This document shows, in pieces, positions 1-64,000 of a DNA stretch of 64,000 nucleotides. Below the pieces are notes generated by a model. That model ran no database searches, was not told the origin of the DNA, and saw nothing but the letters and a program-made list of their open reading frames with translations. The stretch is from an uncultured delta proteobacterium (GTDB lineage: Bacteria; Myxococcota; Myxococcia; Myxococcales; Anaeromyxobacteraceae), in the NCBI GenBank assembly GCA_963828255.1, contig CAWHDZ010000021.1:96001-160000 (forward strand). Direction: 5' to 3'. Positions within the stretch are counted from its first letter, which is position 1. The number at the start of each line of letters is the position of its first letter. A program made the translations under genes and the position numbers.

Positions 1-1871
1 CTCCCCGACTGGAACCAGGCCAGCAGGCCCGGGACGACGTCGGCCGCGAAGAGGGAGTGGTTGTCCGCCTGGATGGCCGTGAAGTCGTCGAGCGTGTAGC
101 CGGAGGCCTTGGCGGAGAGCAGCGTGGCGGCGCGGGTCGCCCGGTAGCCCAGGTCGGTGAAGGCGTAGAGGTAGAGGTCAGCTCCCGCCGAGAACGGGTC
201 GTTCCCCATGAGCTGGCCTGTGATGTCGTTGTTGGCGGTCACGATCCGGTTCGCGGCCGGGTTCTTCGCCTGCGGGAGCGCTGCATCGGCGATTCGGCCG
301 GTCCAGGTGCAGCTCCCGTCCCCGGGCATGGGCGCCCAGGGGACCACCAGCCCGGGGGCGCCGTAGACGAGTCGCGGGCTGCCGGCCGGCGTCCCGAAGC
401 AGCCGGCCTTTCGCACCGGGACGTAGGCGTGCGGGTAGTACCCGATGTTCCCGTTCACGTCGGCGAAGACGAAGTTCTGGGCGCCGACCTGGAAGGTCCT
501 GACGGCCTCGAAGGCCTCGTCCACCGACTTCGCCAGGTTCAGCTGGAAGAAGGCCAGGAGCTCGTTGGTCGGCTCCTGCCCGGTCCAGCGGGCCGTGTAG
601 TAGGCGCTCGTGTCGGAGGCGACGACCGGGCCGTAGTCCGGAACCAGGATGATGGGAGGGTTGGGCGTGACCGGCGTGCCTCCCCGGACGTTGTAGGTCT
701 CGATCACAGGGACCCTGTTCGCCGGCAGGCCGCCCGCGGCGACCGGGAAGTAGTAGACGTCGGTGACGTCGTAGTAGGCCACCGTGTCGCCCCAGCCCAC
801 GTGATCGTTGTGGCCGATGGGGAAGACGGGCGCGCCCGGGAAGCCGACCCCGCCCACGTTGTGGGTGTCGCTCGTCACCTGCGCCAGGTAGAAGACCGAC
901 GGATTCTGCAGCGCCAGGTGCGGGTCGTTGGCGACCATGGCGTTGCCGGTCAGCGGCGACCGCATCACCCAGTTGTTCGAGCCGGCCGGGTCGCCGGGAC
1001 GAAGGCCGAGCATCTCCTTGATCGCGCGCAGGCCCTGGAGGACATCCGAACCCTGCAGCGGCGCGGGCGCGCGGATCGCCCCGGCGGGGGAGCCCCCGGT
1101 GACCGCGGCGGGCGGCGGGAGGATGCTCGTCCGGGTCGCCGGGACGAAGCGCGTGATGTCCGAGAAGAGCGCGAAGATCGGGCACTGGGTCACCGGCGTC
1201 GAGCCGCAGGCGGCCGCGAAGCCCTGCGCGAGCCGCCCGTAGTTGACCTCGTCCGAGAGGCTCTCGGAGAGGAGCCAGGACTGGAGCCGGCCGATGGCGA
1301 TCGAGTCCTGGACGGTCCACGGACCGGGCGTGTAGGTGCCCGGCAAGGACGCGATGGCGACGTACTCGGCCGGCACCCTCGCTCCGTTCTTGCCCGCGGC
1401 CATGTCGGCGAGGTAGCGGTTCACGCCGTCGGCGTAGCGCTGGAGGTAGGTCCGGAACGCGGGGGAGAGCGTGGAGGTGATGACCTCCTCGATCCGGTAG
1501 CTCCCCGCGTTGGGGAGCCCGGCCGCCACCGGCGCCTGCGCCGTGAAGACGGTCCGGATGGCGACGTCGTTCGAGAGCGCGGCCGATCCCAGCATCTCGG
1601 CGAGGGTTCCCCGGGCCGCGCGCCGCATGAAGTCCATCTGGAAGAGCCGGTCGCGCGCGTGCACGTAGCCGGTGGCGTAGGAGGCGTCGTCGTCGCTTCC
1701 CGCCACGATGTGCGGGACGCCCAGCCCGTCGTAGGAGACGGTGACCTCGGCGCTCAGGCCTGGGACACCGGACACCTCGCCGATGACGGGGAGGCCTTCG
1801 GGCGTCGCCGTCGACTGGCAGGCGGCCAGGGTCGCGGCGAGGAGCAGCGCGGGGAGAGCTCGGCGGGCCAT
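1..1871 (-). CDS. Penicillin acylase / Ntn-hydrolase family lipoprotein (3' end runs off the window)
   Basis: ATG at 1871 after GAGGTG; MARRALPALLLAATLAAC lipobox; YDGLGVPHI, ARDRLFQMD, GSNNWV (nucleophile Ser codon 978-980), ANDPHL motifs. Absent from the ORF track because no stop lies inside the window. Confidence 0.9.
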   Translation of the reverse strand, partial: MARRALPALLLAATLAACQSTATPEGLPVIGEVSGVPGLSAEVTVSYDGLGVPHIVAGSDDDASYATGYVHARDRLFQMDFMRRAARGTLAEMLGSAALSNDVAIRTVFTAQAPVAAGLPNAGSYRIEEVITSTLSPAFRTYLQRYADGVNRYLADMAAGKNGARVPAEYVAIASLPGTYTPGPWTVQDSIAIGRLQSWLLSESLSDEVNYGRLAQGFAAACGSTPVTQCPIFALFSDITRFVPATRTSILPPPAAVTGGSPAGAIRAPAPLQGSDVLQGLRAIKEMLGLRPGDPAGSNNWVMRSPLTGNAMVANDPHLALQNPSVFYLAQVTSDTHNVGGVGFPGAPVFPIGHNDHVGWGDTVAYYDVTDVYYFPVAAGGLPANRVPVIETYNVRGGTPVTPNPPIILVPDYGPVVASDTSAYYTARWTGQEPTNELLAFFQLNLAKSVDEAFEAVRTFQVGAQNFVFADVNGNIGYYPHAYVPVRKAGCFGTPAGSPRLVYGAPGLVVPWAPMPGDGSCTWTGRIADAALPQAKNPAANRIVTANNDITGQLMGNDPFSAGADLYLYAFTDLGYRATRAATLLSAKASGYTLDDFTAIQADNHSLFAADVVPGLLAWFQSG

Positions 1872-2021
1872 TTTCACCTCAGGTGATCGATGGTGGCTGC
1901 GGAAGGCGGTCGGCAAGAGTTCGCTTCGCCCGGCCGATCCCGTTTAGCTGGCGCGTGTCCCCGACGCATCGCGCGACGCGTCATCCGGCGACGAATTCCC
2001 GCGAAACTTCTGGAGAGGTGG

Positions 2022-3470
<1,449 letters not shown>

Positions 3471-3475
3471 CTCGC

Positions 3476-4621
3476 CTACCTTTTCACTAGGAGTGCTACC
3501 GCGTGGGCGGCGATGCCCTCGCCCCGCCCCACGAACCCGAGCCCCTCGCCGGTGGTGGCCTTGACGTTGACCTGCGCCGGCGAGACGCCGAGCGCCTCGG
3601 CCAGGCGGGCGCGCATCTCGTCGGCGCGGGGGGCGATCTTCGGCCGCCGGGCGGCCAGCGTCACGTCGCAGTTCCCCACCGTCCAGCCCAGCGCCCGCGC
3701 CTTGGCCGCCACCTCGCGGAGCAGGTGGAGCGAGGAGACCCCCTTCCAGCGCGGGTCGGTGTCGGGGAAGTGGCGGCCGATGTCCCCCAGCCCGGCCGCG
3801 CCCAGCACGGCGTCGCAGATGGCGTGGGCGCAGATGTCGGCGTCGGAGTGGCCGAGAAGGCCGTCCCCCTCGAACGGGACGCCGCCCAGGACGAGCTTCC
3901 GCCCCGGGGCGAAGGCGTGGACGTCGTAGCCCACCCCCGTGGCCACCGCCGGCTCGAGCAGCGCCCGGGCCCGGGCCAGGTCGTCCGGCCCGGTGATCTT
4001 GAAGTTCCCCGGCTCGCCGGGGACGAGCGCGACCTCGGCGCCGAGCGCCTCCACCAGCTGGCACTCGTCGGTGGCGCCGGCGGCGGCCGGCCCGGCCTCG
4101 GCGAAGGCCCGGCGGAGGAGCGGGGCTCGGAAGGCCTGTGGCGTCTGGGCCAGCCAGAGCACCCGCCGGTCGAGCGTCTCCACGACCCGGCTCCCCTCCC
4201 CGCGCTTCACGGTGTCGGTGGCCGGGAGGGCCGCCAGCGCCGCCCCGCGCGCCGCGGCAGCCTCGGCCACGGCCCGCGCCAGCTCAGCCGTCGCGAAGGG
4301 TCGGGCGGCATCGTGGACCACCACCACCGCGACCTCACCCAGCGCCTCGAGGCCGGCGCGGACCGAGTCGGCGCGGGCCGCTCCTCCGGCCACCGCGCGG
4401 ACGGGGACCGGGAGCCCCTGGAGGTCGGCCGCACCGCGGGACTCCTCGCCGGCCGGGACCACCACCACGATCTCATCGACCACGCCGCTCGTGGCGAGCG
4501 CGCGCGCCGCCCGCCGGACCACGGTCTCGCCGCCGAGCGTCGCCCACTGCTTGGCGACGCCGGCGCGGAGGCCGGAGCCGCCCGCCGCGACGATCCCGCC
4601 CACCCGCTCGCCCCCGATCAA
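3476..4621 (-). CDS. ispDF: Bifunctional IspD/IspF (MEP pathway)
   Basis: IspD motifs AAGGSGLR, VHDAARPF, AQTPQAF, KIT fused in one ORF to IspF motifs GYDVH, GHSDAD, NVKATTGEGLG; TTG start after GGAGG. Confidence 0.93.
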   Translation of the reverse strand: MIGGERVGGIVAAGGSGLRAGVAKQWATLGGETVVRRAARALATSGVVDEIVVVVPAGEESRGAADLQGLPVPVRAVAGGAARADSVRAGLEALGEVAVVVVHDAARPFATAELARAVAEAAAARGAALAALPATDTVKRGEGSRVVETLDRRVLWLAQTPQAFRAPLLRRAFAEAGPAAAGATDECQLVEALGAEVALVPGEPGNFKITGPDDLARARALLEPAVATGVGYDVHAFAPGRKLVLGGVPFEGDGLLGHSDADICAHAICDAVLGAAGLGDIGRHFPDTDPRWKGVSSLHLLREVAAKARALGWTVGNCDVTLAARRPKIAPRADEMRARLAEALGVSPAQVNVKATTGEGLGFVGRGEGIAAHAVALLVKR

Positions 4622-4793
4622 GGCGCCTCCACCGGGCTGGCACTCCTCGTGCTCTCGCCCATCCTCGATGAACGTCCGGCACGCCACGCCACGATCCGTC
4701 CCCCGGAAACGAGACCGCCGCACGGGCCATGGGCCGCGCGGCGGACGTCGTCCCTGCCGATCCGAAACGGCATGCCGTCCCGGACCCGGGCCA

Positions 4794-5309
4794 TCAGGTG
4801 ATGTTGAAGATCTTCCGGAGCTCCGTCTCGACGTCCTGCTCGTCGCAGTCCTTGGCGATGGCCAGCTCCTTGATGAGCAGCGACCGTGCCGTGTCGAGCA
4901 TCTTGCGCTCGCCGAAGGAGAGATCCTTGTCGGAGCGGAGCAGGTAGAGGTCGCGCAGCACCTCGGCGATCTCGAAGACCGAGCCGGTCTTGATCTTGTC
5001 CATGTACTCCCGGTACCGGCGGTTCCAGGTGGTGGAGTCGACCGAGACCTCCTTCTCGCGGAGGATCGTGTAGACCTTGCGGACCTCCTTGTCGCCGATG
5101 ATCTCGCGCAGGCCGACCGAGCCGACCTTGTTCATCGGGATCATGATCTTCATCCCGTTGTCGAGGATCCGGAGCACGTAGAAGGACTGCCGCTGGCCGG
5201 CGACCTCCTTGTGCTCGATCCCCATGACCTCGCCGACGCCCTGGCCAGGGTAGACTGCCTTGTCCCCGACCTTGAAGATCGGGCCCAACTGATTCTGGAT
5301 TGCCGCCAT
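4794..5309 (-). CDS. cdnL: CarD/CdnL family RNAP-binding transcription factor
   Basis: FKVGDKAVYPGQGVG, TWNRRYRE, LSFGERKML; cdnL-ispDF-cysS synteny. Confidence 0.95.
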   Translation of the reverse strand: MAAIQNQLGPIFKVGDKAVYPGQGVGEVMGIEHKEVAGQRQSFYVLRILDNGMKIMIPMNKVGSVGLREIIGDKEVRKVYTILREKEVSVDSTTWNRRYREYMDKIKTGSVFEIAEVLRDLYLLRSDKDLSFGERKMLDTARSLLIKELAIAKDCDEQDVETELRKIFNIT

Positions 5310-5384
5310 TCGTTCCTCCGCCCCGCTGCCGGTGTCGCCTGCACCCGGGATATCGGGCGGGCGGGCGCTGGGCCTGGAGCGCGG

Positions 5385-5413
5385 ACCCTACCACAATGGT
5401 TGAGCCCCGTCAA
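5385..5413 (-). promoter_or_regulatory. Sigma70-type promoter of cdnL operon
   Basis: TTGACG-17 bp-TAGGGT on the minus strand. Confidence 0.6.
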
Positions 5414-5464
5414 TATTGAAAGAATCGCTCGATTTCGGGCTTTTTCTTGAGGAATTCAAGGCAG

Positions 5465-7765
5465 ATGCAGATCGCGGCGGTCGCGTTCGCCGCGGGAGCC
5501 GGCGCCGCCATCTCCTTGAAACCAGGGGCGTTGGCAGCATTGGCAGGAATCGTCCCCGCCGTCTCGGCAGCCTGGGTTAGCTGTACCCCCCTCGCCTTCG
5601 CCGCTGCTGGATGGGTCGCAGCGGCAGCCTCCACGGCATCCCAGTCCTCCCCCGTTACGGGGTCATCTGCCCTCCGTGGGGAGGTCATTTCCATGCCCCG
5701 AAGGCAGGAGGACCGGGCCCGCTTCCTCCTCTCCGACCCCTCGCGAGGGCGGGTCGAGGTCTCGGCTCCCGACCTGGTCGCCCCCCTCGCCCCGGGCGAC
5801 CAGGTCCTCCTGTCGGTCGAGATCCGCGAGCCCAGGGGAGCCCGGAACCCGGGGGGTCGCGACGGCACCGTCGCCATGGCGGCCCACGGTGTCTCCGCCC
5901 AGGCATGGACGCGAACCCCGCCGGCCCGCTCGGCCCCGCCCTCGGCGCTCTCCGCAGTGGCGGCAGCGCGGCTCCGGTTCGGCGCCACGGCGTCGGGGGT
6001 CCTGCCGCTGCCGGAGGCGGCGCTCGTCCGGGCCATCGGCGCCGGCGACGAGTCGCAGGTTGACACGGCGACCCGGGAGCGCTTCGCGCGGAGCGGGCTC
6101 GCCCACGTGCTCTCGGTCTCCGGCCTCCACCTCGCGGTCGTGGCGCTGGGGAGCTTTCGCGCCCTCCAGGCGCTCCTGCTCCGGGTGCGCCCGCTGTCGT
6201 CGCGCCTCGACGTCCGGCGCGCAGCGGCGGGCGCCTCCCTCCCGGTGGCCGCTCTCTACGCGGTCGCCACCGGGGCGTCGGTGCCTGTCCTCCGCTCGGC
6301 CCTCGCCGCCGGGCTGGTATTCACCTCCGTCCTCCTCGGGCGCCGCACCGACGCCGCCTCGGCGCTGGCCATGGCGGCGCTCGTCCTGCTCGCCGTCGAT
6401 CCCGGCTCGCTCGTGGACGTGTCGTTCCAGCTCTCCTTCGCCTCGGTGGCCGGGCTCGTCGCGCTCTCCGGCCCCTTCCGCGCGGCGCTCCCCTTCCGGG
6501 CGGACCGGTCGGGCTGGCGCGCCCGGGCGCTCGAGGCGGCGCTCCAGGGGGCCTGCGCCAGCGCCGCGGCCACCGTGGCCACCGCTCCCCTCCTGGCGCT
6601 CCACTTCCGGAGCCTCTCCCTGGTCGGCGTGATCTCCAACGCGGTGGCGTTGCCCCTCGCCTCCGCGCTCACCGTCGTCGCGGCGCTCGCCTTCCTGGCC
6701 AGCGCCGCCCTGCCGCCCCTCGCACCCGCGCTCCTCTGGTCCTGCTGGCCGCTCGCCACGGCGTTCCTCCGGGTGAACGACGCCTTCGCCGCGCCGTCCT
6801 TCGCCTCGGTGGGCGTGGCCTCGCCGGGCTGGGGACTCGTCTGGGCCGCCTACGCGGCGGGCATCGGGGCGTTCCTGGCGCGCGGCCGCCTCCGCTGGTT
6901 GCTCGCCGCCGCCGGGCTCGCCGCCCTCCTCCTGCCCGGCCCGGCCAGGCTCCTCGCCTCCCGCGCACGGAACGGGATCGAGGTGGTCTTCCTCGCGGTG
7001 GGCCAGGGGGACTGCACCATCGTCCGGCTCCCCGGCGGCACGGCCGTGGTGATCGACGCCGGCGGGGATCCCTCCGGCCGGTACGACCCGGGCGCGCGCG
7101 ACGTCCTCCCCTTCCTGCGCGACATGGGGGTGACGCGGCTCGCCGCCGCCTTCGTGTCCCACCCGCACCCCGACCACCTGCAGGGACTCCCGGCGGTGGT
7201 GGCGGGCCTGGGCGCCCGGAACGTCTACGCGTCCCACGACCGCGGCGACGAGGCCGCCCGCGCCGCCTTCGCCCGCATGCCCCCGGCGACGGTGCTCGCG
7301 GCCGGGGACGAGGTCGACCTCGAGGGCGTCCGCTTCCGGGTCCTCGGCCCGCCGCCGGGCGACACGCGCCTCGTCGAGAACGACGCCTCCCTGGTCCTCC
7401 ACGTCACCTACGGTCAAACCTCCTTCCTGCTTCCGGGCGACGTGGAGGCGGCCGGGGAGGCCGCGCTGGCCGCCGCCGGCATCCCCCGCGCCGACGTGGT
7501 CAAGGCGCCGCACCACGGGAGCCGCACCAGCTCCGGGCGCGGGCTCGTCGCCGCCACGCACCCACGCTGGGTGGTCTTCACGGTTGGTCTGGGCAACCGG
7601 TACGGATTCCCCCACGCCGAGACGGTGGAGCGCTGGCGGGAGTCGGGCGCGGAGATGCTCCGGACCGACGAGGGTCCGGTCCGGTTCCGTTCCGACGGCC
7701 GGGCGGTGTGGCGCGCCGGGCCGGAAGCCGCCATCGACGCCTGGGCGCTCCTGGGGGGGAGGTAG
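5465..7765 (+). CDS. comEC: ComEC/Rec2 DNA-uptake channel with C-terminal metallo-beta-lactamase domain
   Basis: SGLAHVLSVSGLH, SFQLSF, VGQGD, SHPHPDH, PHHGS, NRYGFPH; start codon uncertain (5447 or 5465). Confidence 0.93.
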   Translation: MQIAAVAFAAGAGAAISLKPGALAALAGIVPAVSAAWVSCTPLAFAAAGWVAAAASTASQSSPVTGSSALRGEVISMPRRQEDRARFLLSDPSRGRVEVSAPDLVAPLAPGDQVLLSVEIREPRGARNPGGRDGTVAMAAHGVSAQAWTRTPPARSAPPSALSAVAAARLRFGATASGVLPLPEAALVRAIGAGDESQVDTATRERFARSGLAHVLSVSGLHLAVVALGSFRALQALLLRVRPLSSRLDVRRAAAGASLPVAALYAVATGASVPVLRSALAAGLVFTSVLLGRRTDAASALAMAALVLLAVDPGSLVDVSFQLSFASVAGLVALSGPFRAALPFRADRSGWRARALEAALQGACASAAATVATAPLLALHFRSLSLVGVISNAVALPLASALTVVAALAFLASAALPPLAPALLWSCWPLATAFLRVNDAFAAPSFASVGVASPGWGLVWAAYAAGIGAFLARGRLRWLLAAAGLAALLLPGPARLLASRARNGIEVVFLAVGQGDCTIVRLPGGTAVVIDAGGDPSGRYDPGARDVLPFLRDMGVTRLAAAFVSHPHPDHLQGLPAVVAGLGARNVYASHDRGDEAARAAFARMPPATVLAAGDEVDLEGVRFRVLGPPPGDTRLVENDASLVLHVTYGQTSFLLPGDVEAAGEAALAAAGIPRADVVKAPHHGSRTSSGRGLVAATHPRWVVFTVGLGNRYGFPHAETVERWRESGAEMLRTDEGPVRFRSDGRAVWRAGPEAAIDAWALLGGR

Positions 7766-7770
7766 CCCCG

Positions 7771-8499
7771 GTGGCGTCGCTCGCCATCCTCCATCGTCCC
7801 GGGGAGCCACCCGTCGAGATCCCGCTCGCGGCCGGAGCCACCAGCGAGGTCCTCCCCTCGGTCCGGGTGTCGGCCGCCGACGCCCCGGGGGTCGTCATCG
7901 AGGGCTCGCCCCGCCGGATCCGGGTCGCCGGGCGGCGCCTTCGTCCAGGGGAGCGGTGGCTCCTGCGGCCGGGTCAGTGGGCCACCGTGGACGGCGCGCG
8001 GATCGTCGCGGGGTGGGTCGACCCCGGCACCGCTGCCGAGGCGCGCTCCGTCCTGCTGGCGGCGCTCCGCGGCGACGACGCCGGGGCCTGGCCGGAACTC
8101 CACGCCCTGGCCGGGCCGCTGGCGGGGCGGCGCCTCAGGCTCCGACCCGGGGTGATGGGCCGGGGAGCGTCTGCCTCGACCCGGCTCGACGACCCCACGG
8201 TCTCGCGGGAGCACGCCCGGGTCCAGTTCGAGGCCGGGCGGATCCTCCTCGAGGACCTGGGCAGCCGCAACGGCTCCTGGCTCGGAGGGGCGCGGCTGGG
8301 CGGGCCCCGCGAGATGGCGCCGGGCCAGGAGTTCCGTGCCGGACGGACGGTGCTCGCCCTCGGCATCGTCCCGCCACCCGGTGGGGAGGACGCGCCGGCG
8401 CCCCTCCCCAGGCCCGTCCGGCCCTTTTCCGGGCGGCCGTCCCGCGTCGCGCTGCTGGCCGCGGCGACCGCAGCCGCGGCTGCGCTCCTCGCGCTCTGA
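7771..8499 (+). CDS. FHA-domain protein with C-terminal membrane anchor
   Basis: GR..LDDPTVSREHA..DLGSRNG FHA core; hydrophobic C-terminus. Confidence 0.8.
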   Translation: MASLAILHRPGEPPVEIPLAAGATSEVLPSVRVSAADAPGVVIEGSPRRIRVAGRRLRPGERWLLRPGQWATVDGARIVAGWVDPGTAAEARSVLLAALRGDDAGAWPELHALAGPLAGRRLRLRPGVMGRGASASTRLDDPTVSREHARVQFEAGRILLEDLGSRNGSWLGGARLGGPREMAPGQEFRAGRTVLALGIVPPPGGEDAPAPLPRPVRPFSGRPSRVALLAAATAAAAALLAL

Positions 8500-8508
8500 C
8501 CGACGGTC

Positions 8509-9435
8509 CTAGAACCGGCCGCCCAGGGCGCGGTAGGCCTGCTCGAGCGCGTCGAAGTCCTTGAGCACGGTGGCGCCGGCGTGGGCCACGGCCTCGGGGC
8601 GCGCCTCGGCCGCGGCTCCCCCCACGAAGACCTCCACCCCGGCTTGCACTCCGTCCACGACGGCGCGGACCGAATCGACCGCCGATGGGCCGGAGTCGAG
8701 CCGGGTCAAGGCGAGGACCACCGCCCGGGCTCCGGTCCGCCGCGCGGCCTCGACGACGTCCGAGGCGGGCAGGTCGGCCCCGAGGTACACGACCCCGAGC
8801 CCCCCGGCCGCGGCGAGCATGGCGGCGGCGGCGAGCCCGAGCTCGTGCCGTTCCCCGGGAGGGGTGGCGAAGAGCAAGCCGGTCCGGCTCTCGCGTGGCG
8901 CCTGGACCCGGATCAGCGAGCCGAGCAGGCCGCGCAGGGAAGCCGAGACCATGTGCTCCTGGGCGACGGTGAACCGACCCTCCTGCCAGCCCTTCCCCAC
9001 CTCGCGCAGGAACGGCAGGACCACCTCGTGCACCATCTCGCGGGACGCGAGCACCGCGGAGAGCTTTCCGAGCTTCCGGTCCACCGCCGCGAGGTCGTAC
9101 CGATCGACGGCGTCGAGCAACCCCACGAGGTCCACCGCGTCGGCCTTCCCGCCGCGGTCGGAGGGCTCGAGCCCGGCCTCGAGCAGCTTCCCGAGCTCCG
9201 GCTCCCCGAGGTTGGCGATGCGACCGATGGCGTGGCCGCGCTCCACGAGCCGCCGCAGAAGCTTGAGCTTCTGGAGGTCCACGTCGTCGTAGAGCCGGCC
9301 ACGGTCGTCCCGGGCCGGCTCGACGGCGCCGTACCGCCGCTCCCAGGCTCGAAGCGTGTCGATGGGGATCCCGGTGATTCGGGCGACGACGCGAATGGGG
9401 TACTTGCCGGACGGTTTCCCAGGCGCTGGAATCAT
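8509..9435 (-). CDS. MerR-family B12-binding regulator (CarH/CarA/LitR-like)
   Basis: LRAWERRYG MerR HTH; W-x9-EH (WQEGRFTVAQEH); ExHxxG (ERHELG); VGG. Confidence 0.9.
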   Translation of the reverse strand: MIPAPGKPSGKYPIRVVARITGIPIDTLRAWERRYGAVEPARDDRGRLYDDVDLQKLKLLRRLVERGHAIGRIANLGEPELGKLLEAGLEPSDRGGKADAVDLVGLLDAVDRYDLAAVDRKLGKLSAVLASREMVHEVVLPFLREVGKGWQEGRFTVAQEHMVSASLRGLLGSLIRVQAPRESRTGLLFATPPGERHELGLAAAAMLAAAGGLGVVYLGADLPASDVVEAARRTGARAVVLALTRLDSGPSAVDSVRAVVDGVQAGVEVFVGGAAAEARPEAVAHAGATVLKDFDALEQAYRALGGRF

Positions 9436-9460
9436 CCCGCCTCTCTAGCGACCCCAAAAA

Positions 9461-9512
9461 TCGTTGCAAGTACTTTGTCAGGTCTCTATCCATGACAAAC
9501 ACACTGCAACGA
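9461..9512. promoter_or_regulatory. Palindromic operator candidate between the CarH-like and SRPBCC genes
   Basis: TCGTTGCA-n5-TTTGTCA-n12-TGACAAA-n5-TGCAACGA inverted repeat in an AT-rich intergenic region. Confidence 0.7.
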
Positions 9513-9520
9513 GGTCAAAG

Positions 9521-10003
9521 ATGATCCGGATTCACATTCTCGAGCGAAGCCAGGTCGTGCCCCTGCCCCGTGCCGAGGTCTTCTCCTTCTTCGCCGATCC
9601 GCGAAACCTGGAAGCCATCACCCCGTCGTTCTTGAGGTTTTCCATAATTCCGCCCGTCCCAACCTCGCTCGACGTGGACGCGCGCATCGAGTACCGGCTC
9701 TCCCTGTTCGGCGTCCCCTTCCTCTGGCGGACCCGCATCGCCGCCTGGCAGCCGGGCCTGCGCTTCGTGGACGTCCAGGAGCGTGGCCCCTACGCCCTCT
9801 GGCACCACACCCACACCTTCGCCGACGTGGACGGGGGCACGCGCGTCGCCGACCGGGTGGAGTACCGGTTGCCCCTGGGCGCGCTCGGAGAGGTCGCGCA
9901 CCCGCTCATGGTGCGCCGCACGCTGGCGCGCATCTTCGACCACCGGCAGGAGCGGGTCGCGAGCCTTCTCGGCGCGGCGCCCGGCTCCCGGCGCGCCGCC
10001 TGA
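9521..10003 (+). CDS. SRPBCC (START-like) family protein
   Basis: FF..P.NL..ITP, FVDVQERGPYALWHHTHTF, D.VEY.LP, IFDHR; GAGG RBS before ATG 9521. Confidence 0.85.
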   Translation: MIRIHILERSQVVPLPRAEVFSFFADPRNLEAITPSFLRFSIIPPVPTSLDVDARIEYRLSLFGVPFLWRTRIAAWQPGLRFVDVQERGPYALWHHTHTFADVDGGTRVADRVEYRLPLGALGEVAHPLMVRRTLARIFDHRQERVASLLGAAPGSRRAA

Positions 10004-10028
10004 CGGCTGCCGGATCCGGGCCGCGAAT

Positions 10029-11408
<1,380 letters not shown>

Positions 11409-12407
11409 TCATCGACGGGACCGGCCCGGGGTCCGGCGCTCCAGCGCCTGGGTGGCGTATTCCAGGTCGACCGCGAAGCCGATGGCGGGACCGGGACGGC
11501 CGAACCGGGCCAGCAGACCGTCGTAGCGGCCGCCCGAGGCGACCGCGCTGCCGGCGCCCGGCGCGTACCCGGCGAAGGTGATGCCGGTGTAGTACCCGAG
11601 CCCCCGGACCTCGCCGAGATCCACCTCGACCTCGCGCACGCCCCGCCGGCGCGCCAGGCGCAGCCCGGCTTCCAGCTCGGCGAGCGGCCCGGCCGCCCCC
11701 GGCACGCCCCTGGCCATGGATCGGGCCCGCGAGAGGGCCCCCTCGCCGTAGAGGGTGGCGAGGGAGGGCAGCACCTTGCGGGCGATGAGCGAGCCCCTGG
11801 CCCGCCCGGCCAGGCGGGAGAGCGACCCCTGGTCCTTGCGGGAGAGGGCCTCCTCGGCCTCGGCGCGTGCGGCGCCCCGGAGCCCGGCCGCATCGAGCAC
11901 CGCGCCGGCGAAGCGCGCGTGCCCCACCTCGAGCACCGCGGCGTCGAGCCCCACCCGGTCGAGCGCCTTGCGCAGGATCGCGAGCGCCTCGGCGTCGGCC
12001 GACGGTCCGCCCGCTCCCAGGAGCTCGACCCCGGCCTGGTAGACCTCGCGGGGCCTCCCGGCGCGGGCCTCGCGGGCCCGCAGCACCGGCCCGTCGTAGC
12101 AGAGCCGCGCCGGGTCGGGCAGGGCGTCGGGGCGCGCCGCGTAGAGCCTCACGATCTGCGGCGTGATGTCGGGCCGGATGGCCACCACCTCGCCCGAGCC
12201 GGGCTCGACGAACTTCAGCACCTGCGCGAGCGCCGCGGGCGAGAGCCCCCGCTCCACCACCTCGAGCCGCTCCAGCGTGGGGAGGAGCAGGCGACGGTAG
12301 CGGAAGGACGCGAAGACCTCGTGCAGCCGCGCCGACAGGTCGGCCAGGTGCGCCGAGTGGTCGGGGGTGAGATCGCGGAGGCCGAGAGGGAGCGAGAGGT
12401 CGAGCAT
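11409..12407 (-). CDS. hisZ: ATP phosphoribosyltransferase regulatory subunit
   Basis: HisRS-like fold (RPDITPQI, QAGVEL, YYTG, GGRYD) without anticodon domain; hisZ-purA synteny. Confidence 0.92.
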   Translation of the reverse strand: MLDLSLPLGLRDLTPDHSAHLADLSARLHEVFASFRYRRLLLPTLERLEVVERGLSPAALAQVLKFVEPGSGEVVAIRPDITPQIVRLYAARPDALPDPARLCYDGPVLRAREARAGRPREVYQAGVELLGAGGPSADAEALAILRKALDRVGLDAAVLEVGHARFAGAVLDAAGLRGAARAEAEEALSRKDQGSLSRLAGRARGSLIARKVLPSLATLYGEGALSRARSMARGVPGAAGPLAELEAGLRLARRRGVREVEVDLGEVRGLGYYTGITFAGYAPGAGSAVASGGRYDGLLARFGRPGPAIGFAVDLEYATQALERRTPGRSRR

Positions 12408-12417
12408 GACCCCGACT

Positions 12418-14004
12418 CTACAGCCGGATGCGCCGGACGTCGCGGACGTGCGGCAGGGCCCGGAGCGCGTCGAGCACCTCCGGCTTCGGCTCGGAGTCCA
12501 CGTTGAGGAGGGACGCGGCCTCGGCCCCGGCGACGTCGCGGGAGAGCGAGATGCCGGCGATGTTCACGCCCGCCTTGCCCAGCGCGGTCCCCACGTTCCC
12601 GACCACGCCCGGGGAGTCGTCGTTCACGCAGAGGATGATGTGACCCTCCGGGACGGCCTCGAGGTGGAACTGGTTCACCCGGACGATGCGGGCGTCGCGG
12701 TGCCCGAAGACCGTCCCCGCCACCGCCGCCTCCCCGCCCGCCCCGCCCACGGACACCGTCACCAGGCTGGCGTAGTCCTGGGACCCTGCCGCGCGCTCCT
12801 CCAGCACCGCGATCCCCCGATCGCGGGCGATGCCCGGCGCGCTCACCTCGTTCACCGGCGCGGTCTCCACCGTGGAGAGCAGCCCCTTCAGCACGGCGGA
12901 CGTGAGGAGCCGCTGCGGGGCGTCGGCCACCTCGCCGGCGAAGGTCACCCGCACCTCGCGCACCCCGGCGGGGGCGATCTGCCCGACCAGCGAACCGAGC
13001 TTCTCGCAGAGCCTCAGGTAGGGGCCGAAGCGCTCCCGGGCCTCCTTCGACATCGAGGGGACGTTGACGGCGTTCCGCACCTCGCCCCGCGTCAGGTACG
13101 CGGCGAGCTGCTCGGCGATCCCCACCGCGACGGCGGCCTGGGCCTCCTCGGTGGAGGCGCCCAGGTGCGGGGTGCAGATGAAGCGGTCCTGGGCGAGGAG
13201 CGGGTTGTCCGGGGAGACCGGCTCCTTCTCGAACACGTCGAGGGCCGCGCCCCCGACGTGCCCCGAGGCGAGCGCGTCGGCGAGCGCCTTCTCGTCCACC
13301 AGGCCTCCGCGGGCGCAGTTGACGAGGAGGACCCCCTTCTTCATGCGGGCCAGGGTGGCGGCGTTCACGACGTTGCGGGTCTGCTCGGTGAGCGGCACGT
13401 GGAGCGAGACCACGTCGGCGCGGGCCCAGAGCTCGTCGAGGGTCACGAGCTCCACGCCGAGTTGTTCTGCGGCCTCGGCGGAGATGAAGGGGTCGTAGGC
13501 CACCACGCTCATCTTCATCGACCGGGCCCGGTCCACCACCACCGACCCGATGTTCCCGATGCCGACCACCCCCAGGGTCTTCCCCGAGAGCTCGTGCCCC
13601 TGGAAGCGCTTCTTCTCCCACTTGCCGGCCTTGATCGAGACGGTGGCCTGGGAGATGTGCCGCGAGAGCGCGAGCATCATGCCGACGGCGAGCTCGGCCA
13701 CGGTGACCGAGGACCCTCCCGGCGAGTTCATCACCACCACGCCCCGGCGGGTGGCCGCGTCCAGGTCCACGTTGTCGATCCCGACCCCGGCCCGACCCAC
13801 CACGCGCAGGCGGGAGGCCTTCTCGAGCACGCGGGCCGTCACCTTGGTGGCGCTGCGGACCGCGATGGCGTCGTAGTCGCCGATGGCCGCCTCGAGCTCC
13901 TCCGGCTTCATCCCGACCCGGACGTCCACCTCCAGGCCGGCGCGGCGCAGGACCTCGACCCCCTCGGAGGAGAGGTCGTCGGCGACGAGGACGCGGTGGG
14001 CCAT
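12418..14004 (-). CDS. serA: D-3-phosphoglycerate dehydrogenase
   Basis: RAGVGIDNVD, GIGNIG, NCARGG, TPHLGASTEEAQ, C-terminal ACT domain. Confidence 0.97.
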   Translation of the reverse strand: MAHRVLVADDLSSEGVEVLRRAGLEVDVRVGMKPEELEAAIGDYDAIAVRSATKVTARVLEKASRLRVVGRAGVGIDNVDLDAATRRGVVVMNSPGGSSVTVAELAVGMMLALSRHISQATVSIKAGKWEKKRFQGHELSGKTLGVVGIGNIGSVVVDRARSMKMSVVAYDPFISAEAAEQLGVELVTLDELWARADVVSLHVPLTEQTRNVVNAATLARMKKGVLLVNCARGGLVDEKALADALASGHVGGAALDVFEKEPVSPDNPLLAQDRFICTPHLGASTEEAQAAVAVGIAEQLAAYLTRGEVRNAVNVPSMSKEARERFGPYLRLCEKLGSLVGQIAPAGVREVRVTFAGEVADAPQRLLTSAVLKGLLSTVETAPVNEVSAPGIARDRGIAVLEERAAGSQDYASLVTVSVGGAGGEAAVAGTVFGHRDARIVRVNQFHLEAVPEGHIILCVNDDSPGVVGNVGTALGKAGVNIAGISLSRDVAGAEAASLLNVDSEPKPEVLDALRALPHVRDVRRIRL

Positions 14005-14064
14005 GTGTTCTCCGGGACGGCGGCAGCGGGTGGACTCCCCGCTTAACGGCGCTCCGGGGGTGCG

Positions 14065-14742
14065 TCAACGTGCCGGCGCTGGACTCCCGGGCGGGAGGAT
14101 CGCGCCCAGCGCCGCCGCCACCACCTGGCGCTTCATCCGTTCCAGGTCTTCCTCGCTGGGCTGGGGCGCCGTGAGCAGCCCGGTCAGCATGCCGGCCAGG
14201 TTCATGTCGAGCACGCCGAGCACGCTCGCCGCGGCCACCAGCGGCTCGAGGTCGGTGCGTAGGTCGCCCTCCCGCTGCCCGCGCTGCACCATCTCGGCGA
14301 TGAGCCGCATGGCCGTCTCGAAGGTCTGGCGGGTGCTGCCGGCGCGTACGACGTCGGGCGACCGGGGAACCTCGAGGATGAGGACCCGGACCGCGGCGGG
14401 CGCGGTGCGGAAGACGTCCATGGCGAAGCGGATCACCGAGGCGATCTGCTCGGGAGCGCTGCCCGGACCGTCGGCGATGGAGCGGATGGCGCCGAGGAAG
14501 ATCCGCCATTGCTCGTCGAAGACACTCTCGAGCAACTCGTCCTTGTTCCGGAAGTAGTGGTAGACGAGGCCGTAGGCGACGCCGGCCTCGCTGGCCACGT
14601 CGGCGATGCGGCAGCCGTGGTACCCCCGCTCGGCGAAGACCTTGAGCGCGGCGTGGAGGATGGCGCGCCTCTTCTCCGGCTCCCCCTCGACGGGAGTGGC
14701 TGGGTGCGGCGCTTCGGTGCTTTTTCGCTGGCGTGCCACCAT
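14065..14742 (-). CDS. TetR/AcrR family transcriptional regulator
   Basis: KRRAILHAALKVFAERGYH..IADVASEAGVAYGLVYHYF.NKDEL HTH; real gene is the C-terminal part of track ORF 14065..16725. Confidence 0.9.
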   Translation of the reverse strand: MVARQRKSTEAPHPATPVEGEPEKRRAILHAALKVFAERGYHGCRIADVASEAGVAYGLVYHYFRNKDELLESVFDEQWRIFLGAIRSIADGPGSAPEQIASVIRFAMDVFRTAPAAVRVLILEVPRSPDVVRAGSTRQTFETAMRLIAEMVQRGQREGDLRTDLEPLVAAASVLGVLDMNLAGMLTGLLTAPQPSEEDLERMKRQVVAAALGAILPPGSPAPAR

Positions 14743-14790
14743 TGACTCCCGAGTCAACCGCAGGCTACGCGCCCTCCCGGGGACAGTCAA
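14742..14790 (-). promoter_or_regulatory. Sigma70 promoter and palindromic operator of the TetR gene
   Basis: TTGACT-17-TAGCCT (14790-14762); perfect 7-2-7 palindrome TTGACTC-CC-GAGTCAA at 14742-14757. Confidence 0.7.
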
Positions 14791-14804
14791 ACGGCCCGTA
14801 GGGG

Positions 14805-17381
14805 CTACGGGACCAGCGTCATGCCGGTGATGGCGGAGAGGTCGAGCCCTGCCGTCACGCCGTAGTAACCGCACTGGGAGACCTGCACCCGCACCAGGCC
14901 CCGCCAGCAGTTGCAGGGCGAGTTCCAGGAGGCGGTGACGGTGTTCTGCTGCATGGAGGGGCCCACCGGGACGGGCGCGCCGCCGCTGCAGGGCGTGGCG
15001 TAGACGGTCCGCACGGAGAAGAGCGTGTCCCACTGGACGTCGAGGCCGCCGGCCACGTGGATCTTCAAGCCGGCGGTCCCCTGCCCGAAGGTCTGGAAGG
15101 GCACCGGGCGAGGGTCGAAGAGGGGGTCGAGCCCGGCCCTGAGCGTCGCCGAGGACGCCGAGGAGATCGCCAGGAAGCCCAGCGTGAGCCGGTCGCCGCG
15201 GGAATCCGCGGCGGCGAGGTCGAGGCGGATCTCGGTGAAGTGGTCCAGGAACCCCGCGTCGAGGGAGCCCCAGGTCCCGGCTGCCGGCGCCGCGCCGAAG
15301 GCGAGGAACCGGGCCAGCACGAGCCCCTGCACCGGCCCCCACTCGGCGGCTCCCCGGACGAAGGACTCGCCCAGCCGCCCGGTGGACAGGTCGAGGTCCT
15401 GCCCGACGTCGAGGTCGATCCGGGTCACGCTGGGCATGCCCTTCCCGGGGGCGACGAGCCGGTTGCGCAGCGAGATGCGCATCTGCTGGAAGCCGCCGGG
15501 CAAGGTGGCGGAGAGGGTCCGCAGCGGCAGGCAGGCGCCGGTGAGGCCGGACGGCGGAGCGAGGCAGGGAGCGCCGGGGAGGACGGGGGCTGCGTCCCGC
15601 TCGTCGTAGGCATAGGCGGGGAGCGGCGTGCCGCCGATGCCGGTGGATCCCCGCCACTCGACGCGCGGCTCGATGACGTGACGGAGGGTGTCGGGGCCGG
15701 CGCCGAAGGTGCGGGAGATGGAGGTTCCCAGGATGGCCCCGCCGCTCACCCACCCGCTCGCCAGGGCGGGCTGTGCGTCGGCGCCGAAGAGGTAGGCCGC
15801 GCCGTTCCCGGCCACCCACGGCTCGAGCAGGGCGACGCCCCCGAGGGAAAGGGGGGCGCGGAGCTCGGCGCGGGTCCAGGCCCGTGAGGCCGAGAGGCGC
15901 TGCCCGGCGACCCATGTGTCGCCCGGCGGCGGCGCCGGCCCCAGCCAGCCGCGCTGGCCGGGGCCGATCCCGTTCACGCTCTGGTCGGTGATCCCGGAGA
16001 GGGGCGCGAAGCGGGCGATCCCTGCCTGGGCCGAGACCGCGAGCGGCCCCGCCACCTGGACCGGCAGCAGCGTCGCCGAGACGGCGGGGAGCCGGTGGAA
16101 GGAGGGCACGCTCCCGCCCAGGAAGCCGAAGGGGACGAGCGGGATCACCGGCTGGCCGGGAGGGCTCGCCTGGCCCAGGGTCCCGATCTGCTCGACGTAG
16201 GTCAGGTCCCCCTCGAGCAGCAGGTGGGGGAATGCGTACCCGGCCGCCAGCGAAGACCGGTAGTAGGGGGCGTCGCGCTGGAGGATGTCGCCCACGAAGT
16301 CCTGGGACCAGGCCGGGTCGCCGACCAGGAAGGCCTCGGCGTTCACGAAGCTCCCCGGGGACGGACGCGCCTGGCTGCGCAGCGCGATCCCGGAGCGGAC
16401 CCCGCTCTCCGGCTTCCAGCGATACGCCAGGGTGTCGTGCTGGAGGAGGAGCTTCGCCTCGCCCTTCACTCCGGGCAAAGGGGCCCAGCGGTACTCGATC
16501 GCGCCGCCCGCACCGCGCACCCCCGGGTTCTGCCCCTCGGCGATCCGGGAGTCCACCGTGGACCGGGACGGGCCGAAGGCGTAACCGGCGGTGAAGGTGA
16601 GGTCGTGGCTCTCCCCCAGGGTCAGGAAGAAGGGCTGGGCCAGCCACCAGCCGGTGCGCGAGCCGACGTCCACCGTGGGAAAGAGGAAGCCGGTCTGCCG
16701 CCCGGAGAGCGGCACCTGCAGCCACGGGAGCGGCAGGACCGGGATGGGCTCGTCGATGAAGAGGAAGCGCGGGGTGACGTAGACGATCGGCCAGGTCAGG
16801 GTGGCGGTCTTCCCGGGCTCGATCTCGGCGCGCGCGGCCCGGATCTCCCAGGAGGGCGCCCCGCCGCAGCAGTCGCAGAGCGTGAGCCGGACCCCCTCCA
16901 CCGAGAGGCGGGAGGGCGCGTCGCCGCCGGGAACCGCTCCCTCGGCCCGGTCGGCCCGCACCGAGAGGCGATTCCGGCCGTCCGTCCCGGCCTCGGCGAT
17001 GGTGTCGTGGCGGGAGAGGTCGAGCGGCGTGTCCTTGTAGAAGGCCAGGACGCCGCGGGCCTCCCAGGCGCCGTCCAGGACCGCGTGGATTCCCTCGGCC
17101 GCGACCACCCTCCCCGGCCCGGTGAGGAGCACGTCGCCGGTGGCGTCCACCTCGCCGGTGCGCGGGTCGTAGCTGGCGGTCCGGGCGCGCAGCAGGACCG
17201 CCCCGCGGCGGAGCCGGACGCCGCCCTCGAGGAGGAATCGCTCGCGGGCCGCGTCGTAGGTGACGAGGTCGGCCTCGACCTCCACCGGTCCGCCCGGACC
17301 GGGGAGCGAGGCCGTGGCGCTCCGGGCCGCGCCCGGGAGGAGGAGCAGCAGCCCGGCGAGAAGAGCGAGCGGCCGCGTCAC
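14805..17381 (-). CDS. lptD: LPS-assembly protein LptD-like outer-membrane barrel
   Basis: Signal peptide; OstA-like N-terminus (VEAD.VTYD); TLCDC..PSWEIRA; R.TGFLFP; LRHVIEP. Confidence 0.8.
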   Translation of the reverse strand: MTRPLALLAGLLLLLPGAARSATASLPGPGGPVEVEADLVTYDAARERFLLEGGVRLRRGAVLLRARTASYDPRTGEVDATGDVLLTGPGRVVAAEGIHAVLDGAWEARGVLAFYKDTPLDLSRHDTIAEAGTDGRNRLSVRADRAEGAVPGGDAPSRLSVEGVRLTLCDCCGGAPSWEIRAARAEIEPGKTATLTWPIVYVTPRFLFIDEPIPVLPLPWLQVPLSGRQTGFLFPTVDVGSRTGWWLAQPFFLTLGESHDLTFTAGYAFGPSRSTVDSRIAEGQNPGVRGAGGAIEYRWAPLPGVKGEAKLLLQHDTLAYRWKPESGVRSGIALRSQARPSPGSFVNAEAFLVGDPAWSQDFVGDILQRDAPYYRSSLAAGYAFPHLLLEGDLTYVEQIGTLGQASPPGQPVIPLVPFGFLGGSVPSFHRLPAVSATLLPVQVAGPLAVSAQAGIARFAPLSGITDQSVNGIGPGQRGWLGPAPPPGDTWVAGQRLSASRAWTRAELRAPLSLGGVALLEPWVAGNGAAYLFGADAQPALASGWVSGGAILGTSISRTFGAGPDTLRHVIEPRVEWRGSTGIGGTPLPAYAYDERDAAPVLPGAPCLAPPSGLTGACLPLRTLSATLPGGFQQMRISLRNRLVAPGKGMPSVTRIDLDVGQDLDLSTGRLGESFVRGAAEWGPVQGLVLARFLAFGAAPAAGTWGSLDAGFLDHFTEIRLDLAAADSRGDRLTLGFLAISSASSATLRAGLDPLFDPRPVPFQTFGQGTAGLKIHVAGGLDVQWDTLFSVRTVYATPCSGGAPVPVGPSMQQNTVTASWNSPCNCWRGLVRVQVSQCGYYGVTAGLDLSAITGMTLVP

Positions 17382-17384
17382 CCG

Positions 17385-18668
17385 CTACTTGCCCGGCTTG
17401 GCCGGGATGGCTGCCTTCGCCGGCGCCGGGGGCGTCGGGGGCGCTGCCGGCCGGTCGAAGTCGAGGGAGAGCGTCGTCCCCTCGATCCGCTGCTGCCAGG
17501 CCACGCGCTCGCGGAGCCGGATCTCGAGGACGTAGCTCTTGCCCTCCCGGACCGGGGTGACCTTCGCCACCGCCGTCGGGAAGAAGGAGGTGTCGAGGGG
17601 CTTGAGGTCGTTCCGGAGCGGGACCCGCGTGTTCGGGAACTCGACCCGGACGAGCTTCTCCTGTGGCTCGGAGACGCTGAACTTCGGGGCCGAGCGGAGG
17701 CGGATGAAGACCCGGGACCCGGTCGCGGTCTGCTTGAAGCCGAGGAACTCGACCTCGTTGCGCTCGGCTGCGACGGGCGCCGGCTTGGCGGCGGGCGTCG
17801 GCTTCGTGGCGGCCGGAGCCTGTGCTGGAGCCGGCTTCGGTAGGGACGCGACGGCAGCGGCCCTGGCGGCGGCCTCCTTCGCATCGGCGGCGGCCCTGGC
17901 TTCCGCCGTGGCTCGAGCGTCGGCAGCGGCCCTGGCCTCGGCTGCGGCGCGAACCTCCGCAGCGGCCTTCGCGTCGGCGAGGACGCGCGCCTCCGCGGCC
18001 GCCCTGGCCTCGGCAGCGGCCCTGGCTTCCGCCGCGGCCTGCGCCTCCCTGGCCGCCTTGGCCTCCGCAGCAGCCTTGGCCTCCGCAGCAGCCTTGGTCT
18101 CCGCAGCGGCAGCGGTCGCCGCGACGGCAGCGGGAGCGGCCGCAGGCGCCGCAGCGGGAGGCGGCGCCGCAGGAGCGGGCGGTGGCGCCGCGGCGACCGC
18201 CGGTGCAGGCGCCGGCGCAGGCGCCGGCGGCGGCGCCGGAGGCGGAGGCGGGGGAGCCTGTGCGGCGGCGACCATGGTCCCGGCCGAGGGCAGCACGCGG
18301 AGGACGATCCGGTTTCCGGAGACCACCACGTCGGGCGGTTCCACGACACCGACGAACGTGACGGTGATGCGCGCCGTGGCGTGCGTGCCTTCACCGAAGG
18401 AGATGGCGTTCACCTCCTTCACCTGCCCGGCGCCCGGCACCTTCCTCCTCGCCCCGTCCAGCCCGGCCTCGGAGACGTCGATCACGAAGCGTGGGGGATC
18501 GACGAGCGAAAAAGTCGTGAACGACGGGGCCTTGGAGGCTCCGATGGTCACCTCGGCTACGCCGCCCTTCTCGGCGACGTCGATGGCGGTGATGCCGTTG
18601 ATGCCGGTGGCGAACGCCGCGGCAGGAACGAGGATGAGTGCAGCGGAGAGTAGCGTGGACTTGCGCAT
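17385..18668 (-). CDS. Secreted protein with two AMIN domains and a Pro/Ala-rich linker
   Basis: Signal peptide MRKSTLLSAALILVPAAAFA; F.L.DPPRFVIDV AMIN motif; second AMIN-like domain at the C-terminus. Confidence 0.8.
   Translation of the reverse strand: MRKSTLLSAALILVPAAAFATGINGITAIDVAEKGGVAEVTIGASKAPSFTTFSLVDPPRFVIDVSEAGLDGARRKVPGAGQVKEVNAISFGEGTHATARITVTFVGVVEPPDVVVSGNRIVLRVLPSAGTMVAAAQAPPPPPPAPPPAPAPAPAPAVAAAPPPAPAAPPPAAAPAAAPAAVAATAAAAETKAAAEAKAAAEAKAAREAQAAAEARAAAEARAAAEARVLADAKAAAEVRAAAEARAAADARATAEARAAADAKEAAARAAAVASLPKPAPAQAPAATKPTPAAKPAPVAAERNEVEFLGFKQTATGSRVFIRLRSAPKFSVSEPQEKLVRVEFPNTRVPLRNDLKPLDTSFFPTAVAKVTPVREGKSYVLEIRLRERVAWQQRIEGTTLSLDFDRPAAPPTPPAPAKAAIPAKPGK
17877..18110 (-). 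repeat. 13 imperfect 18-bp tandem repeats encoding AAAEAK/AAAEAR hexapeptides
   Basis: AAAETK-AAAEAK-AAAEAK-AAREAQ-AAAEAR...-AAADAK spans 234 bp = 13 x 18. Confidence 0.9.
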
Positions 18669-18741
18669 GGAGCGCTCCCGTCGGGCGTTTGCGGGAAGAT
18701 AGCACGCACCCAGCAGGGACCCACAAAGGAGAAGCGGAGGC

Positions 18742-19956
18742 CTACATCTCCTCACCCGCGAGCCGCCGCCGCGCCTCGCCGACCAGGTAGAGGGATCCGG
18801 CCACGCAGACCAGCGCCCCGTCCAGGGCCGCCGTGCGCGCGCAGGCGAGCGCCTCCGGGAGCGAGACGTGGACGTCGGCATCGGCGCCGAGCGCCCGGGC
18901 CACCTGGACGTAGCTGCCGGGGTCCCGGGCCCGCGGCGAGTCGGGGGCGACAAGGTGGAGGCGGCGGACTGCCGGGGCGAGCGCCGAGATCATTCCCTCG
19001 TGGTCCTTGTCGGACAGGACCCCGAACACCAGTTCCACGGCGCGCGACGGGTGGAGCACCGGCAGCGCCGCAGCCAGCGCGGCCGCGCCGTCCGGGTTGT
19101 GCGCGCCGTCGAGCAGCACGCCGCCCACCTCTTCCATGCGCCCCGGCCAGCGCGCCGACGCGATGCCGGAGCGGATCTCCTCCTCACCCACCCGGACGCC
19201 GGCGGCGTCGAGGAGACGGAGGGCAGCCGCTGCGAGCGCCGCGTTCCCCTCCTGGTGGGCGCCGCGCAGCGCGACGGGCCCTCCCCAGGATTGGGCCGCG
19301 ACGTGGAAGGGCGCACCCCGCCGCGCCGCCTCGTCGCGCAGGGCCTCCATCGCCGACTCGGGCTGGGCCCAGGCCGCCACGGCCGGGACGCCGCGCTTGA
19401 AGATCCCGGCCTTCTCCCGCGCGATCGCGTCCACCCGGTCACCCAGGAACTGCATGTGATCGAGGCCGATGCGGGCCACCGCGGAGACCAGGGGAGTCAC
19501 CGCGCTGGTGGCGTCGAAGCGCCCCCCCAGCCCGACCTCCACCACCGCGGCGCCGACCTTCTCCCTGGCCAGGTGGAGGAGACCGACCAGGGTGGCGAAC
19601 TCGAAGTAGGTGAGCCGATCGGCCTCGCCGCCCTGCTCGTGCCACGGGCAGGCCCGCCGCACCTCCTCGATCCGGGCTGCGAGCGCCGGGTCGTCGATGG
19701 CGCGGCCGTCCACCTGGATGCGCTCGTGGAAGCGGACGAGGTGCGGAGAGGTGTAGAGCCCCACCCGGTGGCCGGCCAGCTGGAGCGCGCGGGCCGCCAT
19801 GGCGCAGGTCGAGCCCTTCCCGTTCGTCCCCGCCACGTGGAGGATGGCCAGGTCGCGGTCGGGGCGCCCGAGCGCGTCCAGGGCCCGCTCCATGCGCTCG
19901 AGGCCGAACCGAATGGCCAGCGGACGAAGCGTGTCGAGGTAGTCGTTCGGGCCCAA
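18742..19956 (-). CDS. folC: Folylpolyglutamate synthase/dihydrofolate synthase
   Basis: HVAGTNGKGS, YTSPHL, EVGLGGRFD, DGAHNP; accD-folC synteny. Confidence 0.96.
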   Translation of the reverse strand: MGPNDYLDTLRPLAIRFGLERMERALDALGRPDRDLAILHVAGTNGKGSTCAMAARALQLAGHRVGLYTSPHLVRFHERIQVDGRAIDDPALAARIEEVRRACPWHEQGGEADRLTYFEFATLVGLLHLAREKVGAAVVEVGLGGRFDATSAVTPLVSAVARIGLDHMQFLGDRVDAIAREKAGIFKRGVPAVAAWAQPESAMEALRDEAARRGAPFHVAAQSWGGPVALRGAHQEGNAALAAAALRLLDAAGVRVGEEEIRSGIASARWPGRMEEVGGVLLDGAHNPDGAAALAAALPVLHPSRAVELVFGVLSDKDHEGMISALAPAVRRLHLVAPDSPRARDPGSYVQVARALGADADVHVSLPEALACARTAALDGALVCVAGSLYLVGEARRRLAGEEM

Positions 19957-19990
19957 TTCGCCCCGGGAAAGGCGCAGGTCGTGCCGGGCG

Positions 19991-20851
<861 letters not shown>

Positions 20852-20876
20852 GTTCACCTTTGCCGTCGCCGGATCG

Positions 20877-21641
20877 TCAGAACGCGATCTCGTCGCCGTC
20901 TTCGAGCACCGTGACTCCGCGGAGCCCGAGCTCCGCGAGCTCCGCCTCGAGCTCGGCCCGGAAGGCCGGCTTGAGGTGGTACAGATATACGGGAACGTCG
21001 TCCCGTTCCACCTTGGCCAGCTCGCCGACGAGCGCGCGGGGCGTGAGGTGCCCCGATCGATCGGCGAGTCGCTGCATCCGGCTGGGGAAGGAGAGCTCGA
21101 CGAGGATCGCCCCGAGGCCCCGGGCGCGGTTCACCTCCCGCCAGAAGGCGGTGGTGGGCCCGGTGTCGCCTGAGATGGCGAAGGCCGCTGCGCCGCGCCG
21201 CACCACGAACCCCGACGACTCGACCGGGTGGCGGACCTTCACCGCGGAGACGCCGTAGGCGCCGATCCGGAACGGGACGCCGTACGCGAACGGGGCAAGG
21301 CGCACCACGGGGCTGTGGGCGCTGGGGATGCGGGTGAAGTCCGGCCAGAGCCTCCCGTTGAAGAGGCTGCGGCGGAGGGTCTCGGTGGCGCCCGGGGAGG
21401 CGTGGACCGTGACCGGGCGGCGTCGGCGCCCCACCATGAGGTCGGCCAGCAGCGGGACGTCCTTCACGTGGTCGAGGTGGGCGTGGGTGACGAGGACGTG
21501 ATCCACGCGGTCGAGCTCGGCGAGGTCGAGGCGCGAGGTGAGCGCGCCCGCGTCGAGCGCCAGCCGCCCGTCCACCAGGAAGCAGGTGCTGCCGTGGCCG
21601 CGCAGCTCGCCCCCGGAGGCCCCCAGGACCCGGATCCTCAC
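20877..21641 (-). CDS. MBL-fold 3',5'-cyclic nucleotide phosphodiesterase (class II-like)
   Basis: [43 protein letters not shown] start overlaps the crp stop (GTGA). Confidence 0.8.
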
Positions 21642-22273
21642 TGGTGCGTCCCGGGTCGGGAGTCGAGCTGCAGGAGGTCGAGGAAGTGGCGGAGCCGGTC
21701 GGGGTCGGGGACGGTCCAGGCACCCTCCGAGCCGACCAGGAGCCCGGTGCGTTCCAGGGTGCGCAGCACGTCGGCCGCCTGCTTCGCGTCCACGTCGAGC
21801 CTGCTGGCCAGATCCTCGGGCGAGAGCGCCAGGGGCGCCTCGGGGTGGCGGGACGCCTCGCCGCTGACGAAGTGGACCACCCGGGCCCGGGCGTCGCGGA
21901 GGAGCAGGTTCTCGATCTGCCGGTCGGCCTCGGCCAGCCGCCCCGCCATCTTCTTGATCATGCGCACCGCGATCTCCGAGCTGGCGCGCACCATGGTCTC
22001 GAAGGTCCGGGCGTCCACGACGAGCAGCAGGCAGTCCTCGACGCAGGTGGCGGTGGCCGAGCGCGGGGCGCCGTTCAGGATCGACATCTCCCCGAGGAAC
22101 TCGCCCTGCCCGAGCGTGGAGAGGACCTTCTCGACGGCGCCGACCCGGGCCGAGATGGAGACCTTTCCGCGGTTCACGACGTACATGTCGCCGCCCGGGT
22201 CCCCCTCGCGGAAGAGCACCGTGCCGCGCGGAAACTCGCGGCCGAAGCGCCGCATCAGATCTCCCGGGTCCAC
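21638..22273 (-). CDS. Crp/Fnr family cNMP-binding regulator
   Basis: [20 protein letters not shown] phosphate-binding cassette; C-terminal HTH. Confidence 0.9.
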
Positions 22274-22372
22274 GGACGGTCCTTAGCCGACGGCGCTCCG
22301 CGGTGTCAACGCGCGCGTGCCACGGCCGGTGACGCCTTGCGGCATCGCCGCGCATCCGGTAAGGGGGGGCGC

Positions 22373-23407
22373 ATGGCCACGACCTATCGCGACGCCGGCG
22401 TCGACATCGACGAGGGCGATCGGCTCGTCGACCTCATCAAGCCCCTGGCGGGCCCCACCATGCGCCCCGAGGTGCTCGCCGGCATCGGCGGGTTCGGCGG
22501 GCTCTTCGCCCTCGACGTGAAGAAGTACCGGGACCCGGTGCTGGTCTCGGGCACCGACGGGGTGGGCACCAAGCTCAAGCTGGCGTTCCTCACCGGCCGC
22601 CACGACACCGTGGGCATCGACCTGGTCGCCATGTCGGTGAACGACGTGGCCGTGACCGGCGCCGAGCCGCTCTTCTTCCTCGACTACTTCGCCACCGGGA
22701 AGCTGCGCGCCGAGGAGGCCGCACAGGTGGTGAAGGGCATCGCCGAGGGGTGCCGCCAGGCCGGCTGCGCCCTCATCGGCGGCGAGACCGCCGAGCTGCC
22801 CGGCTTCTACGCCGACGGCGAGTACGACCTGGCCGGGTTCGCCGTCGGGGTGGTGGAGCGGGACCGGATCCTCGACGGCCGGAAGGTCCGCCCCGGCGAC
22901 GCCCTGCTCGGCGTGGCCTCCACCGGCCTCCACTCCAACGGCTACTCGCTGGCCCGCAAGGTGCTGCTCGATCGCCACGCCCTCTCCGACCGGCCTCCCG
23001 AGCTCTCCGGCCGGACCGTCGGCGAGGCGCTCCTCGAGCCCACCCGGATCTACGCCAAGGACATCCTGGCGCTGCTCGAGGGAACGCCGGTCCACGCCGT
23101 GGCCCACATCACCGGCGGCGGCCTCCCGGGGAACGCACCCCGCAACCTGCCCGACGGGACCCGCGCGGTGATCCGCGCCGGAAGCTGGCCCGTCCCCGCC
23201 ATCTTCGGCCTCATCGAGCGGGAGGGCGCCGTTCCCCGCGACGAGATGTACCGGACCTTCAACATGGGGCTGGGGCTGGTGATCGCGCTGCCGGCCGCCT
23301 CCGCCGAGGCGGCCCGCGCCGTGCTGGCCGCGCGCGGCCTCTCGAGCTGGGTGGTGGGAACCGTCGAGCCGGGCGCCGGCGAGGCCACCTGCGAGGTGGT
23401 CGGGTGA
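22373..23407 (+). CDS. purM: Phosphoribosylaminoimidazole synthetase
   Basis: [35 protein letters not shown]. Confidence 0.97.
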
Positions 23408-24081
23408 TCCGGGTCGGCGTCCTCGCCTCCGGATCGGGCTCGAACCTCCAGGCGATCCTCGACGCCGCGCGGGTCGGGCGCATCGACGTCACGGTCGCCG
23501 TGGTGGTCTGCAACGTGCCGGGGGCTCGCGCGCTGGAGCGGGCGCGGGTGGCCGGGGTTCCCGCCGAGCTCCTTCCGTCGAAGGGCGTCCCCGACCGGGA
23601 GGCCTACGACCGGGAGGTGGTGGAGAGGCTGCTCGCCCACCACGTGGACCTGGTCTGCCTGGCCGGCTGGATGCGCATCGTCACCCCCGCGTTCCTCGGG
23701 GCCTTCGCCCCCTCGCCGGAGAGCCACGGCTGCCCGCGCGTGATGAACGTGCACCCGGCGCTCTTGCCGAGCTTCCCGGGGCTCCACGCCCAGCGCCAGG
23801 CGCTCGACTACGGGGTGCGCTTCACCGGCTGCACGGTCCACTTCGTGGACTCCGGCACCGACACCGGACCGGTCATCGTCCAGGCCGCCGTCCCGGTGCT
23901 GCCCGGCGACGACGAGTCCACCCTCTCGGCCCGGATCCTCGTCGAGGAGCACCGCGTCTACCCGCTCGCCGTGCAGTGGTTCGCCGAGGGGCGGCTCTCC
24001 CTGGACGGCCGAAGGGTCGTGCTCCGCGACGCGGCCGCTCCCCTGATGGACGGCGTCGTGAACCCCTCCCAGGATCGCTGA
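23404..24081 (+). CDS. purN: Phosphoribosylglycinamide formyltransferase
   Basis: [40 protein letters not shown] overlap with purM. Confidence 0.96.
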
Positions 24082-24087
24082 CCCGCC

Positions 24088-25572
24088 TTGTCCGCCAACA
24101 CCCGATCGCCCGCCGCCCCCCGCGCCGCCACGGTCCGGCGCGCCTACGACGTCTGCGTGATCGGGGCGCAACTGGGAGGGGTCGCCGCCGGGGCGCTGCT
24201 GGCCCGCCGCGGCTACCGGGTCCTCCACGTCGACCACGAGGGGATCGGCACGGGCTACGAGGACGGTGGCTGGAGGATCCCCTGGGGCCCGGCCATCGTC
24301 CCGGCCCTGCGATCCCACCCGGCGGCCGAGGCCGTCCTGGTCGAGCTCGGGCTCGCCACCGACGCCGTGCGCCTCCTCGAGCCGGCCCGCCCCGCGCTCC
24401 AGATCCTGCTCCCGCGCCACCGCGTGGACCTCCCCGCCTCGAAGGGGGAGCGCATCGCCGAGCTGCGCCGGGAGTGGCCGGACGACGCGCCCCGCCTCGA
24501 CGCGGCGCTCTCGGCCGCGCGCGCCGCCTTCGACGCCGAGCAGCCGCTCCTGGCCGCCTTCCCGCCGGTTCCCCCGCGCGGCCTCGTCGAACGCTTCCGG
24601 CTCCACCGCGCCAGGAAGCTCTCCCCCACCGGCGGCGCGCGGGCGCCGGACCCGCTCGCCGACCTGGGAGAGCACCCGCTCGCCTCGGCCCTCCGCGCCG
24701 CCTGGCCGTTCCTCGCCTTCCTCGACGGCCCACCCTCCCCGCTGGGGCTGGCCCGCACGCTGGGGGGCGCGCTGCAGGGCACGCTCCGCACGGCCGGAGG
24801 GGACGCCGCCATCGCCGCGCTGCTGCGCCGGCGCATCGCCGAGTCGCGCGGCGAGCTGCTCGGCGGCGAGGGGGAGCCCACACCGGTCACCGGCCTGGAG
24901 CTCGAGGGCGGGAAGGCCACGACACTGAAGGTGAAGGGAGGCGAGGCCCGCTACGCCGCCCGGGCCTTCCTCTACGCCGGGGAGGTCTCCGCGCTCCCGG
25001 CGCTCACCGGGAAGCCCGAGCGGCTGGAACGCTGGCTCGCCCCGGCCACCCCGTCGGGCCGGCTCGTCTCCCTGGCCTGGGTCCTGCGGGGCGACGCGCT
25101 GCCCGCGCCCCTCGGGGATCTCGCGCTGGCGATCGGGACGGACGGCGCCGCGGTCCTCCTCCAGGCGCTCCCCGCCCTCCGCGCCGGCCCGAAGGGGCCG
25201 GACGCCAGCCCGACCGAGCGGGTCCTCGTCGCCGCCACGCCGGTGCGGGGCCCCGGGGAGACCGCCGCCTGGGCCGTCGAGCGGATCCGCCGGACCGTGG
25301 CCGAGCACCTGCCGTTCCTCGACCGCGCCACCGTGCACGCATCCGACCCGGGCGACCGGCCCGGGGCGCGCGCCTTCCACCCCCTCTTCTCGATCCGCCC
25401 CGACCGGGCCCTGGGCATCGGAGGGGTCACCACGGTCTCCCCGATCGGCAACCTCTTCCTGGCCGGACGCGAGGTGGTCCCCGGGCTGGGCGCCGAGGGG
25501 CAGTTCCACTCGGCCTGGCAGGCCGCCGCGGCGATCGAACGGCACCTCGGAGCGAAGAACCGGCCGAAGTGA
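24088..25572 (+). CDS. FAD/NAD(P)-binding oxidoreductase, phytoene-desaturase-like fold, degenerate
   Basis: [24 protein letters not shown]ossmann start; C-terminal NLFLAG..V.PGLG. Confidence 0.7.
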
Positions 25573-25573
25573 C

Positions 25574-25602
25574 TTGACGTGGGGCCCCGTCCCGCGTAAG
25601 AA
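25574..25602 (+). promoter_or_regulatory. Sigma70-type promoter of rpmB
   Basis: TTGACG-17-TAAGAA. Confidence 0.5.
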
Positions 25603-25612
25603 CCCGCCCCCA

Positions 25613-25834
25613 ATGGCACGTCGATGCGACATCTGTGGGAAGGGGCCGCTCGTCGGCAACAACGTCTCCCACGCGAACAACAAGACCAAGACCCGCTCGC
25701 TCCCGAACCTCCGCTCCGTTCGGGCGACGGTGGACGGAACCGTCCGCCACGTCCGCATCTGCACCCGTTGCCTCAAGGCCGGCCGCGTCGTGAAGGCGCC
25801 GCACCACGGTGCGCGGGCTGCGGCACGGGCCTGA
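25613..25834 (+). CDS. rpmB: 50S ribosomal protein L28 (zinc-binding CxxC type)
   Basis: [30 protein letters not shown]. Confidence 0.96.
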
Positions 25835-27456
25835 TTCCGGATCCGAAGGGTGAGGCGGCTCCCGGTGACGGGGGAACGCTCGACCTGCGCCGTTCGCTCG
25901 CCCTGCTTCGCGGGCGGAAGCGGCTCGACCTGCTCCTCGACCAGCCCGACCCCCAGGCGGTCGTGCGGTCGCTCCCCGCCGACGAGCTCTACCACTCCAT
26001 CCAGGAAGCCGGCCTCACCGACGCCTCGGACGTGGTCCAGCTCGCCTCGCCCGAGCAGTTCCGCACCTTCGTGGACCTCGACGCCTGGCGTGGCGACGAG
26101 GTGGACCCGCTGCGCCTGGTCCCCTGGCTGCGGGTCGCCCGCGGCGCCCACTCCGGCGCCGACCGCGAGGCCGACCTCACCGCCTGGCGCGAGAAGCTCG
26201 CCGCCCTCGACCCCGAGCTGGTGAGCCTGCTGCTTCGCTCGGCGCTCCGGATCCACGACCTCGAGGAGGACGAGGACCCGGACTTCGAGAGCGAGCGGTT
26301 CATGCGGACGGCGGAGGGGCGCTACATCGTGGAGTTCCTGCCCGACGGCGCAGACTACGTCTCGGTGCGCCGGCTCGTGGACGACCTCTACGAGCGCGAT
26401 GCATTCATGGCCGGCCGGGTCCTCTCGGCGGTCCGCTGGGAGCTGGTGAGCGATCTCGAGGAGCAGGCGCTCCGCTGGCGGGAAGGCCGGCTCGCCGATC
26501 TCGGCTACCCCACCTTCGAGGAGGCCCTCTCCTGGTTCGCCCGACCGGCGGCGCGCGGGAACGCCCCCGCCGGCCTGGCCGAGCGGCCGCCCGGGTTCTG
26601 GCTCGCCTCCTTCCGCCGCGAGACCCTCCTGGACCGCGCCGCGGCAGGGCTGCCCGCCGCGGCCCTCCCCCGCTTCGAGAGCGAGGCGCTCGCCGCCGCC
26701 AACGCGGCCATCGTCGCCGACCGGGTGGACCCCTCCGACCCCGAGGCGGTCCGCACGGCGGTCGAGTCGGCGCGGACGCTCCTCGAGCTGGGGCTCGAGT
26801 CCGTCTCCGGAGGCGACGTGGACGCAGCCACCCTGGCGCTCTCCTCGACGCCGCTCAAGTCGATCTTCCAGCGCGGCTTCGGCCGGCTCCTCGAGCTTCG
26901 CTGGAGGGCGGAGCGCATCCGCAAGGAGGCCGCCGCGGCCGGACCGCTCCCCGCGCTCGACTCCCCGGTCGGCGAGGCCTTCGCCGCGGTCCAGCGCCGC
27001 CGTCCCCGCTTCTTCCCGGGGCTCGAGCGGCCCGGCGAGGAGTGGGGCTCGGTGACCGCCGGGGCCTTCGTGGAACGCCCGTTTCGCTCCGCGAACGAGG
27101 TGGAACGCACCGCATCCGCCCTCGGCGACGCCGAGGGGCTCCTCGCCCTGGGGCGCTCCCTCGGGCTCGCGCCGTCCGCTGGGCCGAACCCGCCCTCGCT
27201 CGCCGCCCTCTACCTCACCGCGCTGGCCAACGAGCGGCTGGGGCGCGCCTTCTCGCCGGCGCCGCTCCTCCGCACGGAGATCCCCGCCGCCACCCGGGCC
27301 CTCGAGCGCATCGAGGATCCCCGGCTCTCCGGCGCCGGGGCTCCTGGCGCGCTCCTCCTCGTCATGGCCCGGAACCGCGCCGCCGAGCTCGCGCCGGTCC
27401 GGGTGGGCGAGGAGCCGCCTCCCGGCTCGATCGCCGCGGTGCTGGTCTCCGGGTAG
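25831..27456 (+). CDS. Conserved hypothetical protein (DUF6178-like); start uncertain
   Basis: [38 protein letters not shown] pattern; no clear ATG, possible CTG at 25831. Confidence 0.65.
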
Positions 27457-27483
27457 GCCCCCCCGCCCTCGGAGCGCCGCCCG

Positions 27484-28491
27484 TCATGCCGGGCGCGCTC
27501 CCTCGACGAAGGTGGCCTCGCGCGCCCAGCGGAAGGCCTGGTCGATCTGCTCGTCGGCCAGCACCCCGTCGCGGCGCAGCATCTCCACCTCGCGCCGCAA
27601 GTCGGTGTCGAGCAGGTACGGGCCGTCGGTGTTGATGGTGAAGCGCACCCCGGCGCGCCAGAGCTTCTGGAGCACCTCGCGCATCTCCGCCGTCCCCGAG
27701 ACGGCGCGGGTGGCCAGGTTCGACGTCGGGCAGATCTCGAGCGTCACGCCCCTCTCCCGCAGGAGCGCCATCACGCTCTCGTCCTGCGCGGCCCGGATGC
27801 CGTGGCCGATCCGGTCGGGCTCGAGCTGCTCCACCACGGCCCGGACCCCCTCCGCGCCGGTGCCGGCGGTCTCGCCGGTGTGCACGGTGGTCCTGAGGCC
27901 CGCCTTGCGGGCGTGGGCGAAGAGCGCGCGGTACTTCCCCACCGCCGCCGGGTCGAGCTCGAGCGCGTTGCGCTCGGTTCCGGCCAGGTCGATCCCCACC
28001 ACGCCCCGCTTCTGGTAGCGGATGGCCTTCTCCACGATGATCTCGTTCAGGTGGGGCTCGAACTCGCGGGCCAGGCAGAAGATGAGGCCGGCCTGCACGC
28101 CGTACTCGAGCACCCCCCGGTCCATCCCGCGGAGCGCGGCATGGATGATGTGGTCGAGGTCCCGCTCGCCGCCCTGGTTGCGCTTCATGGGGTTGAAGCG
28201 CAGCTCGATCAGGTTCACGCGGGAGGAGCGGTACTCCTTCCCGATGATCTCGTGGACGCTGCGCTCCATGGCCTGGGGCGACGACTGGATGCGCTCCGTC
28301 CACTGGTGGAGCACGGCCAGGTACTCGTCGAGCGACTTCACCTTCCCGGGGCGTGCGGAGACCAGTTCCCGGAACTCCCAGTAGTCGGCCACCGGGAGCT
28401 TCAAGCCCTGCTCGTGCGCGATGGACCAGAGGGTGTGGGGCGCCGCCGCCCCTCCCACGTGGATGTGGAGGTCGGAGAGGTCCCGCGTCAC
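27484..28491 (-). CDS. add: Adenosine deaminase family protein
   Basis: DLHIH, GIDLAG, HTGE, RIGHG, EICPTSN, INTDGP. Confidence 0.88.
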   Translation of the reverse strand: MTRDLSDLHIHVGGAAAPHTLWSIAHEQGLKLPVADYWEFRELVSARPGKVKSLDEYLAVLHQWTERIQSSPQAMERSVHEIIGKEYRSSRVNLIELRFNPMKRNQGGERDLDHIIHAALRGMDRGVLEYGVQAGLIFCLAREFEPHLNEIIVEKAIRYQKRGVVGIDLAGTERNALELDPAAVGKYRALFAHARKAGLRTTVHTGETAGTGAEGVRAVVEQLEPDRIGHGIRAAQDESVMALLRERGVTLEICPTSNLATRAVSGTAEMREVLQKLWRAGVRFTINTDGPYLLDTDLRREVEMLRRDGVLADEQIDQAFRWAREATFVEGARPA

Positions 28492-28513
28492 GACGGCCGA
28501 CCGCGCGACCCGG

Positions 28514-28990
28514 TCAATGCTCTGCCTCGTCGGGCGCAGCGTCGCCCGCCGCGCCGAGCCCGAGCCCGCAGTCGGGGCACTCGGCGGCGCTGCCGGCCGG
28601 CGTGAAGCGGTGTCCGCAGGCCGGGCACTGGATCTCGCCCCCCGCGTCGAGGTCCACGCCGCGCAGCCCGCGCTCCGCCGCCTCCCGCGCCCCGGTCTCG
28701 ACCAGGAGGTCGGCCCATTCGGCCCGCAGGGCCGCCTGGGCGGCCTCCACCTCGGCCGCGGGGACGTAGAGGTTCCAGAGCGGATGCTGCTTCTGCTCGG
28801 GCCGCCCGGGCGGAACCTGCTCCATTCCCGGGGAGAGCCCCTCGCCCTCGAGGGCCTCCATCATCTCCTTCACCGATGCGTAGCCGGACCGCGAGAGCAA
28901 CCTCAGCCCTTCCCCCTCCGCGGCGCAGGTCACGCAGGTCCCGGCGTCGTCGAGCGGGGTGTTGCACTTCGGACATCCGGCCACGGCCAT
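28514..28990 (-). CDS. Hypothetical double zinc-ribbon protein
   Basis: CPKC..CVTC at the N-terminus and CPAC..CPDC at the C-terminus; GGAG RBS before ATG 28990. Confidence 0.75.
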
Positions 28991-29057
28991 GGTGCTCCTC
29001 CTCGGTCGCCGGATGTTCGCCCTCCCCGGCGCTCCCACGGCTATACTCCCACGCCTC

Positions 29058-29897
29058 ATGATCATCGACGGAAAACAGGTTGCCGCGAAGGTCCGCGCCG
29101 AGGTCGCAGACCTCGTGCGGGAGATGACCCGGCAGGGACTCGTGCCCGGGCTGACCGTGGTCCGCGTCGGGGACGACCCGGCCTCGGCGGTCTACGTCCG
29201 GGGGAAGCGAAAGGCCTGCGAGGAGGTGGGGATGCGCTCGGTGGAGCACCATCTCCCGGCCACCGTGGGGGAGGTCGAGCTCCTCGACCTCATCGCCCGC
29301 CTGAACGGCGACCCCGAGACCCACGGCATCCTGGTGCAGCTCCCGCTGCCGAAGCAGATCGACGAGTCGAAGGTGCTCGACGCCATCTCGCCGGCCAAGG
29401 ACGCCGACGGCTTCCACCCCGTGAACGTGGGAGCGCTCTGGCTCGGGAAGCCCGCCCCCCGCCCGTGCACCCCGGCCGGGGTGATGCGGCTCCTCGACGA
29501 GGCGGGCGTCGATCCCAAGGGGAAGCGGGCGCTCGTCATCGGCCGCTCCCACATCGTCGGCAAGCCCATGGCGGCCATGCTCCTCGACCGCCACGCCACG
29601 GTGACGGTGGCCCACTCCCGGACCGAGGACCTGGCCGGCGAGGTGGGCCGCGCAGACATCCTGGTGGCCGCCATCGGCAAGGCCGAGATGGTCAAGGGCG
29701 CCTGGGTGAAGCCGGGCTCCGTGGTCATCGACGTGGGGATGAACCGGAAGGCCGACGGGAAGCTCTGCGGCGACGTCGAGTTCGTCGAGGCCGAGAAGCG
29801 GGCCGGGGCGATCACCCCCGTGCCCGGCGGCGTCGGCCCGATGACCATCGCCATGCTGCTCGTGAACACCCTCGCGCTTGCCCGCCGGGCGCGATGA
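29058..29897 (+). CDS. folD: Methylene-THF dehydrogenase/cyclohydrolase
   Basis: [36 protein letters not shown]. Confidence 0.97.
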
Positions 29898-30979
29898 GGT
29901 TCGTGGTCGCCGCGGCGCTCGTCCTGGCTGCGGCCTGCACGCAGGGGTCCGACTTCGTGCTTCGCCCGGAGCCGCTCGGCCCCGCGCCCGCCCCGGCCAC
30001 GGTGGTCTTCCGGGCCATCCACATCGCGGACTTCGGCGACGACACCCGCCTGCAGGGCAAGGTGGCCGAGGCCATGGCGGCCACCGCGCGCGCGCTGCCG
30101 GTGGATCTCGTCCTCCACCCCGGGGACAACGTCTACGAGTGCGGCCCCGACCCGATGCTGCCCGGGGCGGAGCGGTGCGCGTTCGGCCCCGACCAGAACG
30201 CCGTTGCGCCCGGCTACGTGCCGCCGAGGGATCCGTCCTTCGAGAACCTCTTCGAGAGGCCGCTCGCCGGCGTGGTGCGCGATGGCAAGCCGGTCCCGGT
30301 GCTCCTCACCCTGGGAAACCACGACGTGGCGGCAATGGGTACCTGCGCCTCCGGGGGCGAGGCGCGGGTGATCGCCCGGCGGCGCGCCTGCCTGGAGGTG
30401 GCCCACCGGTCGCCGAGCTGGTCCATGCCGGGCCGCCACTGGGTCGAGGACCGTGGACCGGTGCGGTTCATCGGCATCGACTCCAACCTCATCAAGCGCG
30501 ACTACGGCGGCTTCTCCTTCGATGACGAGGTCGCCTTCGTGACCGAGGCCGCGCGCCCTTGCAAGGAGCGGCTCTGCTTCATCGTCTCCCATCACCCGAG
30601 CGCCTCGGCCGGGGAGCACCGCGCCGACGCGACGCCCGAATACCTGGCCCGGGTGAAGCGCATCGAGGAGGCGGCCGGCCCCGTCGCCGGCTGGATGGCC
30701 GGCCACGAGCACCAGCTCGAGCACCTCCGGGCTCCCTCCGGCTACGACGTCTTCATCGCGGCCAGCGGTTCCCGCGACCGTCCGGGCGAACGGTTCACCG
30801 CCGTCTCCGTGCCCGGCGCCCGCCTCCTCTTCGCCACCACCCGGCCCGGCTTCGGGCTCCTCGAGGTGGCGGCCGGCGGCGGCTGGGCCTACCGCTTCCT
30901 CGACCAGTCGGGCAAGAACATCCAGTGCTGCACGGCCCCTGCACGGGGGGCCTGCACGCCGGTGACCTGCCCTCCATGA
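29894..30979 (+). CDS. Metallophosphoesterase (purple acid phosphatase-like) lipoprotein
   Basis: LAAAC lipobox; ADFG, GDNVY, GNHD, SHHP, GHEH motifs; ATGA overlap with folD. Confidence 0.88.
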
Positions 30980-30983
30980 TGCC

Positions 30984-31011
30984 TTGACCCTCGGGGGGCG
31001 GCCGATACAAT
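30984..31011 (+). promoter_or_regulatory. Sigma70-type promoter of the gcv operon
   Basis: TTGACC-16-TACAAT. Confidence 0.55.
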
Positions 31012-31033
31012 CCCGCCGCCCTCCCCTACCCCG

Positions 31034-32125
31034 GTGGCCCAGATGGCGAAGCGCACCCCGCTCCACGACGTACACGTGCAATCCGGCGCCCGGATGGTCG
31101 AGTTCGCCGGCTGGGACATGCCGGTCCAGTACTCGGGCGTCCTCGACGAGCACGAGGCGGTGCGCACCCGCGCCGGCCTCTTCGACGTCTCCCACATGGG
31201 CGAGGTGGTCTTCCGCGGGCCCAAGGCGCTCGAGGCGCTCAACCGGGTCTTCACGAACGACCTCTCCCGCGTGGCCGACGGCCAGGCCCAGTACGGCTGC
31301 CTGTGCCGCGAGGACGGCGGCATCGTCGACGACGTCGTGATCTACCGTCGCTCGGCCGAGGACCTCCTGGTCTGCGTGAACGCCGGGAACCGCCAGAAGG
31401 ACTTCGAATGGCTGCGCGACCACGCCGGCGGCGCGCAGGTGGCCAACGAATCGGACGACTGGGTCCAGCTGGCCCTGCAGGGGCCCCGGGCCCAGGCCAT
31501 CCTCACGCCCCTCACCGGCGCCGACCTGGCGAAGCTCGCGACCTTCCACTTCGTGGAAGGCGACGTGGCGGGCGTGCCCTGCACCATCGCCCGCACCGGC
31601 TACACCGGCGAGGACGGGTTCGAGCTCTTCTGCCGCCCGGCGCTGGGCGTGAAGCTCTGGAAGGCGCTCATGGAGGCCGGGAAGGCCGAGGGGCTGGTCC
31701 CGGCCGGCCTGGGCGCCCGCGACACGCTGCGGCTCGAGGTGGCCTACCGGCTCTACGGCAACGACATGGACGACGCCACCACCCCGCTCGAGGCCGGCCT
31801 GGGCTGGGTGGTCAAGCTCGACAAGGGCGACTTCATCGGCCGCGACGCCCTGCTCCGCCAGAAGGCGGCCGGCCTGCCCCGCAAGCTGGTGGGCTTCGTC
31901 CTCACCGATCCGGGCATCGCCCGCCACGGCTTCGACGTGCTCCACGACGGCAAGAAGGTCGGGGTGGTGGCCAGCGGCACCAAGTCACCTACCGTGAAAA
32001 CCTCCATCGGGCTGGCCTTCGTCCCGCCCGCGCTGGCCGCGGAGGGCTCCAGCTTCGCGGTGGACATCCGGGGCCGGCCCGCTGCTGCACAGGTTGTGAA
32101 GACGCCCTTCTACACGAGGAAATGA
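31034..32125 (+). CDS. gcvT: Glycine cleavage aminomethyltransferase T
   Basis: FAGWDMPVQY, FDVSHMG, RTGYTGEDG, GLGARDTLRLE. Confidence 0.97.
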   Translation: MAQMAKRTPLHDVHVQSGARMVEFAGWDMPVQYSGVLDEHEAVRTRAGLFDVSHMGEVVFRGPKALEALNRVFTNDLSRVADGQAQYGCLCREDGGIVDDVVIYRRSAEDLLVCVNAGNRQKDFEWLRDHAGGAQVANESDDWVQLALQGPRAQAILTPLTGADLAKLATFHFVEGDVAGVPCTIARTGYTGEDGFELFCRPALGVKLWKALMEAGKAEGLVPAGLGARDTLRLEVAYRLYGNDMDDATTPLEAGLGWVVKLDKGDFIGRDALLRQKAAGLPRKLVGFVLTDPGIARHGFDVLHDGKKVGVVASGTKSPTVKTSIGLAFVPPALAAEGSSFAVDIRGRPAAAQVVKTPFYTRK

Positions 32126-32127
32126 CC

Positions 32128-32517
32128 ATGAACTTTCCCGAGGATCTGAAGTACACCCGCGATCACGAGTGGGCCCGCATCCAGGGCGCCAAGGTCACTG
32201 TGGGCATCACCGACTTCGCCCAGGACCAGCTGGGGGACGTGGTCTACGTCGAGCTCCCCGATGTCGGCGACGTGATCAAGAAGGGCGAGACCTTCGGCGT
32301 GGTCGAGTCCACCAAGGCCGTCTCCGACCTCTTCGCCCCGATCACCGGCAAGGTGATCGAGGTGAACGGACCGCTCGTCGACGCCCCGGAGACCGTCAAC
32401 GAGGACCCCTACGAGGAGGGCTGGATGATCGTCGTGGAGGCCTCCGACCCGAAGGAGCTCGCCGAGCTCCTGGATGCCGCCGCCTACCGGAAGTTCGTCG
32501 AGGAAGAGCAGGAGTAG
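32128..32517 (+). CDS. gcvH: Glycine cleavage H protein
   Basis: HEW, GITDFAQDQLGD, VESTKAVSD lipoyl-Lys, NEDPY..GW. Confidence 0.97.
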   Translation: MNFPEDLKYTRDHEWARIQGAKVTVGITDFAQDQLGDVVYVELPDVGDVIKKGETFGVVESTKAVSDLFAPITGKVIEVNGPLVDAPETVNEDPYEEGWMIVVEASDPKELAELLDAAAYRKFVEEEQE

Positions 32518-32520
32518 ACC

Positions 32521-33855
32521 TTGCGCTACCATCCCCACACCCCTGGTGACGTCCGGCGGATGCTGGACGTCTGCGGGGTGTCGTCCGTCTCCGAGCTGTT
32601 CCGCTCCATCCCCGAGGGGCTCCGCCTGGCGAGGCCGCTCGACGTCCCGGCCGCGACCGACGAGGTGTCGCTCCTCTCCGAGTTCCAGCGCCTCGCGGCG
32701 CGGAACCGGACCGAGCACCCGCCCTTCGTCGGGGCCGGCGCCTACGCGCACCACGTCCCGCCGGTGGTGGACCAGTTGCTCCTGCGGGGCGAGTTCTTCA
32801 CGGCCTACACCCCGTACCAGCCGGAGATCGCCCAGGGCACGCTGCAGGCCCTCTTCGAGTGGCAGACCTTCGTGACCCTGCTGACCGGGCTCGAGATCTC
32901 CAACGCCTCCATGTACGACGGCGCCTCGGCGACGGCCGAGGCGGTCCTGCTCGCCACCCGGACCACCAGCCGCGACAAGGTGGTGGTGAGCGCCGCGCTC
33001 CACCCCGAGTACCGCAAGGTGCTCGCCACCTACCTGGCCTCCACCGGCGACGAGATCGTCACCGTCCCCCACGGCGCCGACGGCCGCACCGATCTGGCCG
33101 CGCTCGACGCGGTGGTGGACGACCGGACGGCCGCGGTGGTCGTCGGCTACCCCAACTTCTTCGGCGTGATCGACGCGCTGCCCGAGGCCGCGGCCATCGC
33201 GAAGCGCGCTGGGGCGCTCTGCGTCTCGGTCACCTCCGAGGCGGTCTCGCTCGGCCTCCTCCAGGCCCCCGGCGCCCTGGGCGCCGACGTGGCGGTGGGA
33301 ACGCTGCAGAGCTTCGGCAACGGCCTCAACTTCGGGGGGCCGGCGCCGGGATTCCTGGCCATCCGCGAGGGGCTCGTCCGGCAGATGCCGGGCCGGGTGG
33401 CCGGCGCCACCGTGGACCGCAACGGTCGCCGCGGCTTCGTCCTCACCCTCTCCACCCGCGAGCAGCACATCCGGCGCGAGAAGGCCACGTCCAACATCTG
33501 CACCAACGCCGGGCTGGCGGCGCTCGCCGCCACCATCCACCTCTCGCTGCTCGGGAAGTCCGGGCTGGCACACCTGGCCCGCCTGAACCACGCCCGGGGC
33601 AGGCAGCTCCGCGACGCCATGAAGAAGGCCGGGTTCGGACCGTGCTTCTCCGGACCGACGTTCAACGAGGCCGCCTTCGAGGTCGGCGACGCCGCCGCCG
33701 TCGTGGAGCGGCTGGCCAGGAAGGGCATCGCCGCCGGCGTCCCGCTCTCCCGCTGGTATCCCGAGCCCGGGATGAAGGGCGCGCTCCTCAGCGTCGCCAC
33801 CGAGTTGCACACTCCCGAGCTCATCGAGCTCTTCGCGCAGTCGGTGAGGGGATAG
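32521..33855 (+). CDS. gcvPA: Glycine dehydrogenase subunit 1
   Basis: [36 protein letters not shown]. Confidence 0.97.
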
Positions 33856-33857
33856 AC

Positions 33858-35426
33858 ATGGCCAACCCGACCGGCTGGAAGCCCAGCATGGAGAAGGGCG
33901 CCGGCAGCGGCGCCGACGCCCAGGAGACGGGGCTCATGGGCGCCACCCGCGGACTGGCCGTGGAGGAGCCGCTGGTGTTCGAGCAGGGCTCTCCCGGCCG
34001 CAGCGCGGTCTCGTTGCCACCCGTGCCCGAAGGCTTCGACCCGGCCGCCGGGATCCCGGCCGGGCTGCTCCGCGGCGAGATCGCCGGGATGCCCGAGATG
34101 GCCGAGCTGGAGGTGGTCCGTCACTTCACCCGGCTCTCCCAGTGGAACTGGGGCATCGACACCGGGTTCTACCCGCTGGGCTCCTGCACCATGAAGTACA
34201 ACCCCAAGTCGAGCGAGGCCCTGGCGCGCCTCCCCGGCTTCTCCGGCGCCCACCCGCTGCTCCCCGGCTCGATGAGCCAGGGGGCGCTCGAGCTCATCTG
34301 GAAGCTGGAGCGCGCCCTCTCCGAGATCGCCGGCTTCCCGGCCTCCGTCATGTCGCCGGCCGCCGGCGCGCAGGGCGAGCTCTGCGGCCTCATGATGATC
34401 CGCGCGTACCACGTGGCCCGGGGCAATCCGCGCCACAAGGTGCTCATCCCCGACACGGCCCACGGGACCAACCCGGCCTCGGCGGCCTTCAACGGCTACT
34501 CCACTGTGACCCTGGAGAGCGGCCCCGACGGCCGTCTCCATCCGGAGACGGTGGCGAAGGCGATGGACGAGGACGTCGCCGCCATCATGATCACGAACCC
34601 CAACACCCTGGGGATCTTCGAGAGCCACATCGCCGAGATCGCCGCCATCGTGCACGCCAGGGGCGGCCTGGTGTACGGCGACGGCGCGAACTTCAACGCG
34701 CTCCTGGGCGTGGCCCGCCCCGGCGACATGGGGTTCGACGTCATGCAGTACAACCTGCACAAGACCTTCGCCACGCCCCACGGCGGCGGGGGCCCCGGCT
34801 CCGGTCCGGTGGGCGTGGTCGATGCGCTCGTGCCCTTCATGCCGCTTCCGGTGGTGGTGAAGGAGGGCGAGACCTACCGGCTCGTCACCGACCCGGCCGA
34901 GCGGCCCCGGACCATCGGGAAGATCCGCGAGTTCTGGGGCAACATGGGCATGTTCGTCCGCGCCTGGGCGCTCATCCGCGAGCTCGGTCCCGAGGGGCTG
35001 CGGCGCGTGGGCGAGCTGGCCGTGCTGAACGCCAACTACGTCCGCGCCGAGCTCAAGGGGCACTTCAACCTGCCCTACGAGACCGAGACCCTCCACGAGG
35101 TGGTCTTCGACGACAAGCTCCAGAAGGACGCCGGCGTCTCCACCATGGACCTGGCCAAGCGGCTCATCGACCACGGCTCGCATCCGCCCACGGTCTACTT
35201 CCCGCTGGTCGTCCACGGGGCCATCATGATCGAGCCCACCGAGACCGAGTCGAAGGAGACGCTCGACCAGTTCGTCGCGGCCATGCGCGCCATCGCCGCC
35301 GAGGCGAAGACCGACCCCGAGGCGCTCAAGGCGGCGCCCCGGAAGACCGTGCGTGCCCGGCTCGACGAGACCCGTGCCGCACGCAAGCCGGTCCTGCGCT
35401 GGACTCCGGGGATGAAGGTCGAATAG
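33858..35426 (+). CDS. gcvPB: Glycine dehydrogenase subunit 2
   Basis: PLGSCTMKYNP, AHGTNPASA, NLHKTF..PHGGGGPG, IEPTETE. Confidence 0.97.
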   Translation: MANPTGWKPSMEKGAGSGADAQETGLMGATRGLAVEEPLVFEQGSPGRSAVSLPPVPEGFDPAAGIPAGLLRGEIAGMPEMAELEVVRHFTRLSQWNWGIDTGFYPLGSCTMKYNPKSSEALARLPGFSGAHPLLPGSMSQGALELIWKLERALSEIAGFPASVMSPAAGAQGELCGLMMIRAYHVARGNPRHKVLIPDTAHGTNPASAAFNGYSTVTLESGPDGRLHPETVAKAMDEDVAAIMITNPNTLGIFESHIAEIAAIVHARGGLVYGDGANFNALLGVARPGDMGFDVMQYNLHKTFATPHGGGGPGSGPVGVVDALVPFMPLPVVVKEGETYRLVTDPAERPRTIGKIREFWGNMGMFVRAWALIRELGPEGLRRVGELAVLNANYVRAELKGHFNLPYETETLHEVVFDDKLQKDAGVSTMDLAKRLIDHGSHPPTVYFPLVVHGAIMIEPTETESKETLDQFVAAMRAIAAEAKTDPEALKAAPRKTVRARLDETRAARKPVLRWTPGMKVE

Positions 35427-35474
35427 CTCGCACTTCGCCATTCCCCCGAACCGCATGGAAGAGCCCTGTTCGTT

Positions 35475-35495
35475 GGGGGTTTTTCCCCTTTTTCT
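35475..35495 (+). terminator. Possible weak intrinsic terminator after the gcv operon
   Basis: GGGG-TTTTT-CCCC hairpin followed by a T run. Confidence 0.35.
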
Positions 35496-35601
35496 GGTCG
35501 GGGGGCCTGGACGGCTCGCTTTTTTGTGGCAGGCTGTCGAACGCCATGGAGGCAACCCGGGCTCCCGCACCGGCGGGGTCCCGCACCAGGAGAGCGCGAA
35601 C

Positions 35602-36255
35602 ATGAAGAGGATCATCGGTGCAATGGCGTTGGCGGCGGGGATCTCGCTCGCGTGCCCGGCGGAGGCCCAGGTCTCCATCGACCTCAAGGTGGGATACGAG
35701 ATCCCGACGGGTGACTCCACCTCGCTCGGGGGCATTACAGAATACTTCGGACCGATGAACCACATCTGGTCCGGGGCGATCCCGATCGGGGTGGCGGGGC
35801 GCTACCGCTTCTCCCCCTCCTTCTCCGCCGGCGTTTACTTCCAGTACAACCCGGCCTTCGTCGCCTCGTTTTCCTGCTCGACCGGGTTGACGTGCTCCGG
35901 ATACAACATGCGGATCGGAGTCGAGGCCGTGTACGGGTTTCTTCCCGAGCGCTTCCTGAACCCCTGGGTGAGCCTTGGCACGGGCTGGCAGTGGACCCAC
36001 GCGTCGATCTCGGATGGCGTCCAGTCGAACGCCTTCACGTTGAGCGGCTGGGAGTACTTCAATGTCCAGGTCGGGCTCGACTTCAACCTGTCGAAGATGT
36101 TCGCCGTCGGCCCGTACGTCGGGTACTTCGGCGGGCAGTACACGAGCAAGACGGCCGACATCTCCGGCGTCAACGAGAGTGGGTCCATCGACTCCGAGTT
36201 CCGGGCCTTCCACGGCTGGATCCAGTTCGGGGCCAAGGGAACCGTGAACCTGTAG
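35602..36255 (+). CDS. Outer-membrane beta-barrel protein (paralog 1)
   Basis: Signal peptide; amphipathic aromatic-rich beta strands; ends FHGWIQFGAKGTVNL. Confidence 0.8.
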   Translation: MKRIIGAMALAAGISLACPAEAQVSIDLKVGYEIPTGDSTSLGGITEYFGPMNHIWSGAIPIGVAGRYRFSPSFSAGVYFQYNPAFVASFSCSTGLTCSGYNMRIGVEAVYGFLPERFLNPWVSLGTGWQWTHASISDGVQSNAFTLSGWEYFNVQVGLDFNLSKMFAVGPYVGYFGGQYTSKTADISGVNESGSIDSEFRAFHGWIQFGAKGTVNL

Positions 36256-36332
36256 CCCACCAGATTTCTGGATAGCGGCGCGATTCCTGGCACGCTGTCG
36301 GGATTCGGATCGGATTCGACCGGGAGATCGAC

Positions 36333-36998
36333 ATGAAGATGACGGTGCGCGCGGTGGCGGCTGCGTTGGGGCTGGCTCTCGCTCCCTCGGCCATGGCCCA
36401 GGTGGCGCTGGATCTCAAGCTGGGGTACGGGATTCCGATGGGGACCGTCTGGGCGGCGAGCCCGTGGAATCCCTCCTGGCCGATGTCGAGGGCCTGGACC
36501 GGATCGATCCCCATCGAGGTCGGCGCGCGCTACCGCATCACGCCGGCCATCTCGCTGGGCGCCTACTTCGGGTGGGGGCCGGCGTTCGTGACGTCGACCG
36601 GTTTCGACTCCATCGCCGGCAGCTCGGGAAGCGACATGCGGCTGGGGATCCAGCTCGCCTACACCTTCAGCGCCGACCGGGCGATGAGCCCGTGGTTCAG
36701 CATCGGCACGGGCTGGGCGTGGACCGGCTACTCGGGGACGAAGGGCGGGCAGAGCGCGTCGATCACCTTGAACGGCTGGGAGTACCTGAACCTCCAGACC
36801 GGCCTCGACTTCAACGTGGCGAAGGCCTTCGCGGTCGGACCGTACATCGGGTTCCTGGCCGGGGCCTACTCGAGCATCGTCGCCTCCGGGGCGTCCAATA
36901 CCGGCCCGGGCGAAAACTGGGGCGGCTCCATCGACCCGGCCGCCCGCTCCTTCCACGGCTGGTTCCAGTTCGGCGTGAAGGGGACGCTGAACCTGTAA
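36333..36998 (+). CDS. Outer-membrane beta-barrel protein (paralog 2)
   Basis: Signal peptide; shares DLK.GY.IP.G, GWEY.N.Q.GLDFN, AVGPY.G, FHGW.QFG.KGT.NL with paralog 1. Confidence 0.8.
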   Translation: MKMTVRAVAAALGLALAPSAMAQVALDLKLGYGIPMGTVWAASPWNPSWPMSRAWTGSIPIEVGARYRITPAISLGAYFGWGPAFVTSTGFDSIAGSSGSDMRLGIQLAYTFSADRAMSPWFSIGTGWAWTGYSGTKGGQSASITLNGWEYLNLQTGLDFNVAKAFAVGPYIGFLAGAYSSIVASGASNTGPGENWGGSIDPAARSFHGWFQFGVKGTLNL

Positions 36999-37005
36999 CC
37001 CGTCC

Positions 37006-38277
37006 CTACTGGCCGGGCCCGCGGAAGAACTTGAAGCCTCCACCGCCGGTGGAGACGTGGAAGCCGAAGGTGAAGCGGATGTCGCCGCGGGCGTCGGCCA
37101 GGCCGGGGGGCGGGTTCACGAAGGGCTGCGCCTTCTCGAAGGCGTCGATGGCGGTCTGGTCGAGGAAGTCGAGGCCGCTCGACCGGGCCACCTTGATCTC
37201 GGTGATCGTCCCCTGCGGGTTGAGCGTCACCGACAGCACCGTGGTCCGGTCCTTGTTGAAGTAGACGTTCCCGGTCGGATCCCTGACCCGGGCCGCGTCC
37301 ATCGGGTTCCATACCTCGGCCACGTTCTGCTTCACCCGGTTGAAGAAGCCCGCGAACTTCCACTCGCGCGTGTTGAGGAAGGTGGCGTCTCCGACGTCCA
37401 CCCCCTCGACGTGGTCGGGAGCCGGGGCGGCGGTGAGCTTGTCGTAGAACGCCGACGAAGGCGTGAGGATGGGCTTTCCGCCCGAGGCGCCGGGCCGGGC
37501 CGCGCCCTCGCCCCCGTCCCCGCCCTCGCCCAGCTCCTCGAGCGGGGTCTTCTTGCGGTCGGCGCCCGGGGCGATGGGGGGCTGCTTCGCCTCGATGCGC
37601 CCGTCGGGCGAAGTCGCCATGGCGAGCTTGTCCGGGGCCGGCTTCGGCGCCGCATCCGGCATCTTGCCTGGCGCGCCCGCCTTCCGCGTGTCCCCACCGG
37701 CCGCGCCCGCGGCCGCATCCCGGGAGGCCTGCTCCGCCTGCGCTCCGGGCGACTGCTCCTTCACCCTGTTCTGGGTGGGTGTCGGCGCGGCCTTCTCGTA
37801 GTCGAGCTTGCGGAAGCGGGAGATGGTCTCCTTCTCGACGGTGTTGCTGCTCTCGGCGAGGAAGCGGGTGTCCTTGGGCGGCTTGTCGGTGTTCGTGGGC
37901 GCCACGTCCACCACCTGCCCCGGCAGCTGCGGCGGCGGGGGGGGCTGCGGGGCCTGCGCCTGGCCAGGCGGCGGAACCGGGGTCGGGCGTGGCACGGGAG
38001 CGGGGCGCGGCGCCGGAGCGGGGGCCTGGGCGGGTGGAGGGGGGCGGCTCCCGTCGGTGATCTGCCGGTTGGCCGACCAGGTGTCCTGGGAGAGGGGCGC
38101 CATGGCCACCGAGCGCGGCCCCTCGGCAGCCATCGACTTCAGCTTGGTCCAGTCGGCCTCGACCATCCAGAGGACGAGGGCGTTCAGGAGGAGGGACGCC
38201 GCGACGCCGGCCAGCAGTCGCCAGCCGGTCCAGGAGCGGTAGCGCCGACGGCGCAGGCTGGGGCCGAGGTGGTTCAT
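37006..38277 (-). CDS. TonB/TolA-family energy transducer
   Basis: N-terminal TM (SLLLNAL), Pro-rich linker, C-terminal SSG..FLD..A..AF..AQPF.NPP domain. Confidence 0.85.
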   Translation of the reverse strand: MNHLGPSLRRRRYRSWTGWRLLAGVAASLLLNALVLWMVEADWTKLKSMAAEGPRSVAMAPLSQDTWSANRQITDGSRPPPPAQAPAPAPRPAPVPRPTPVPPPGQAQAPQPPPPPQLPGQVVDVAPTNTDKPPKDTRFLAESSNTVEKETISRFRKLDYEKAAPTPTQNRVKEQSPGAQAEQASRDAAAGAAGGDTRKAGAPGKMPDAAPKPAPDKLAMATSPDGRIEAKQPPIAPGADRKKTPLEELGEGGDGGEGAARPGASGGKPILTPSSAFYDKLTAAPAPDHVEGVDVGDATFLNTREWKFAGFFNRVKQNVAEVWNPMDAARVRDPTGNVYFNKDRTTVLSVTLNPQGTITEIKVARSSGLDFLDQTAIDAFEKAQPFVNPPPGLADARGDIRFTFGFHVSTGGGGFKFFRGPGQ

Positions 38278-38385
38278 CTCCGGAGGGGGAATCTATAACA
38301 GACGCCCCCGGGGTGGGGCTCGCCGGTTCCTACGGAATTCTCAACCGTTGACCCTCCGCCGACGCGGGGACAAGATCCCGCGTCC

Positions 38386-40230
38386 GTGCCCACCAAACCC
38401 TCTCCTCCCGCATCCTCCCTCCCGGGCAGGCCGCGCCACGTCCGGCGCGCGGTCGTGGGGGCGCTGGCGGCCTCGGTGGTCGTCGCCGCCTGGGCGGGGG
38501 TGCTCGCATGGGGCAACTCTCCCACCGGCCGCGCCCTCATCCGGGAGCGGGCCGGGAGGGCGCTCGAGAGGCGTCTCGGGCCGGTGGAGATCGGGGATGC
38601 CGGCCTCGACCTCCTGCTCCGCGCACGGCTCGCCCCCGTGACCGTGCTGGGGCGGGGCCCCGGCGGACCGGTCCTGAGGGCCGACAGGGTGGTGGTCCGT
38701 CCCCGCCTTGGGGCCCTCCTCTCGGGCAGGGTCGAGCCCGCGGCGGTGGCGCTCCGCGGCGTGCGGGCCTGGCCGGGCCGTGAGGGGCGGGAGCTGGGGC
38801 CCTTCGACCTCTACGTCGAGCTCGACGGCCGCGACCCGGTGGCGCTCCGGGTGGCGCTCCCGGGTGGCGGGCACCTCGACGCGACCGCGCGGCGAGGCTT
38901 GGACGGCTTCGCGTTCCAGCTCGAGGGCGCGGTCACGCTGCCCGACGACCTCCCGGCCGTGGCGGGCGGGCCGGCCTCCGCGCCGGCCTCCGGGCTGCTC
39001 ACCGTCCGGGGATCGGGCCGGGCAGCGCCGGACGGCGGCCGCGCCGAGGCGGACGTCGTCCTCCGCGCCACCGACCTGACCTTCCACGGAACACGGGTCG
39101 GCCCCTCGCCGATCGGCCCCCTGTTCCTGGGCGCATCGGGGCGGGTCGCCTGGAACGGCCCCTCGAGGCGTCTCGTCGTCGAGGGGGGACAGGTCACCCT
39201 GGGTGAATCCGGCGAGGTCGCCGCGTCGGTGGAGGGGGAGCTCCTGCTCGGAGGCGACCCCCGCTTCACCGTCTCCGCGCGGGCCACCGCCGTCCCCTGG
39301 CGCGCCCTCGTGGAGGCGCTCCCCCCCGACCTCGGTCCTCCCGCGACCGCACCCCGGATCTCCGGGAACCTCTCCGCCCAGGCCTCGGTGGCCGGCCCGC
39401 TCTCCCGCCGCGGCGACTGGGCCGTCGAGGTCGAGCTCGACCTCGACGATCTGCGCCGGGCCGCGCGGACCGCCCCTCCCTCCTGGCTCGCCTCCGGGTT
39501 CGAGTGGACGCCCATCGACCCCGGTCCGGGCGAGCGCCAGCGCCGCATCGCGGTGGGACCGGGCAACCCCGCCTTCGTCCCCTACCCGGAGATCCCACAG
39601 GTGCTGGTGCGGGCCGTCACCGCCAGCGAGGACGGCGGCTTCTTCGGCCACCGCGGCTTCGACTTCCGCGAGATCGCGAACGCCGTCACCGATCGGAGCC
39701 GCGTCCGGGGCGCATCGACGATCTCCCAGCAGCTCGCGAAGAACCTGTTCCTGTCGCCGGAGCGGACGCTCGCGCGCAAGGTGCGCGAGGCGCTCGGGAC
39801 CATCGCCCTCGAGGCCAGCCTCTCGAAGGGGCGGCTCATCGAGATCTACCTGAACATCGCCGAGTGGGGACCGGAGGTCTACGGCGTCGGGGAGGCGGCC
39901 CGGTTCTGGTTCGGGAAGGACGCCCGCGCGCTCACCGCACGGGAGTCGGCCTTCCTGGCCACGGTGGTCCCGAGCCCGCGAAGGTTCCACGCGCGGCTCC
40001 ACCGCTCCGGGATCACGCCCGGGTGGAACGCCCGCATCGACGACGTGCTCACCAAGATGCGGGCGCAGAACCAGCTGACCGACGAAGAACTGGCGGTGGC
40101 GCTGGCGGAGCCGCTCGACCCGCTCGTCCGCGAGCACCACGCCGGCCCCGCCGGCGTGGAAGGGGGCGAACCCGAACCTCCCGAGATGGACGAGGAGCAG
40201 GGATCCGGCGCGCCCTACTTGTCGCGGTAG
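38386..40230 (+). CDS. Monofunctional peptidoglycan transglycosylase (GT51) with long N-terminal extension
   Basis: [44 protein letters not shown]-terminal TM. Confidence 0.85.
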
Positions 40231-40436
40231 GTGATGCGGCCGCGCGTGAGGTCGTACGGGCTCAGCTCCAGCTTGACGCGGTCGCCGGGGATGATGCGGA
40301 TGTGGAACTTCTTCATCTTGCCGGACGCGTAGGCAAGCACCACGGGGCCGCTGTCGATCTTGACGCGATACATGCCTCCGGCGAGGGCTTCCTCGACGGA
40401 GCCCTGAACTTCGATTCCTGCTTCCTTTTCGCTCAA
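40215..40436 (-). CDS. infA: Translation initiation factor IF-1
   Basis: [40 protein letters not shown] start after GGAG. Confidence 0.94.
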
Positions 40437-40601
40437 TCGCTCTCCTGGTTTCGCAGCCTTATAGCCCGGATGCGCCTGAACCACCCCGGAATTCCGAGGC
40501 CGCTCGAAGGCGGGGGCCCCGGGCGACTTGCCCGGATTCCGGGCGGAATATCCCCAATGAACGGGGGCGCGTCAAGCGCGGGCATCGCGGAGAGCGGGCG
40601 C

Positions 40602-40988
40602 TCAGGAGCCGGAGGAGGCGAACTGGGCCAGGAGCAGCCCGGCCAGGCCGGCCACCCAGGCCCCGAGGACGGTGGCCGCGACGTAGGCCGAGGCGAGCCC
40701 CCACTGTCCCCGCTGGGCCAGCGCCAGGGTCTCGTGGTTGAACGAGGAGTAGGTGGTGAAGCCGCCCAGCACTCCCACCGCGAGGAAGATCCGGACGTCA
40801 GGACCGATCGTCCCGACCTCCAGCCCCAGGTACATGACGGCCGAGATGAAAAAGGAGCCCGAGAGGTTCACCGCCAGCGTCCCCCACGGGAACCCCTGAC
40901 CCACGGCGGCGACCGCCCAGCTTCCCACGAGGTAGCGTGCGCCGCTTCCGATGGCGCCACCGGCGCAGACGAGCAGGAGCTTCGACAT
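40602..40988 (-). CDS. crcB: Fluoride efflux channel CrcB/FluC
   Basis: GGAIGSGARY, PWGTLAVN..GSF, GVLGGFTTYSSF..E. Confidence 0.95.
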   Translation of the reverse strand: MSKLLLVCAGGAIGSGARYLVGSWAVAAVGQGFPWGTLAVNLSGSFFISAVMYLGLEVGTIGPDVRIFLAVGVLGGFTTYSSFNHETLALAQRGQWGLASAYVAATVLGAWVAGLAGLLLAQFASSGS

Positions 40989-41024
40989 GGGCGGCGCGAA
41001 GTCTAGGCTCCCTGGCCGGCGCCC

Positions 41025-41471
41025 TCAAGGCCCCATCGCGCGGAGGAGCGCCCCGGCGCGCCTCGCCACCTCGTCGCCGCCGGCCTGGAGGTCGGAAAGG
41101 TCACCCCGGGCCGCCTCGCGCCTCCCCGTCCCTCCCGTGCCCGCATCGGCGGGAACCGCCAGGAGCGCCTCCGCCCGGGCCAGCCGGACCTGCCGGTCCC
41201 CCGGCGAGAGCCGGGCCGCCGCCTCGGCGCAGAGCAGCGCGGTGTAGGGCTCCCCGCGCCGCCGCTCCACCTGCGAAAGCAGCGCCCAGGCCAGCGCGTC
41301 GCGCGGGTTGGTCACCACGAGCCCCTCCAGGATGGCGCGGGCCACGGCGAGGTCGCCGCTGGCGGCCTCCCTCGCCGCCAGCGAGGCCACCGCGGCGCCC
41401 ATCTCCGCGGTGAAGCCCTGGATCTCCGCGAGGGTGCGCCCCGCCTTCAGCTCCTGTGCGGTCGGGATCAC
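41025..41471 (-). CDS. TPR protein resembling SycD/LcrH/CesD class II T3SS chaperones
   Basis: 148 aa; G.TLAEIQGFT leader then TPR helices (GDLAVARAILEGLVVTNPRD..AWALL, AA.LSP.D..V.L.RAEALL); GGAGG RBS, 9 nt after the upstream stop. Confidence 0.65.
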   Translation of the reverse strand: MIPTAQELKAGRTLAEIQGFTAEMGAAVASLAAREAASGDLAVARAILEGLVVTNPRDALAWALLSQVERRRGEPYTALLCAEAAARLSPGDRQVRLARAEALLAVPADAGTGGTGRREAARGDLSDLQAGGDEVARRAGALLRAMGP

Positions 41472-41480
41472 GTTCGCCTC

Positions 41481-42401
41481 CTACCGGACGTTCTGGATGG
41501 CCACCATGGTGGTGTCGTGCATGCTCTTCAGGAGGTTCGAGACCAGCGTGAACATCTGGTTCTGCTTCTCGACCAGCCGCTGGATCTCGAGCATCTCGAG
41601 CCGCTCGTCGGGCGAACCGGCTTCCCCCTTCTTGGCCGGGGTGGTCGCCTTGGGCGTCGAGGTGGTGGTGGGCTTCGACGTGGTTCCGGTCGTGGTCTTG
41701 GTCGGCGTCGCCTTCGCCTTGTCGCCCGTGAGCACGCCGGCCAGGGCGCCGCCCAGGCTCTCCCCGAACTTGAGCGCCGCGGGGGCCAGCACGGGAAGGC
41801 CGACGGCCGTCGCCAGCGCGGCCAGCAGCGGGCCCCCCAGCGACTTGAGCGCGCCGCCGAGCAGGTCCTCGAGCCCCCCTATCAGCTTGTCGAAGATGCC
41901 GCCCGACGGGAAGATGGCGCGGAGGATGCTCCCCAGGAAGCCCCCGCCCTGGTTCTCCTTCGTCTCCGTGCCCCCCTCGCCGTACTTCGCCTTGTAGTCG
42001 TTCATCTTGTCGGTCAGCTGGTCGCCGAGCTTCTTCTGCACCGCGATCATGAAGCGGGAGAGCTTCTCCTCGACGCTGAGCGACGGGTCGGAGAGGAAGG
42101 CCCAGTCTCCGGTGGCCTTCACCCCGGACGACGCCGCGCCCGCGACCAGGGCCCCGGCGTAGCCCGCCCCGGATCCCTTCCCGGCGGCCGCGGGCGCCAC
42201 CAGCCAGGGGGTGGGCGCCGTGGCCCCGACACCCTCGGTGAACCAGGGGAGGAGCGCGGCCACGCCCACCGGCGGCCCCTCCAGGGAGACGGCAGGGCTC
42301 CCCGGCGAGCGGATGGCGGCGGGCGAGCGGTCCGATGCAGCCGGATCGTCGGGCGGGACGGTGATGCGCGGAGCGACGGGAGCGGCCTGCGTGGGCGCCA
42401 T
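41481..42401 (-). CDS. Hypothetical protein with a T3SS needle/filament-like C-terminal helix and a hydrophobic central segment
   Basis: GAGGAGG RBS; no Sec signal; Pro/Ala-rich N-terminus; ends IQRLVEKQNQMFTLVSNLLKSMHDTTMVAIQNVR. Confidence 0.65.
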   Translation of the reverse strand: MAPTQAAPVAPRITVPPDDPAASDRSPAAIRSPGSPAVSLEGPPVGVAALLPWFTEGVGATAPTPWLVAPAAAGKGSGAGYAGALVAGAASSGVKATGDWAFLSDPSLSVEEKLSRFMIAVQKKLGDQLTDKMNDYKAKYGEGGTETKENQGGGFLGSILRAIFPSGGIFDKLIGGLEDLLGGALKSLGGPLLAALATAVGLPVLAPAALKFGESLGGALAGVLTGDKAKATPTKTTTGTTSKPTTTSTPKATTPAKKGEAGSPDERLEMLEIQRLVEKQNQMFTLVSNLLKSMHDTTMVAIQNVR

Positions 42402-42446
42402 GTGTGGACCTCCTCATCCGGGGTGGAACCTGCGGAGCCTCCCCTC

Positions 42447-42462
42447 GCACCCGCCGTGCCGC
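42447..42462 (-). promoter_or_regulatory. Candidate sigma54 (-24/-12) promoter
   Basis: GCGGCACGGCGGGTGC on the minus strand: GG-N10-GC with a GGCACG core. Confidence 0.55.
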
Positions 42463-42539
42463 GCCCCCTGGCGCGCATTCCCCCGCCGTTCCGCCCCCGC
42501 GTGGTCGCATCCGCGCACACACGGCCGAGGCGCGGACGA

Positions 42540-42577
42540 TTGACCCCACGCCGGCGCGCTCCTACATTCCCCCCGTG
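42540..42577 (+). promoter_or_regulatory. Sigma70 promoter with leaderless geometry for ruvX-mltG
   Basis: TTGACC-17-TACATT-6 nt-GTG, no SD. Confidence 0.65.
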
Positions 42578-42988
42578 CGCTACCTCGGAATCGACCTGGG
42601 ACGGGCCCGGATCGGGCTCGCCCTCGCCGACGACATCCTCCGCGCGGCCCGGCCGCTCAGGGCCGTCGAGCGGCGCGACGAGACCGCCGACCTGGGCGTC
42701 ATCGGCGCCGTGGCCGGGGAGTACGAGGTGACCCGGGCCGTGGTGGGGCTGCCCCTCAACATGGACGGGACCGAGGGCGCCTCGGCCCGCATGGCCCGGT
42801 CCTTCGCTCCCCGCCTGGCGGCCGCGCTGGGCGTCCCCGTGGACCTCTTCGACGAGCGGCTCTCCACCTTCGAGGCCGAGGATCGGCTGCGCGCGCGCGG
42901 GGTCTCCGCCCGGGACATGAAGGCGCTCGTGGACGCCGAGGCCGCGGCGGTGATCCTCCAGGGCTGGCTCGACGAGAGGCCGGCGTGA
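42575..42988 (+). CDS. ruvX: Holliday junction resolvase-like YqgF/RuvX
   Basis: YLGIDLG..RIGLALAD, VVGLPLNMDG, DERLST, VD..AA..ILQ. Confidence 0.93.
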   Translation: MRYLGIDLGRARIGLALADDILRAARPLRAVERRDETADLGVIGAVAGEYEVTRAVVGLPLNMDGTEGASARMARSFAPRLAAALGVPVDLFDERLSTFEAEDRLRARGVSARDMKALVDAEAAAVILQGWLDERPA

Positions 42989-44109
42989 AGGTCGTCCGGC
43001 TCCTCGGCCTCCTGGTCTTCCTGGCCGTGGCCGCCGGAGGCGCCTTCGTCTGGACCACCTGGCGGGAACTGCGCGCCTTCCGCGACACCCCCTTCGGGAG
43101 CGGCTCCGAGAAGATCGTCGAGATCGACCCGGGCACCAGCGCCCACGGCGTCATCCGGCGGCTGGCCGAGTCCGGCGTCCTCTCCGACGAGGAGACCGCC
43201 TGGCGCTACATGCGGATGTGGAAGCGGGACAAGCGGATGCTCAAGGCCGGCGAGTACGCCTTCAGCGGCCCGCTCCTCCCCGACGACGTGCTCGAGCGCA
43301 TCTACAAGGGCGAGGTGAAGAGCTGGAAGTTCACCGTTCCGGAGGGGCTGCGCGCCGACGAGATCGCGCCGATCATCGAGAGGGCGTCGCTGGGGCGATC
43401 GGCGGAACTGCTCGCCCTCATGCGCGACCCCGACGTCGCTCGGGATCTCGAGCTGCCCTTCCCCTCGATGGAGGGCTTCCTCTTTCCCGACACCTACGCC
43501 TTTCCACGGAGCGTGAAGCCCGGGGACCTGCTCGCGGCCATGGTCGCCCGCTACCGCGAGGCCTGGAAGCGGGCCGATGCGCGGCGCCGCCCGGGCGTGA
43601 CCCTCGACGAGGGGCAGGCGGTGATCCTGGCCTCCATCATCGAGAAGGAGACCGGGAGGGGCGACGAGCGGCAGCGGATCTCCTGCGTCTTCCACAACCG
43701 GCTGGCCAGGGGGATGAAGCTCCAGACCGACCCCACCGTCATGTACGCCACCATGCTGCGCAAGGGCGGGCGCTGGTCGAACAACATCACCCGGAAGGAC
43801 CTCGCTACCCCGCACCCCTACAACACCTACGCCGTGGCCGGCCTGCCCCCGGGCCCCATCGCCAACCCGGGCGAGGCGGCGCTGGTCGCGGCCGTCTCCC
43901 CGTCCGACTGCAAGGACCTCTACTTCGTGTCGCGGAACGACGGCAGCCACGTCTTCTGCCCGGATCTCCGCTGCCACCAGGCCGCCGTGCGGGAGTGGCA
44001 GGTCGAGTTCTTCCGCGCCCGGAAGGCCGCGCGGGAGAGCGCGAAGGCCCCCGTGGAAACCCCCGCCCCCGCGGAGGCAACGGTCCCGGAGTCGCCGCCC
44101 CGCGGCTGA
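42985..44109 (+). CDS. mltG: Endolytic transglycosylase MltG
   Basis: T.PEG, EGFLFPDTY, LASIIEKET, LQTDPTV.Y, YNTY..GLPPGPI.NPG. Confidence 0.95.
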   Translation: MKVVRLLGLLVFLAVAAGGAFVWTTWRELRAFRDTPFGSGSEKIVEIDPGTSAHGVIRRLAESGVLSDEETAWRYMRMWKRDKRMLKAGEYAFSGPLLPDDVLERIYKGEVKSWKFTVPEGLRADEIAPIIERASLGRSAELLALMRDPDVARDLELPFPSMEGFLFPDTYAFPRSVKPGDLLAAMVARYREAWKRADARRRPGVTLDEGQAVILASIIEKETGRGDERQRISCVFHNRLARGMKLQTDPTVMYATMLRKGGRWSNNITRKDLATPHPYNTYAVAGLPPGPIANPGEAALVAAVSPSDCKDLYFVSRNDGSHVFCPDLRCHQAAVREWQVEFFRARKAARESAKAPVETPAPAEATVPESPPRG

Positions 44110-44115
44110 CCGCGT

Positions 44116-44985
44116 TCAGCAGACCGGGACGTCCGGCACCCGGGCGTCCACCCATGCCTTCACCGCCGTCGCACCCAGGATGAGTGCTCCCCCGCCGAGC
44201 GCCAGCGCGGACGGTTGCTCGCCGTGGGCGATCCAGGCCCAGACCGGGTTCAAGGCCGGCTCCACGAGCAGGAGGAGCGCCGCGTCGAGCGCGGGGAGCT
44301 TTCCCACCCCCGCGGTGAGGAAGACGTAGGCGAGCGCCACCTGGAACACACCCAGGTAGGCGAGCGCCGCCCAGTCGGCCGCCGGGATGAGGGCGGGCGA
44401 TCTCAGGAAGGGGAGGCAGAGGACCGCGGCGAAGACGTTGCCCATCACCGCCGCGGCCATGGGGGAGGTCCCGGCGTGGCTGGCCATCCAGCGCAGCCCC
44501 ATGATGGCGAAGGCCCAGGTGACCCCGGAGAGGAGTGCGAGCACGTTGCCGAGGAACGGGTCGGGCGAGGTGCGCCCCGCCGTCCCGGTCCCGATGAAGA
44601 CGAGGAGGAGGCCCACCGCCACCGGGACCATGATCCAGAGGTCGCTGCGGCTGGCTCGCTCCCGGAGCAGCCATGGGCCGGCCAGGAGCACGTAGAGCGG
44701 CGCGGTGGACTGCAGGAAGATGCTCGCGGCCGACGTCGTCAGCTTGTTGGCGGTGACGAAGAGGACGAGCGAGCCGGCGAAGGCCAGCCCCACGGCCGCC
44801 CCGCGCCAGGTGTAGCCCCGCCGCGCCGCGGGGATGAGGAGGACGAGCGCCAGCGCCGCGATGGCCGAGCGCACGCCCCCCACCTCGATCCCCGACAGCG
44901 TGGTCGCCTTGATGGCCGCGCCCCCGGTGGAGAAGAGCAGCGCGGCGACGACGATCTGCAGGCGGGCGCGGCGGAGGGGAAGCAC
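44116..44985 (-). CDS. EamA/DMT family transporter
   Basis: About 10 TM segments in two EamA repeats; LLVEP.LNPVW...GE.P. Confidence 0.88.
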   Translation of the reverse strand: MLPLRRARLQIVVAALLFSTGGAAIKATTLSGIEVGGVRSAIAALALVLLIPAARRGYTWRGAAVGLAFAGSLVLFVTANKLTTSAASIFLQSTAPLYVLLAGPWLLRERASRSDLWIMVPVAVGLLLVFIGTGTAGRTSPDPFLGNVLALLSGVTWAFAIMGLRWMASHAGTSPMAAAVMGNVFAAVLCLPFLRSPALIPAADWAALAYLGVFQVALAYVFLTAGVGKLPALDAALLLLVEPALNPVWAWIAHGEQPSALALGGGALILGATAVKAWVDARVPDVPVC

Positions 44986-45106
44986 GCGCGGAGAATCTCC
45001 CGGGAGCGCTCCGGCGGCAACCCGCTCGCCCCCGGTTCGCGCACCTTTCCCCAGAGACCCACCCTTCCATCCTCCCCTCGGCCGCTGCTATGTTGCGGCC
45101 GACCCG

Positions 45107-46381
45107 ATGATGCCTCCGTCCCGACATCGCCTTCCCGGCGCCGCCGTCCTGGCCGTGGCCGGAACCGCAATGGGCGCCCTCGCCGTCGGGGCGGTGGTGC
45201 TCCTGGGATCCGCAGCGGTCGCCGGCCCGGTCCTCCCGGCTCCACCCGTCGCTGCGGTGGTCGCCCCGGCACCCGCGCCTCCCCCGGACGTCACCCGGGC
45301 GACCTTGCGCCTGGTGGGGCGGAACCAGCTCCCCAGCCAGGTCCTCGCCTCGCTCGGACTCGAGGGCGCCGAGGCCCAGGCGGTGATGGGGGCCCTCGGC
45401 AGCGTGCTCTCCCCCAGGCGCACCCGCCCGGGCGACCAGGTCCGGCTCGAGCGCGCGGTGACGGACGGCTCCTTCCGGTCCCTCTCCTGGCGCCAGGGTC
45501 CGGCCGACGAGTACCTGGTCCGGCCCTGCCCCACGGGGCTCTGCGGCGGGAAGCGCGAGGTCGCCATCACCCGCCAGGCGGTCCTGGTCTCGGTCAGCCT
45601 CCGGTCGACCGTCTCCGAGGCGCTCCACGCCGCGGGGCACGACACCGCGCTGGTGGCCGCCGCCGCCGACGTCCTCGCCTGGGACGTGGACTTCTACCAG
45701 GACGTCCGCGGAGGCGACTCGCTCAAGCTGGTGGTCGAGCGGGTCGAGGCCGATGGCCGGTTCGTCGGCCACGGCGAGGTGCTCGCCGCCGAGTACGAGG
45801 GCAAGGTCGCCGGGCGCAAGCGGCTCTTCCGGTACACCGACCCGGACGGCGACACCGGCTACTTCGACGACGCCGGCACCAGCGCCCGCCGCGGGTTTCT
45901 CCGGGCGCCCTTGCCCTTCGTGAACCTGACCTCCCGCTTCGGCAACCGGCGCCACCCGCTGCTCGGCTACGTGCGCGCCCACCAGGGCGTGGACTACGGC
46001 GCGCCCGAGGGGACGCCGGTCTGGGCCGTGGGCGACGGCGTGGTCTCCCTGGCGGGGTGGAACGGCGGCTGCGGACTCACCGTGCAGGTCCGCCACCGCA
46101 ACGGGTTCGAGTCGGTCTACTGCCACCTGTCCCGCGTGAACGTGGCGGCGGGCGCCCGCGTCGGTCAGAAGCAGGTGGTGGGGCGCGTCGGCACCACCGG
46201 GCTCTCCACCGGGCCGCACCTCCACTACGCCATCCGGCAGGGGGGCGCCTACGTCAACCCGCTCCGGCTCCAGGTTCCCCGCGGAGAGCCGGTGAAGGCG
46301 GAGTGGCGCGAGCACTTCCTGGCCCGGATCGACGCCTCGCGGCGGCAGCTCGACAGCGGTCCGGTCGCGCTGCTCGACTGA
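45107..46381 (+). CDS. M23 family peptidoglycan endopeptidase (MepM-like)
   Basis: HQGVDYGAP, YCHLS, TGLSTGPHLHY. Confidence 0.92.
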   Translation: MMPPSRHRLPGAAVLAVAGTAMGALAVGAVVLLGSAAVAGPVLPAPPVAAVVAPAPAPPPDVTRATLRLVGRNQLPSQVLASLGLEGAEAQAVMGALGSVLSPRRTRPGDQVRLERAVTDGSFRSLSWRQGPADEYLVRPCPTGLCGGKREVAITRQAVLVSVSLRSTVSEALHAAGHDTALVAAAADVLAWDVDFYQDVRGGDSLKLVVERVEADGRFVGHGEVLAAEYEGKVAGRKRLFRYTDPDGDTGYFDDAGTSARRGFLRAPLPFVNLTSRFGNRRHPLLGYVRAHQGVDYGAPEGTPVWAVGDGVVSLAGWNGGCGLTVQVRHRNGFESVYCHLSRVNVAAGARVGQKQVVGRVGTTGLSTGPHLHYAIRQGGAYVNPLRLQVPRGEPVKAEWREHFLARIDASRRQLDSGPVALLD

Positions 46382-46391
46382 AGCTGCACCT

Positions 46392-49376
46392 TCACTGCCG
46401 GGCGAGGGTACGTTCCAGGCGCCGCGCCCTCTCGAGAAGCGGAAGCTCCGGGTCCGCTCCCTTCCAGTCCTCCAGCCAGGCCGTCACCCGTGACCGCGCC
46501 TCCTCATGCCGTCCCAGGCGGACGAGCGACTCGGCGGCGAGAAGGTCCGCCCAGGGCCGGAGGACGTAGACCGGCGCGGGCGCGTAGATGGGGTGGAGGG
46601 ATCGCACCAGCTCGAAGGCCTGCAGCGCCTCCGCGTGCCGTTCTTCCCGCGCGAGGGCCAGGCCCAGGAGGAACTGCACGTCCACGGACGGGGAGCGCCG
46701 GGAGAGATCACCGAGGATCTCGATCGCGTCCAGGTGACGCCGGTCCCGGAGCGCACGCACCGCGGCGTACTGCCTCTCGGAGAGGGAACCGGGAGGAAGG
46801 GCCTGCGCGCAGGCGGCCGCGGCCTCGTCCATGCCCACCCAGGCGAGCAGCCAGGCCTTCCGATCGCCGTCGAGGTCGGTCCCGGGTGGCGGGGGCGGAT
46901 GGGTCGCCTCGAGGGAGCGGCGAGCGGCCTGCAGATCGCCCCCGGTGAGGGCCAGGTAGGCGAGCATCGAGGCGTCGAAGGCGCCGTACTGCTCCCCGGC
47001 GTCCTCGCCGGCCACCGCGAGGAAGACCTCGCGCCCTTCCCGGGCCCGCCCCTGCATCGCCAGCAGGGGCGCCAGGACCTCGGCCGCCACCCGTCGCGGA
47101 CCCGGCCGCACGTCCGGCGCGAGCCACTTCCTCAGGCTCCGCTCCCCCTCGGCACGATCACCGGCGCCGACGAGCACCTCCGCCTGGGCGTAGGCGGTCT
47201 CGAAGTGCTCGCCTCCCGCCACGGAGGCGGCGCTCCTGGCTGCCACGAGGGCGTCTGCCCAGCGGTCGGAGGCGCCGAGCGCCCGCGCAACCATCGCCTG
47301 CGCCTCGGCCGAGGGGCGGAACCGTGCGGCCCGCTCCGCCCGCGCCAGCGCCTCCCCCCTGGGACCGAATCGCTCCAGCCACTCGAACAGGTGGATGTAG
47401 GCCACGAGGTAGGCAGGGTCGAGGTCGAGGGCGGCCCGGAAGAGGGCGGCTGCGCGGGCGAAGCCGCCCGGCGTGTCTCCGTGCCAGAAGGCCTCGCCGG
47501 CCACGTAGAGGACCTGCTTGTCGAGCGGGTAGTCGAGCGCGAGCGCGTCCAGGATCCGCGTCGCCTCGGTGTGGCGTTGCTCGACGAAGGCCCTGTACCC
47601 CAGGACGAGGCGCCGCTCCCGGTCCGGCAGGCCTCCGGCGTTCCGCGCGGCCGACTCCATGTGGGAGCGGGCGTTCTCGTCGGGTGCGTCATGCCAGCCG
47701 GCCAGGATCGCCATCTCGAGGTGCGGCATGGCGAAGTCGGGGGCCTCGGCGATGGCCTCCTTGTACTCGGCGATGGCGGCCGAGACGTCGAAGGTCTCGT
47801 TCGCGAACTGCTGCCCGAGCAGGTAGTGGCGGTAGGCCTCGAGGTTCTTCGTCACCACGGTTCCGCCACGCGCCGCATCACCCCCCGGTCCCTCCCGCAG
47901 GCCCTGCCGGATCGACGCCACGAGCCGGTCCACCAGGTCCGGGGTCGAGCCGTTCACCGGTGTGGCGGGTGTGCGCTCCTCGATGTCGAAGAGGGTGGCC
48001 ATGCTGGCCGGTTCGAGCCCGTGGACCCGGATCACCAGGTCCTGGCCGGCGCGCCGGACCTCCGGGAGCAGCAGCACCTGGGCCGAGAGCTTCCGCGACA
48101 CCTCCCTCGCCACCGCCGGCTCGACCTTTCCCGGCGATCCGAGGGAGTCCTGCGCGGCGAGGTCGAGAAGTCGCAGCCTCCCCGGGACGTCGAGGGCGCG
48201 AGACTGCTCGAGCGCGGTCGCGAGCATGGGCGAGATGGCGTCGAACGCCGGATCGCCGGTGCGGTTCACCGGATCCGCCACCACCACGATCGTCCGGCCC
48301 GCACGGACGACGCCGGCCGCCCCGGCCGCCCGCTCGTGGAGGAAGGCGCCCAGGATCGAACCCGCGATGGCGGCGAGGAGCAGCGGTACGAGTCGCCTCA
48401 GGAGGGGACGACGGTGGGCCCGGGGGCGCTCGCCGGGTGAGGCGACGGGGCTCTCCGGGGGGTGCCCGTTCATCTCGTCGAGTTCCCGCGCGACGGCCGC
48501 GGCGTCGCGGGGGCGAGCCACCGGATCGCGCGCGAGCATCCGCTGCACCAGGGGGCCGAGTTGCTGGGGTTCGGGGACCTCCAGGACGGGCGGGCCGCGG
48601 GCATCCCGGGCGCCGGTCTCTCCGGGGAAGGGCAGCTCCCCGGTGAGCATCTCGAAGATGAGCACCCCCAGCGCGAAGACGTCGGTCCGCTCGTCCTCCG
48701 GAGCCCCGCGCCACTGCTCCGGCGCCATGTACGCTGGCGTTCCGCCCTCCACCCCCCGCTGCCCGAAGGCGCAAGCCAGGCCGAAGTCGAGGACCTTGGA
48801 GTGCCCGTCCTCGTCCAGGAAGACGTTCCTGGGGTTCAGGTCACGGTGGAAGACCCCGGCGGAGTGGGCGTGGGCCAGCGCCGCCGCCACGTCCCTGGCG
48901 ACGTGGAGCGCGTCCCTGGCCGGCAGCGGACCGTTCTCCAGGATCTCCGCCAGCGTCCGGCCGCGCAGCAGTTCCAGGACCAGGTACGGGCCGTAGTCCG
49001 AGTGACCCAGGTCGTGGAGCTGGACGATGTTGGGGTGCGACAGGCGGGCCGCCGCGGCGGCCTCCCGCACCAGCCGATCCTCCCGCACCGCCCCCTTGCC
49101 GCCACCCACGACCTTGAAGGCCACCACGCGGCCGAGCGAGAGGTCGCGCGCCTCGTACACGACCCCGAACCCTCCCCGGCCGACCTCGCGGACGATCTCG
49201 AACCGTCCCTCGACGATCACGCCGGGACGGAGCCGCGCCGCGGCCTTCCCGATGTCCACCTCGGGAGCCTGGGCAATCTCTGCGAGAAGCGCGGAGATGG
49301 AACGCCCACCGAACGGGCGGCGGCCCGGCTCCACGCTCCCTCCGTTGCGGCCGTTGCGGCCGTTGGCCACGGCCAT
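46392..49376 (-). CDS. Membrane Ser/Thr protein kinase with C-terminal TPR region
   Basis: GRGGFG, VAFK, HRDLNPRN, DFG, GTPAYMAPEQ; TM segment; TPR-like helices. Confidence 0.92.
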   Translation of the reverse strand: MAVANGRNGRNGGSVEPGRRPFGGRSISALLAEIAQAPEVDIGKAAARLRPGVIVEGRFEIVREVGRGGFGVVYEARDLSLGRVVAFKVVGGGKGAVREDRLVREAAAAARLSHPNIVQLHDLGHSDYGPYLVLELLRGRTLAEILENGPLPARDALHVARDVAAALAHAHSAGVFHRDLNPRNVFLDEDGHSKVLDFGLACAFGQRGVEGGTPAYMAPEQWRGAPEDERTDVFALGVLIFEMLTGELPFPGETGARDARGPPVLEVPEPQQLGPLVQRMLARDPVARPRDAAAVARELDEMNGHPPESPVASPGERPRAHRRPLLRRLVPLLLAAIAGSILGAFLHERAAGAAGVVRAGRTIVVVADPVNRTGDPAFDAISPMLATALEQSRALDVPGRLRLLDLAAQDSLGSPGKVEPAVAREVSRKLSAQVLLLPEVRRAGQDLVIRVHGLEPASMATLFDIEERTPATPVNGSTPDLVDRLVASIRQGLREGPGGDAARGGTVVTKNLEAYRHYLLGQQFANETFDVSAAIAEYKEAIAEAPDFAMPHLEMAILAGWHDAPDENARSHMESAARNAGGLPDRERRLVLGYRAFVEQRHTEATRILDALALDYPLDKQVLYVAGEAFWHGDTPGGFARAAALFRAALDLDPAYLVAYIHLFEWLERFGPRGEALARAERAARFRPSAEAQAMVARALGASDRWADALVAARSAASVAGGEHFETAYAQAEVLVGAGDRAEGERSLRKWLAPDVRPGPRRVAAEVLAPLLAMQGRAREGREVFLAVAGEDAGEQYGAFDASMLAYLALTGGDLQAARRSLEATHPPPPPGTDLDGDRKAWLLAWVGMDEAAAACAQALPPGSLSERQYAAVRALRDRRHLDAIEILGDLSRRSPSVDVQFLLGLALAREERHAEALQAFELVRSLHPIYAPAPVYVLRPWADLLAAESLVRLGRHEEARSRVTAWLEDWKGADPELPLLERARRLERTLARQ

Positions 49377-49475
49377 GCGTCTCCCCCCGTCGTCTGGCCC
49401 CCTACCCTGGACAGACGCTAGATCGACGCGGATGTGACAACGGGGCCCTCACCCCGAAAGGGCCTGATTCTCGGG

Positions 49476-51479
49476 TCAGCGGCGGCGACGGCGCGCCTTC
49501 TCCGCTGCCAGCGCCTTTCCGAACGCCTCCTTGCCGTGGAGGGCGGAGACCAGCCCGTCCAGGTCCTCGGGCTTCACCTCGAGGAAGGTGTGGGTGCGGC
49601 GCAGCTCGACCTTGAGCAGCTCGACCCCCGGGGCAAGGGAGGCGATGGTCTCGCGGACGCGGGCCTCGTCGGCTCCGTCCACCTCGCCGGCGCTCAGGAA
49701 GACGCGCGACGCGGACGGACGGCCGCGGTCGGCCCCCCCCTCGGACGGCTCTGGCTCGCGGGTGGCGGGGATCTCGACCGGCGCCCTCGGTTCCCTGGTC
49801 GCGGGGATCTCGACCGGCGCGGCACGCGGAGGAGCGGCCACGGCCACCTCCCGCCCCTCGAAGATCTCGCGGTCGCTCCGCGGGCGGGGCGCGCGCTCGA
49901 CCCTCTCGACCCGCTCGCCGGGTCCGCTGCGTCCGCCCCGATCGCCGCGATCGCTCCGGCCCGTGCGCTCACGGCCCTCGCGCCCTCCCCTGTCGCGGGA
50001 CTCCCCGCGCGCCTCGGGGCGGGGCTCGCGCTTCGGGGCGGCCTTCAGCTCCTTGCGCTCGTGCTCCTCCTTCTTGTGCACGGCCTTGTTCAGGTCCTGG
50101 ACCTTCTCGATGCGGTGGTGCGTGAAGAAGTACTTGAGCGCGAAGGCCAGCAGGTGGTCGGCTTCCGGGCGGTTCTTGATCTCCTGCGCCAGCGGGATGT
50201 AGCCCTCGAAGATCGAGGCGCTCATCCCGTCCCGGAGCTCGTGCACGTGCCGGTCGGTCCAGATGCGGCGCGCCTCCTCCTGCGTCGGCATCTGCTTCTC
50301 CTCGAAGACCACACCGAACTTCTTCTGCAGGACGCCGAGCGTGATCCCCTCGGCGCCGGTGACCAGCGACAGCGCCGTGCCCTTCTTGCCGATGCGGCCG
50401 GTGCGGCCGGCGCGGTGCAGGTAGACGGCCGGGTCCTCGGGCAGCGAGTAGTTCACGATGTGCGAGAGGTCCGAGATGTCGATGCCGCGGGCGGCGATGT
50501 CCGTCGCCACCATGAAGCGCACCTCGCCGCGCTTCACCTTGGCCATGACCCGCTCCCGCTCCTTCTGGGGCAGCTCGCCGTTCAGGAGCTCGGCCTCGTA
50601 CCCGTTGCGGTTCAGGACGGCGGTGATGAGCGAGGTGTCACTGCGGGTGTTGCAGAAGACGATGGCCGAATCCGGCTCCTCGATCTCCACCATGTAGAGG
50701 AGGTTGCGCGGCTTCGGGTAGGCCTCGTTGGTGTGGTAGAGGACGTTGCGGATGTTGTCGACGCGGTACTCGTCGCCGGAGAGGAGGATGGTCTCCGGGT
50801 CGGTGAGGTACTCCTTGATGATCTGCTCGATGTCGGCCGGGACGGTGGCCGAGAAGAGCAGCTGCTGGCAGTCGTCGGGGAGGTGGCCGAGGATCCGCGT
50901 CACCTCCTCGAAAAACCCCATGTTGAGCATCTCGTCGGCCTCGTCGAGGCAGCTCACCATGCAGCCGGAGAGGTCGAGGGTGTGCCGGCGGATGTGGTCA
51001 TAGATCCGGCCCGGGGTGCCCACCACGATCTCCGCTCCGGCGTGCAGCCCGTCGAGCTGGTCGCCCATCGACGCACCGCCGTAGATGGTGACGACACGGA
51101 TCCCCTTGGGCTTCCCGAGGGCCTGCAGCTCCTCGGCGACCTGGATGGCCAGCTCGCGGGTGGGCGCCATGACGAGCGCCGACGGGCGGCCGCGGCCGGC
51201 CGGGATGCGCTCGATGATGGGGATGCCGAAGGCGGCGGTCTTGCCGGTCCCGGTCTTCGAGCGGACGATGACGTCCTTGCCGGCCAGGATGGGTCGTACC
51301 GTCGCCGACTGGACCGGCGTGGGGCGCTCGTAGCCCCGCTCGGCGATGGCGCGGCGGACGGGCTCGGAGAGCCCCATCTCGTCGAAGGTTGCGTCTGAAA
51401 AGTAATCCGATCGGACCTCGGACGGTCCTCCGGAAGGAGCCGTGTCGCTCAAGTGCTGCCCTTTCTGTGAAGGGCGCAT
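49476..51479 (-). CDS. DEAD-box RNA helicase with DbpA-type C-terminal RNA-binding domain
   Basis: Q motif, TGTGKT, PTRELA, TPGR, DEAD, SAT, ARGID, HRAGRTGR. Confidence 0.95.
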   Translation of the reverse strand: MRPSQKGQHLSDTAPSGGPSEVRSDYFSDATFDEMGLSEPVRRAIAERGYERPTPVQSATVRPILAGKDVIVRSKTGTGKTAAFGIPIIERIPAGRGRPSALVMAPTRELAIQVAEELQALGKPKGIRVVTIYGGASMGDQLDGLHAGAEIVVGTPGRIYDHIRRHTLDLSGCMVSCLDEADEMLNMGFFEEVTRILGHLPDDCQQLLFSATVPADIEQIIKEYLTDPETILLSGDEYRVDNIRNVLYHTNEAYPKPRNLLYMVEIEEPDSAIVFCNTRSDTSLITAVLNRNGYEAELLNGELPQKERERVMAKVKRGEVRFMVATDIAARGIDISDLSHIVNYSLPEDPAVYLHRAGRTGRIGKKGTALSLVTGAEGITLGVLQKKFGVVFEEKQMPTQEEARRIWTDRHVHELRDGMSASIFEGYIPLAQEIKNRPEADHLLAFALKYFFTHHRIEKVQDLNKAVHKKEEHERKELKAAPKREPRPEARGESRDRGGREGRERTGRSDRGDRGGRSGPGERVERVERAPRPRSDREIFEGREVAVAAPPRAAPVEIPATREPRAPVEIPATREPEPSEGGADRGRPSASRVFLSAGEVDGADEARVRETIASLAPGVELLKVELRRTHTFLEVKPEDLDGLVSALHGKEAFGKALAAEKARRRRR
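49752..49820 (-). repeat. 36-bp-period in-frame duplication (APVEIPATREP x2) in the helicase linker
   Basis: Direct repeat visible at DNA and protein level. Confidence 0.85.
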
Positions 51480-51639
51480 GGCGGCTCGCCAGACTGCGTG
51501 GGCCCCGCTCCTCGAGCGGGGGCCGCGCCTTCGCGCGAACCGGCCATGCGCCGGACGTGCCTTGCGTGCAAGGCGGACTTCTCATATCACAACCCCGGGG
51601 GCGATCGGAAATTCCCCAGTCTTTCCCCCACGGAGACCC

Positions 51640-52647
51640 GTGCCGACCGACAGGAAAGCCACCCCACAGGAGCCCGAGGTCGTCGAGGCGGAGATCGTCG
51701 AGGACGACGACCTCGACGCTGCCCCGGAGGTGGCCGCGGTCGAGGTGACGCCGGAGCCCTCCGGCACCAGCCTGGCCCGCTCCGACCCGCTCCGGGCCTA
51801 CATGGCCGAGGTCTCCCGCCATCCGCTCCTCACCCGGGAGGAGGAGCTGGAGCTCGCCACCCTCTACGCGCGGACCGGGGACCGCGCGGCCGCCTGGCGG
51901 CTCGTCACCTCCAACCTGCGACTGGTCGTGAAGATCGCCCGCGAGTACCACCGCGGGGTCTTCCAGCTCCTCGACCTCATCCAGGAGGGCAACGTCGGGC
52001 TCATGCAGGCGGTGCGGAAGTTCGACCCGCTGAAGGGCGTGAAGCTCTCCACCTACGCCGCCTGGTGGATCCGCGCGTACATCATCCGCTTCATCATGGA
52101 CAACTGGCGCCAGGTGAAGCTCGGGACCACCCAGGCGCAGCGCAGGCTCTTCTTCAACCTGGGCAAGGAGCGGGAGCGGCTGCTGGCGCGGGGAATCGAG
52201 CCCACGCCGCGGCTGCTGGCCCGCAACCTCCGGGTGGACGAGGAGGACGTGAACGAGATGGCGGCCCGCATGTCCGGGGACGACCTCTCGCTCGACCAGC
52301 CCATCCGCGGCGAGGACGGCGAGTCGTCGGTCTCCCGGATGGACCGGCTGGAAGACCGGGGCGCCACCCCCGCCGACGAGACCGTCGCCGCCGAGCAGAT
52401 GCGCAAGCTCTTCCGGGAGAAGCTCGACGCCTTCGGGCTCACCCTCACCGACGAGCGGGAGAAGGCCATCTTCGCCGAACGCCTCCTGCCACGCGACGGG
52501 GCCGACCCGGTCACCCTCTCCGATCTGGGCGCGCGCTTCGGCCTCACCCGCGAGCGGGCCCGGCAGATCGAGGCCAAGCTCACCTCGCGCCTGCGCGACT
52601 TCGTGAAGGCCGAGATCCCCGACTTCGACCTGCTGGGACCGGACTAG
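51640..52647 (+). CDS. RNA polymerase sigma factor, RpoH/sigma32 family
   Basis: SNLRLVVKIA, DLIQEGN.GLM, STYA.WWIRA, RpoH box (QRRLFFNL), TRERARQIE; GTG start after GGAG. Confidence 0.92.
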   Translation: MPTDRKATPQEPEVVEAEIVEDDDLDAAPEVAAVEVTPEPSGTSLARSDPLRAYMAEVSRHPLLTREEELELATLYARTGDRAAAWRLVTSNLRLVVKIAREYHRGVFQLLDLIQEGNVGLMQAVRKFDPLKGVKLSTYAAWWIRAYIIRFIMDNWRQVKLGTTQAQRRLFFNLGKERERLLARGIEPTPRLLARNLRVDEEDVNEMAARMSGDDLSLDQPIRGEDGESSVSRMDRLEDRGATPADETVAAEQMRKLFREKLDAFGLTLTDEREKAIFAERLLPRDGADPVTLSDLGARFGLTRERARQIEAKLTSRLRDFVKAEIPDFDLLGPD

Positions 52648-52651
52648 CGAG

Positions 52652-53311
52652 GTGGGAAGGGCGCTCTGGCTCGTCACCGGTGGGGCCGTGGCGCTCGCCG
52701 CCGCCCCGTTCCTGTCACCTCTCCTGGCCGGGGAGGCCCCGGCTCACCTGCCCGGACCGTCCTTCACCGACGACTTCGAGCGCCGCGAGGTCGGGCCCGA
52801 CTGGTGGTCCACCGGCGGGCCCTGGATGGTCCGCCGGGGAGAGCTCTGGGGGGCCGGGACCCGCAACAACCCGCTCTGGCTCGCGATGCCCCTGCCCCGC
52901 GACGTCGCGGTGTCGTTCACGGCCCGGAGCGAGACGGCCACCGGCACGCGCCCGGGGGACGTCAAGCTCGAGATCTTCGGCGACGGGCGCAGGGCCGGGT
53001 CGGGGTACGTGCTCATCCTGGGCGGCTGGGGGAACGCTATCTCGGTCATCGCGCGCCGCGACGAGCACGGTGCCGACCGGGTGGAGCGGTCGGACCGGCG
53101 GGTCGAGCCCGGCCGGACCTACCGGATGCGGGTCGAGCGGCGCGGCCAGGTGCTTCGCTGGATCGTGGACGGCGAGGAGTTCCTGGTGCTCGACGACCCG
53201 GCGCCCCTCTCCGGCCCGGGACACGACCGGTTCGGCTTCTCCTCCTGGGACGCCGACCTCTTCTTCGACGACCTGCGGGTCGAACCCCTTCACGCGGAGC
53301 GAATCCCATGA
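52652..53311 (+). CDS. Secreted hypothetical protein, concanavalin-A-like beta-sandwich
   Basis: Signal peptide; F.DDF.R..G..W start and FDDLRV end typical of LamG/DUF1080-like folds. Confidence 0.65.
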   Translation: MGRALWLVTGGAVALAAAPFLSPLLAGEAPAHLPGPSFTDDFERREVGPDWWSTGGPWMVRRGELWGAGTRNNPLWLAMPLPRDVAVSFTARSETATGTRPGDVKLEIFGDGRRAGSGYVLILGGWGNAISVIARRDEHGADRVERSDRRVEPGRTYRMRVERRGQVLRWIVDGEEFLVLDDPAPLSGPGHDRFGFSSWDADLFFDDLRVEPLHAERIP

Positions 53312-54423
53312 CCCGAGCCACCTGGATCGCCGCCGGCGCGGCCGCCACGGTCACCGCGATCGCGTGGCTGCTTCTCGCGCCGGTGCCCATCGAGCCGGTC
53401 GCCTGGCGCGCCCCTGCACCTCCGGCCCGCACCGGCGTGCTCGCCCCCAACGACCGGCTCCGCGGCGTCGAGCGGGTCGGCGGACCGGACGTGGCGAAGC
53501 CCGAGGCCACCGCCATCGACGAGGCCGGCCGGATCCACGCCGGCCTGGCCGACGGACGGGTGGTCCGCATCGACCCCGCCACCGGAAAGGCCACGACGCT
53601 GGCCGCCACGGGTGGCCGTCCCCTCGGCTTGGCCTTCGACGCCGGGGGTCTACTGTACGTCTGCGACGCCGCGAAGGGGCTCCTGCGCATCTCGCCGTCG
53701 GGCGAGGTGACCACGCTCGCCACCGGACAGGCCGGCCTGCCCTTCGGGTTCACCGACGACGTCTCCGTCGCCCCGGACGGGATGGTCTACTTCACCGACG
53801 CCACCTGGCGGTTCGGCGTGGGGACCTACCGCGACGACATCCTCGAGCACGCCGGCACGGGCCGGCTCCTCTCCTTCGATCCGCGAACCGGACAGGTCGC
53901 CCTGGTCCTCTCCGGCCTCCAGTTCGCGAACGGCGTGGCGGTGTCCGGCGACGGCAGCTACCTCGTCGTGGCCGAGACCGGCAGCTACCGGCTGCAGCGA
54001 CACTGGCTCACCGGGCCGCGGCGCGGAACCTCCGAACCCTTCGTGGAGAACCTGCCCGGCTTCCCCGACAACGTGACCTGGTCGGCCGAACGGAAGGTCT
54101 TCTGGGTCGCGCTCTGGCCCCGGGTGGGCGTCGTGGATGCGCTGGCCCCCTACCCGTTCCTGCGCAAGGTGGTCCGCCGCCTGCCGCGCTGGCTCCAGCC
54201 CGACCCGGCCACCCACGCGTGGATCGTGGCCGTGGACGAGCAGGGGCGGATCGTCGAGAGCCTGGAGTGGCTCGCCCCGGAGTCCTACTTCCCGGTCACC
54301 AGCGTGCGGGAACGGGGCGGATGGCTCTGGCTCGGGAGCCTGGGGCAGGACGGCGTGGGGCGGATCGCCGCGCCGCCGATCAGCCAGGCGCCGCCCGTCA
54401 GTCCGGCTGCGTCGCGCCCTTGA
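53308..54423 (+). CDS. SMP-30/gluconolactonase/strictosidine synthase family beta-propeller
   Basis: GGRPLGL, FTDD, YFTDA, FANGV, NLPGFPDN. Confidence 0.92.
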   Translation: MTRATWIAAGAAATVTAIAWLLLAPVPIEPVAWRAPAPPARTGVLAPNDRLRGVERVGGPDVAKPEATAIDEAGRIHAGLADGRVVRIDPATGKATTLAATGGRPLGLAFDAGGLLYVCDAAKGLLRISPSGEVTTLATGQAGLPFGFTDDVSVAPDGMVYFTDATWRFGVGTYRDDILEHAGTGRLLSFDPRTGQVALVLSGLQFANGVAVSGDGSYLVVAETGSYRLQRHWLTGPRRGTSEPFVENLPGFPDNVTWSAERKVFWVALWPRVGVVDALAPYPFLRKVVRRLPRWLQPDPATHAWIVAVDEQGRIVESLEWLAPESYFPVTSVRERGGWLWLGSLGQDGVGRIAAPPISQAPPVSPAASRP

Positions 54424-55078
54424 CCGGAGCCGGCGAGCCCCTTCGCGGCGTGGCCTCGGCGCCACGGCCCCAGGCCCGGGAGAGCTGGAAGGCCGTGCCG
54501 GCCACGGTCAGGATGGCGGCTGCAGCCAGCATCGCCGAGGGATGGGAGAGGAGCGCGCGCCCCGGGGGCGTCCCGCGGAGCGCCCCCGCCGCACCGACGG
54601 CGACCGCCATCGCTCCGGCTCCGGAGGCGGCCGCCGCGGCCACCGGGCGGGCCGCGAGGACCCCGAGGAGTGCGCCCATGACGGCGCCGGCGGCCATCAC
54701 CTCGAGCCTCCGGTCGGCGGGGGCGAGGAGTTCCGCGAGGAGCGCACCCGGGACCGCCCCGGCCAGCCCCGGGAAGACCTGTGGCACGAGAGCCGCCACG
54801 GCCCCCGACACCGCCGCCGCGACCGCGGCGAGCGTGGAGGGCGCCATCCCCATCGGGGCGCCGGCCCGCGCCCCAACCCAGTGCACGGCCAGCGCAGCGA
54901 CGCCGGCCGCGCCCACCACCGCCACCGGCCTGCGCGCGCGCGCACCGAAGAGCATCACCACGAGCCCCGCCGCGGCCACGCCGGCCGGCACCGGCCAGCC
55001 TGACCGGCCGAGCTCGCTCGCGACCGCGGCGGCCCAGCCACCCGCGTCGCGGAGCGCCGCCTCGACAGCCGCGCTCAT
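54398..55078 (-). CDS. Hypothetical multi-pass membrane protein
   Basis: Several Ala/Gly/Leu hydrophobic segments; ATGA overlap with the upstream small gene. Confidence 0.6.
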   Translation of the reverse strand: MSAAVEAALRDAGGWAAAVASELGRSGWPVPAGVAAAGLVVMLFGARARRPVAVVGAAGVAALAVHWVGARAGAPMGMAPSTLAAVAAAVSGAVAALVPQVFPGLAGAVPGALLAELLAPADRRLEVMAAGAVMGALLGVLAARPVAAAAASGAGAMAVAVGAAGALRGTPPGRALLSHPSAMLAAAAILTVAGTAFQLSRAWGRGAEATPRRGSPAPVKGATQPD

Positions 55079-55332
55079 CGCATCCGGAGCCCGGCCGCCG
55101 CCACGACCGCCAGGAAGACGAGGCCACCCACGAAGGCCAGCAGGGCCGCCGGGTTTGGGCGGAGGCGCGCCCGCACGAGCTCGACCGGCCCGCGCTCCCC
55201 CTCGACCGCAGGACTCCCGGCTCCGGGCCCGGCGAGGAGGGCCACCTCGGCCCGGGCCGCGCGCCAGTCGCCCGCGGCGACCAGCCCCTCGAGCCGCTCC
55301 ACGCCTGCCTCTTTTCGTTCCTTCCGGGCCAC
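55075..55332 (-). CDS. Small hypothetical membrane protein
   Basis: 85 aa with a C-terminal TM; stop/start overlap with the next gene. Confidence 0.55.
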   Translation of the reverse strand: MARKERKEAGVERLEGLVAAGDWRAARAEVALLAGPGAGSPAVEGERGPVELVRARLRPNPAALLAFVGGLVFLAVVAAAGLRMR

Positions 55333-55373
55333 GCCGGAAATCTAGCAGAGGTGTAGTAGGTTTCCCACGCGCC

Positions 55374-56123
55374 ATGCTCCGACGAACGTTCCTCAAGGCC
55401 TCCGCCCTCGGCGCCGGGTCCCTGGCCCTTCCCCGCCCCGCCCGGGCCATGGGCGAGGCCTCGCGCGTCGCCATCGGCCAGATCGAGCACGCCGGCCGGT
55501 GGAATCCGCGCCCCTCGGCGCTGCGGCGCCTCTCCTGGGAGCTCTCCCAGCGCACCAGCATCGACTCCGCCCCCGACGGCGTCCCGGTCCGGCTCTCGGG
55601 ACACGCAGTCCACCTCCACCCCTTCCTCTACCTGGCGGGGGACGGCGCCCTGCCCCCCTTCCCCGAGGCCGACCTGGGCGTCCTGCGCCGCCACCTGCAG
55701 TACGGCGGGTTCCTCCTCGTGGACGCCGCCGACGGCTCGAGCGGCTCCGGCTTCGACGCCTCGGTCCGGCGCGAGTTGCAGCGCCTCCTCCCCTCCTCGC
55801 CGCTGGCCCGCATCCCCCGCGAGCACGTCCTCTACAAGAGCTTCTACCTGGTGGACCACCAGGGAGGGCGCGTCCTCACCCGCCCCTGGCTGGAGGGGCA
55901 GGTGCTGAACGGGCGCCTGGCCGTCGTCTACTCCCAGAACGACCTGGGCGGCGCCTGGGCCCGCGGCCAGCTCGGCGACTGGGAGTACGACTGCACCCCG
56001 GGTGGAGAGCCGCAGCGGGAGACCGCCTTCCGCCTGGGAGTGAACCTGGCCATGTACGCGCTCTGCACCGACTACAAGGACGACGCCGTCCACCTCCCCT
56101 TCATCCTGCGGCGCCGGAGCTAG
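55374..56123 (+). CDS. DUF4159-family protein with Tat signal
   Basis: MLRRTFLK twin-arginine signal; PFLYL.G, L..GGFL..D, H.LYKSFY, NDLGGAW, RLGVNL.MYAL. Confidence 0.85.
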   Translation: MLRRTFLKASALGAGSLALPRPARAMGEASRVAIGQIEHAGRWNPRPSALRRLSWELSQRTSIDSAPDGVPVRLSGHAVHLHPFLYLAGDGALPPFPEADLGVLRRHLQYGGFLLVDAADGSSGSGFDASVRRELQRLLPSSPLARIPREHVLYKSFYLVDHQGGRVLTRPWLEGQVLNGRLAVVYSQNDLGGAWARGQLGDWEYDCTPGGEPQRETAFRLGVNLAMYALCTDYKDDAVHLPFILRRRS

Positions 56124-56126
56124 GAC

Positions 56127-58418
56127 CTGCCCTCGATCCAGGAGACCTGGCGACTCGCCTTCCTCTCGCCCTGGCCGCGCTGGGTGCTCGTGGCCGCCGC
56201 GCTGGCCGCGCTCGCCTCGGTGCTCCTGTCGCTGCGGGGGCTCAGGGGCGAGCCGCGCCGGGGCGCCCGGGCGGCCCTGGTCGCGCTGCGCACGGTGGCC
56301 GCGCTGGCCGCGCTCTTCCTGGTCGTCGAGCCGGCCCTGCGCGTGGTCCAGACCACCCGGGTGCGCAACCGGCTGGCGGTGATGGTGGACCGCTCCCGCT
56401 CGATGAACTTCCCGGTCGAGCCGGGCGGGGAGACCCGGGTCGCCGCTGCGGCCCGCTTCCTGGCCGGGAGCCGACAGGGGCTGGAGGCGCTCTCCGCCGA
56501 GGCCACCGTCGAGGGCTGGGGCTTCGCCCGCGACGCCTGGCCCGCCGACCTGGCCGCCCTCTCCCGGCCCGAGCCGGCGACCGGGGGCGCCACCGACCTG
56601 CTGGGCGCGCTGCGCGCCGCCGCCGGAAGTTCCGGAGCACCTGGCCGGCGGCTGGCCGGCGTCCTCCTCGTCACCGACGGCGCCGACAACGGGCCCCTGG
56701 CCTCGGGGCTCTCCGGCCAGCCCCGCGCCGACCTGCTCTCCCTCGGCGTCCCGGTCAACGTGGTCTCGGTGGGGACCGACGCGCCGCGCGACCTCGCGGT
56801 GGAGCGGGTGGCGGTGGACGACTTCGCCTTCGTGCGGAGCACGCTCACCGTAGAGGCCACGCTGCGCGCCCGCGGCTTCGGGCGCGAGGACGTGAACGTG
56901 CTGCTCAAGCGCGAGGGGCAGGTGGTGGCGCAGTCCACGGTGAAGCTCGAGCCCGGCAAGGAGACCTACGCGGTCCCCCTCTCCTTCGCGCCCGACACCA
57001 CCGGCACCTTCGTGCTCAACGTCTCCACCCCGGTGCTCCCCGGCGAGGCGGTGGCCGAGAACAACGCGCGCTCCTTCGTGCTGCGGGTCATCCGCGACCG
57101 CGTCCGCGTCCTCTTGGTGGCCGGGCACCCGAGCTGGGACGAGCGGTTCCTGCGCGGCCTGCTCAAGCAGGATCCCAACGTGGACCTGGTCTCCTTCTTC
57201 ATCCTGCGCACCGCCGGCGACAACCCCGGCCCGCAGGACCAGCTCTCCCTGATCCCCTTCCCGGTGGCGGAGATCTTCGGGGAGCAGCTGCGCACCTTCG
57301 ACGCCGTGATCTTCGTGGACTTCGCCTACCAGCCCTACCGGACCCTCGACATCGAGCGCTTCCTCCCCAACCTGCGCGACTACGTCCGCGGCGGGGGCGC
57401 CTTCGCCATGGTGGGCGGCGGCCAGTCCTTCGCCCAGGGTCACTACGCGGGCACGCCGGTCGGCGACATCCTCGCGGTGAACCCGGCCGAGGGGATGGGC
57501 GACACCGCCGAGCCCTTCCGCCCGCGCCTCACCGCCGAGGGGCGCCGCCACCCGGTCACATCGCTGGCCCCCGGCGAGGCCGCCAACGAGGCCGCCTGGG
57601 GCGCGCTCCCGCCGCTGCCGGGCCTGAACTTCACCGCGCCGCTGCCGGCGTCCGACGGGGCCCGGGTGCTCCTGGAGGCGCCCACCCTGCTCTCCGGGGG
57701 GCGCCCCGCGCCGGTGGTGGCGGTGCGCGAGGTGGGGGCCGGACGTTCACTGTCCGTGATGACTGACGGGACCTGGCACTGGGGCTTCGTGGCGGCCGGC
57801 GACGGGCAGGGCGGCCGTGCGCACCAGCGCTTCTGGAACGGCGCGCTGCGCTGGCTGGTCCGCGACCCGTCCCTCACCCCGCTGCAGATCCAGCCGGACC
57901 GCCCGGCCGTCGAGCCCGGCGAGCCGGTGGGGTTCTCGGTGGCGGTGCGGGGTCCCGACTACGGCCCGGCCCCGGGAGCGGCCGTCGAGGGGTCGCTCGT
58001 CGCGGAGGACGGCCGGGTGATCGGCCGCGCCAGCGCCCGTGCCGGCCCCGACGGGTCGGCCCGCCTCGAGTTCCAGGCCCCGCCTCCCGGCGCCTACCGG
58101 CTCCAGGCCTCGGCGGAGGTGGCCGGAGCGCCCGTGGAGCGGGGGGGCGCGGCGGTGGCGGTCCGGGCCAGCGGAGCCGAGGACTCGGACGCCGCACCTC
58201 GGCCCGAGCTGCTCCGGCAGCTCGCCGAGGCGACAGGCGGGACCTTCACCCGGCTGCCGCAGGCGGGGCTCCCCGAGCTGCGCCTCCGCGAGCCCGAGGT
58301 CGTCGAGATCGGGCGAAAGAAGGACGAACCGCTCTGGGACCGCTGGTGGTACCTGGCCATCCTGGCGGGCGCGCTCTCCGGCGAGTGGGTGCTTCGCCGG
58401 CGACTCGGCCACTGGTAG
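56127..58418 (+). CDS. Membrane-anchored vWA / class I glutamine-amidotransferase-like protein
   Basis: N-terminal TMs, MIDAS D.S.SM, TDL, TDGADN, GG.F.MVGG..SF, C-terminal EW.LRRR; start uncertain (56127-56184). Confidence 0.8.
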   Translation: MPSIQETWRLAFLSPWPRWVLVAAALAALASVLLSLRGLRGEPRRGARAALVALRTVAALAALFLVVEPALRVVQTTRVRNRLAVMVDRSRSMNFPVEPGGETRVAAAARFLAGSRQGLEALSAEATVEGWGFARDAWPADLAALSRPEPATGGATDLLGALRAAAGSSGAPGRRLAGVLLVTDGADNGPLASGLSGQPRADLLSLGVPVNVVSVGTDAPRDLAVERVAVDDFAFVRSTLTVEATLRARGFGREDVNVLLKREGQVVAQSTVKLEPGKETYAVPLSFAPDTTGTFVLNVSTPVLPGEAVAENNARSFVLRVIRDRVRVLLVAGHPSWDERFLRGLLKQDPNVDLVSFFILRTAGDNPGPQDQLSLIPFPVAEIFGEQLRTFDAVIFVDFAYQPYRTLDIERFLPNLRDYVRGGGAFAMVGGGQSFAQGHYAGTPVGDILAVNPAEGMGDTAEPFRPRLTAEGRRHPVTSLAPGEAANEAAWGALPPLPGLNFTAPLPASDGARVLLEAPTLLSGGRPAPVVAVREVGAGRSLSVMTDGTWHWGFVAAGDGQGGRAHQRFWNGALRWLVRDPSLTPLQIQPDRPAVEPGEPVGFSVAVRGPDYGPAPGAAVEGSLVAEDGRVIGRASARAGPDGSARLEFQAPPPGAYRLQASAEVAGAPVERGGAAVAVRASGAEDSDAAPRPELLRQLAEATGGTFTRLPQAGLPELRLREPEVVEIGRKKDEPLWDRWWYLAILAGALSGEWVLRRRLGHW

Positions 58419-58451
58419 GCGGTGCCCGGGGGCCGGGCGCCCGAGGGCGCT

Positions 58452-59786
58452 TCAGCCGCGGAGCTGCCCCAGGGCCAGGGCCGCCACCGTGGCAGCCACT
58501 CCCTGCGTGCTGGCGCGCAGCTCGCCGCGCCCGGCGGTGATGCGCGGCTGCAGCGGCAGCCTCAGCGGCGGCGGCGGATTGGGGAGGACCACGTCGATCT
58601 CGATCGCATCCACCGGGTTCTGGCGGCGCGCCGCGTGGGGGAATGGAGGGGCGGCGAGGGAGAACTCGCCCACGAAGACGTCGTCCTCCCAGCCCGCGGG
58701 AGCGGCCGGCCTGGGCACGGGGCGGGGCTCGACCTTCACCGGGGCGACGGCCCGCGGCGCGGGGCGGAAGCCGAGCCGCGGCGGCGGGGGGCGCTCGGCG
58801 CGCGGCGTGGCGGCGGGGACGCGGTGCGCGGCGGCCGGTTCCGGCAGGGGGACGGGGGTCCCGGGGGCGGCGGCGCGACGGGCGCTCACGTGCGCTGCGG
58901 CGGTCTGGGCGGACTCGACGGCCCGCTGGCGGAGCACCCGCATCCCCATGCCGGCCGGGAACAGCGACTCCGCCCAGGCCGCCACCGCGGCGGGGCCGGC
59001 CATGTCGGGGACCGCCGCGTCGATGGCGCGGGCCAGCTCCAGGACGTCGCCGAAGCGATCGCCAGCCTTCACGGAAAGTGCACGACGCACCACCCCGGCC
59101 AGCGCCGAGGGAACTCCCAGCGGCTCGAGGAGCGGCGGGGCGCGGGAGAGGATGGCCACGTCGGGATCGGGCTCGCGCTCGAAGGGGTTCTCCCCGGCCA
59201 GGCAGGCGTGCAGGACGAGACCGAGCCCGTGGACGTCGCTCCGGCGCGAGGCGGCGGTGGGGCCGCCCAGGACCTGCTCCGGGCTCTGCCAGGGCATGAG
59301 GTCGGCGGCGGAGCGGGCCAGACCCACGCCAAACCCGGAGACGAGCGTCACGCCCGAGCGGCAGACGAGCAGGTGCGACGGGCGGATCCAGCCGTGGAGG
59401 ATGGGGCCGGCGTCCTGCCCTTCCTCGTGGGCGAAGTGCACGGCGAGGCAGGCGTCCCGGACGATGCGGGCGGCCACCTCCGCGGGAAGCCGTCCACCCA
59501 CCGCGAGGATCTCGGCGAGGGTTTCACCGTCGGCGTGCTCCACCGCGACGACCAGACGGCCGTCCGTCTCGTCGAGCCCGAGTGGCGCCTGGACGTGCGG
59601 GTGGTGCAGCGCGTCAACGGCCCGTGCCAGTTCCCTGGCTAGGCCCTCCCGGGCTGGGACATCCACACCCGGCAGATAGACAATCCGTGCCACACGTGGA
59701 GCGTTCCCGTCCTCGAGAAACAGCCCCAACCCCTCGCCCTCACGCCCCGGAAAGGATCCCAGGAGCTGAATCCGCCCACCCACCAT
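58452..59786 (-). CDS. Protein-kinase-fold protein, probable pseudokinase
   Basis: Kinase C-lobe (HPHV, E..DGETL, SPEQ, SDV..LG..L, GENPF) but HGWIRPSH replaces HRDLKPxN and SGFG replaces DFG. Confidence 0.8.
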   Translation of the reverse strand: MVGGRIQLLGSFPGREGEGLGLFLEDGNAPRVARIVYLPGVDVPAREGLARELARAVDALHHPHVQAPLGLDETDGRLVVAVEHADGETLAEILAVGGRLPAEVAARIVRDACLAVHFAHEEGQDAGPILHGWIRPSHLLVCRSGVTLVSGFGVGLARSAADLMPWQSPEQVLGGPTAASRRSDVHGLGLVLHACLAGENPFEREPDPDVAILSRAPPLLEPLGVPSALAGVVRRALSVKAGDRFGDVLELARAIDAAVPDMAGPAAVAAWAESLFPAGMGMRVLRQRAVESAQTAAAHVSARRAAAPGTPVPLPEPAAAHRVPAATPRAERPPPPRLGFRPAPRAVAPVKVEPRPVPRPAAPAGWEDDVFVGEFSLAAPPFPHAARRQNPVDAIEIDVVLPNPPPPLRLPLQPRITAGRGELRASTQGVAATVAALALGQLRG

Positions 59787-59850
59787 GTAGGCGATGGTAG
59801 CACGGTGTACCCCTGGGCGCGCAAACTTGGCGGTGGAGATTCTTGACCTG

Positions 59851-60639
59851 TCAGGTCTGACGGGCCACGACCTGACCCCTGGGGACCACCAGGAGCGCCC
59901 CTCCCGAGACGCACAGATCCTGGCCGATCAGGTGTGAAGAAGCGTTGCTGGCGAGGAAGAGGGCCGCGTGGGCGCAGTCGGCGACCTCCCCCACCCGGCG
60001 GTTGGGAAGCGCCCCGGCGATGAGCGGCCCGATGGTGGCGAGCTCCTCCTCGGCCATGGGGGTCCGGATCCACCCGGGGGAAACCAGGTTCACTCGCACT
60101 TCGGGTGCGAGTTCCACCGCGAGGCTCATGGTGAGCGACTGGATGGCTCCCTTGGTCGCCGCGTAGTGGGAATGGCCCGCCTCCCCCCGCTGCCCCGCGG
60201 TGGAGCCGACGAGCACGACGTTCCCGGGCGCTCCCCGGCGCAGGAACGGGAGCGCCTCGCGCACCAGGTAGAAGGCGCTGAAGACGTTCACCCGGAAGAT
60301 CTCCTCGAGGCGGCCCGCCTCGATGCTCCCGATGGGGCCGTCGTTCCAGATGCCGGTCGAGTGGACGAGCTGGTCGAGCCCGCCGAGGAGCCGCGCCGAC
60401 TCGCGCACGAGATCCACCGCGCCGCGCTCGTGGGCCAGCTCGGCCCCCACCGCGAAGCCCCTCCCCGGGAAGCGGGCCGCCAGCGACCGGGCCTCCGCCT
60501 CGTGCGACCGGTAGTGAACGACGACCTTCATCCCCTGCTCGAGGAAGGCCTCGGCGATGGAGAGTCCGATCCCGCTCGATCCGCCGGCCACCAGCGCCCG
60601 CCGGCCGGCCAGGTCCAGGTACTTCACTTCGAGTGTCAT
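59851..60639 (-). CDS. SDR family NAD(P)-dependent oxidoreductase
   Basis: GGSSGIG, YAATK, VRVNLVSPGWIRT; ATGA overlap with the HAD gene. Confidence 0.92.
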   Translation of the reverse strand: MTLEVKYLDLAGRRALVAGGSSGIGLSIAEAFLEQGMKVVVHYRSHEAEARSLAARFPGRGFAVGAELAHERGAVDLVRESARLLGGLDQLVHSTGIWNDGPIGSIEAGRLEEIFRVNVFSAFYLVREALPFLRRGAPGNVVLVGSTAGQRGEAGHSHYAATKGAIQSLTMSLAVELAPEVRVNLVSPGWIRTPMAEEELATIGPLIAGALPNRRVGEVADCAHAALFLASNASSHLIGQDLCVSGGALLVVPRGQVVARQT

Positions 60640-61547
60640 GTGTCCTTCCCGCGCCGGCGCACCCTCTTCGCCCTCGGCGGCCGCGGCACCGACCAGCGCG
60701 CGCCCTGCACGACGTCCCTCACCTGGGTGAACGAGGAGATGCAGAGCGGCCAGCGCTCGTGTCCCTCCTCGGCCACGTGGCGCGCCGTCACCGATCGCGC
60801 CGAGATGACCGCCAGCCGCTCCCGGTACTCCGTCGAGATGTAGGTGCCGTACTCGGCCCAGACCCCGACCGCCCCGCAGGCCCGGGCCACCGGCATGTCC
60901 TTCTTCACGTTGTCGCCCACGTAGACCACCTCGGGGCCGCGCAGGCCGAGGTCGTCGAGGATGCGGCGCAGCCCGATGGGGCTCGGCTTCTCCGCCTCGC
61001 GGGGCAACTCGTGGACCGGCGTGCCCGATCGGTAGTGGCCCGCCTCCTCGCGCCTGCGGATCCGGGGGTCCACGTTCCTGGGAAGCTCGTAGCCGGGGAG
61101 CGTGTAGAGGGCGTCGAAGAGCCGGTCGAGCTTCATGGTCTTGAGCCGGAGCAGCGCCGCGTTGCGCGGGGCGTCGGAGAGCGCCACCAGCTTGAGCCCC
61201 TGCGCGCGGATCCACTCCAGGGTCTCGGGGACGCCCGGGTACGGGTGCAGCCAGCGCGCGCGCGCCGCCTTGAAGGCGCCGGCGGCCGGCTCCACCACCA
61301 GCCGGTTGAACGAGTCGAAGTCGCGCTCGTAGGGCTTGAAGATGTCCGACTCCTGGATGGCGAACGGGTACTCGTTCGACTCGTACCGGGTGTAGACCTC
61401 CTTCAGCGACTGCACGATGCGGATGCGCGGCAGCCCCGTGGTGGCCGTGAGCGAGTCCACCATCGCCTCCAGGCAGGGGACGATGTAGTCCACCCAGGGG
61501 TAGAGGGTGTTGTCCAGGTCGGTGACGACGGCGCGGATCCGGGGCAC
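60636..61547 (-). CDS. HAD-superfamily hydrolase
   Basis: DLDNTL motif I, LSD, EKP, YVGDN..KD. Confidence 0.9.
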   Translation of the reverse strand: MPRIRAVVTDLDNTLYPWVDYIVPCLEAMVDSLTATTGLPRIRIVQSLKEVYTRYESNEYPFAIQESDIFKPYERDFDSFNRLVVEPAAGAFKAARARWLHPYPGVPETLEWIRAQGLKLVALSDAPRNAALLRLKTMKLDRLFDALYTLPGYELPRNVDPRIRRREEAGHYRSGTPVHELPREAEKPSPIGLRRILDDLGLRGPEVVYVGDNVKKDMPVARACGAVGVWAEYGTYISTEYRERLAVISARSVTARHVAEEGHERWPLCISSFTQVRDVVQGARWSVPRPPRAKRVRRRGKDT

Positions 61548-61593
61548 GGGCGCATGGTAGCGACCGCACGCCCGGCGCGCTAGGTAGAGGGGC

Positions 61594-61926
61594 ATGCGCT
61601 ACGAACGCCACGTCTTCGTCTGCGAGAACCGCCGCCCCGACGGCCACCCCAGGGGATGCTGCGCCGGCAAGGGCGGAGCCGAGGTGAAGGAGGCCCTCAA
61701 GGCGGCGCTCAAGTCCCGCGGCCTCCTGGGCCGCGTCCGCACCAACTCGGCCGGCTGCCTCGACGCCTGCGAGCGGGGCGCGGCCATGGTGGTCTACCCG
61801 GAGGGGGTCTGGTACGGCGGGGTCACCCCGGACGACGCCGCCGAGATCGTCGATCGCCACCTGGTGGGAGGCGAGCCGGTGGAGCGACTGGTGATCCGGG
61901 AGTTCCCCGCCAAGGCCGGGGGCTAG
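61594..61926 (+). CDS. Thioredoxin-like [2Fe-2S] ferredoxin
   Basis: HVFVCEN.R..GCC, GCLDACE.G, VVYPEGVWY. Confidence 0.92.
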   Translation: MRYERHVFVCENRRPDGHPRGCCAGKGGAEVKEALKAALKSRGLLGRVRTNSAGCLDACERGAAMVVYPEGVWYGGVTPDDAAEIVDRHLVGGEPVERLVIREFPAKAGG

Positions 61927-61929
61927 CGA

Positions 61930-62769
61930 TCAGTTCAGGAGCGACCTGCGTCCGCCCAGCTCGCGCAGGAGCGCCCTCACCTCGTCCACGTCGGAGGCCC
62001 GCGGGTTTCCCTGCACGTAGGCCTCGAGGTCGCGCGCCGCCGCCGCCGTGCCCCCCAGGCGTGCCGAGACGAGCCCCCGGTCGCGCCGCTCCTCCAGGTC
62101 GCCGGGGATGATCTGCAGCAGCCGGTCCACCACCCAGAGCGTGCGCAGGTCGTCGCCGCGCTCCACGTAGATGCGCTTCAGGTTGTGGAGCATCCGGGTG
62201 AGGATGTGGCGGGAGTCCACCGGGTCGAGGAGCGACGGGTCGAAGGTGCGCCCGTGGAGAACGGCGCGGAAGCGGGCGGTGCACTCGTCGCTTCCGAGGA
62301 GTTCCCAGCCGTTGAACGCGTCGATGAAGATCTCGCCGGCGAGACCGGTCTGCTCCGGGCACTTCACCAGGAAGTGGCCGGGGAAGCCCACCCCCTTGAG
62401 CTCGAGCCCGAGACGCCGGGCCACCTCGATGGTGAGGAGGGAGAGGGAGATGGGGATCCCCAGCTTCCGCGACACCACCTCGTTGAGGAACGAGTTGCGC
62501 GGGTCGTAGTACTCCTTCTCGTTGCCCTGGAATCCCTCGGCCCGGAACACGGTCCGCATGGCCTGGAGGACCCGAAGGGGAGGCCGCAGGTCGCCCACCT
62601 CCTCGCCGACCCGCGCGGCGATGGCGTCGAGGGCAGCCAGGGTGGGCCCCGGGTCGAGGTCAGGGTACTCCTCGGCCGCGATGGCCAAGGCCGCCTCGTC
62701 GAGCGGGATCCTGGGCCGCTCGAGGAGGGCCGCGAAGCGCGCCCGCGCAGCTGTGCTCGCATCCGTCAT
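61930..62769 (-). CDS. SirB1-like transglutaminase-fold/TPR protein
   Basis: F.GN..YYDPRNSFL, GIPISL, GFPGHFL, RML.NLK, ERRDRG. Confidence 0.9.
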   Translation of the reverse strand: MTDASTAARARFAALLERPRIPLDEAALAIAAEEYPDLDPGPTLAALDAIAARVGEEVGDLRPPLRVLQAMRTVFRAEGFQGNEKEYYDPRNSFLNEVVSRKLGIPISLSLLTIEVARRLGLELKGVGFPGHFLVKCPEQTGLAGEIFIDAFNGWELLGSDECTARFRAVLHGRTFDPSLLDPVDSRHILTRMLHNLKRIYVERGDDLRTLWVVDRLLQIIPGDLEERRDRGLVSARLGGTAAAARDLEAYVQGNPRASDVDEVRALLRELGGRRSLLN

Positions 62770-63770
62770 CCGCTCACCCGGGCCGCCACGTCCTCGTGGT
62801 ACCTGCGCTCGGCCCCCGCCAGCTCGTTCACCTGGGCGGCGACCGCCGCCGACGCCCGCTCACCGGGCCGTCCGGACAGATCCTTGAACGAGTTTGCCAG
62901 CCGAGTCCAGCCAGCGGCGATCCCGGCCATCCGGGAGGGCAGCCCCAGGGCCGCCACGCCGGGGTGGTGGAGGGCCGCCTCCTCGAGGAACCGGGCGTAG
63001 AGCAGCCGGAAGTTCCCGCCCCCGGTCCCCCGCTTCTCGATGCACTGGTAGGCGAAGCGGAAGCACCAGGCCCGGTCGGCCTCGTCGCGGGCCAGCTCGT
63101 GCCAGCGCGGCACCTCGGCGGCGAATCGCTCCAGGCCGGAGGCGCCGGCGTACCCGTCCACCGGAAGGAGCATCTGCCGGGCCTGGCGCCGGAGCGCGTC
63201 ACCCACGGCCTCGCGCCAGCGGACCGGCGCGCGCGGGGCGTCGATCTCCATCCACTGGCGGCCGGTGAAGCCGAGCGGCTGTCCGTCGGAGGCGCGGGCC
63301 CTCTCCAGATCGGCCAGGGGGACCTCCTGCAACTCCTCGCGCTCGGTGTCGGCGAGGAAGGCCACTCCCCTGCCCTCGTCGTGGCCGGCCAGCACCACGC
63401 GGTGGCCGTTGAACGGGGACGACGTCTTCCAGTAGGGGAGGAAGCGCAGGTCGGTGGAGAGGACCGGGGCGAAGCCCCGGGTGACGGCGTCGCGGACGGC
63501 CGACCAGGCCAGCGCCGGGTCGTTCTCGGTGCGGATGGCCACCGGGGCGCCCAGCACGTCACAGGCCGTCTCCTCGAGGGTCCAGGGACGCCCGAGGATG
63601 ATGCGCGTGGGGCTGAGCACCGGGGAGTCGAGGTAGAAGAAACCCAGGCCGGCGCCCAGGCCGAAGGCCATGGCCTCGGAGATCTCCAGGCCGCGAACGC
63701 GCAGTGCGTCGGAAAGGGCCGTGGATCCGCAGTGGACGCCGGGGCGGTGGGTGAAGCCGGGGAGCAGCAC
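62766..63770 (-). CDS. BtrH_N / DUF4872 papain-like protein
   Basis: GVHC.S, ISEAMAFGLGAGL, F.GHRVVLAG.D, IEKRGTGGG.FR.LYA.FL. Confidence 0.85.
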   Translation of the reverse strand: MLLPGFTHRPGVHCGSTALSDALRVRGLEISEAMAFGLGAGLGFFYLDSPVLSPTRIILGRPWTLEETACDVLGAPVAIRTENDPALAWSAVRDAVTRGFAPVLSTDLRFLPYWKTSSPFNGHRVVLAGHDEGRGVAFLADTEREELQEVPLADLERARASDGQPLGFTGRQWMEIDAPRAPVRWREAVGDALRRQARQMLLPVDGYAGASGLERFAAEVPRWHELARDEADRAWCFRFAYQCIEKRGTGGGNFRLLYARFLEEAALHHPGVAALGLPSRMAGIAAGWTRLANSFKDLSGRPGERASAAVAAQVNELAGAERRYHEDVAARVSG

Positions 63771-63846
63771 CGGGGGAACATAGGGGACGTGTCGGGGCCC
63801 CGCCAACCGGCCGTTTCTGCTGACTTCCCGGGGTGATCCTCGGGCG

Positions 63847-63875
63847 TTGACTTCCCCGCCCGCCACGTCTAGTCT
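63847..63875 (+). promoter_or_regulatory. Sigma70 promoter of tRNA-Asn
   Basis: TTGACT-17-TAGTCT. Confidence 0.7.
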
Positions 63876-63889
63876 CCCCGCCCTGCCAT

Positions 63890-63965
63890 TCCCCAGTAGC
63901 TCAGTTGGCAGAGCAGATGACTGTTAATCATCGGGTCCGTGGTTCAAGTCCACGCTGGGGAGCCA
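63890..63965 (+). tRNA. tRNA-Asn (GTT)
   Basis: TCCCCAG/CTGGGGA acceptor stem, AGCTCAGTTGG D arm, CTGTTAA anticodon loop, GGTTCAAGTCC T arm, encoded CCA; 76 nt. Confidence 0.97.
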
Positions 63966-64000
63966 CACCGGACGGCTCAACGAACTCCCGCTTGACAGGG

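Follow-up and report, generated by a model that had tools for sequence, protein, structure and literature searches.

An unlinked two-gene operon encoding a needle-like hydrophobic protein and a chaperone-like TPR protein, a probable accessory of a myxobacterial-type T3SS

Analysis of a 64,000-nucleotide stretch of DNA (the window) from an Anaeromyxobacter-type bacterium showed a pair of adjacent genes, gene 1 and gene 2, which we interpret, with a probability of roughly 60%, as an unlinked, sigma54-driven accessory operon of the myxobacterial-type T3SS of this genome. Gene 1 would encode a membrane-active, exported protein of the needle family, and gene 2 its class II-like chaperone. The pair likely supplies an outer component of the myxobacterial secretion machinery described in the literature as needle-less. 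The evidence consisted of the likeness of one domain to needle subunits, the paralogy of gene 1 with a gene of the secretion cluster, the fold of the chaperone-like protein, the gene contexts, the co-occurrence with the secretion system and a common promoter type.

Locus and promoter of the gene pair

Gene 1 (41481..42401, minus strand) encoded a protein of 306 aa with 0 Cys and no N-terminal Sec-type hydrophobic stretch, according to the ORF listing. Gene 2 (41025..41471, minus strand) encoded a protein of 148 aa resembling the three-TPR class II T3SS chaperones. The TAG stop codon of gene 1 was followed by GGAGG and by the GTG start codon of gene 2, 9 nt on, in an arrangement of translational coupling. 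The pair was located on contig C21 and was bounded by crcB and ruvX. Pfam matches identified CrcB (40602-40988, minus strand) and IF-1 (40215-40484, minus strand) on one flank, and RuvX (42404-42988, plus strand) and YceG (42985-44109, plus strand) on the other. The two-gene layout between crcB and ruvX, as given in the original prediction, was confirmed, and the ORFs, the sequences, the segments and the C-terminal 33 residues agreed with that first reading.

The order ruvX / gene 1 - gene 2 - crcB was kept in 11 loci, with misses only at contig ends, and in locus L023, from another family, a gene 1-like gene and a TPR gene also adjoined ruvX. All 113 homologues of gene 1 were annotated as hypothetical. 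A search for an intrinsic terminator in the region 40100-42700 found none. Both genes were covered by RNA-library contigs from two studies, and one of these contigs spanned the junction, a weak hint; stretches lacking such cover are not to be read as silent.

A putative sigma54-type promoter with the core GGCAC-N5-GTGC was located at 42447..42461 on the minus strand, 45 nt upstream of the ATG of gene 1. The core was invariant in all six orthologous upstream regions, where the mean column identity was 73%. The same motif was present upstream of P0114, a paralogue of gene 1 with which the T3SS operon begins. Genome-wide, the motif had 24 matches, including those at glnA- and nifH-like genes. The motif was not enriched in the window (30 matches to the sigma54 consensus at 2 mismatches vs. 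41 expected by chance); it is its conservation and its position that give the promoter call its weight.

Domains of gene 1 and fold of gene 2

The gene 1 protein could be divided into five segments, all encoded on the minus strand. Residues 1-97 (42111..42401) were Pro/Ala-rich, poorly conserved and predicted to be disordered, without a hydrophobic core, and residues 2-95 had pLDDT <50 in the AlphaFold monomer. One short motif in this segment was conserved, W-L/T-V-x-P at residues 66-70, of which V68 was nearly invariant in alignment A1. Residues 98-142 (41976..42110) formed a conserved amphipathic helix (FLSDPSLSxEEKL...) with F102, L103, E111, F117 and Q122 invariant in A1; the AlphaFold monomer placed this helix at 110-140, and it was also found in the distant relatives L035, L036, L022 and L040. 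A suggested likeness of this helix to harpins had no Pfam support and was dropped.

Residues 143-222 (41736..41975) were hydrophobic and rich in Gly, Leu and Ala. This region included a single segment of transmembrane grade, at about 187-213, where the 19-residue Kyte-Doolittle score reached its maximum of 2.08 (residues 192-210), and its residues G201, P203, L205, A206 and P207 were invariant in A1. Gene 1 combines a transmembrane-grade segment with the absence of a Sec signal. Residues 223-262 (41616..41735) formed a variable, Thr/Lys-rich linker, and residues 263-306 (41484..41615) formed a needle-like C-terminal helix that ended at the C-terminal Arg. Conservation along the protein was highest in this tail. 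The AlphaFold monomer of gene 1 was poor (pLDDT 47) and had no confident hairpin. The full-length profile A1 had only chance-level matches in the PDB (histone H2B, a capsid protein). Pfam and NCBIfam revealed no toxin or enzyme domain in gene 1, and Pfam gave no match to translocator family models (SctE/SctB; PF04888 and relatives) at E<=0.1. Among the relatives of gene 1, translocator matches were all sub-threshold, with SseC in 2 of 84 and SseD in one (E 0.0053).

The needle-like C-terminus had been proposed from an alignment with PrgI; here, the C-terminal 43 residues of MxiH, from the Shigella plasmid pCP301, served as the needle reference. When aligned from their C-terminal ends without gaps, the gene 1 tail and MxiH had 11 identities in 43 residues. 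Among 100,000 shuffles, one attained the score of this alignment and four attained its identity count. When the C-termini of 3,941 coding-like ORFs of the genome were compared with MxiH, P0114 ranked first (score 39) and gene 1 second (34), the third scoring 16. On the basis of the shuffle test and the genome-wide rank, the likeness of the gene 1 tail to MxiH is above chance.

Profile searches with the 48-residue domain pointed the same way. The best match of its profile A2 among 177,635 PDB sequences was 7y6c_F (E 6.8e-4), a T3SS needle fragment crystallised together with chaperones, and hhalign of A2 with MxiH gave a probability of 63% over 43 columns, reaching both C-termini. These results, with the MxiH rank, bore out the needle-like C-terminus. 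The gene 1 tail was also the sole match to T3SS_needle_F (PF09392) in the genome and the only Pfam match of gene 1, at 13.8 bits and E 0.067, and did not reach the cut-off of 29.4. A search of gene 1 against NCBIfam gave nothing at E<=1. For the short subfamily, profile A5 found no relative in the PDB, only keratin at E 1.5; hhalign of A5 with MxiH gave a probability of just 8.6%, and a family member of 73 aa could not be aligned with MxiH by BLASTP. Neither A2 nor A5 was similar to the Shigella inner rod protein MxiI by hhalign; the tail is therefore like SctF and unlike that SctI.

The best NCBIfam match of gene 2 was LcrH_SycD (TIGR02552; E 7.7e-7), whose score of 28.9 bits did not reach the cut-off of 104.8. 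Full-length, collinear profile matches were obtained with PcrH (1.5e-12), SycD (8.2e-10) and AcrH (5.1e-9), covering residues 11-141 of PcrH and SycD, and hhalign of gene 2 with IpgC gave a probability of 76%. The structure model of gene 2 had a pLDDT of 93, and Foldseek ranked IpgC, SycD and AcrH first to third, at a TM of about 0.70. Gene 2 had the all-helical three-TPR fold of about 150 aa with an N-terminal helix and matched solved class II members over its full length. In sequence searches, generic and designed TPR proteins scored above the T3SS chaperones, and only 3 of the 11 distant gene 1-like loci had a gene 2-like TPR neighbour. The SycD/LcrH-like character ascribed to gene 2 from the start was upheld in sequence and fold by the NCBIfam, profile, hhalign and Foldseek results.

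The secretion system of the genome and alternative readings

The genome contained a short-locus Myxo-type non-flagellar T3SS set (sctJ, Q, R, S, T, U, V, N and L) without flagellar rod genes. Contig C17 carried, in order, P0114, an SctI-like ORF, sctJ, sctQ, a FliO-like ORF, sctR, sctS, sctT, sctU and sctV, and contig C11 carried sctL and sctN. The label 'secretin-less' for this system rests on PMC3459982. The original prediction placed no secretion apparatus near the pair, which held for sctV, sctU and the T3SS-ATPase, all of whose matches were on other contigs. It also called the module an orphan; since C17 and C11 carry the T3SS, this does not hold for the genome as a whole, where both an export apparatus and an SctF-slot paralogue are encoded on other contigs. 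The gene set and the co-occurrence described below support the proposal that the myxobacterial needle-less T3SS would be the partner of the pair.

The gene order P0114 / SctI-like / sctJ on C17 matched mxiH-mxiI-mxiJ of Shigella. P0114 sat in the sctF slot and was 44% identical to gene 1 across the final 39 residues (E 3e-10). P0114-like genes lay upstream of sctJ in eight of the nine other Myxococcota loci holding one, the ninth being on a short contig. P0114 was inside the apparatus cluster, while gene 1 itself was outside it, on C21 and away from sctI and sctJ.

The paralogy of gene 1 and P0114 included the hydrophobic segment and the linker as well as the tail (profile positions 202-310), which would also suit a purely structural role for gene 1. 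Its product would then be an additional rod- or needle-like subunit of the SctF-slot type that builds a short tube in the periplasm and neither inserts into membranes nor acts as a translocon, and gene 2 would be a YscG/PscG-type co-chaperone capping the C-terminal helix against premature polymerisation. The needle fragment found by profile A2, being complexed with chaperones, is consistent with this, and so is a long T3SS locus of Myxococcaceae, where needle-sized, tandem family members of 73 aa are flanked by LcrH-like TPR genes. However, gene 2 resembled class II translocator chaperones over its full length and not YscG, with no PF09477-type (YscG) match among the matches listed. The transmembrane-grade segment of gene 1 and the sub-threshold SseC and SseD matches of its relatives also argue against a purely structural role, which we consider unlikely.

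The tail-domain profile collected 5,214 protein clusters, in which the domain was nearly always at the extreme C-terminus. The proteins that it ended ranged from 37 to about 870 aa and were unrelated in their N-terminal parts; one of them, P0117, has a phage tail-tube gp19 domain. Some genomes had 5-7 copies. This distribution, with the Gly-rich, Cys-free composition of gene 1, would fit a secreted T3SS effector or a harpin-like membrane-damaging toxin, the tail being only an export or docking tag common to many cargo proteins. However, T3SS export signals are N-terminal in known systems, and gene 1 had none of the toxin or enzyme domains of Pfam and NCBIfam. The most conserved part of gene 1 was the tail, which it has in common with the SctF-slot gene, so an assembly interface fits better than a tag, and the effector or toxin reading appears improbable.

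Among the genomes of one family, non-flagellar-type sctV was found in 49 of the 55 with gene 1 relatives and in none of the five without, counts that overstate independence because the genomes are kin. The six genomes in which gene 1 relatives were present and non-flagellar sctV was not found had completeness of 79-92%. At L040, a distant relative, sctU, a 143-aa ORF, a TPR gene and a gene 1-like gene were arranged in one same-strand run. These data bear on whether the pair belongs to type III secretion at all. It could instead encode a membrane-associated protein and a generic TPR partner, with a tail whose likeness to needles came from convergent coiled-coil composition: all matches to curated T3SS families were below their cut-offs, the locus is surrounded by housekeeping genes, and TPR proteins are ubiquitous. 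Against this stand the two needle-like tails, which are extreme outliers genome-wide and one of which occupies the sctF slot, as well as the co-occurrence with non-flagellar sctV, the sctU-TPR-gene 1-like operon of L040 and the fold ranking of gene 2; we regard a pair unrelated to type III secretion as very improbable.

Export of the gene 1 product by a flagellar type III apparatus, the other option of the original prediction, has a negligible probability: a flagellar cluster occurs in some relatives in the family (G060, G130 and others) and, according to PMC2330069, in A. dehalogenans 2CP-C, but flagellar export is excluded for this genome (G000, 99% complete) because there were 0 Flg_bb_rod matches and the single FHIPEP gene was of the non-flagellar type, and in three genomes with flagella and without non-flagellar sctV the gene 1 family was absent too.

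Proposed role and comparison with known systems

In the preferred reading, that of an accessory operon of the T3SS, the gene 2 chaperone would bind the hydrophobic gene 1 product and keep it soluble in the cytoplasm, and its export would proceed through the SctRSTUV gate, together with SctN and SctL. In the manner of needle subunits, the C-terminal helix of the gene 1 product may then dock onto the SctI-like and SctF-slot proteins or polymerise there, and its Gly-rich hydrophobic segment may insert in a membrane, so that the conduit has a translocon-like distal end.

A broader proposal, which we regard as possible but rather doubtful, is that the 'needle-less' myxobacterial T3SS has a needle, made of a divergent SctF-like family missed by the curated models. 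This family would include the SctF-slot member, the tandem 73-aa copies of Myxococcaceae beside LcrH-like chaperones, and unlinked paralogues such as gene 1, in which the needle helix is joined to a segment that would insert in a membrane. Jointly, they might form the missing distal conduit, needle and translocon in one protein, for the lytic cargo of the predatory T3SS*. Reviews of myxobacterial predation (PMC10433427, PMC12075869) raise the questions of how a T3SS without secretin, needle and translocon moves its substrates and what role its several LcrH-like chaperones have. A needle-like family in the SctF slot, with hydrophobic paralogues and their LcrH-like partners, would provide named candidate genes for the missing part, and the question could be addressed with standard genetic methods in Myxococcus xanthus or Anaeromyxobacter dehalogenans. 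Views of the ancestral injectisome would change too.

Compared with the SctF needles (MxiH, PrgI, YscF, SsaG; PF09392, TIGR02105), gene 1 shares a C-terminal helix of roughly 43 residues, whose gapless alignment extends to the terminal Arg. The top PDB match of the domain profile is a needle fragment, and the gene in the sctF slot, followed by an SctI-like gene and sctJ, is a paralogue of gene 1. Gene 1 differs in its length (306 aa vs. 70-90 aa for the helix-turn-helix needles), in having no recognisable N-terminal hairpin helix packed on the tail, and in the hydrophobic Gly-rich region and Thr/Lys linker that precede the tail. In addition, it scores below every curated cut-off, its gene is unlinked to the apparatus, and its partner is like the translocator chaperones and not YscE/YscG.

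With the translocators and their class II chaperones (YopB/YopD-SycD, IpaB/IpaC-IpgC, PopB/PopD-PcrH, AopB-AcrH), the pair shares a hydrophobic protein that has no Sec signal beside a three-TPR protein of roughly 150 aa, whose fold best matches IpgC, SycD, AcrH and PcrH. Gene 1 also has a transmembrane-grade segment and a short conserved N-terminal motif as a putative chaperone-binding site; such sites of translocators follow a PxLxxP rule. However, there is one hydrophobic protein here and not two, the chaperone gene is downstream and not upstream, and no tip protein is present. Gene 1 has no significant match to the SseC, YopD or IpaC families, with sub-threshold matches in relatives only, and a needle-like tail is not known to be a feature of translocators.

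The filament or sheath proteins EspA and Bsp22 are based on a coiled coil like that of needles. The likeness of gene 1 to them is conceptual, with no match by sequence or family: it lies in the idea of a larger secreted subunit whose terminal helices would extend a needle-like polymer.

The closest setting is the myxobacterial needle-less T3SS*, or Myxo-type NF-T3SS, with which this genome shares the short-locus gene set on C17 (with the SctI-like ORF) and C11 and the absence of flagellar genes. In the literature, that system is described as having no needle or translocon homologues, yet having LcrH homologues (PMC3459982, PMC10433427, PMC12075869), and Abby and Rocha (2012; PMC3459982) placed it at the root of all injectisomes and inferred a loss of SctF. 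In contrast, the present genome has a needle-like family in the sctF slot, together with unlinked paralogues that have LcrH-like partners.

Organization of the gene pair and its locus

Gene 1 (41481-42401, minus strand) encodes a 306-aa protein from an ATG start, and gene 2 (41025-41471, minus strand) encodes a 148-aa protein from a GTG start. The TAG stop of gene 1 was followed by GGAGG, with the gene 2 start 9 nt on, so translation of the two genes is coupled. Pfam analysis identified the neighbors as a transglycosylase (38386-40230, plus strand), IF-1 (40215-40484, minus strand), CrcB (40602-40988, minus strand), RuvX (42404-42988, plus strand) and YceG (42985-44109, plus strand). The window (G000:C21:96001-160000) came from a 4.3-Mb genome with a completeness of 99%, and the region around the pair had an unbroken GC content of 70-77%. 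The longest ruvX ORF began with GTG at 42404, yet the RuvX domain started only at residue 59, and a sigma70-like promoter match was located inside this ORF (42540-42568, plus strand). The true ruvX start is probably at about 42575; ruvX and gene 1 would then diverge from a shared intergenic region of about 170 bp.

Gene 1 had relatives in assemblies of Anaeromyxobacter and Anaeromyxobacteraceae, Anaeromyxobacter sp. PSR-1 among them. The order ruvX / gene 1 - gene 2 - crcB was conserved across 11 loci; gene 2, ruvX and crcB were each present in 10 of them, and a contig end explained each absence. At a locus from another family (L023), a gene 1-like gene and a TPR gene adjoined ruvX-yceG. DNA near-identical to window positions 40500-43000 occurred in metagenome runs from freshwater sediment, pond, wetland and soil (14 studies), with at most 0.68 of the sampled words found. 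Contigs from three metatranscriptome runs (two studies) partly covered both genes with a likeness of 92-99%, and one bridged their junction; RNA libraries may contain DNA, so this cover is only a hint of transcription.

Gene 1 was divided into five parts by the family profile A1 (alignment of 35 members), the hydropathy profile and an AlphaFold monomer, the last used for secondary structure only because of its mean pLDDT of 47. Residues 1-97 were Pro/Ala-rich, variable and disordered, with one short motif conserved, W-L/T-V-x-P, in which V68 hardly varied. Residues 98-142 formed a conserved amphipathic helix, residues 143-222 were Gly/Leu/Ala-rich with one transmembrane-grade peak at about 187-213, and residues 223-262 were a variable Thr/Lys linker. 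Residues 263-306, a helix running to the terminal Arg, had the highest conservation in the protein. Neither Cys nor a Sec-type N-terminus was present in the protein.

The type III secretion system of the genome and P0114

The pair was originally described as an orphan without a secretion apparatus nearby. The genome does have a T3SS, since sctJQRSTUV were located on contig C17 and sctL and sctN on contig C11; the separation held to the extent that these contigs are other than that of the pair. The C17 genes, on one strand, were P0114, a 124-aa ORF, sctJ (YscJ_FliF), sctQ (FliMN_C), a FliO-like ORF, sctR, sctS, sctT, sctU and sctV. P0114 (152 aa) matched neither a Pfam nor an NCBIfam family. 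The 124-aa ORF shared 48% identity over 56 residues (E 5e-16) with an ORF in another genome, which had sub-threshold SctI matches (Pfam, E 3.5e-4; NCBIfam, E 0.0096). The order P0114 / SctI-like / sctJ mirrors mxiH-mxiI-mxiJ, so P0114 occupies the needle slot. On C11, a sigma-70-family gene, sctL (FliH) and sctN (T3SS ATPase) were grouped; the first (L008 14694-15467, minus strand; 257 aa) lay immediately 5' of sctL-sctN on the same strand, downstream of rpoC. This T3SS corresponds to the Myxo locus that Abby and Rocha call 'short'.

A strong P0114-like gene was present in 9 of 20 loci fetched from other Myxococcota. In eight of the nine it preceded sctJ in the same orientation (the ninth was a 6.3-kb contig), separated from it by 0.4-0.5 kb where the locus was short and by about 2.4 kb where it was long. 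In G000, A1 matched P0114 over profile positions 202-310 (E 2.4e-9), and in BLASTP the last 39 residues were 44% identical (E 3e-10). The match spans hydrophobic segment, linker and tail, so gene 1 looks like a P0114-type protein plus about 190 extra N-terminal residues.

The needle-like tail and the chaperone-like TPR protein

Shigella MxiH, fetched from plasmid pCP301, was used as the needle reference; the original prediction had used PrgI. The needle likeness it proposed was borne out: a gapless, C-terminus-anchored alignment of the gene 1 tail with MxiH had 11 identities in 43 residues, and its score was reached by 1 of 100,000 shuffles. Among 3,941 coding-like ORF tails of the genome compared with MxiH, P0114 ranked first (score 39, 14 identities) and gene 1 second (34), with the third at 16. 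In a search of 177,635 PDB sequences with the tail-domain profile A2 (48 columns; 21 sequences drawn from both subfamilies), the best match was the 43-residue chain F of 7y6c (E 6.8e-4), whose entry title names a needle-protein co-chaperone complex, and all remaining matches had E of at least 0.28. With hhalign, A2 matched MxiH at a probability of 63% over 43 columns reaching both C-termini, and showed no likeness to the inner rod MxiI. The gene 1 tail was the sole match of PF09392 in the whole genome (E 0.15), far under the Pfam cut-off (13.8 vs 29.4 bits), and gene 1 had no match in NCBIfam. A profile of the short family members alone (A5) had no relative in the PDB and a probability of only 8.6% against MxiH. 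The tail is read as a distant needle-family helix, with marginal support from sequence alone and strong support from context.

A search of 1.84 billion representatives with A2 yielded 5,214 clusters at E<=0.001, of which 1,024 reached E<=1e-10, and the domain ended at the last residue in nearly all of the 150 matches listed. It closed proteins of 37 to about 870 aa whose N-terminal portions were unrelated (P0115-P0256). One of these (P0117, 572 aa) carried an N-terminal phage T4 gp19 tail-tube domain and two C-terminal tail-domain matches. The Atlas search led to Myxococcota clusters without names, and PF09392 was assigned to 17% of the members of one. No T3SS cut-off of Pfam was passed by the 84 A2 matches scanned, and 13 had sub-threshold T3SS scores (needle_F 7, HrpA pilin 2, HrpF 2, SseC 2).

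The primary paper on the myxobacterial T3SS called needle-less (T3SS*) is reportedly that of Thiery et al. 2022. At a Myxococcaceae long T3SS locus (L043 8108-9628, minus strand; G194:C1, about 3844100-3845630), a tandem array of four identical 73-aa ORFs with the tail domain (A2, E 2.2e-8; no Pfam or NCBIfam match) lay between sctV and sctU. They were flanked by two TPR genes (about 158 aa), one above the LcrH_SycD cut-off (112.5 vs 104.8 bits). The 73-aa ORFs have the size of needle genes, in a system that is called needle-less; two similar small ORFs apiece were found in G218 and G118. A 325-aa gene 1-like protein with collagen-like Gly-x-y repeats (L031 7195-8172, plus strand; G141:C6), from a genome of the same phylum with a size of about 1.6 Mb and a completeness of 73%, had the top needle_F score here (E 1.4e-4, 22.4 bits, still under the cut-off), adjoined by a divergent 181-aa TPR gene.

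Gene 2 matched only TPR repeats in Pfam. The SycD/LcrH likeness originally proposed for it found support in NCBIfam, where LcrH_SycD was its best model (E 7.7e-7; 28.9 bits, the cut-off of 104.8 not being reached). The gene 2 profile A3 (13 sequences) had collinear matches over positions 11-141 to PcrH (1.5e-12), SycD (8.2e-10) and AcrH (5.1e-9), all outscored by OGT and multi-repeat designed TPRs. With hhalign, gene 2 matched IpgC at a probability of 76%, the aligned part taking in the N-terminal G-x-TL motif. Foldseek of its structure model (pLDDT 93) against the PDB ranked IpgC, SycD and AcrH first to third (E 4.5e-5 to 1e-4, TM about 0.70); the 18 matches at E<=0.001 also included PcrH and Scc3, intermixed with Hip and designed TPRs. 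Gene 2 is probably a distant class II chaperone member, predicted from sequence and model to be chaperone-like and lying under the curated cut-off. Distant gene 1-like proteins had a gene 2-like TPR neighbor in only 3 of 11 loci, so chaperone pairing is not universal.

Proposed role and comparison with known systems

The pair is predicted, with a probability of about 60%, to be a T3SS substrate and its chaperone. Gene 2 would hold the hydrophobic gene 1 protein soluble. PxLxxP is the rule for translocator-chaperone binding, and the gene 1 motif PWLVAP agrees with it and may be the binding site. The gene 1 protein would leave via SctRSTUV with SctN and SctL, its tail would dock or polymerise on a layer of the SctI-like protein and P0114, and its hydrophobic segment would insert in a membrane. 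No secretin has been reported for the system, and the protein could be needle and translocon combined.

The main rival, a second, purely structural needle or rod subunit with its tail capped by the gene 2 chaperone, is unlikely, at roughly a third of that weight. Doubtful, too, is an effector or harpin-like protein.

A pair unconnected to the T3SS is improbable. At a locus from another family of the phylum (L040 2502-5630, minus strand; G044:C317), sctU, a 143-aa ORF without a family, a 144-aa TPR gene (weak HrpB1_HrpK match) and a 376-aa gene 1-like gene were consecutive; three AIM24 genes and a metallo-beta-lactamase-fold gene lay upstream, and sctU was the only T3SS gene in the 10.9 kb fetched. 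Non-flagellar sctV (at least 47% identity to the G000 copy) was present in 49 of the 55 family genomes that had an A1 match and entered the sctV search, a tally including one unpublished genome (G196), and in none of five without (G170, G335, G340, G377, G392), counts that are not independent since the genomes are kin. It was not found in the other six of the 55 (completeness 79-92%). Three of the five (96-100% complete) had flagellar FlhA only and no match when directly re-searched for the tail domain; rod genes lay beside FlhA in both genomes checked. A sigma54-type motif (cGGCACG-N4-GTGC; 42447-42461, minus strand) was located 45 nt 5' of the gene 1 ATG and was invariant in six of six orthologous upstream regions, the rest of which were 73% identical. 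P0114 carried the same motif upstream at equal distance; a sigma54-type motif was placed at about 7424-7438 (minus strand) of the fetched locus L003. Genome-wide, GGCACG-N4-[GT]TGC had 24 matches, 13 of them 15-66 nt 5' of a coding-like ORF start; downstream ORFs included glutamine synthetase-like and NifH-like genes (named from N-termini) and a 328-aa membrane protein at C17:163301. These 24 matches could outline a sigma54 regulon. Flagellar rod genes had 0 matches in G000, and export of the gene 1 protein by a flagellar system is extremely improbable.

The pair is real; its tie to the T3SS is well supported by context, its homology is marginal by sequence, and its function is predicted. In the parts of Abby and Rocha 2012 (PMC3459982) on the Myxo short locus, it has an inner rod and is without SctF, secretin, tip and translocon, and tip/translocon homologues may have escaped detection. 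Where the papers treat the T3SS, needle and translocon homologues are likewise described as absent in Herrou et al. 2025 (PMC12075869), the 2025 review (PMC12428579), the 2CP-C genome paper (PMC2330069) and the 2023 review (PMC10433427), the last of which reports several LcrH homologues. A needle-like protein is not named in the T3SS passages of these texts, and an annotation in the primary T3SS* paper could pre-empt part of the finding. The T3SS* model has an acknowledged gap, for which the gene pair supplies candidate genes.
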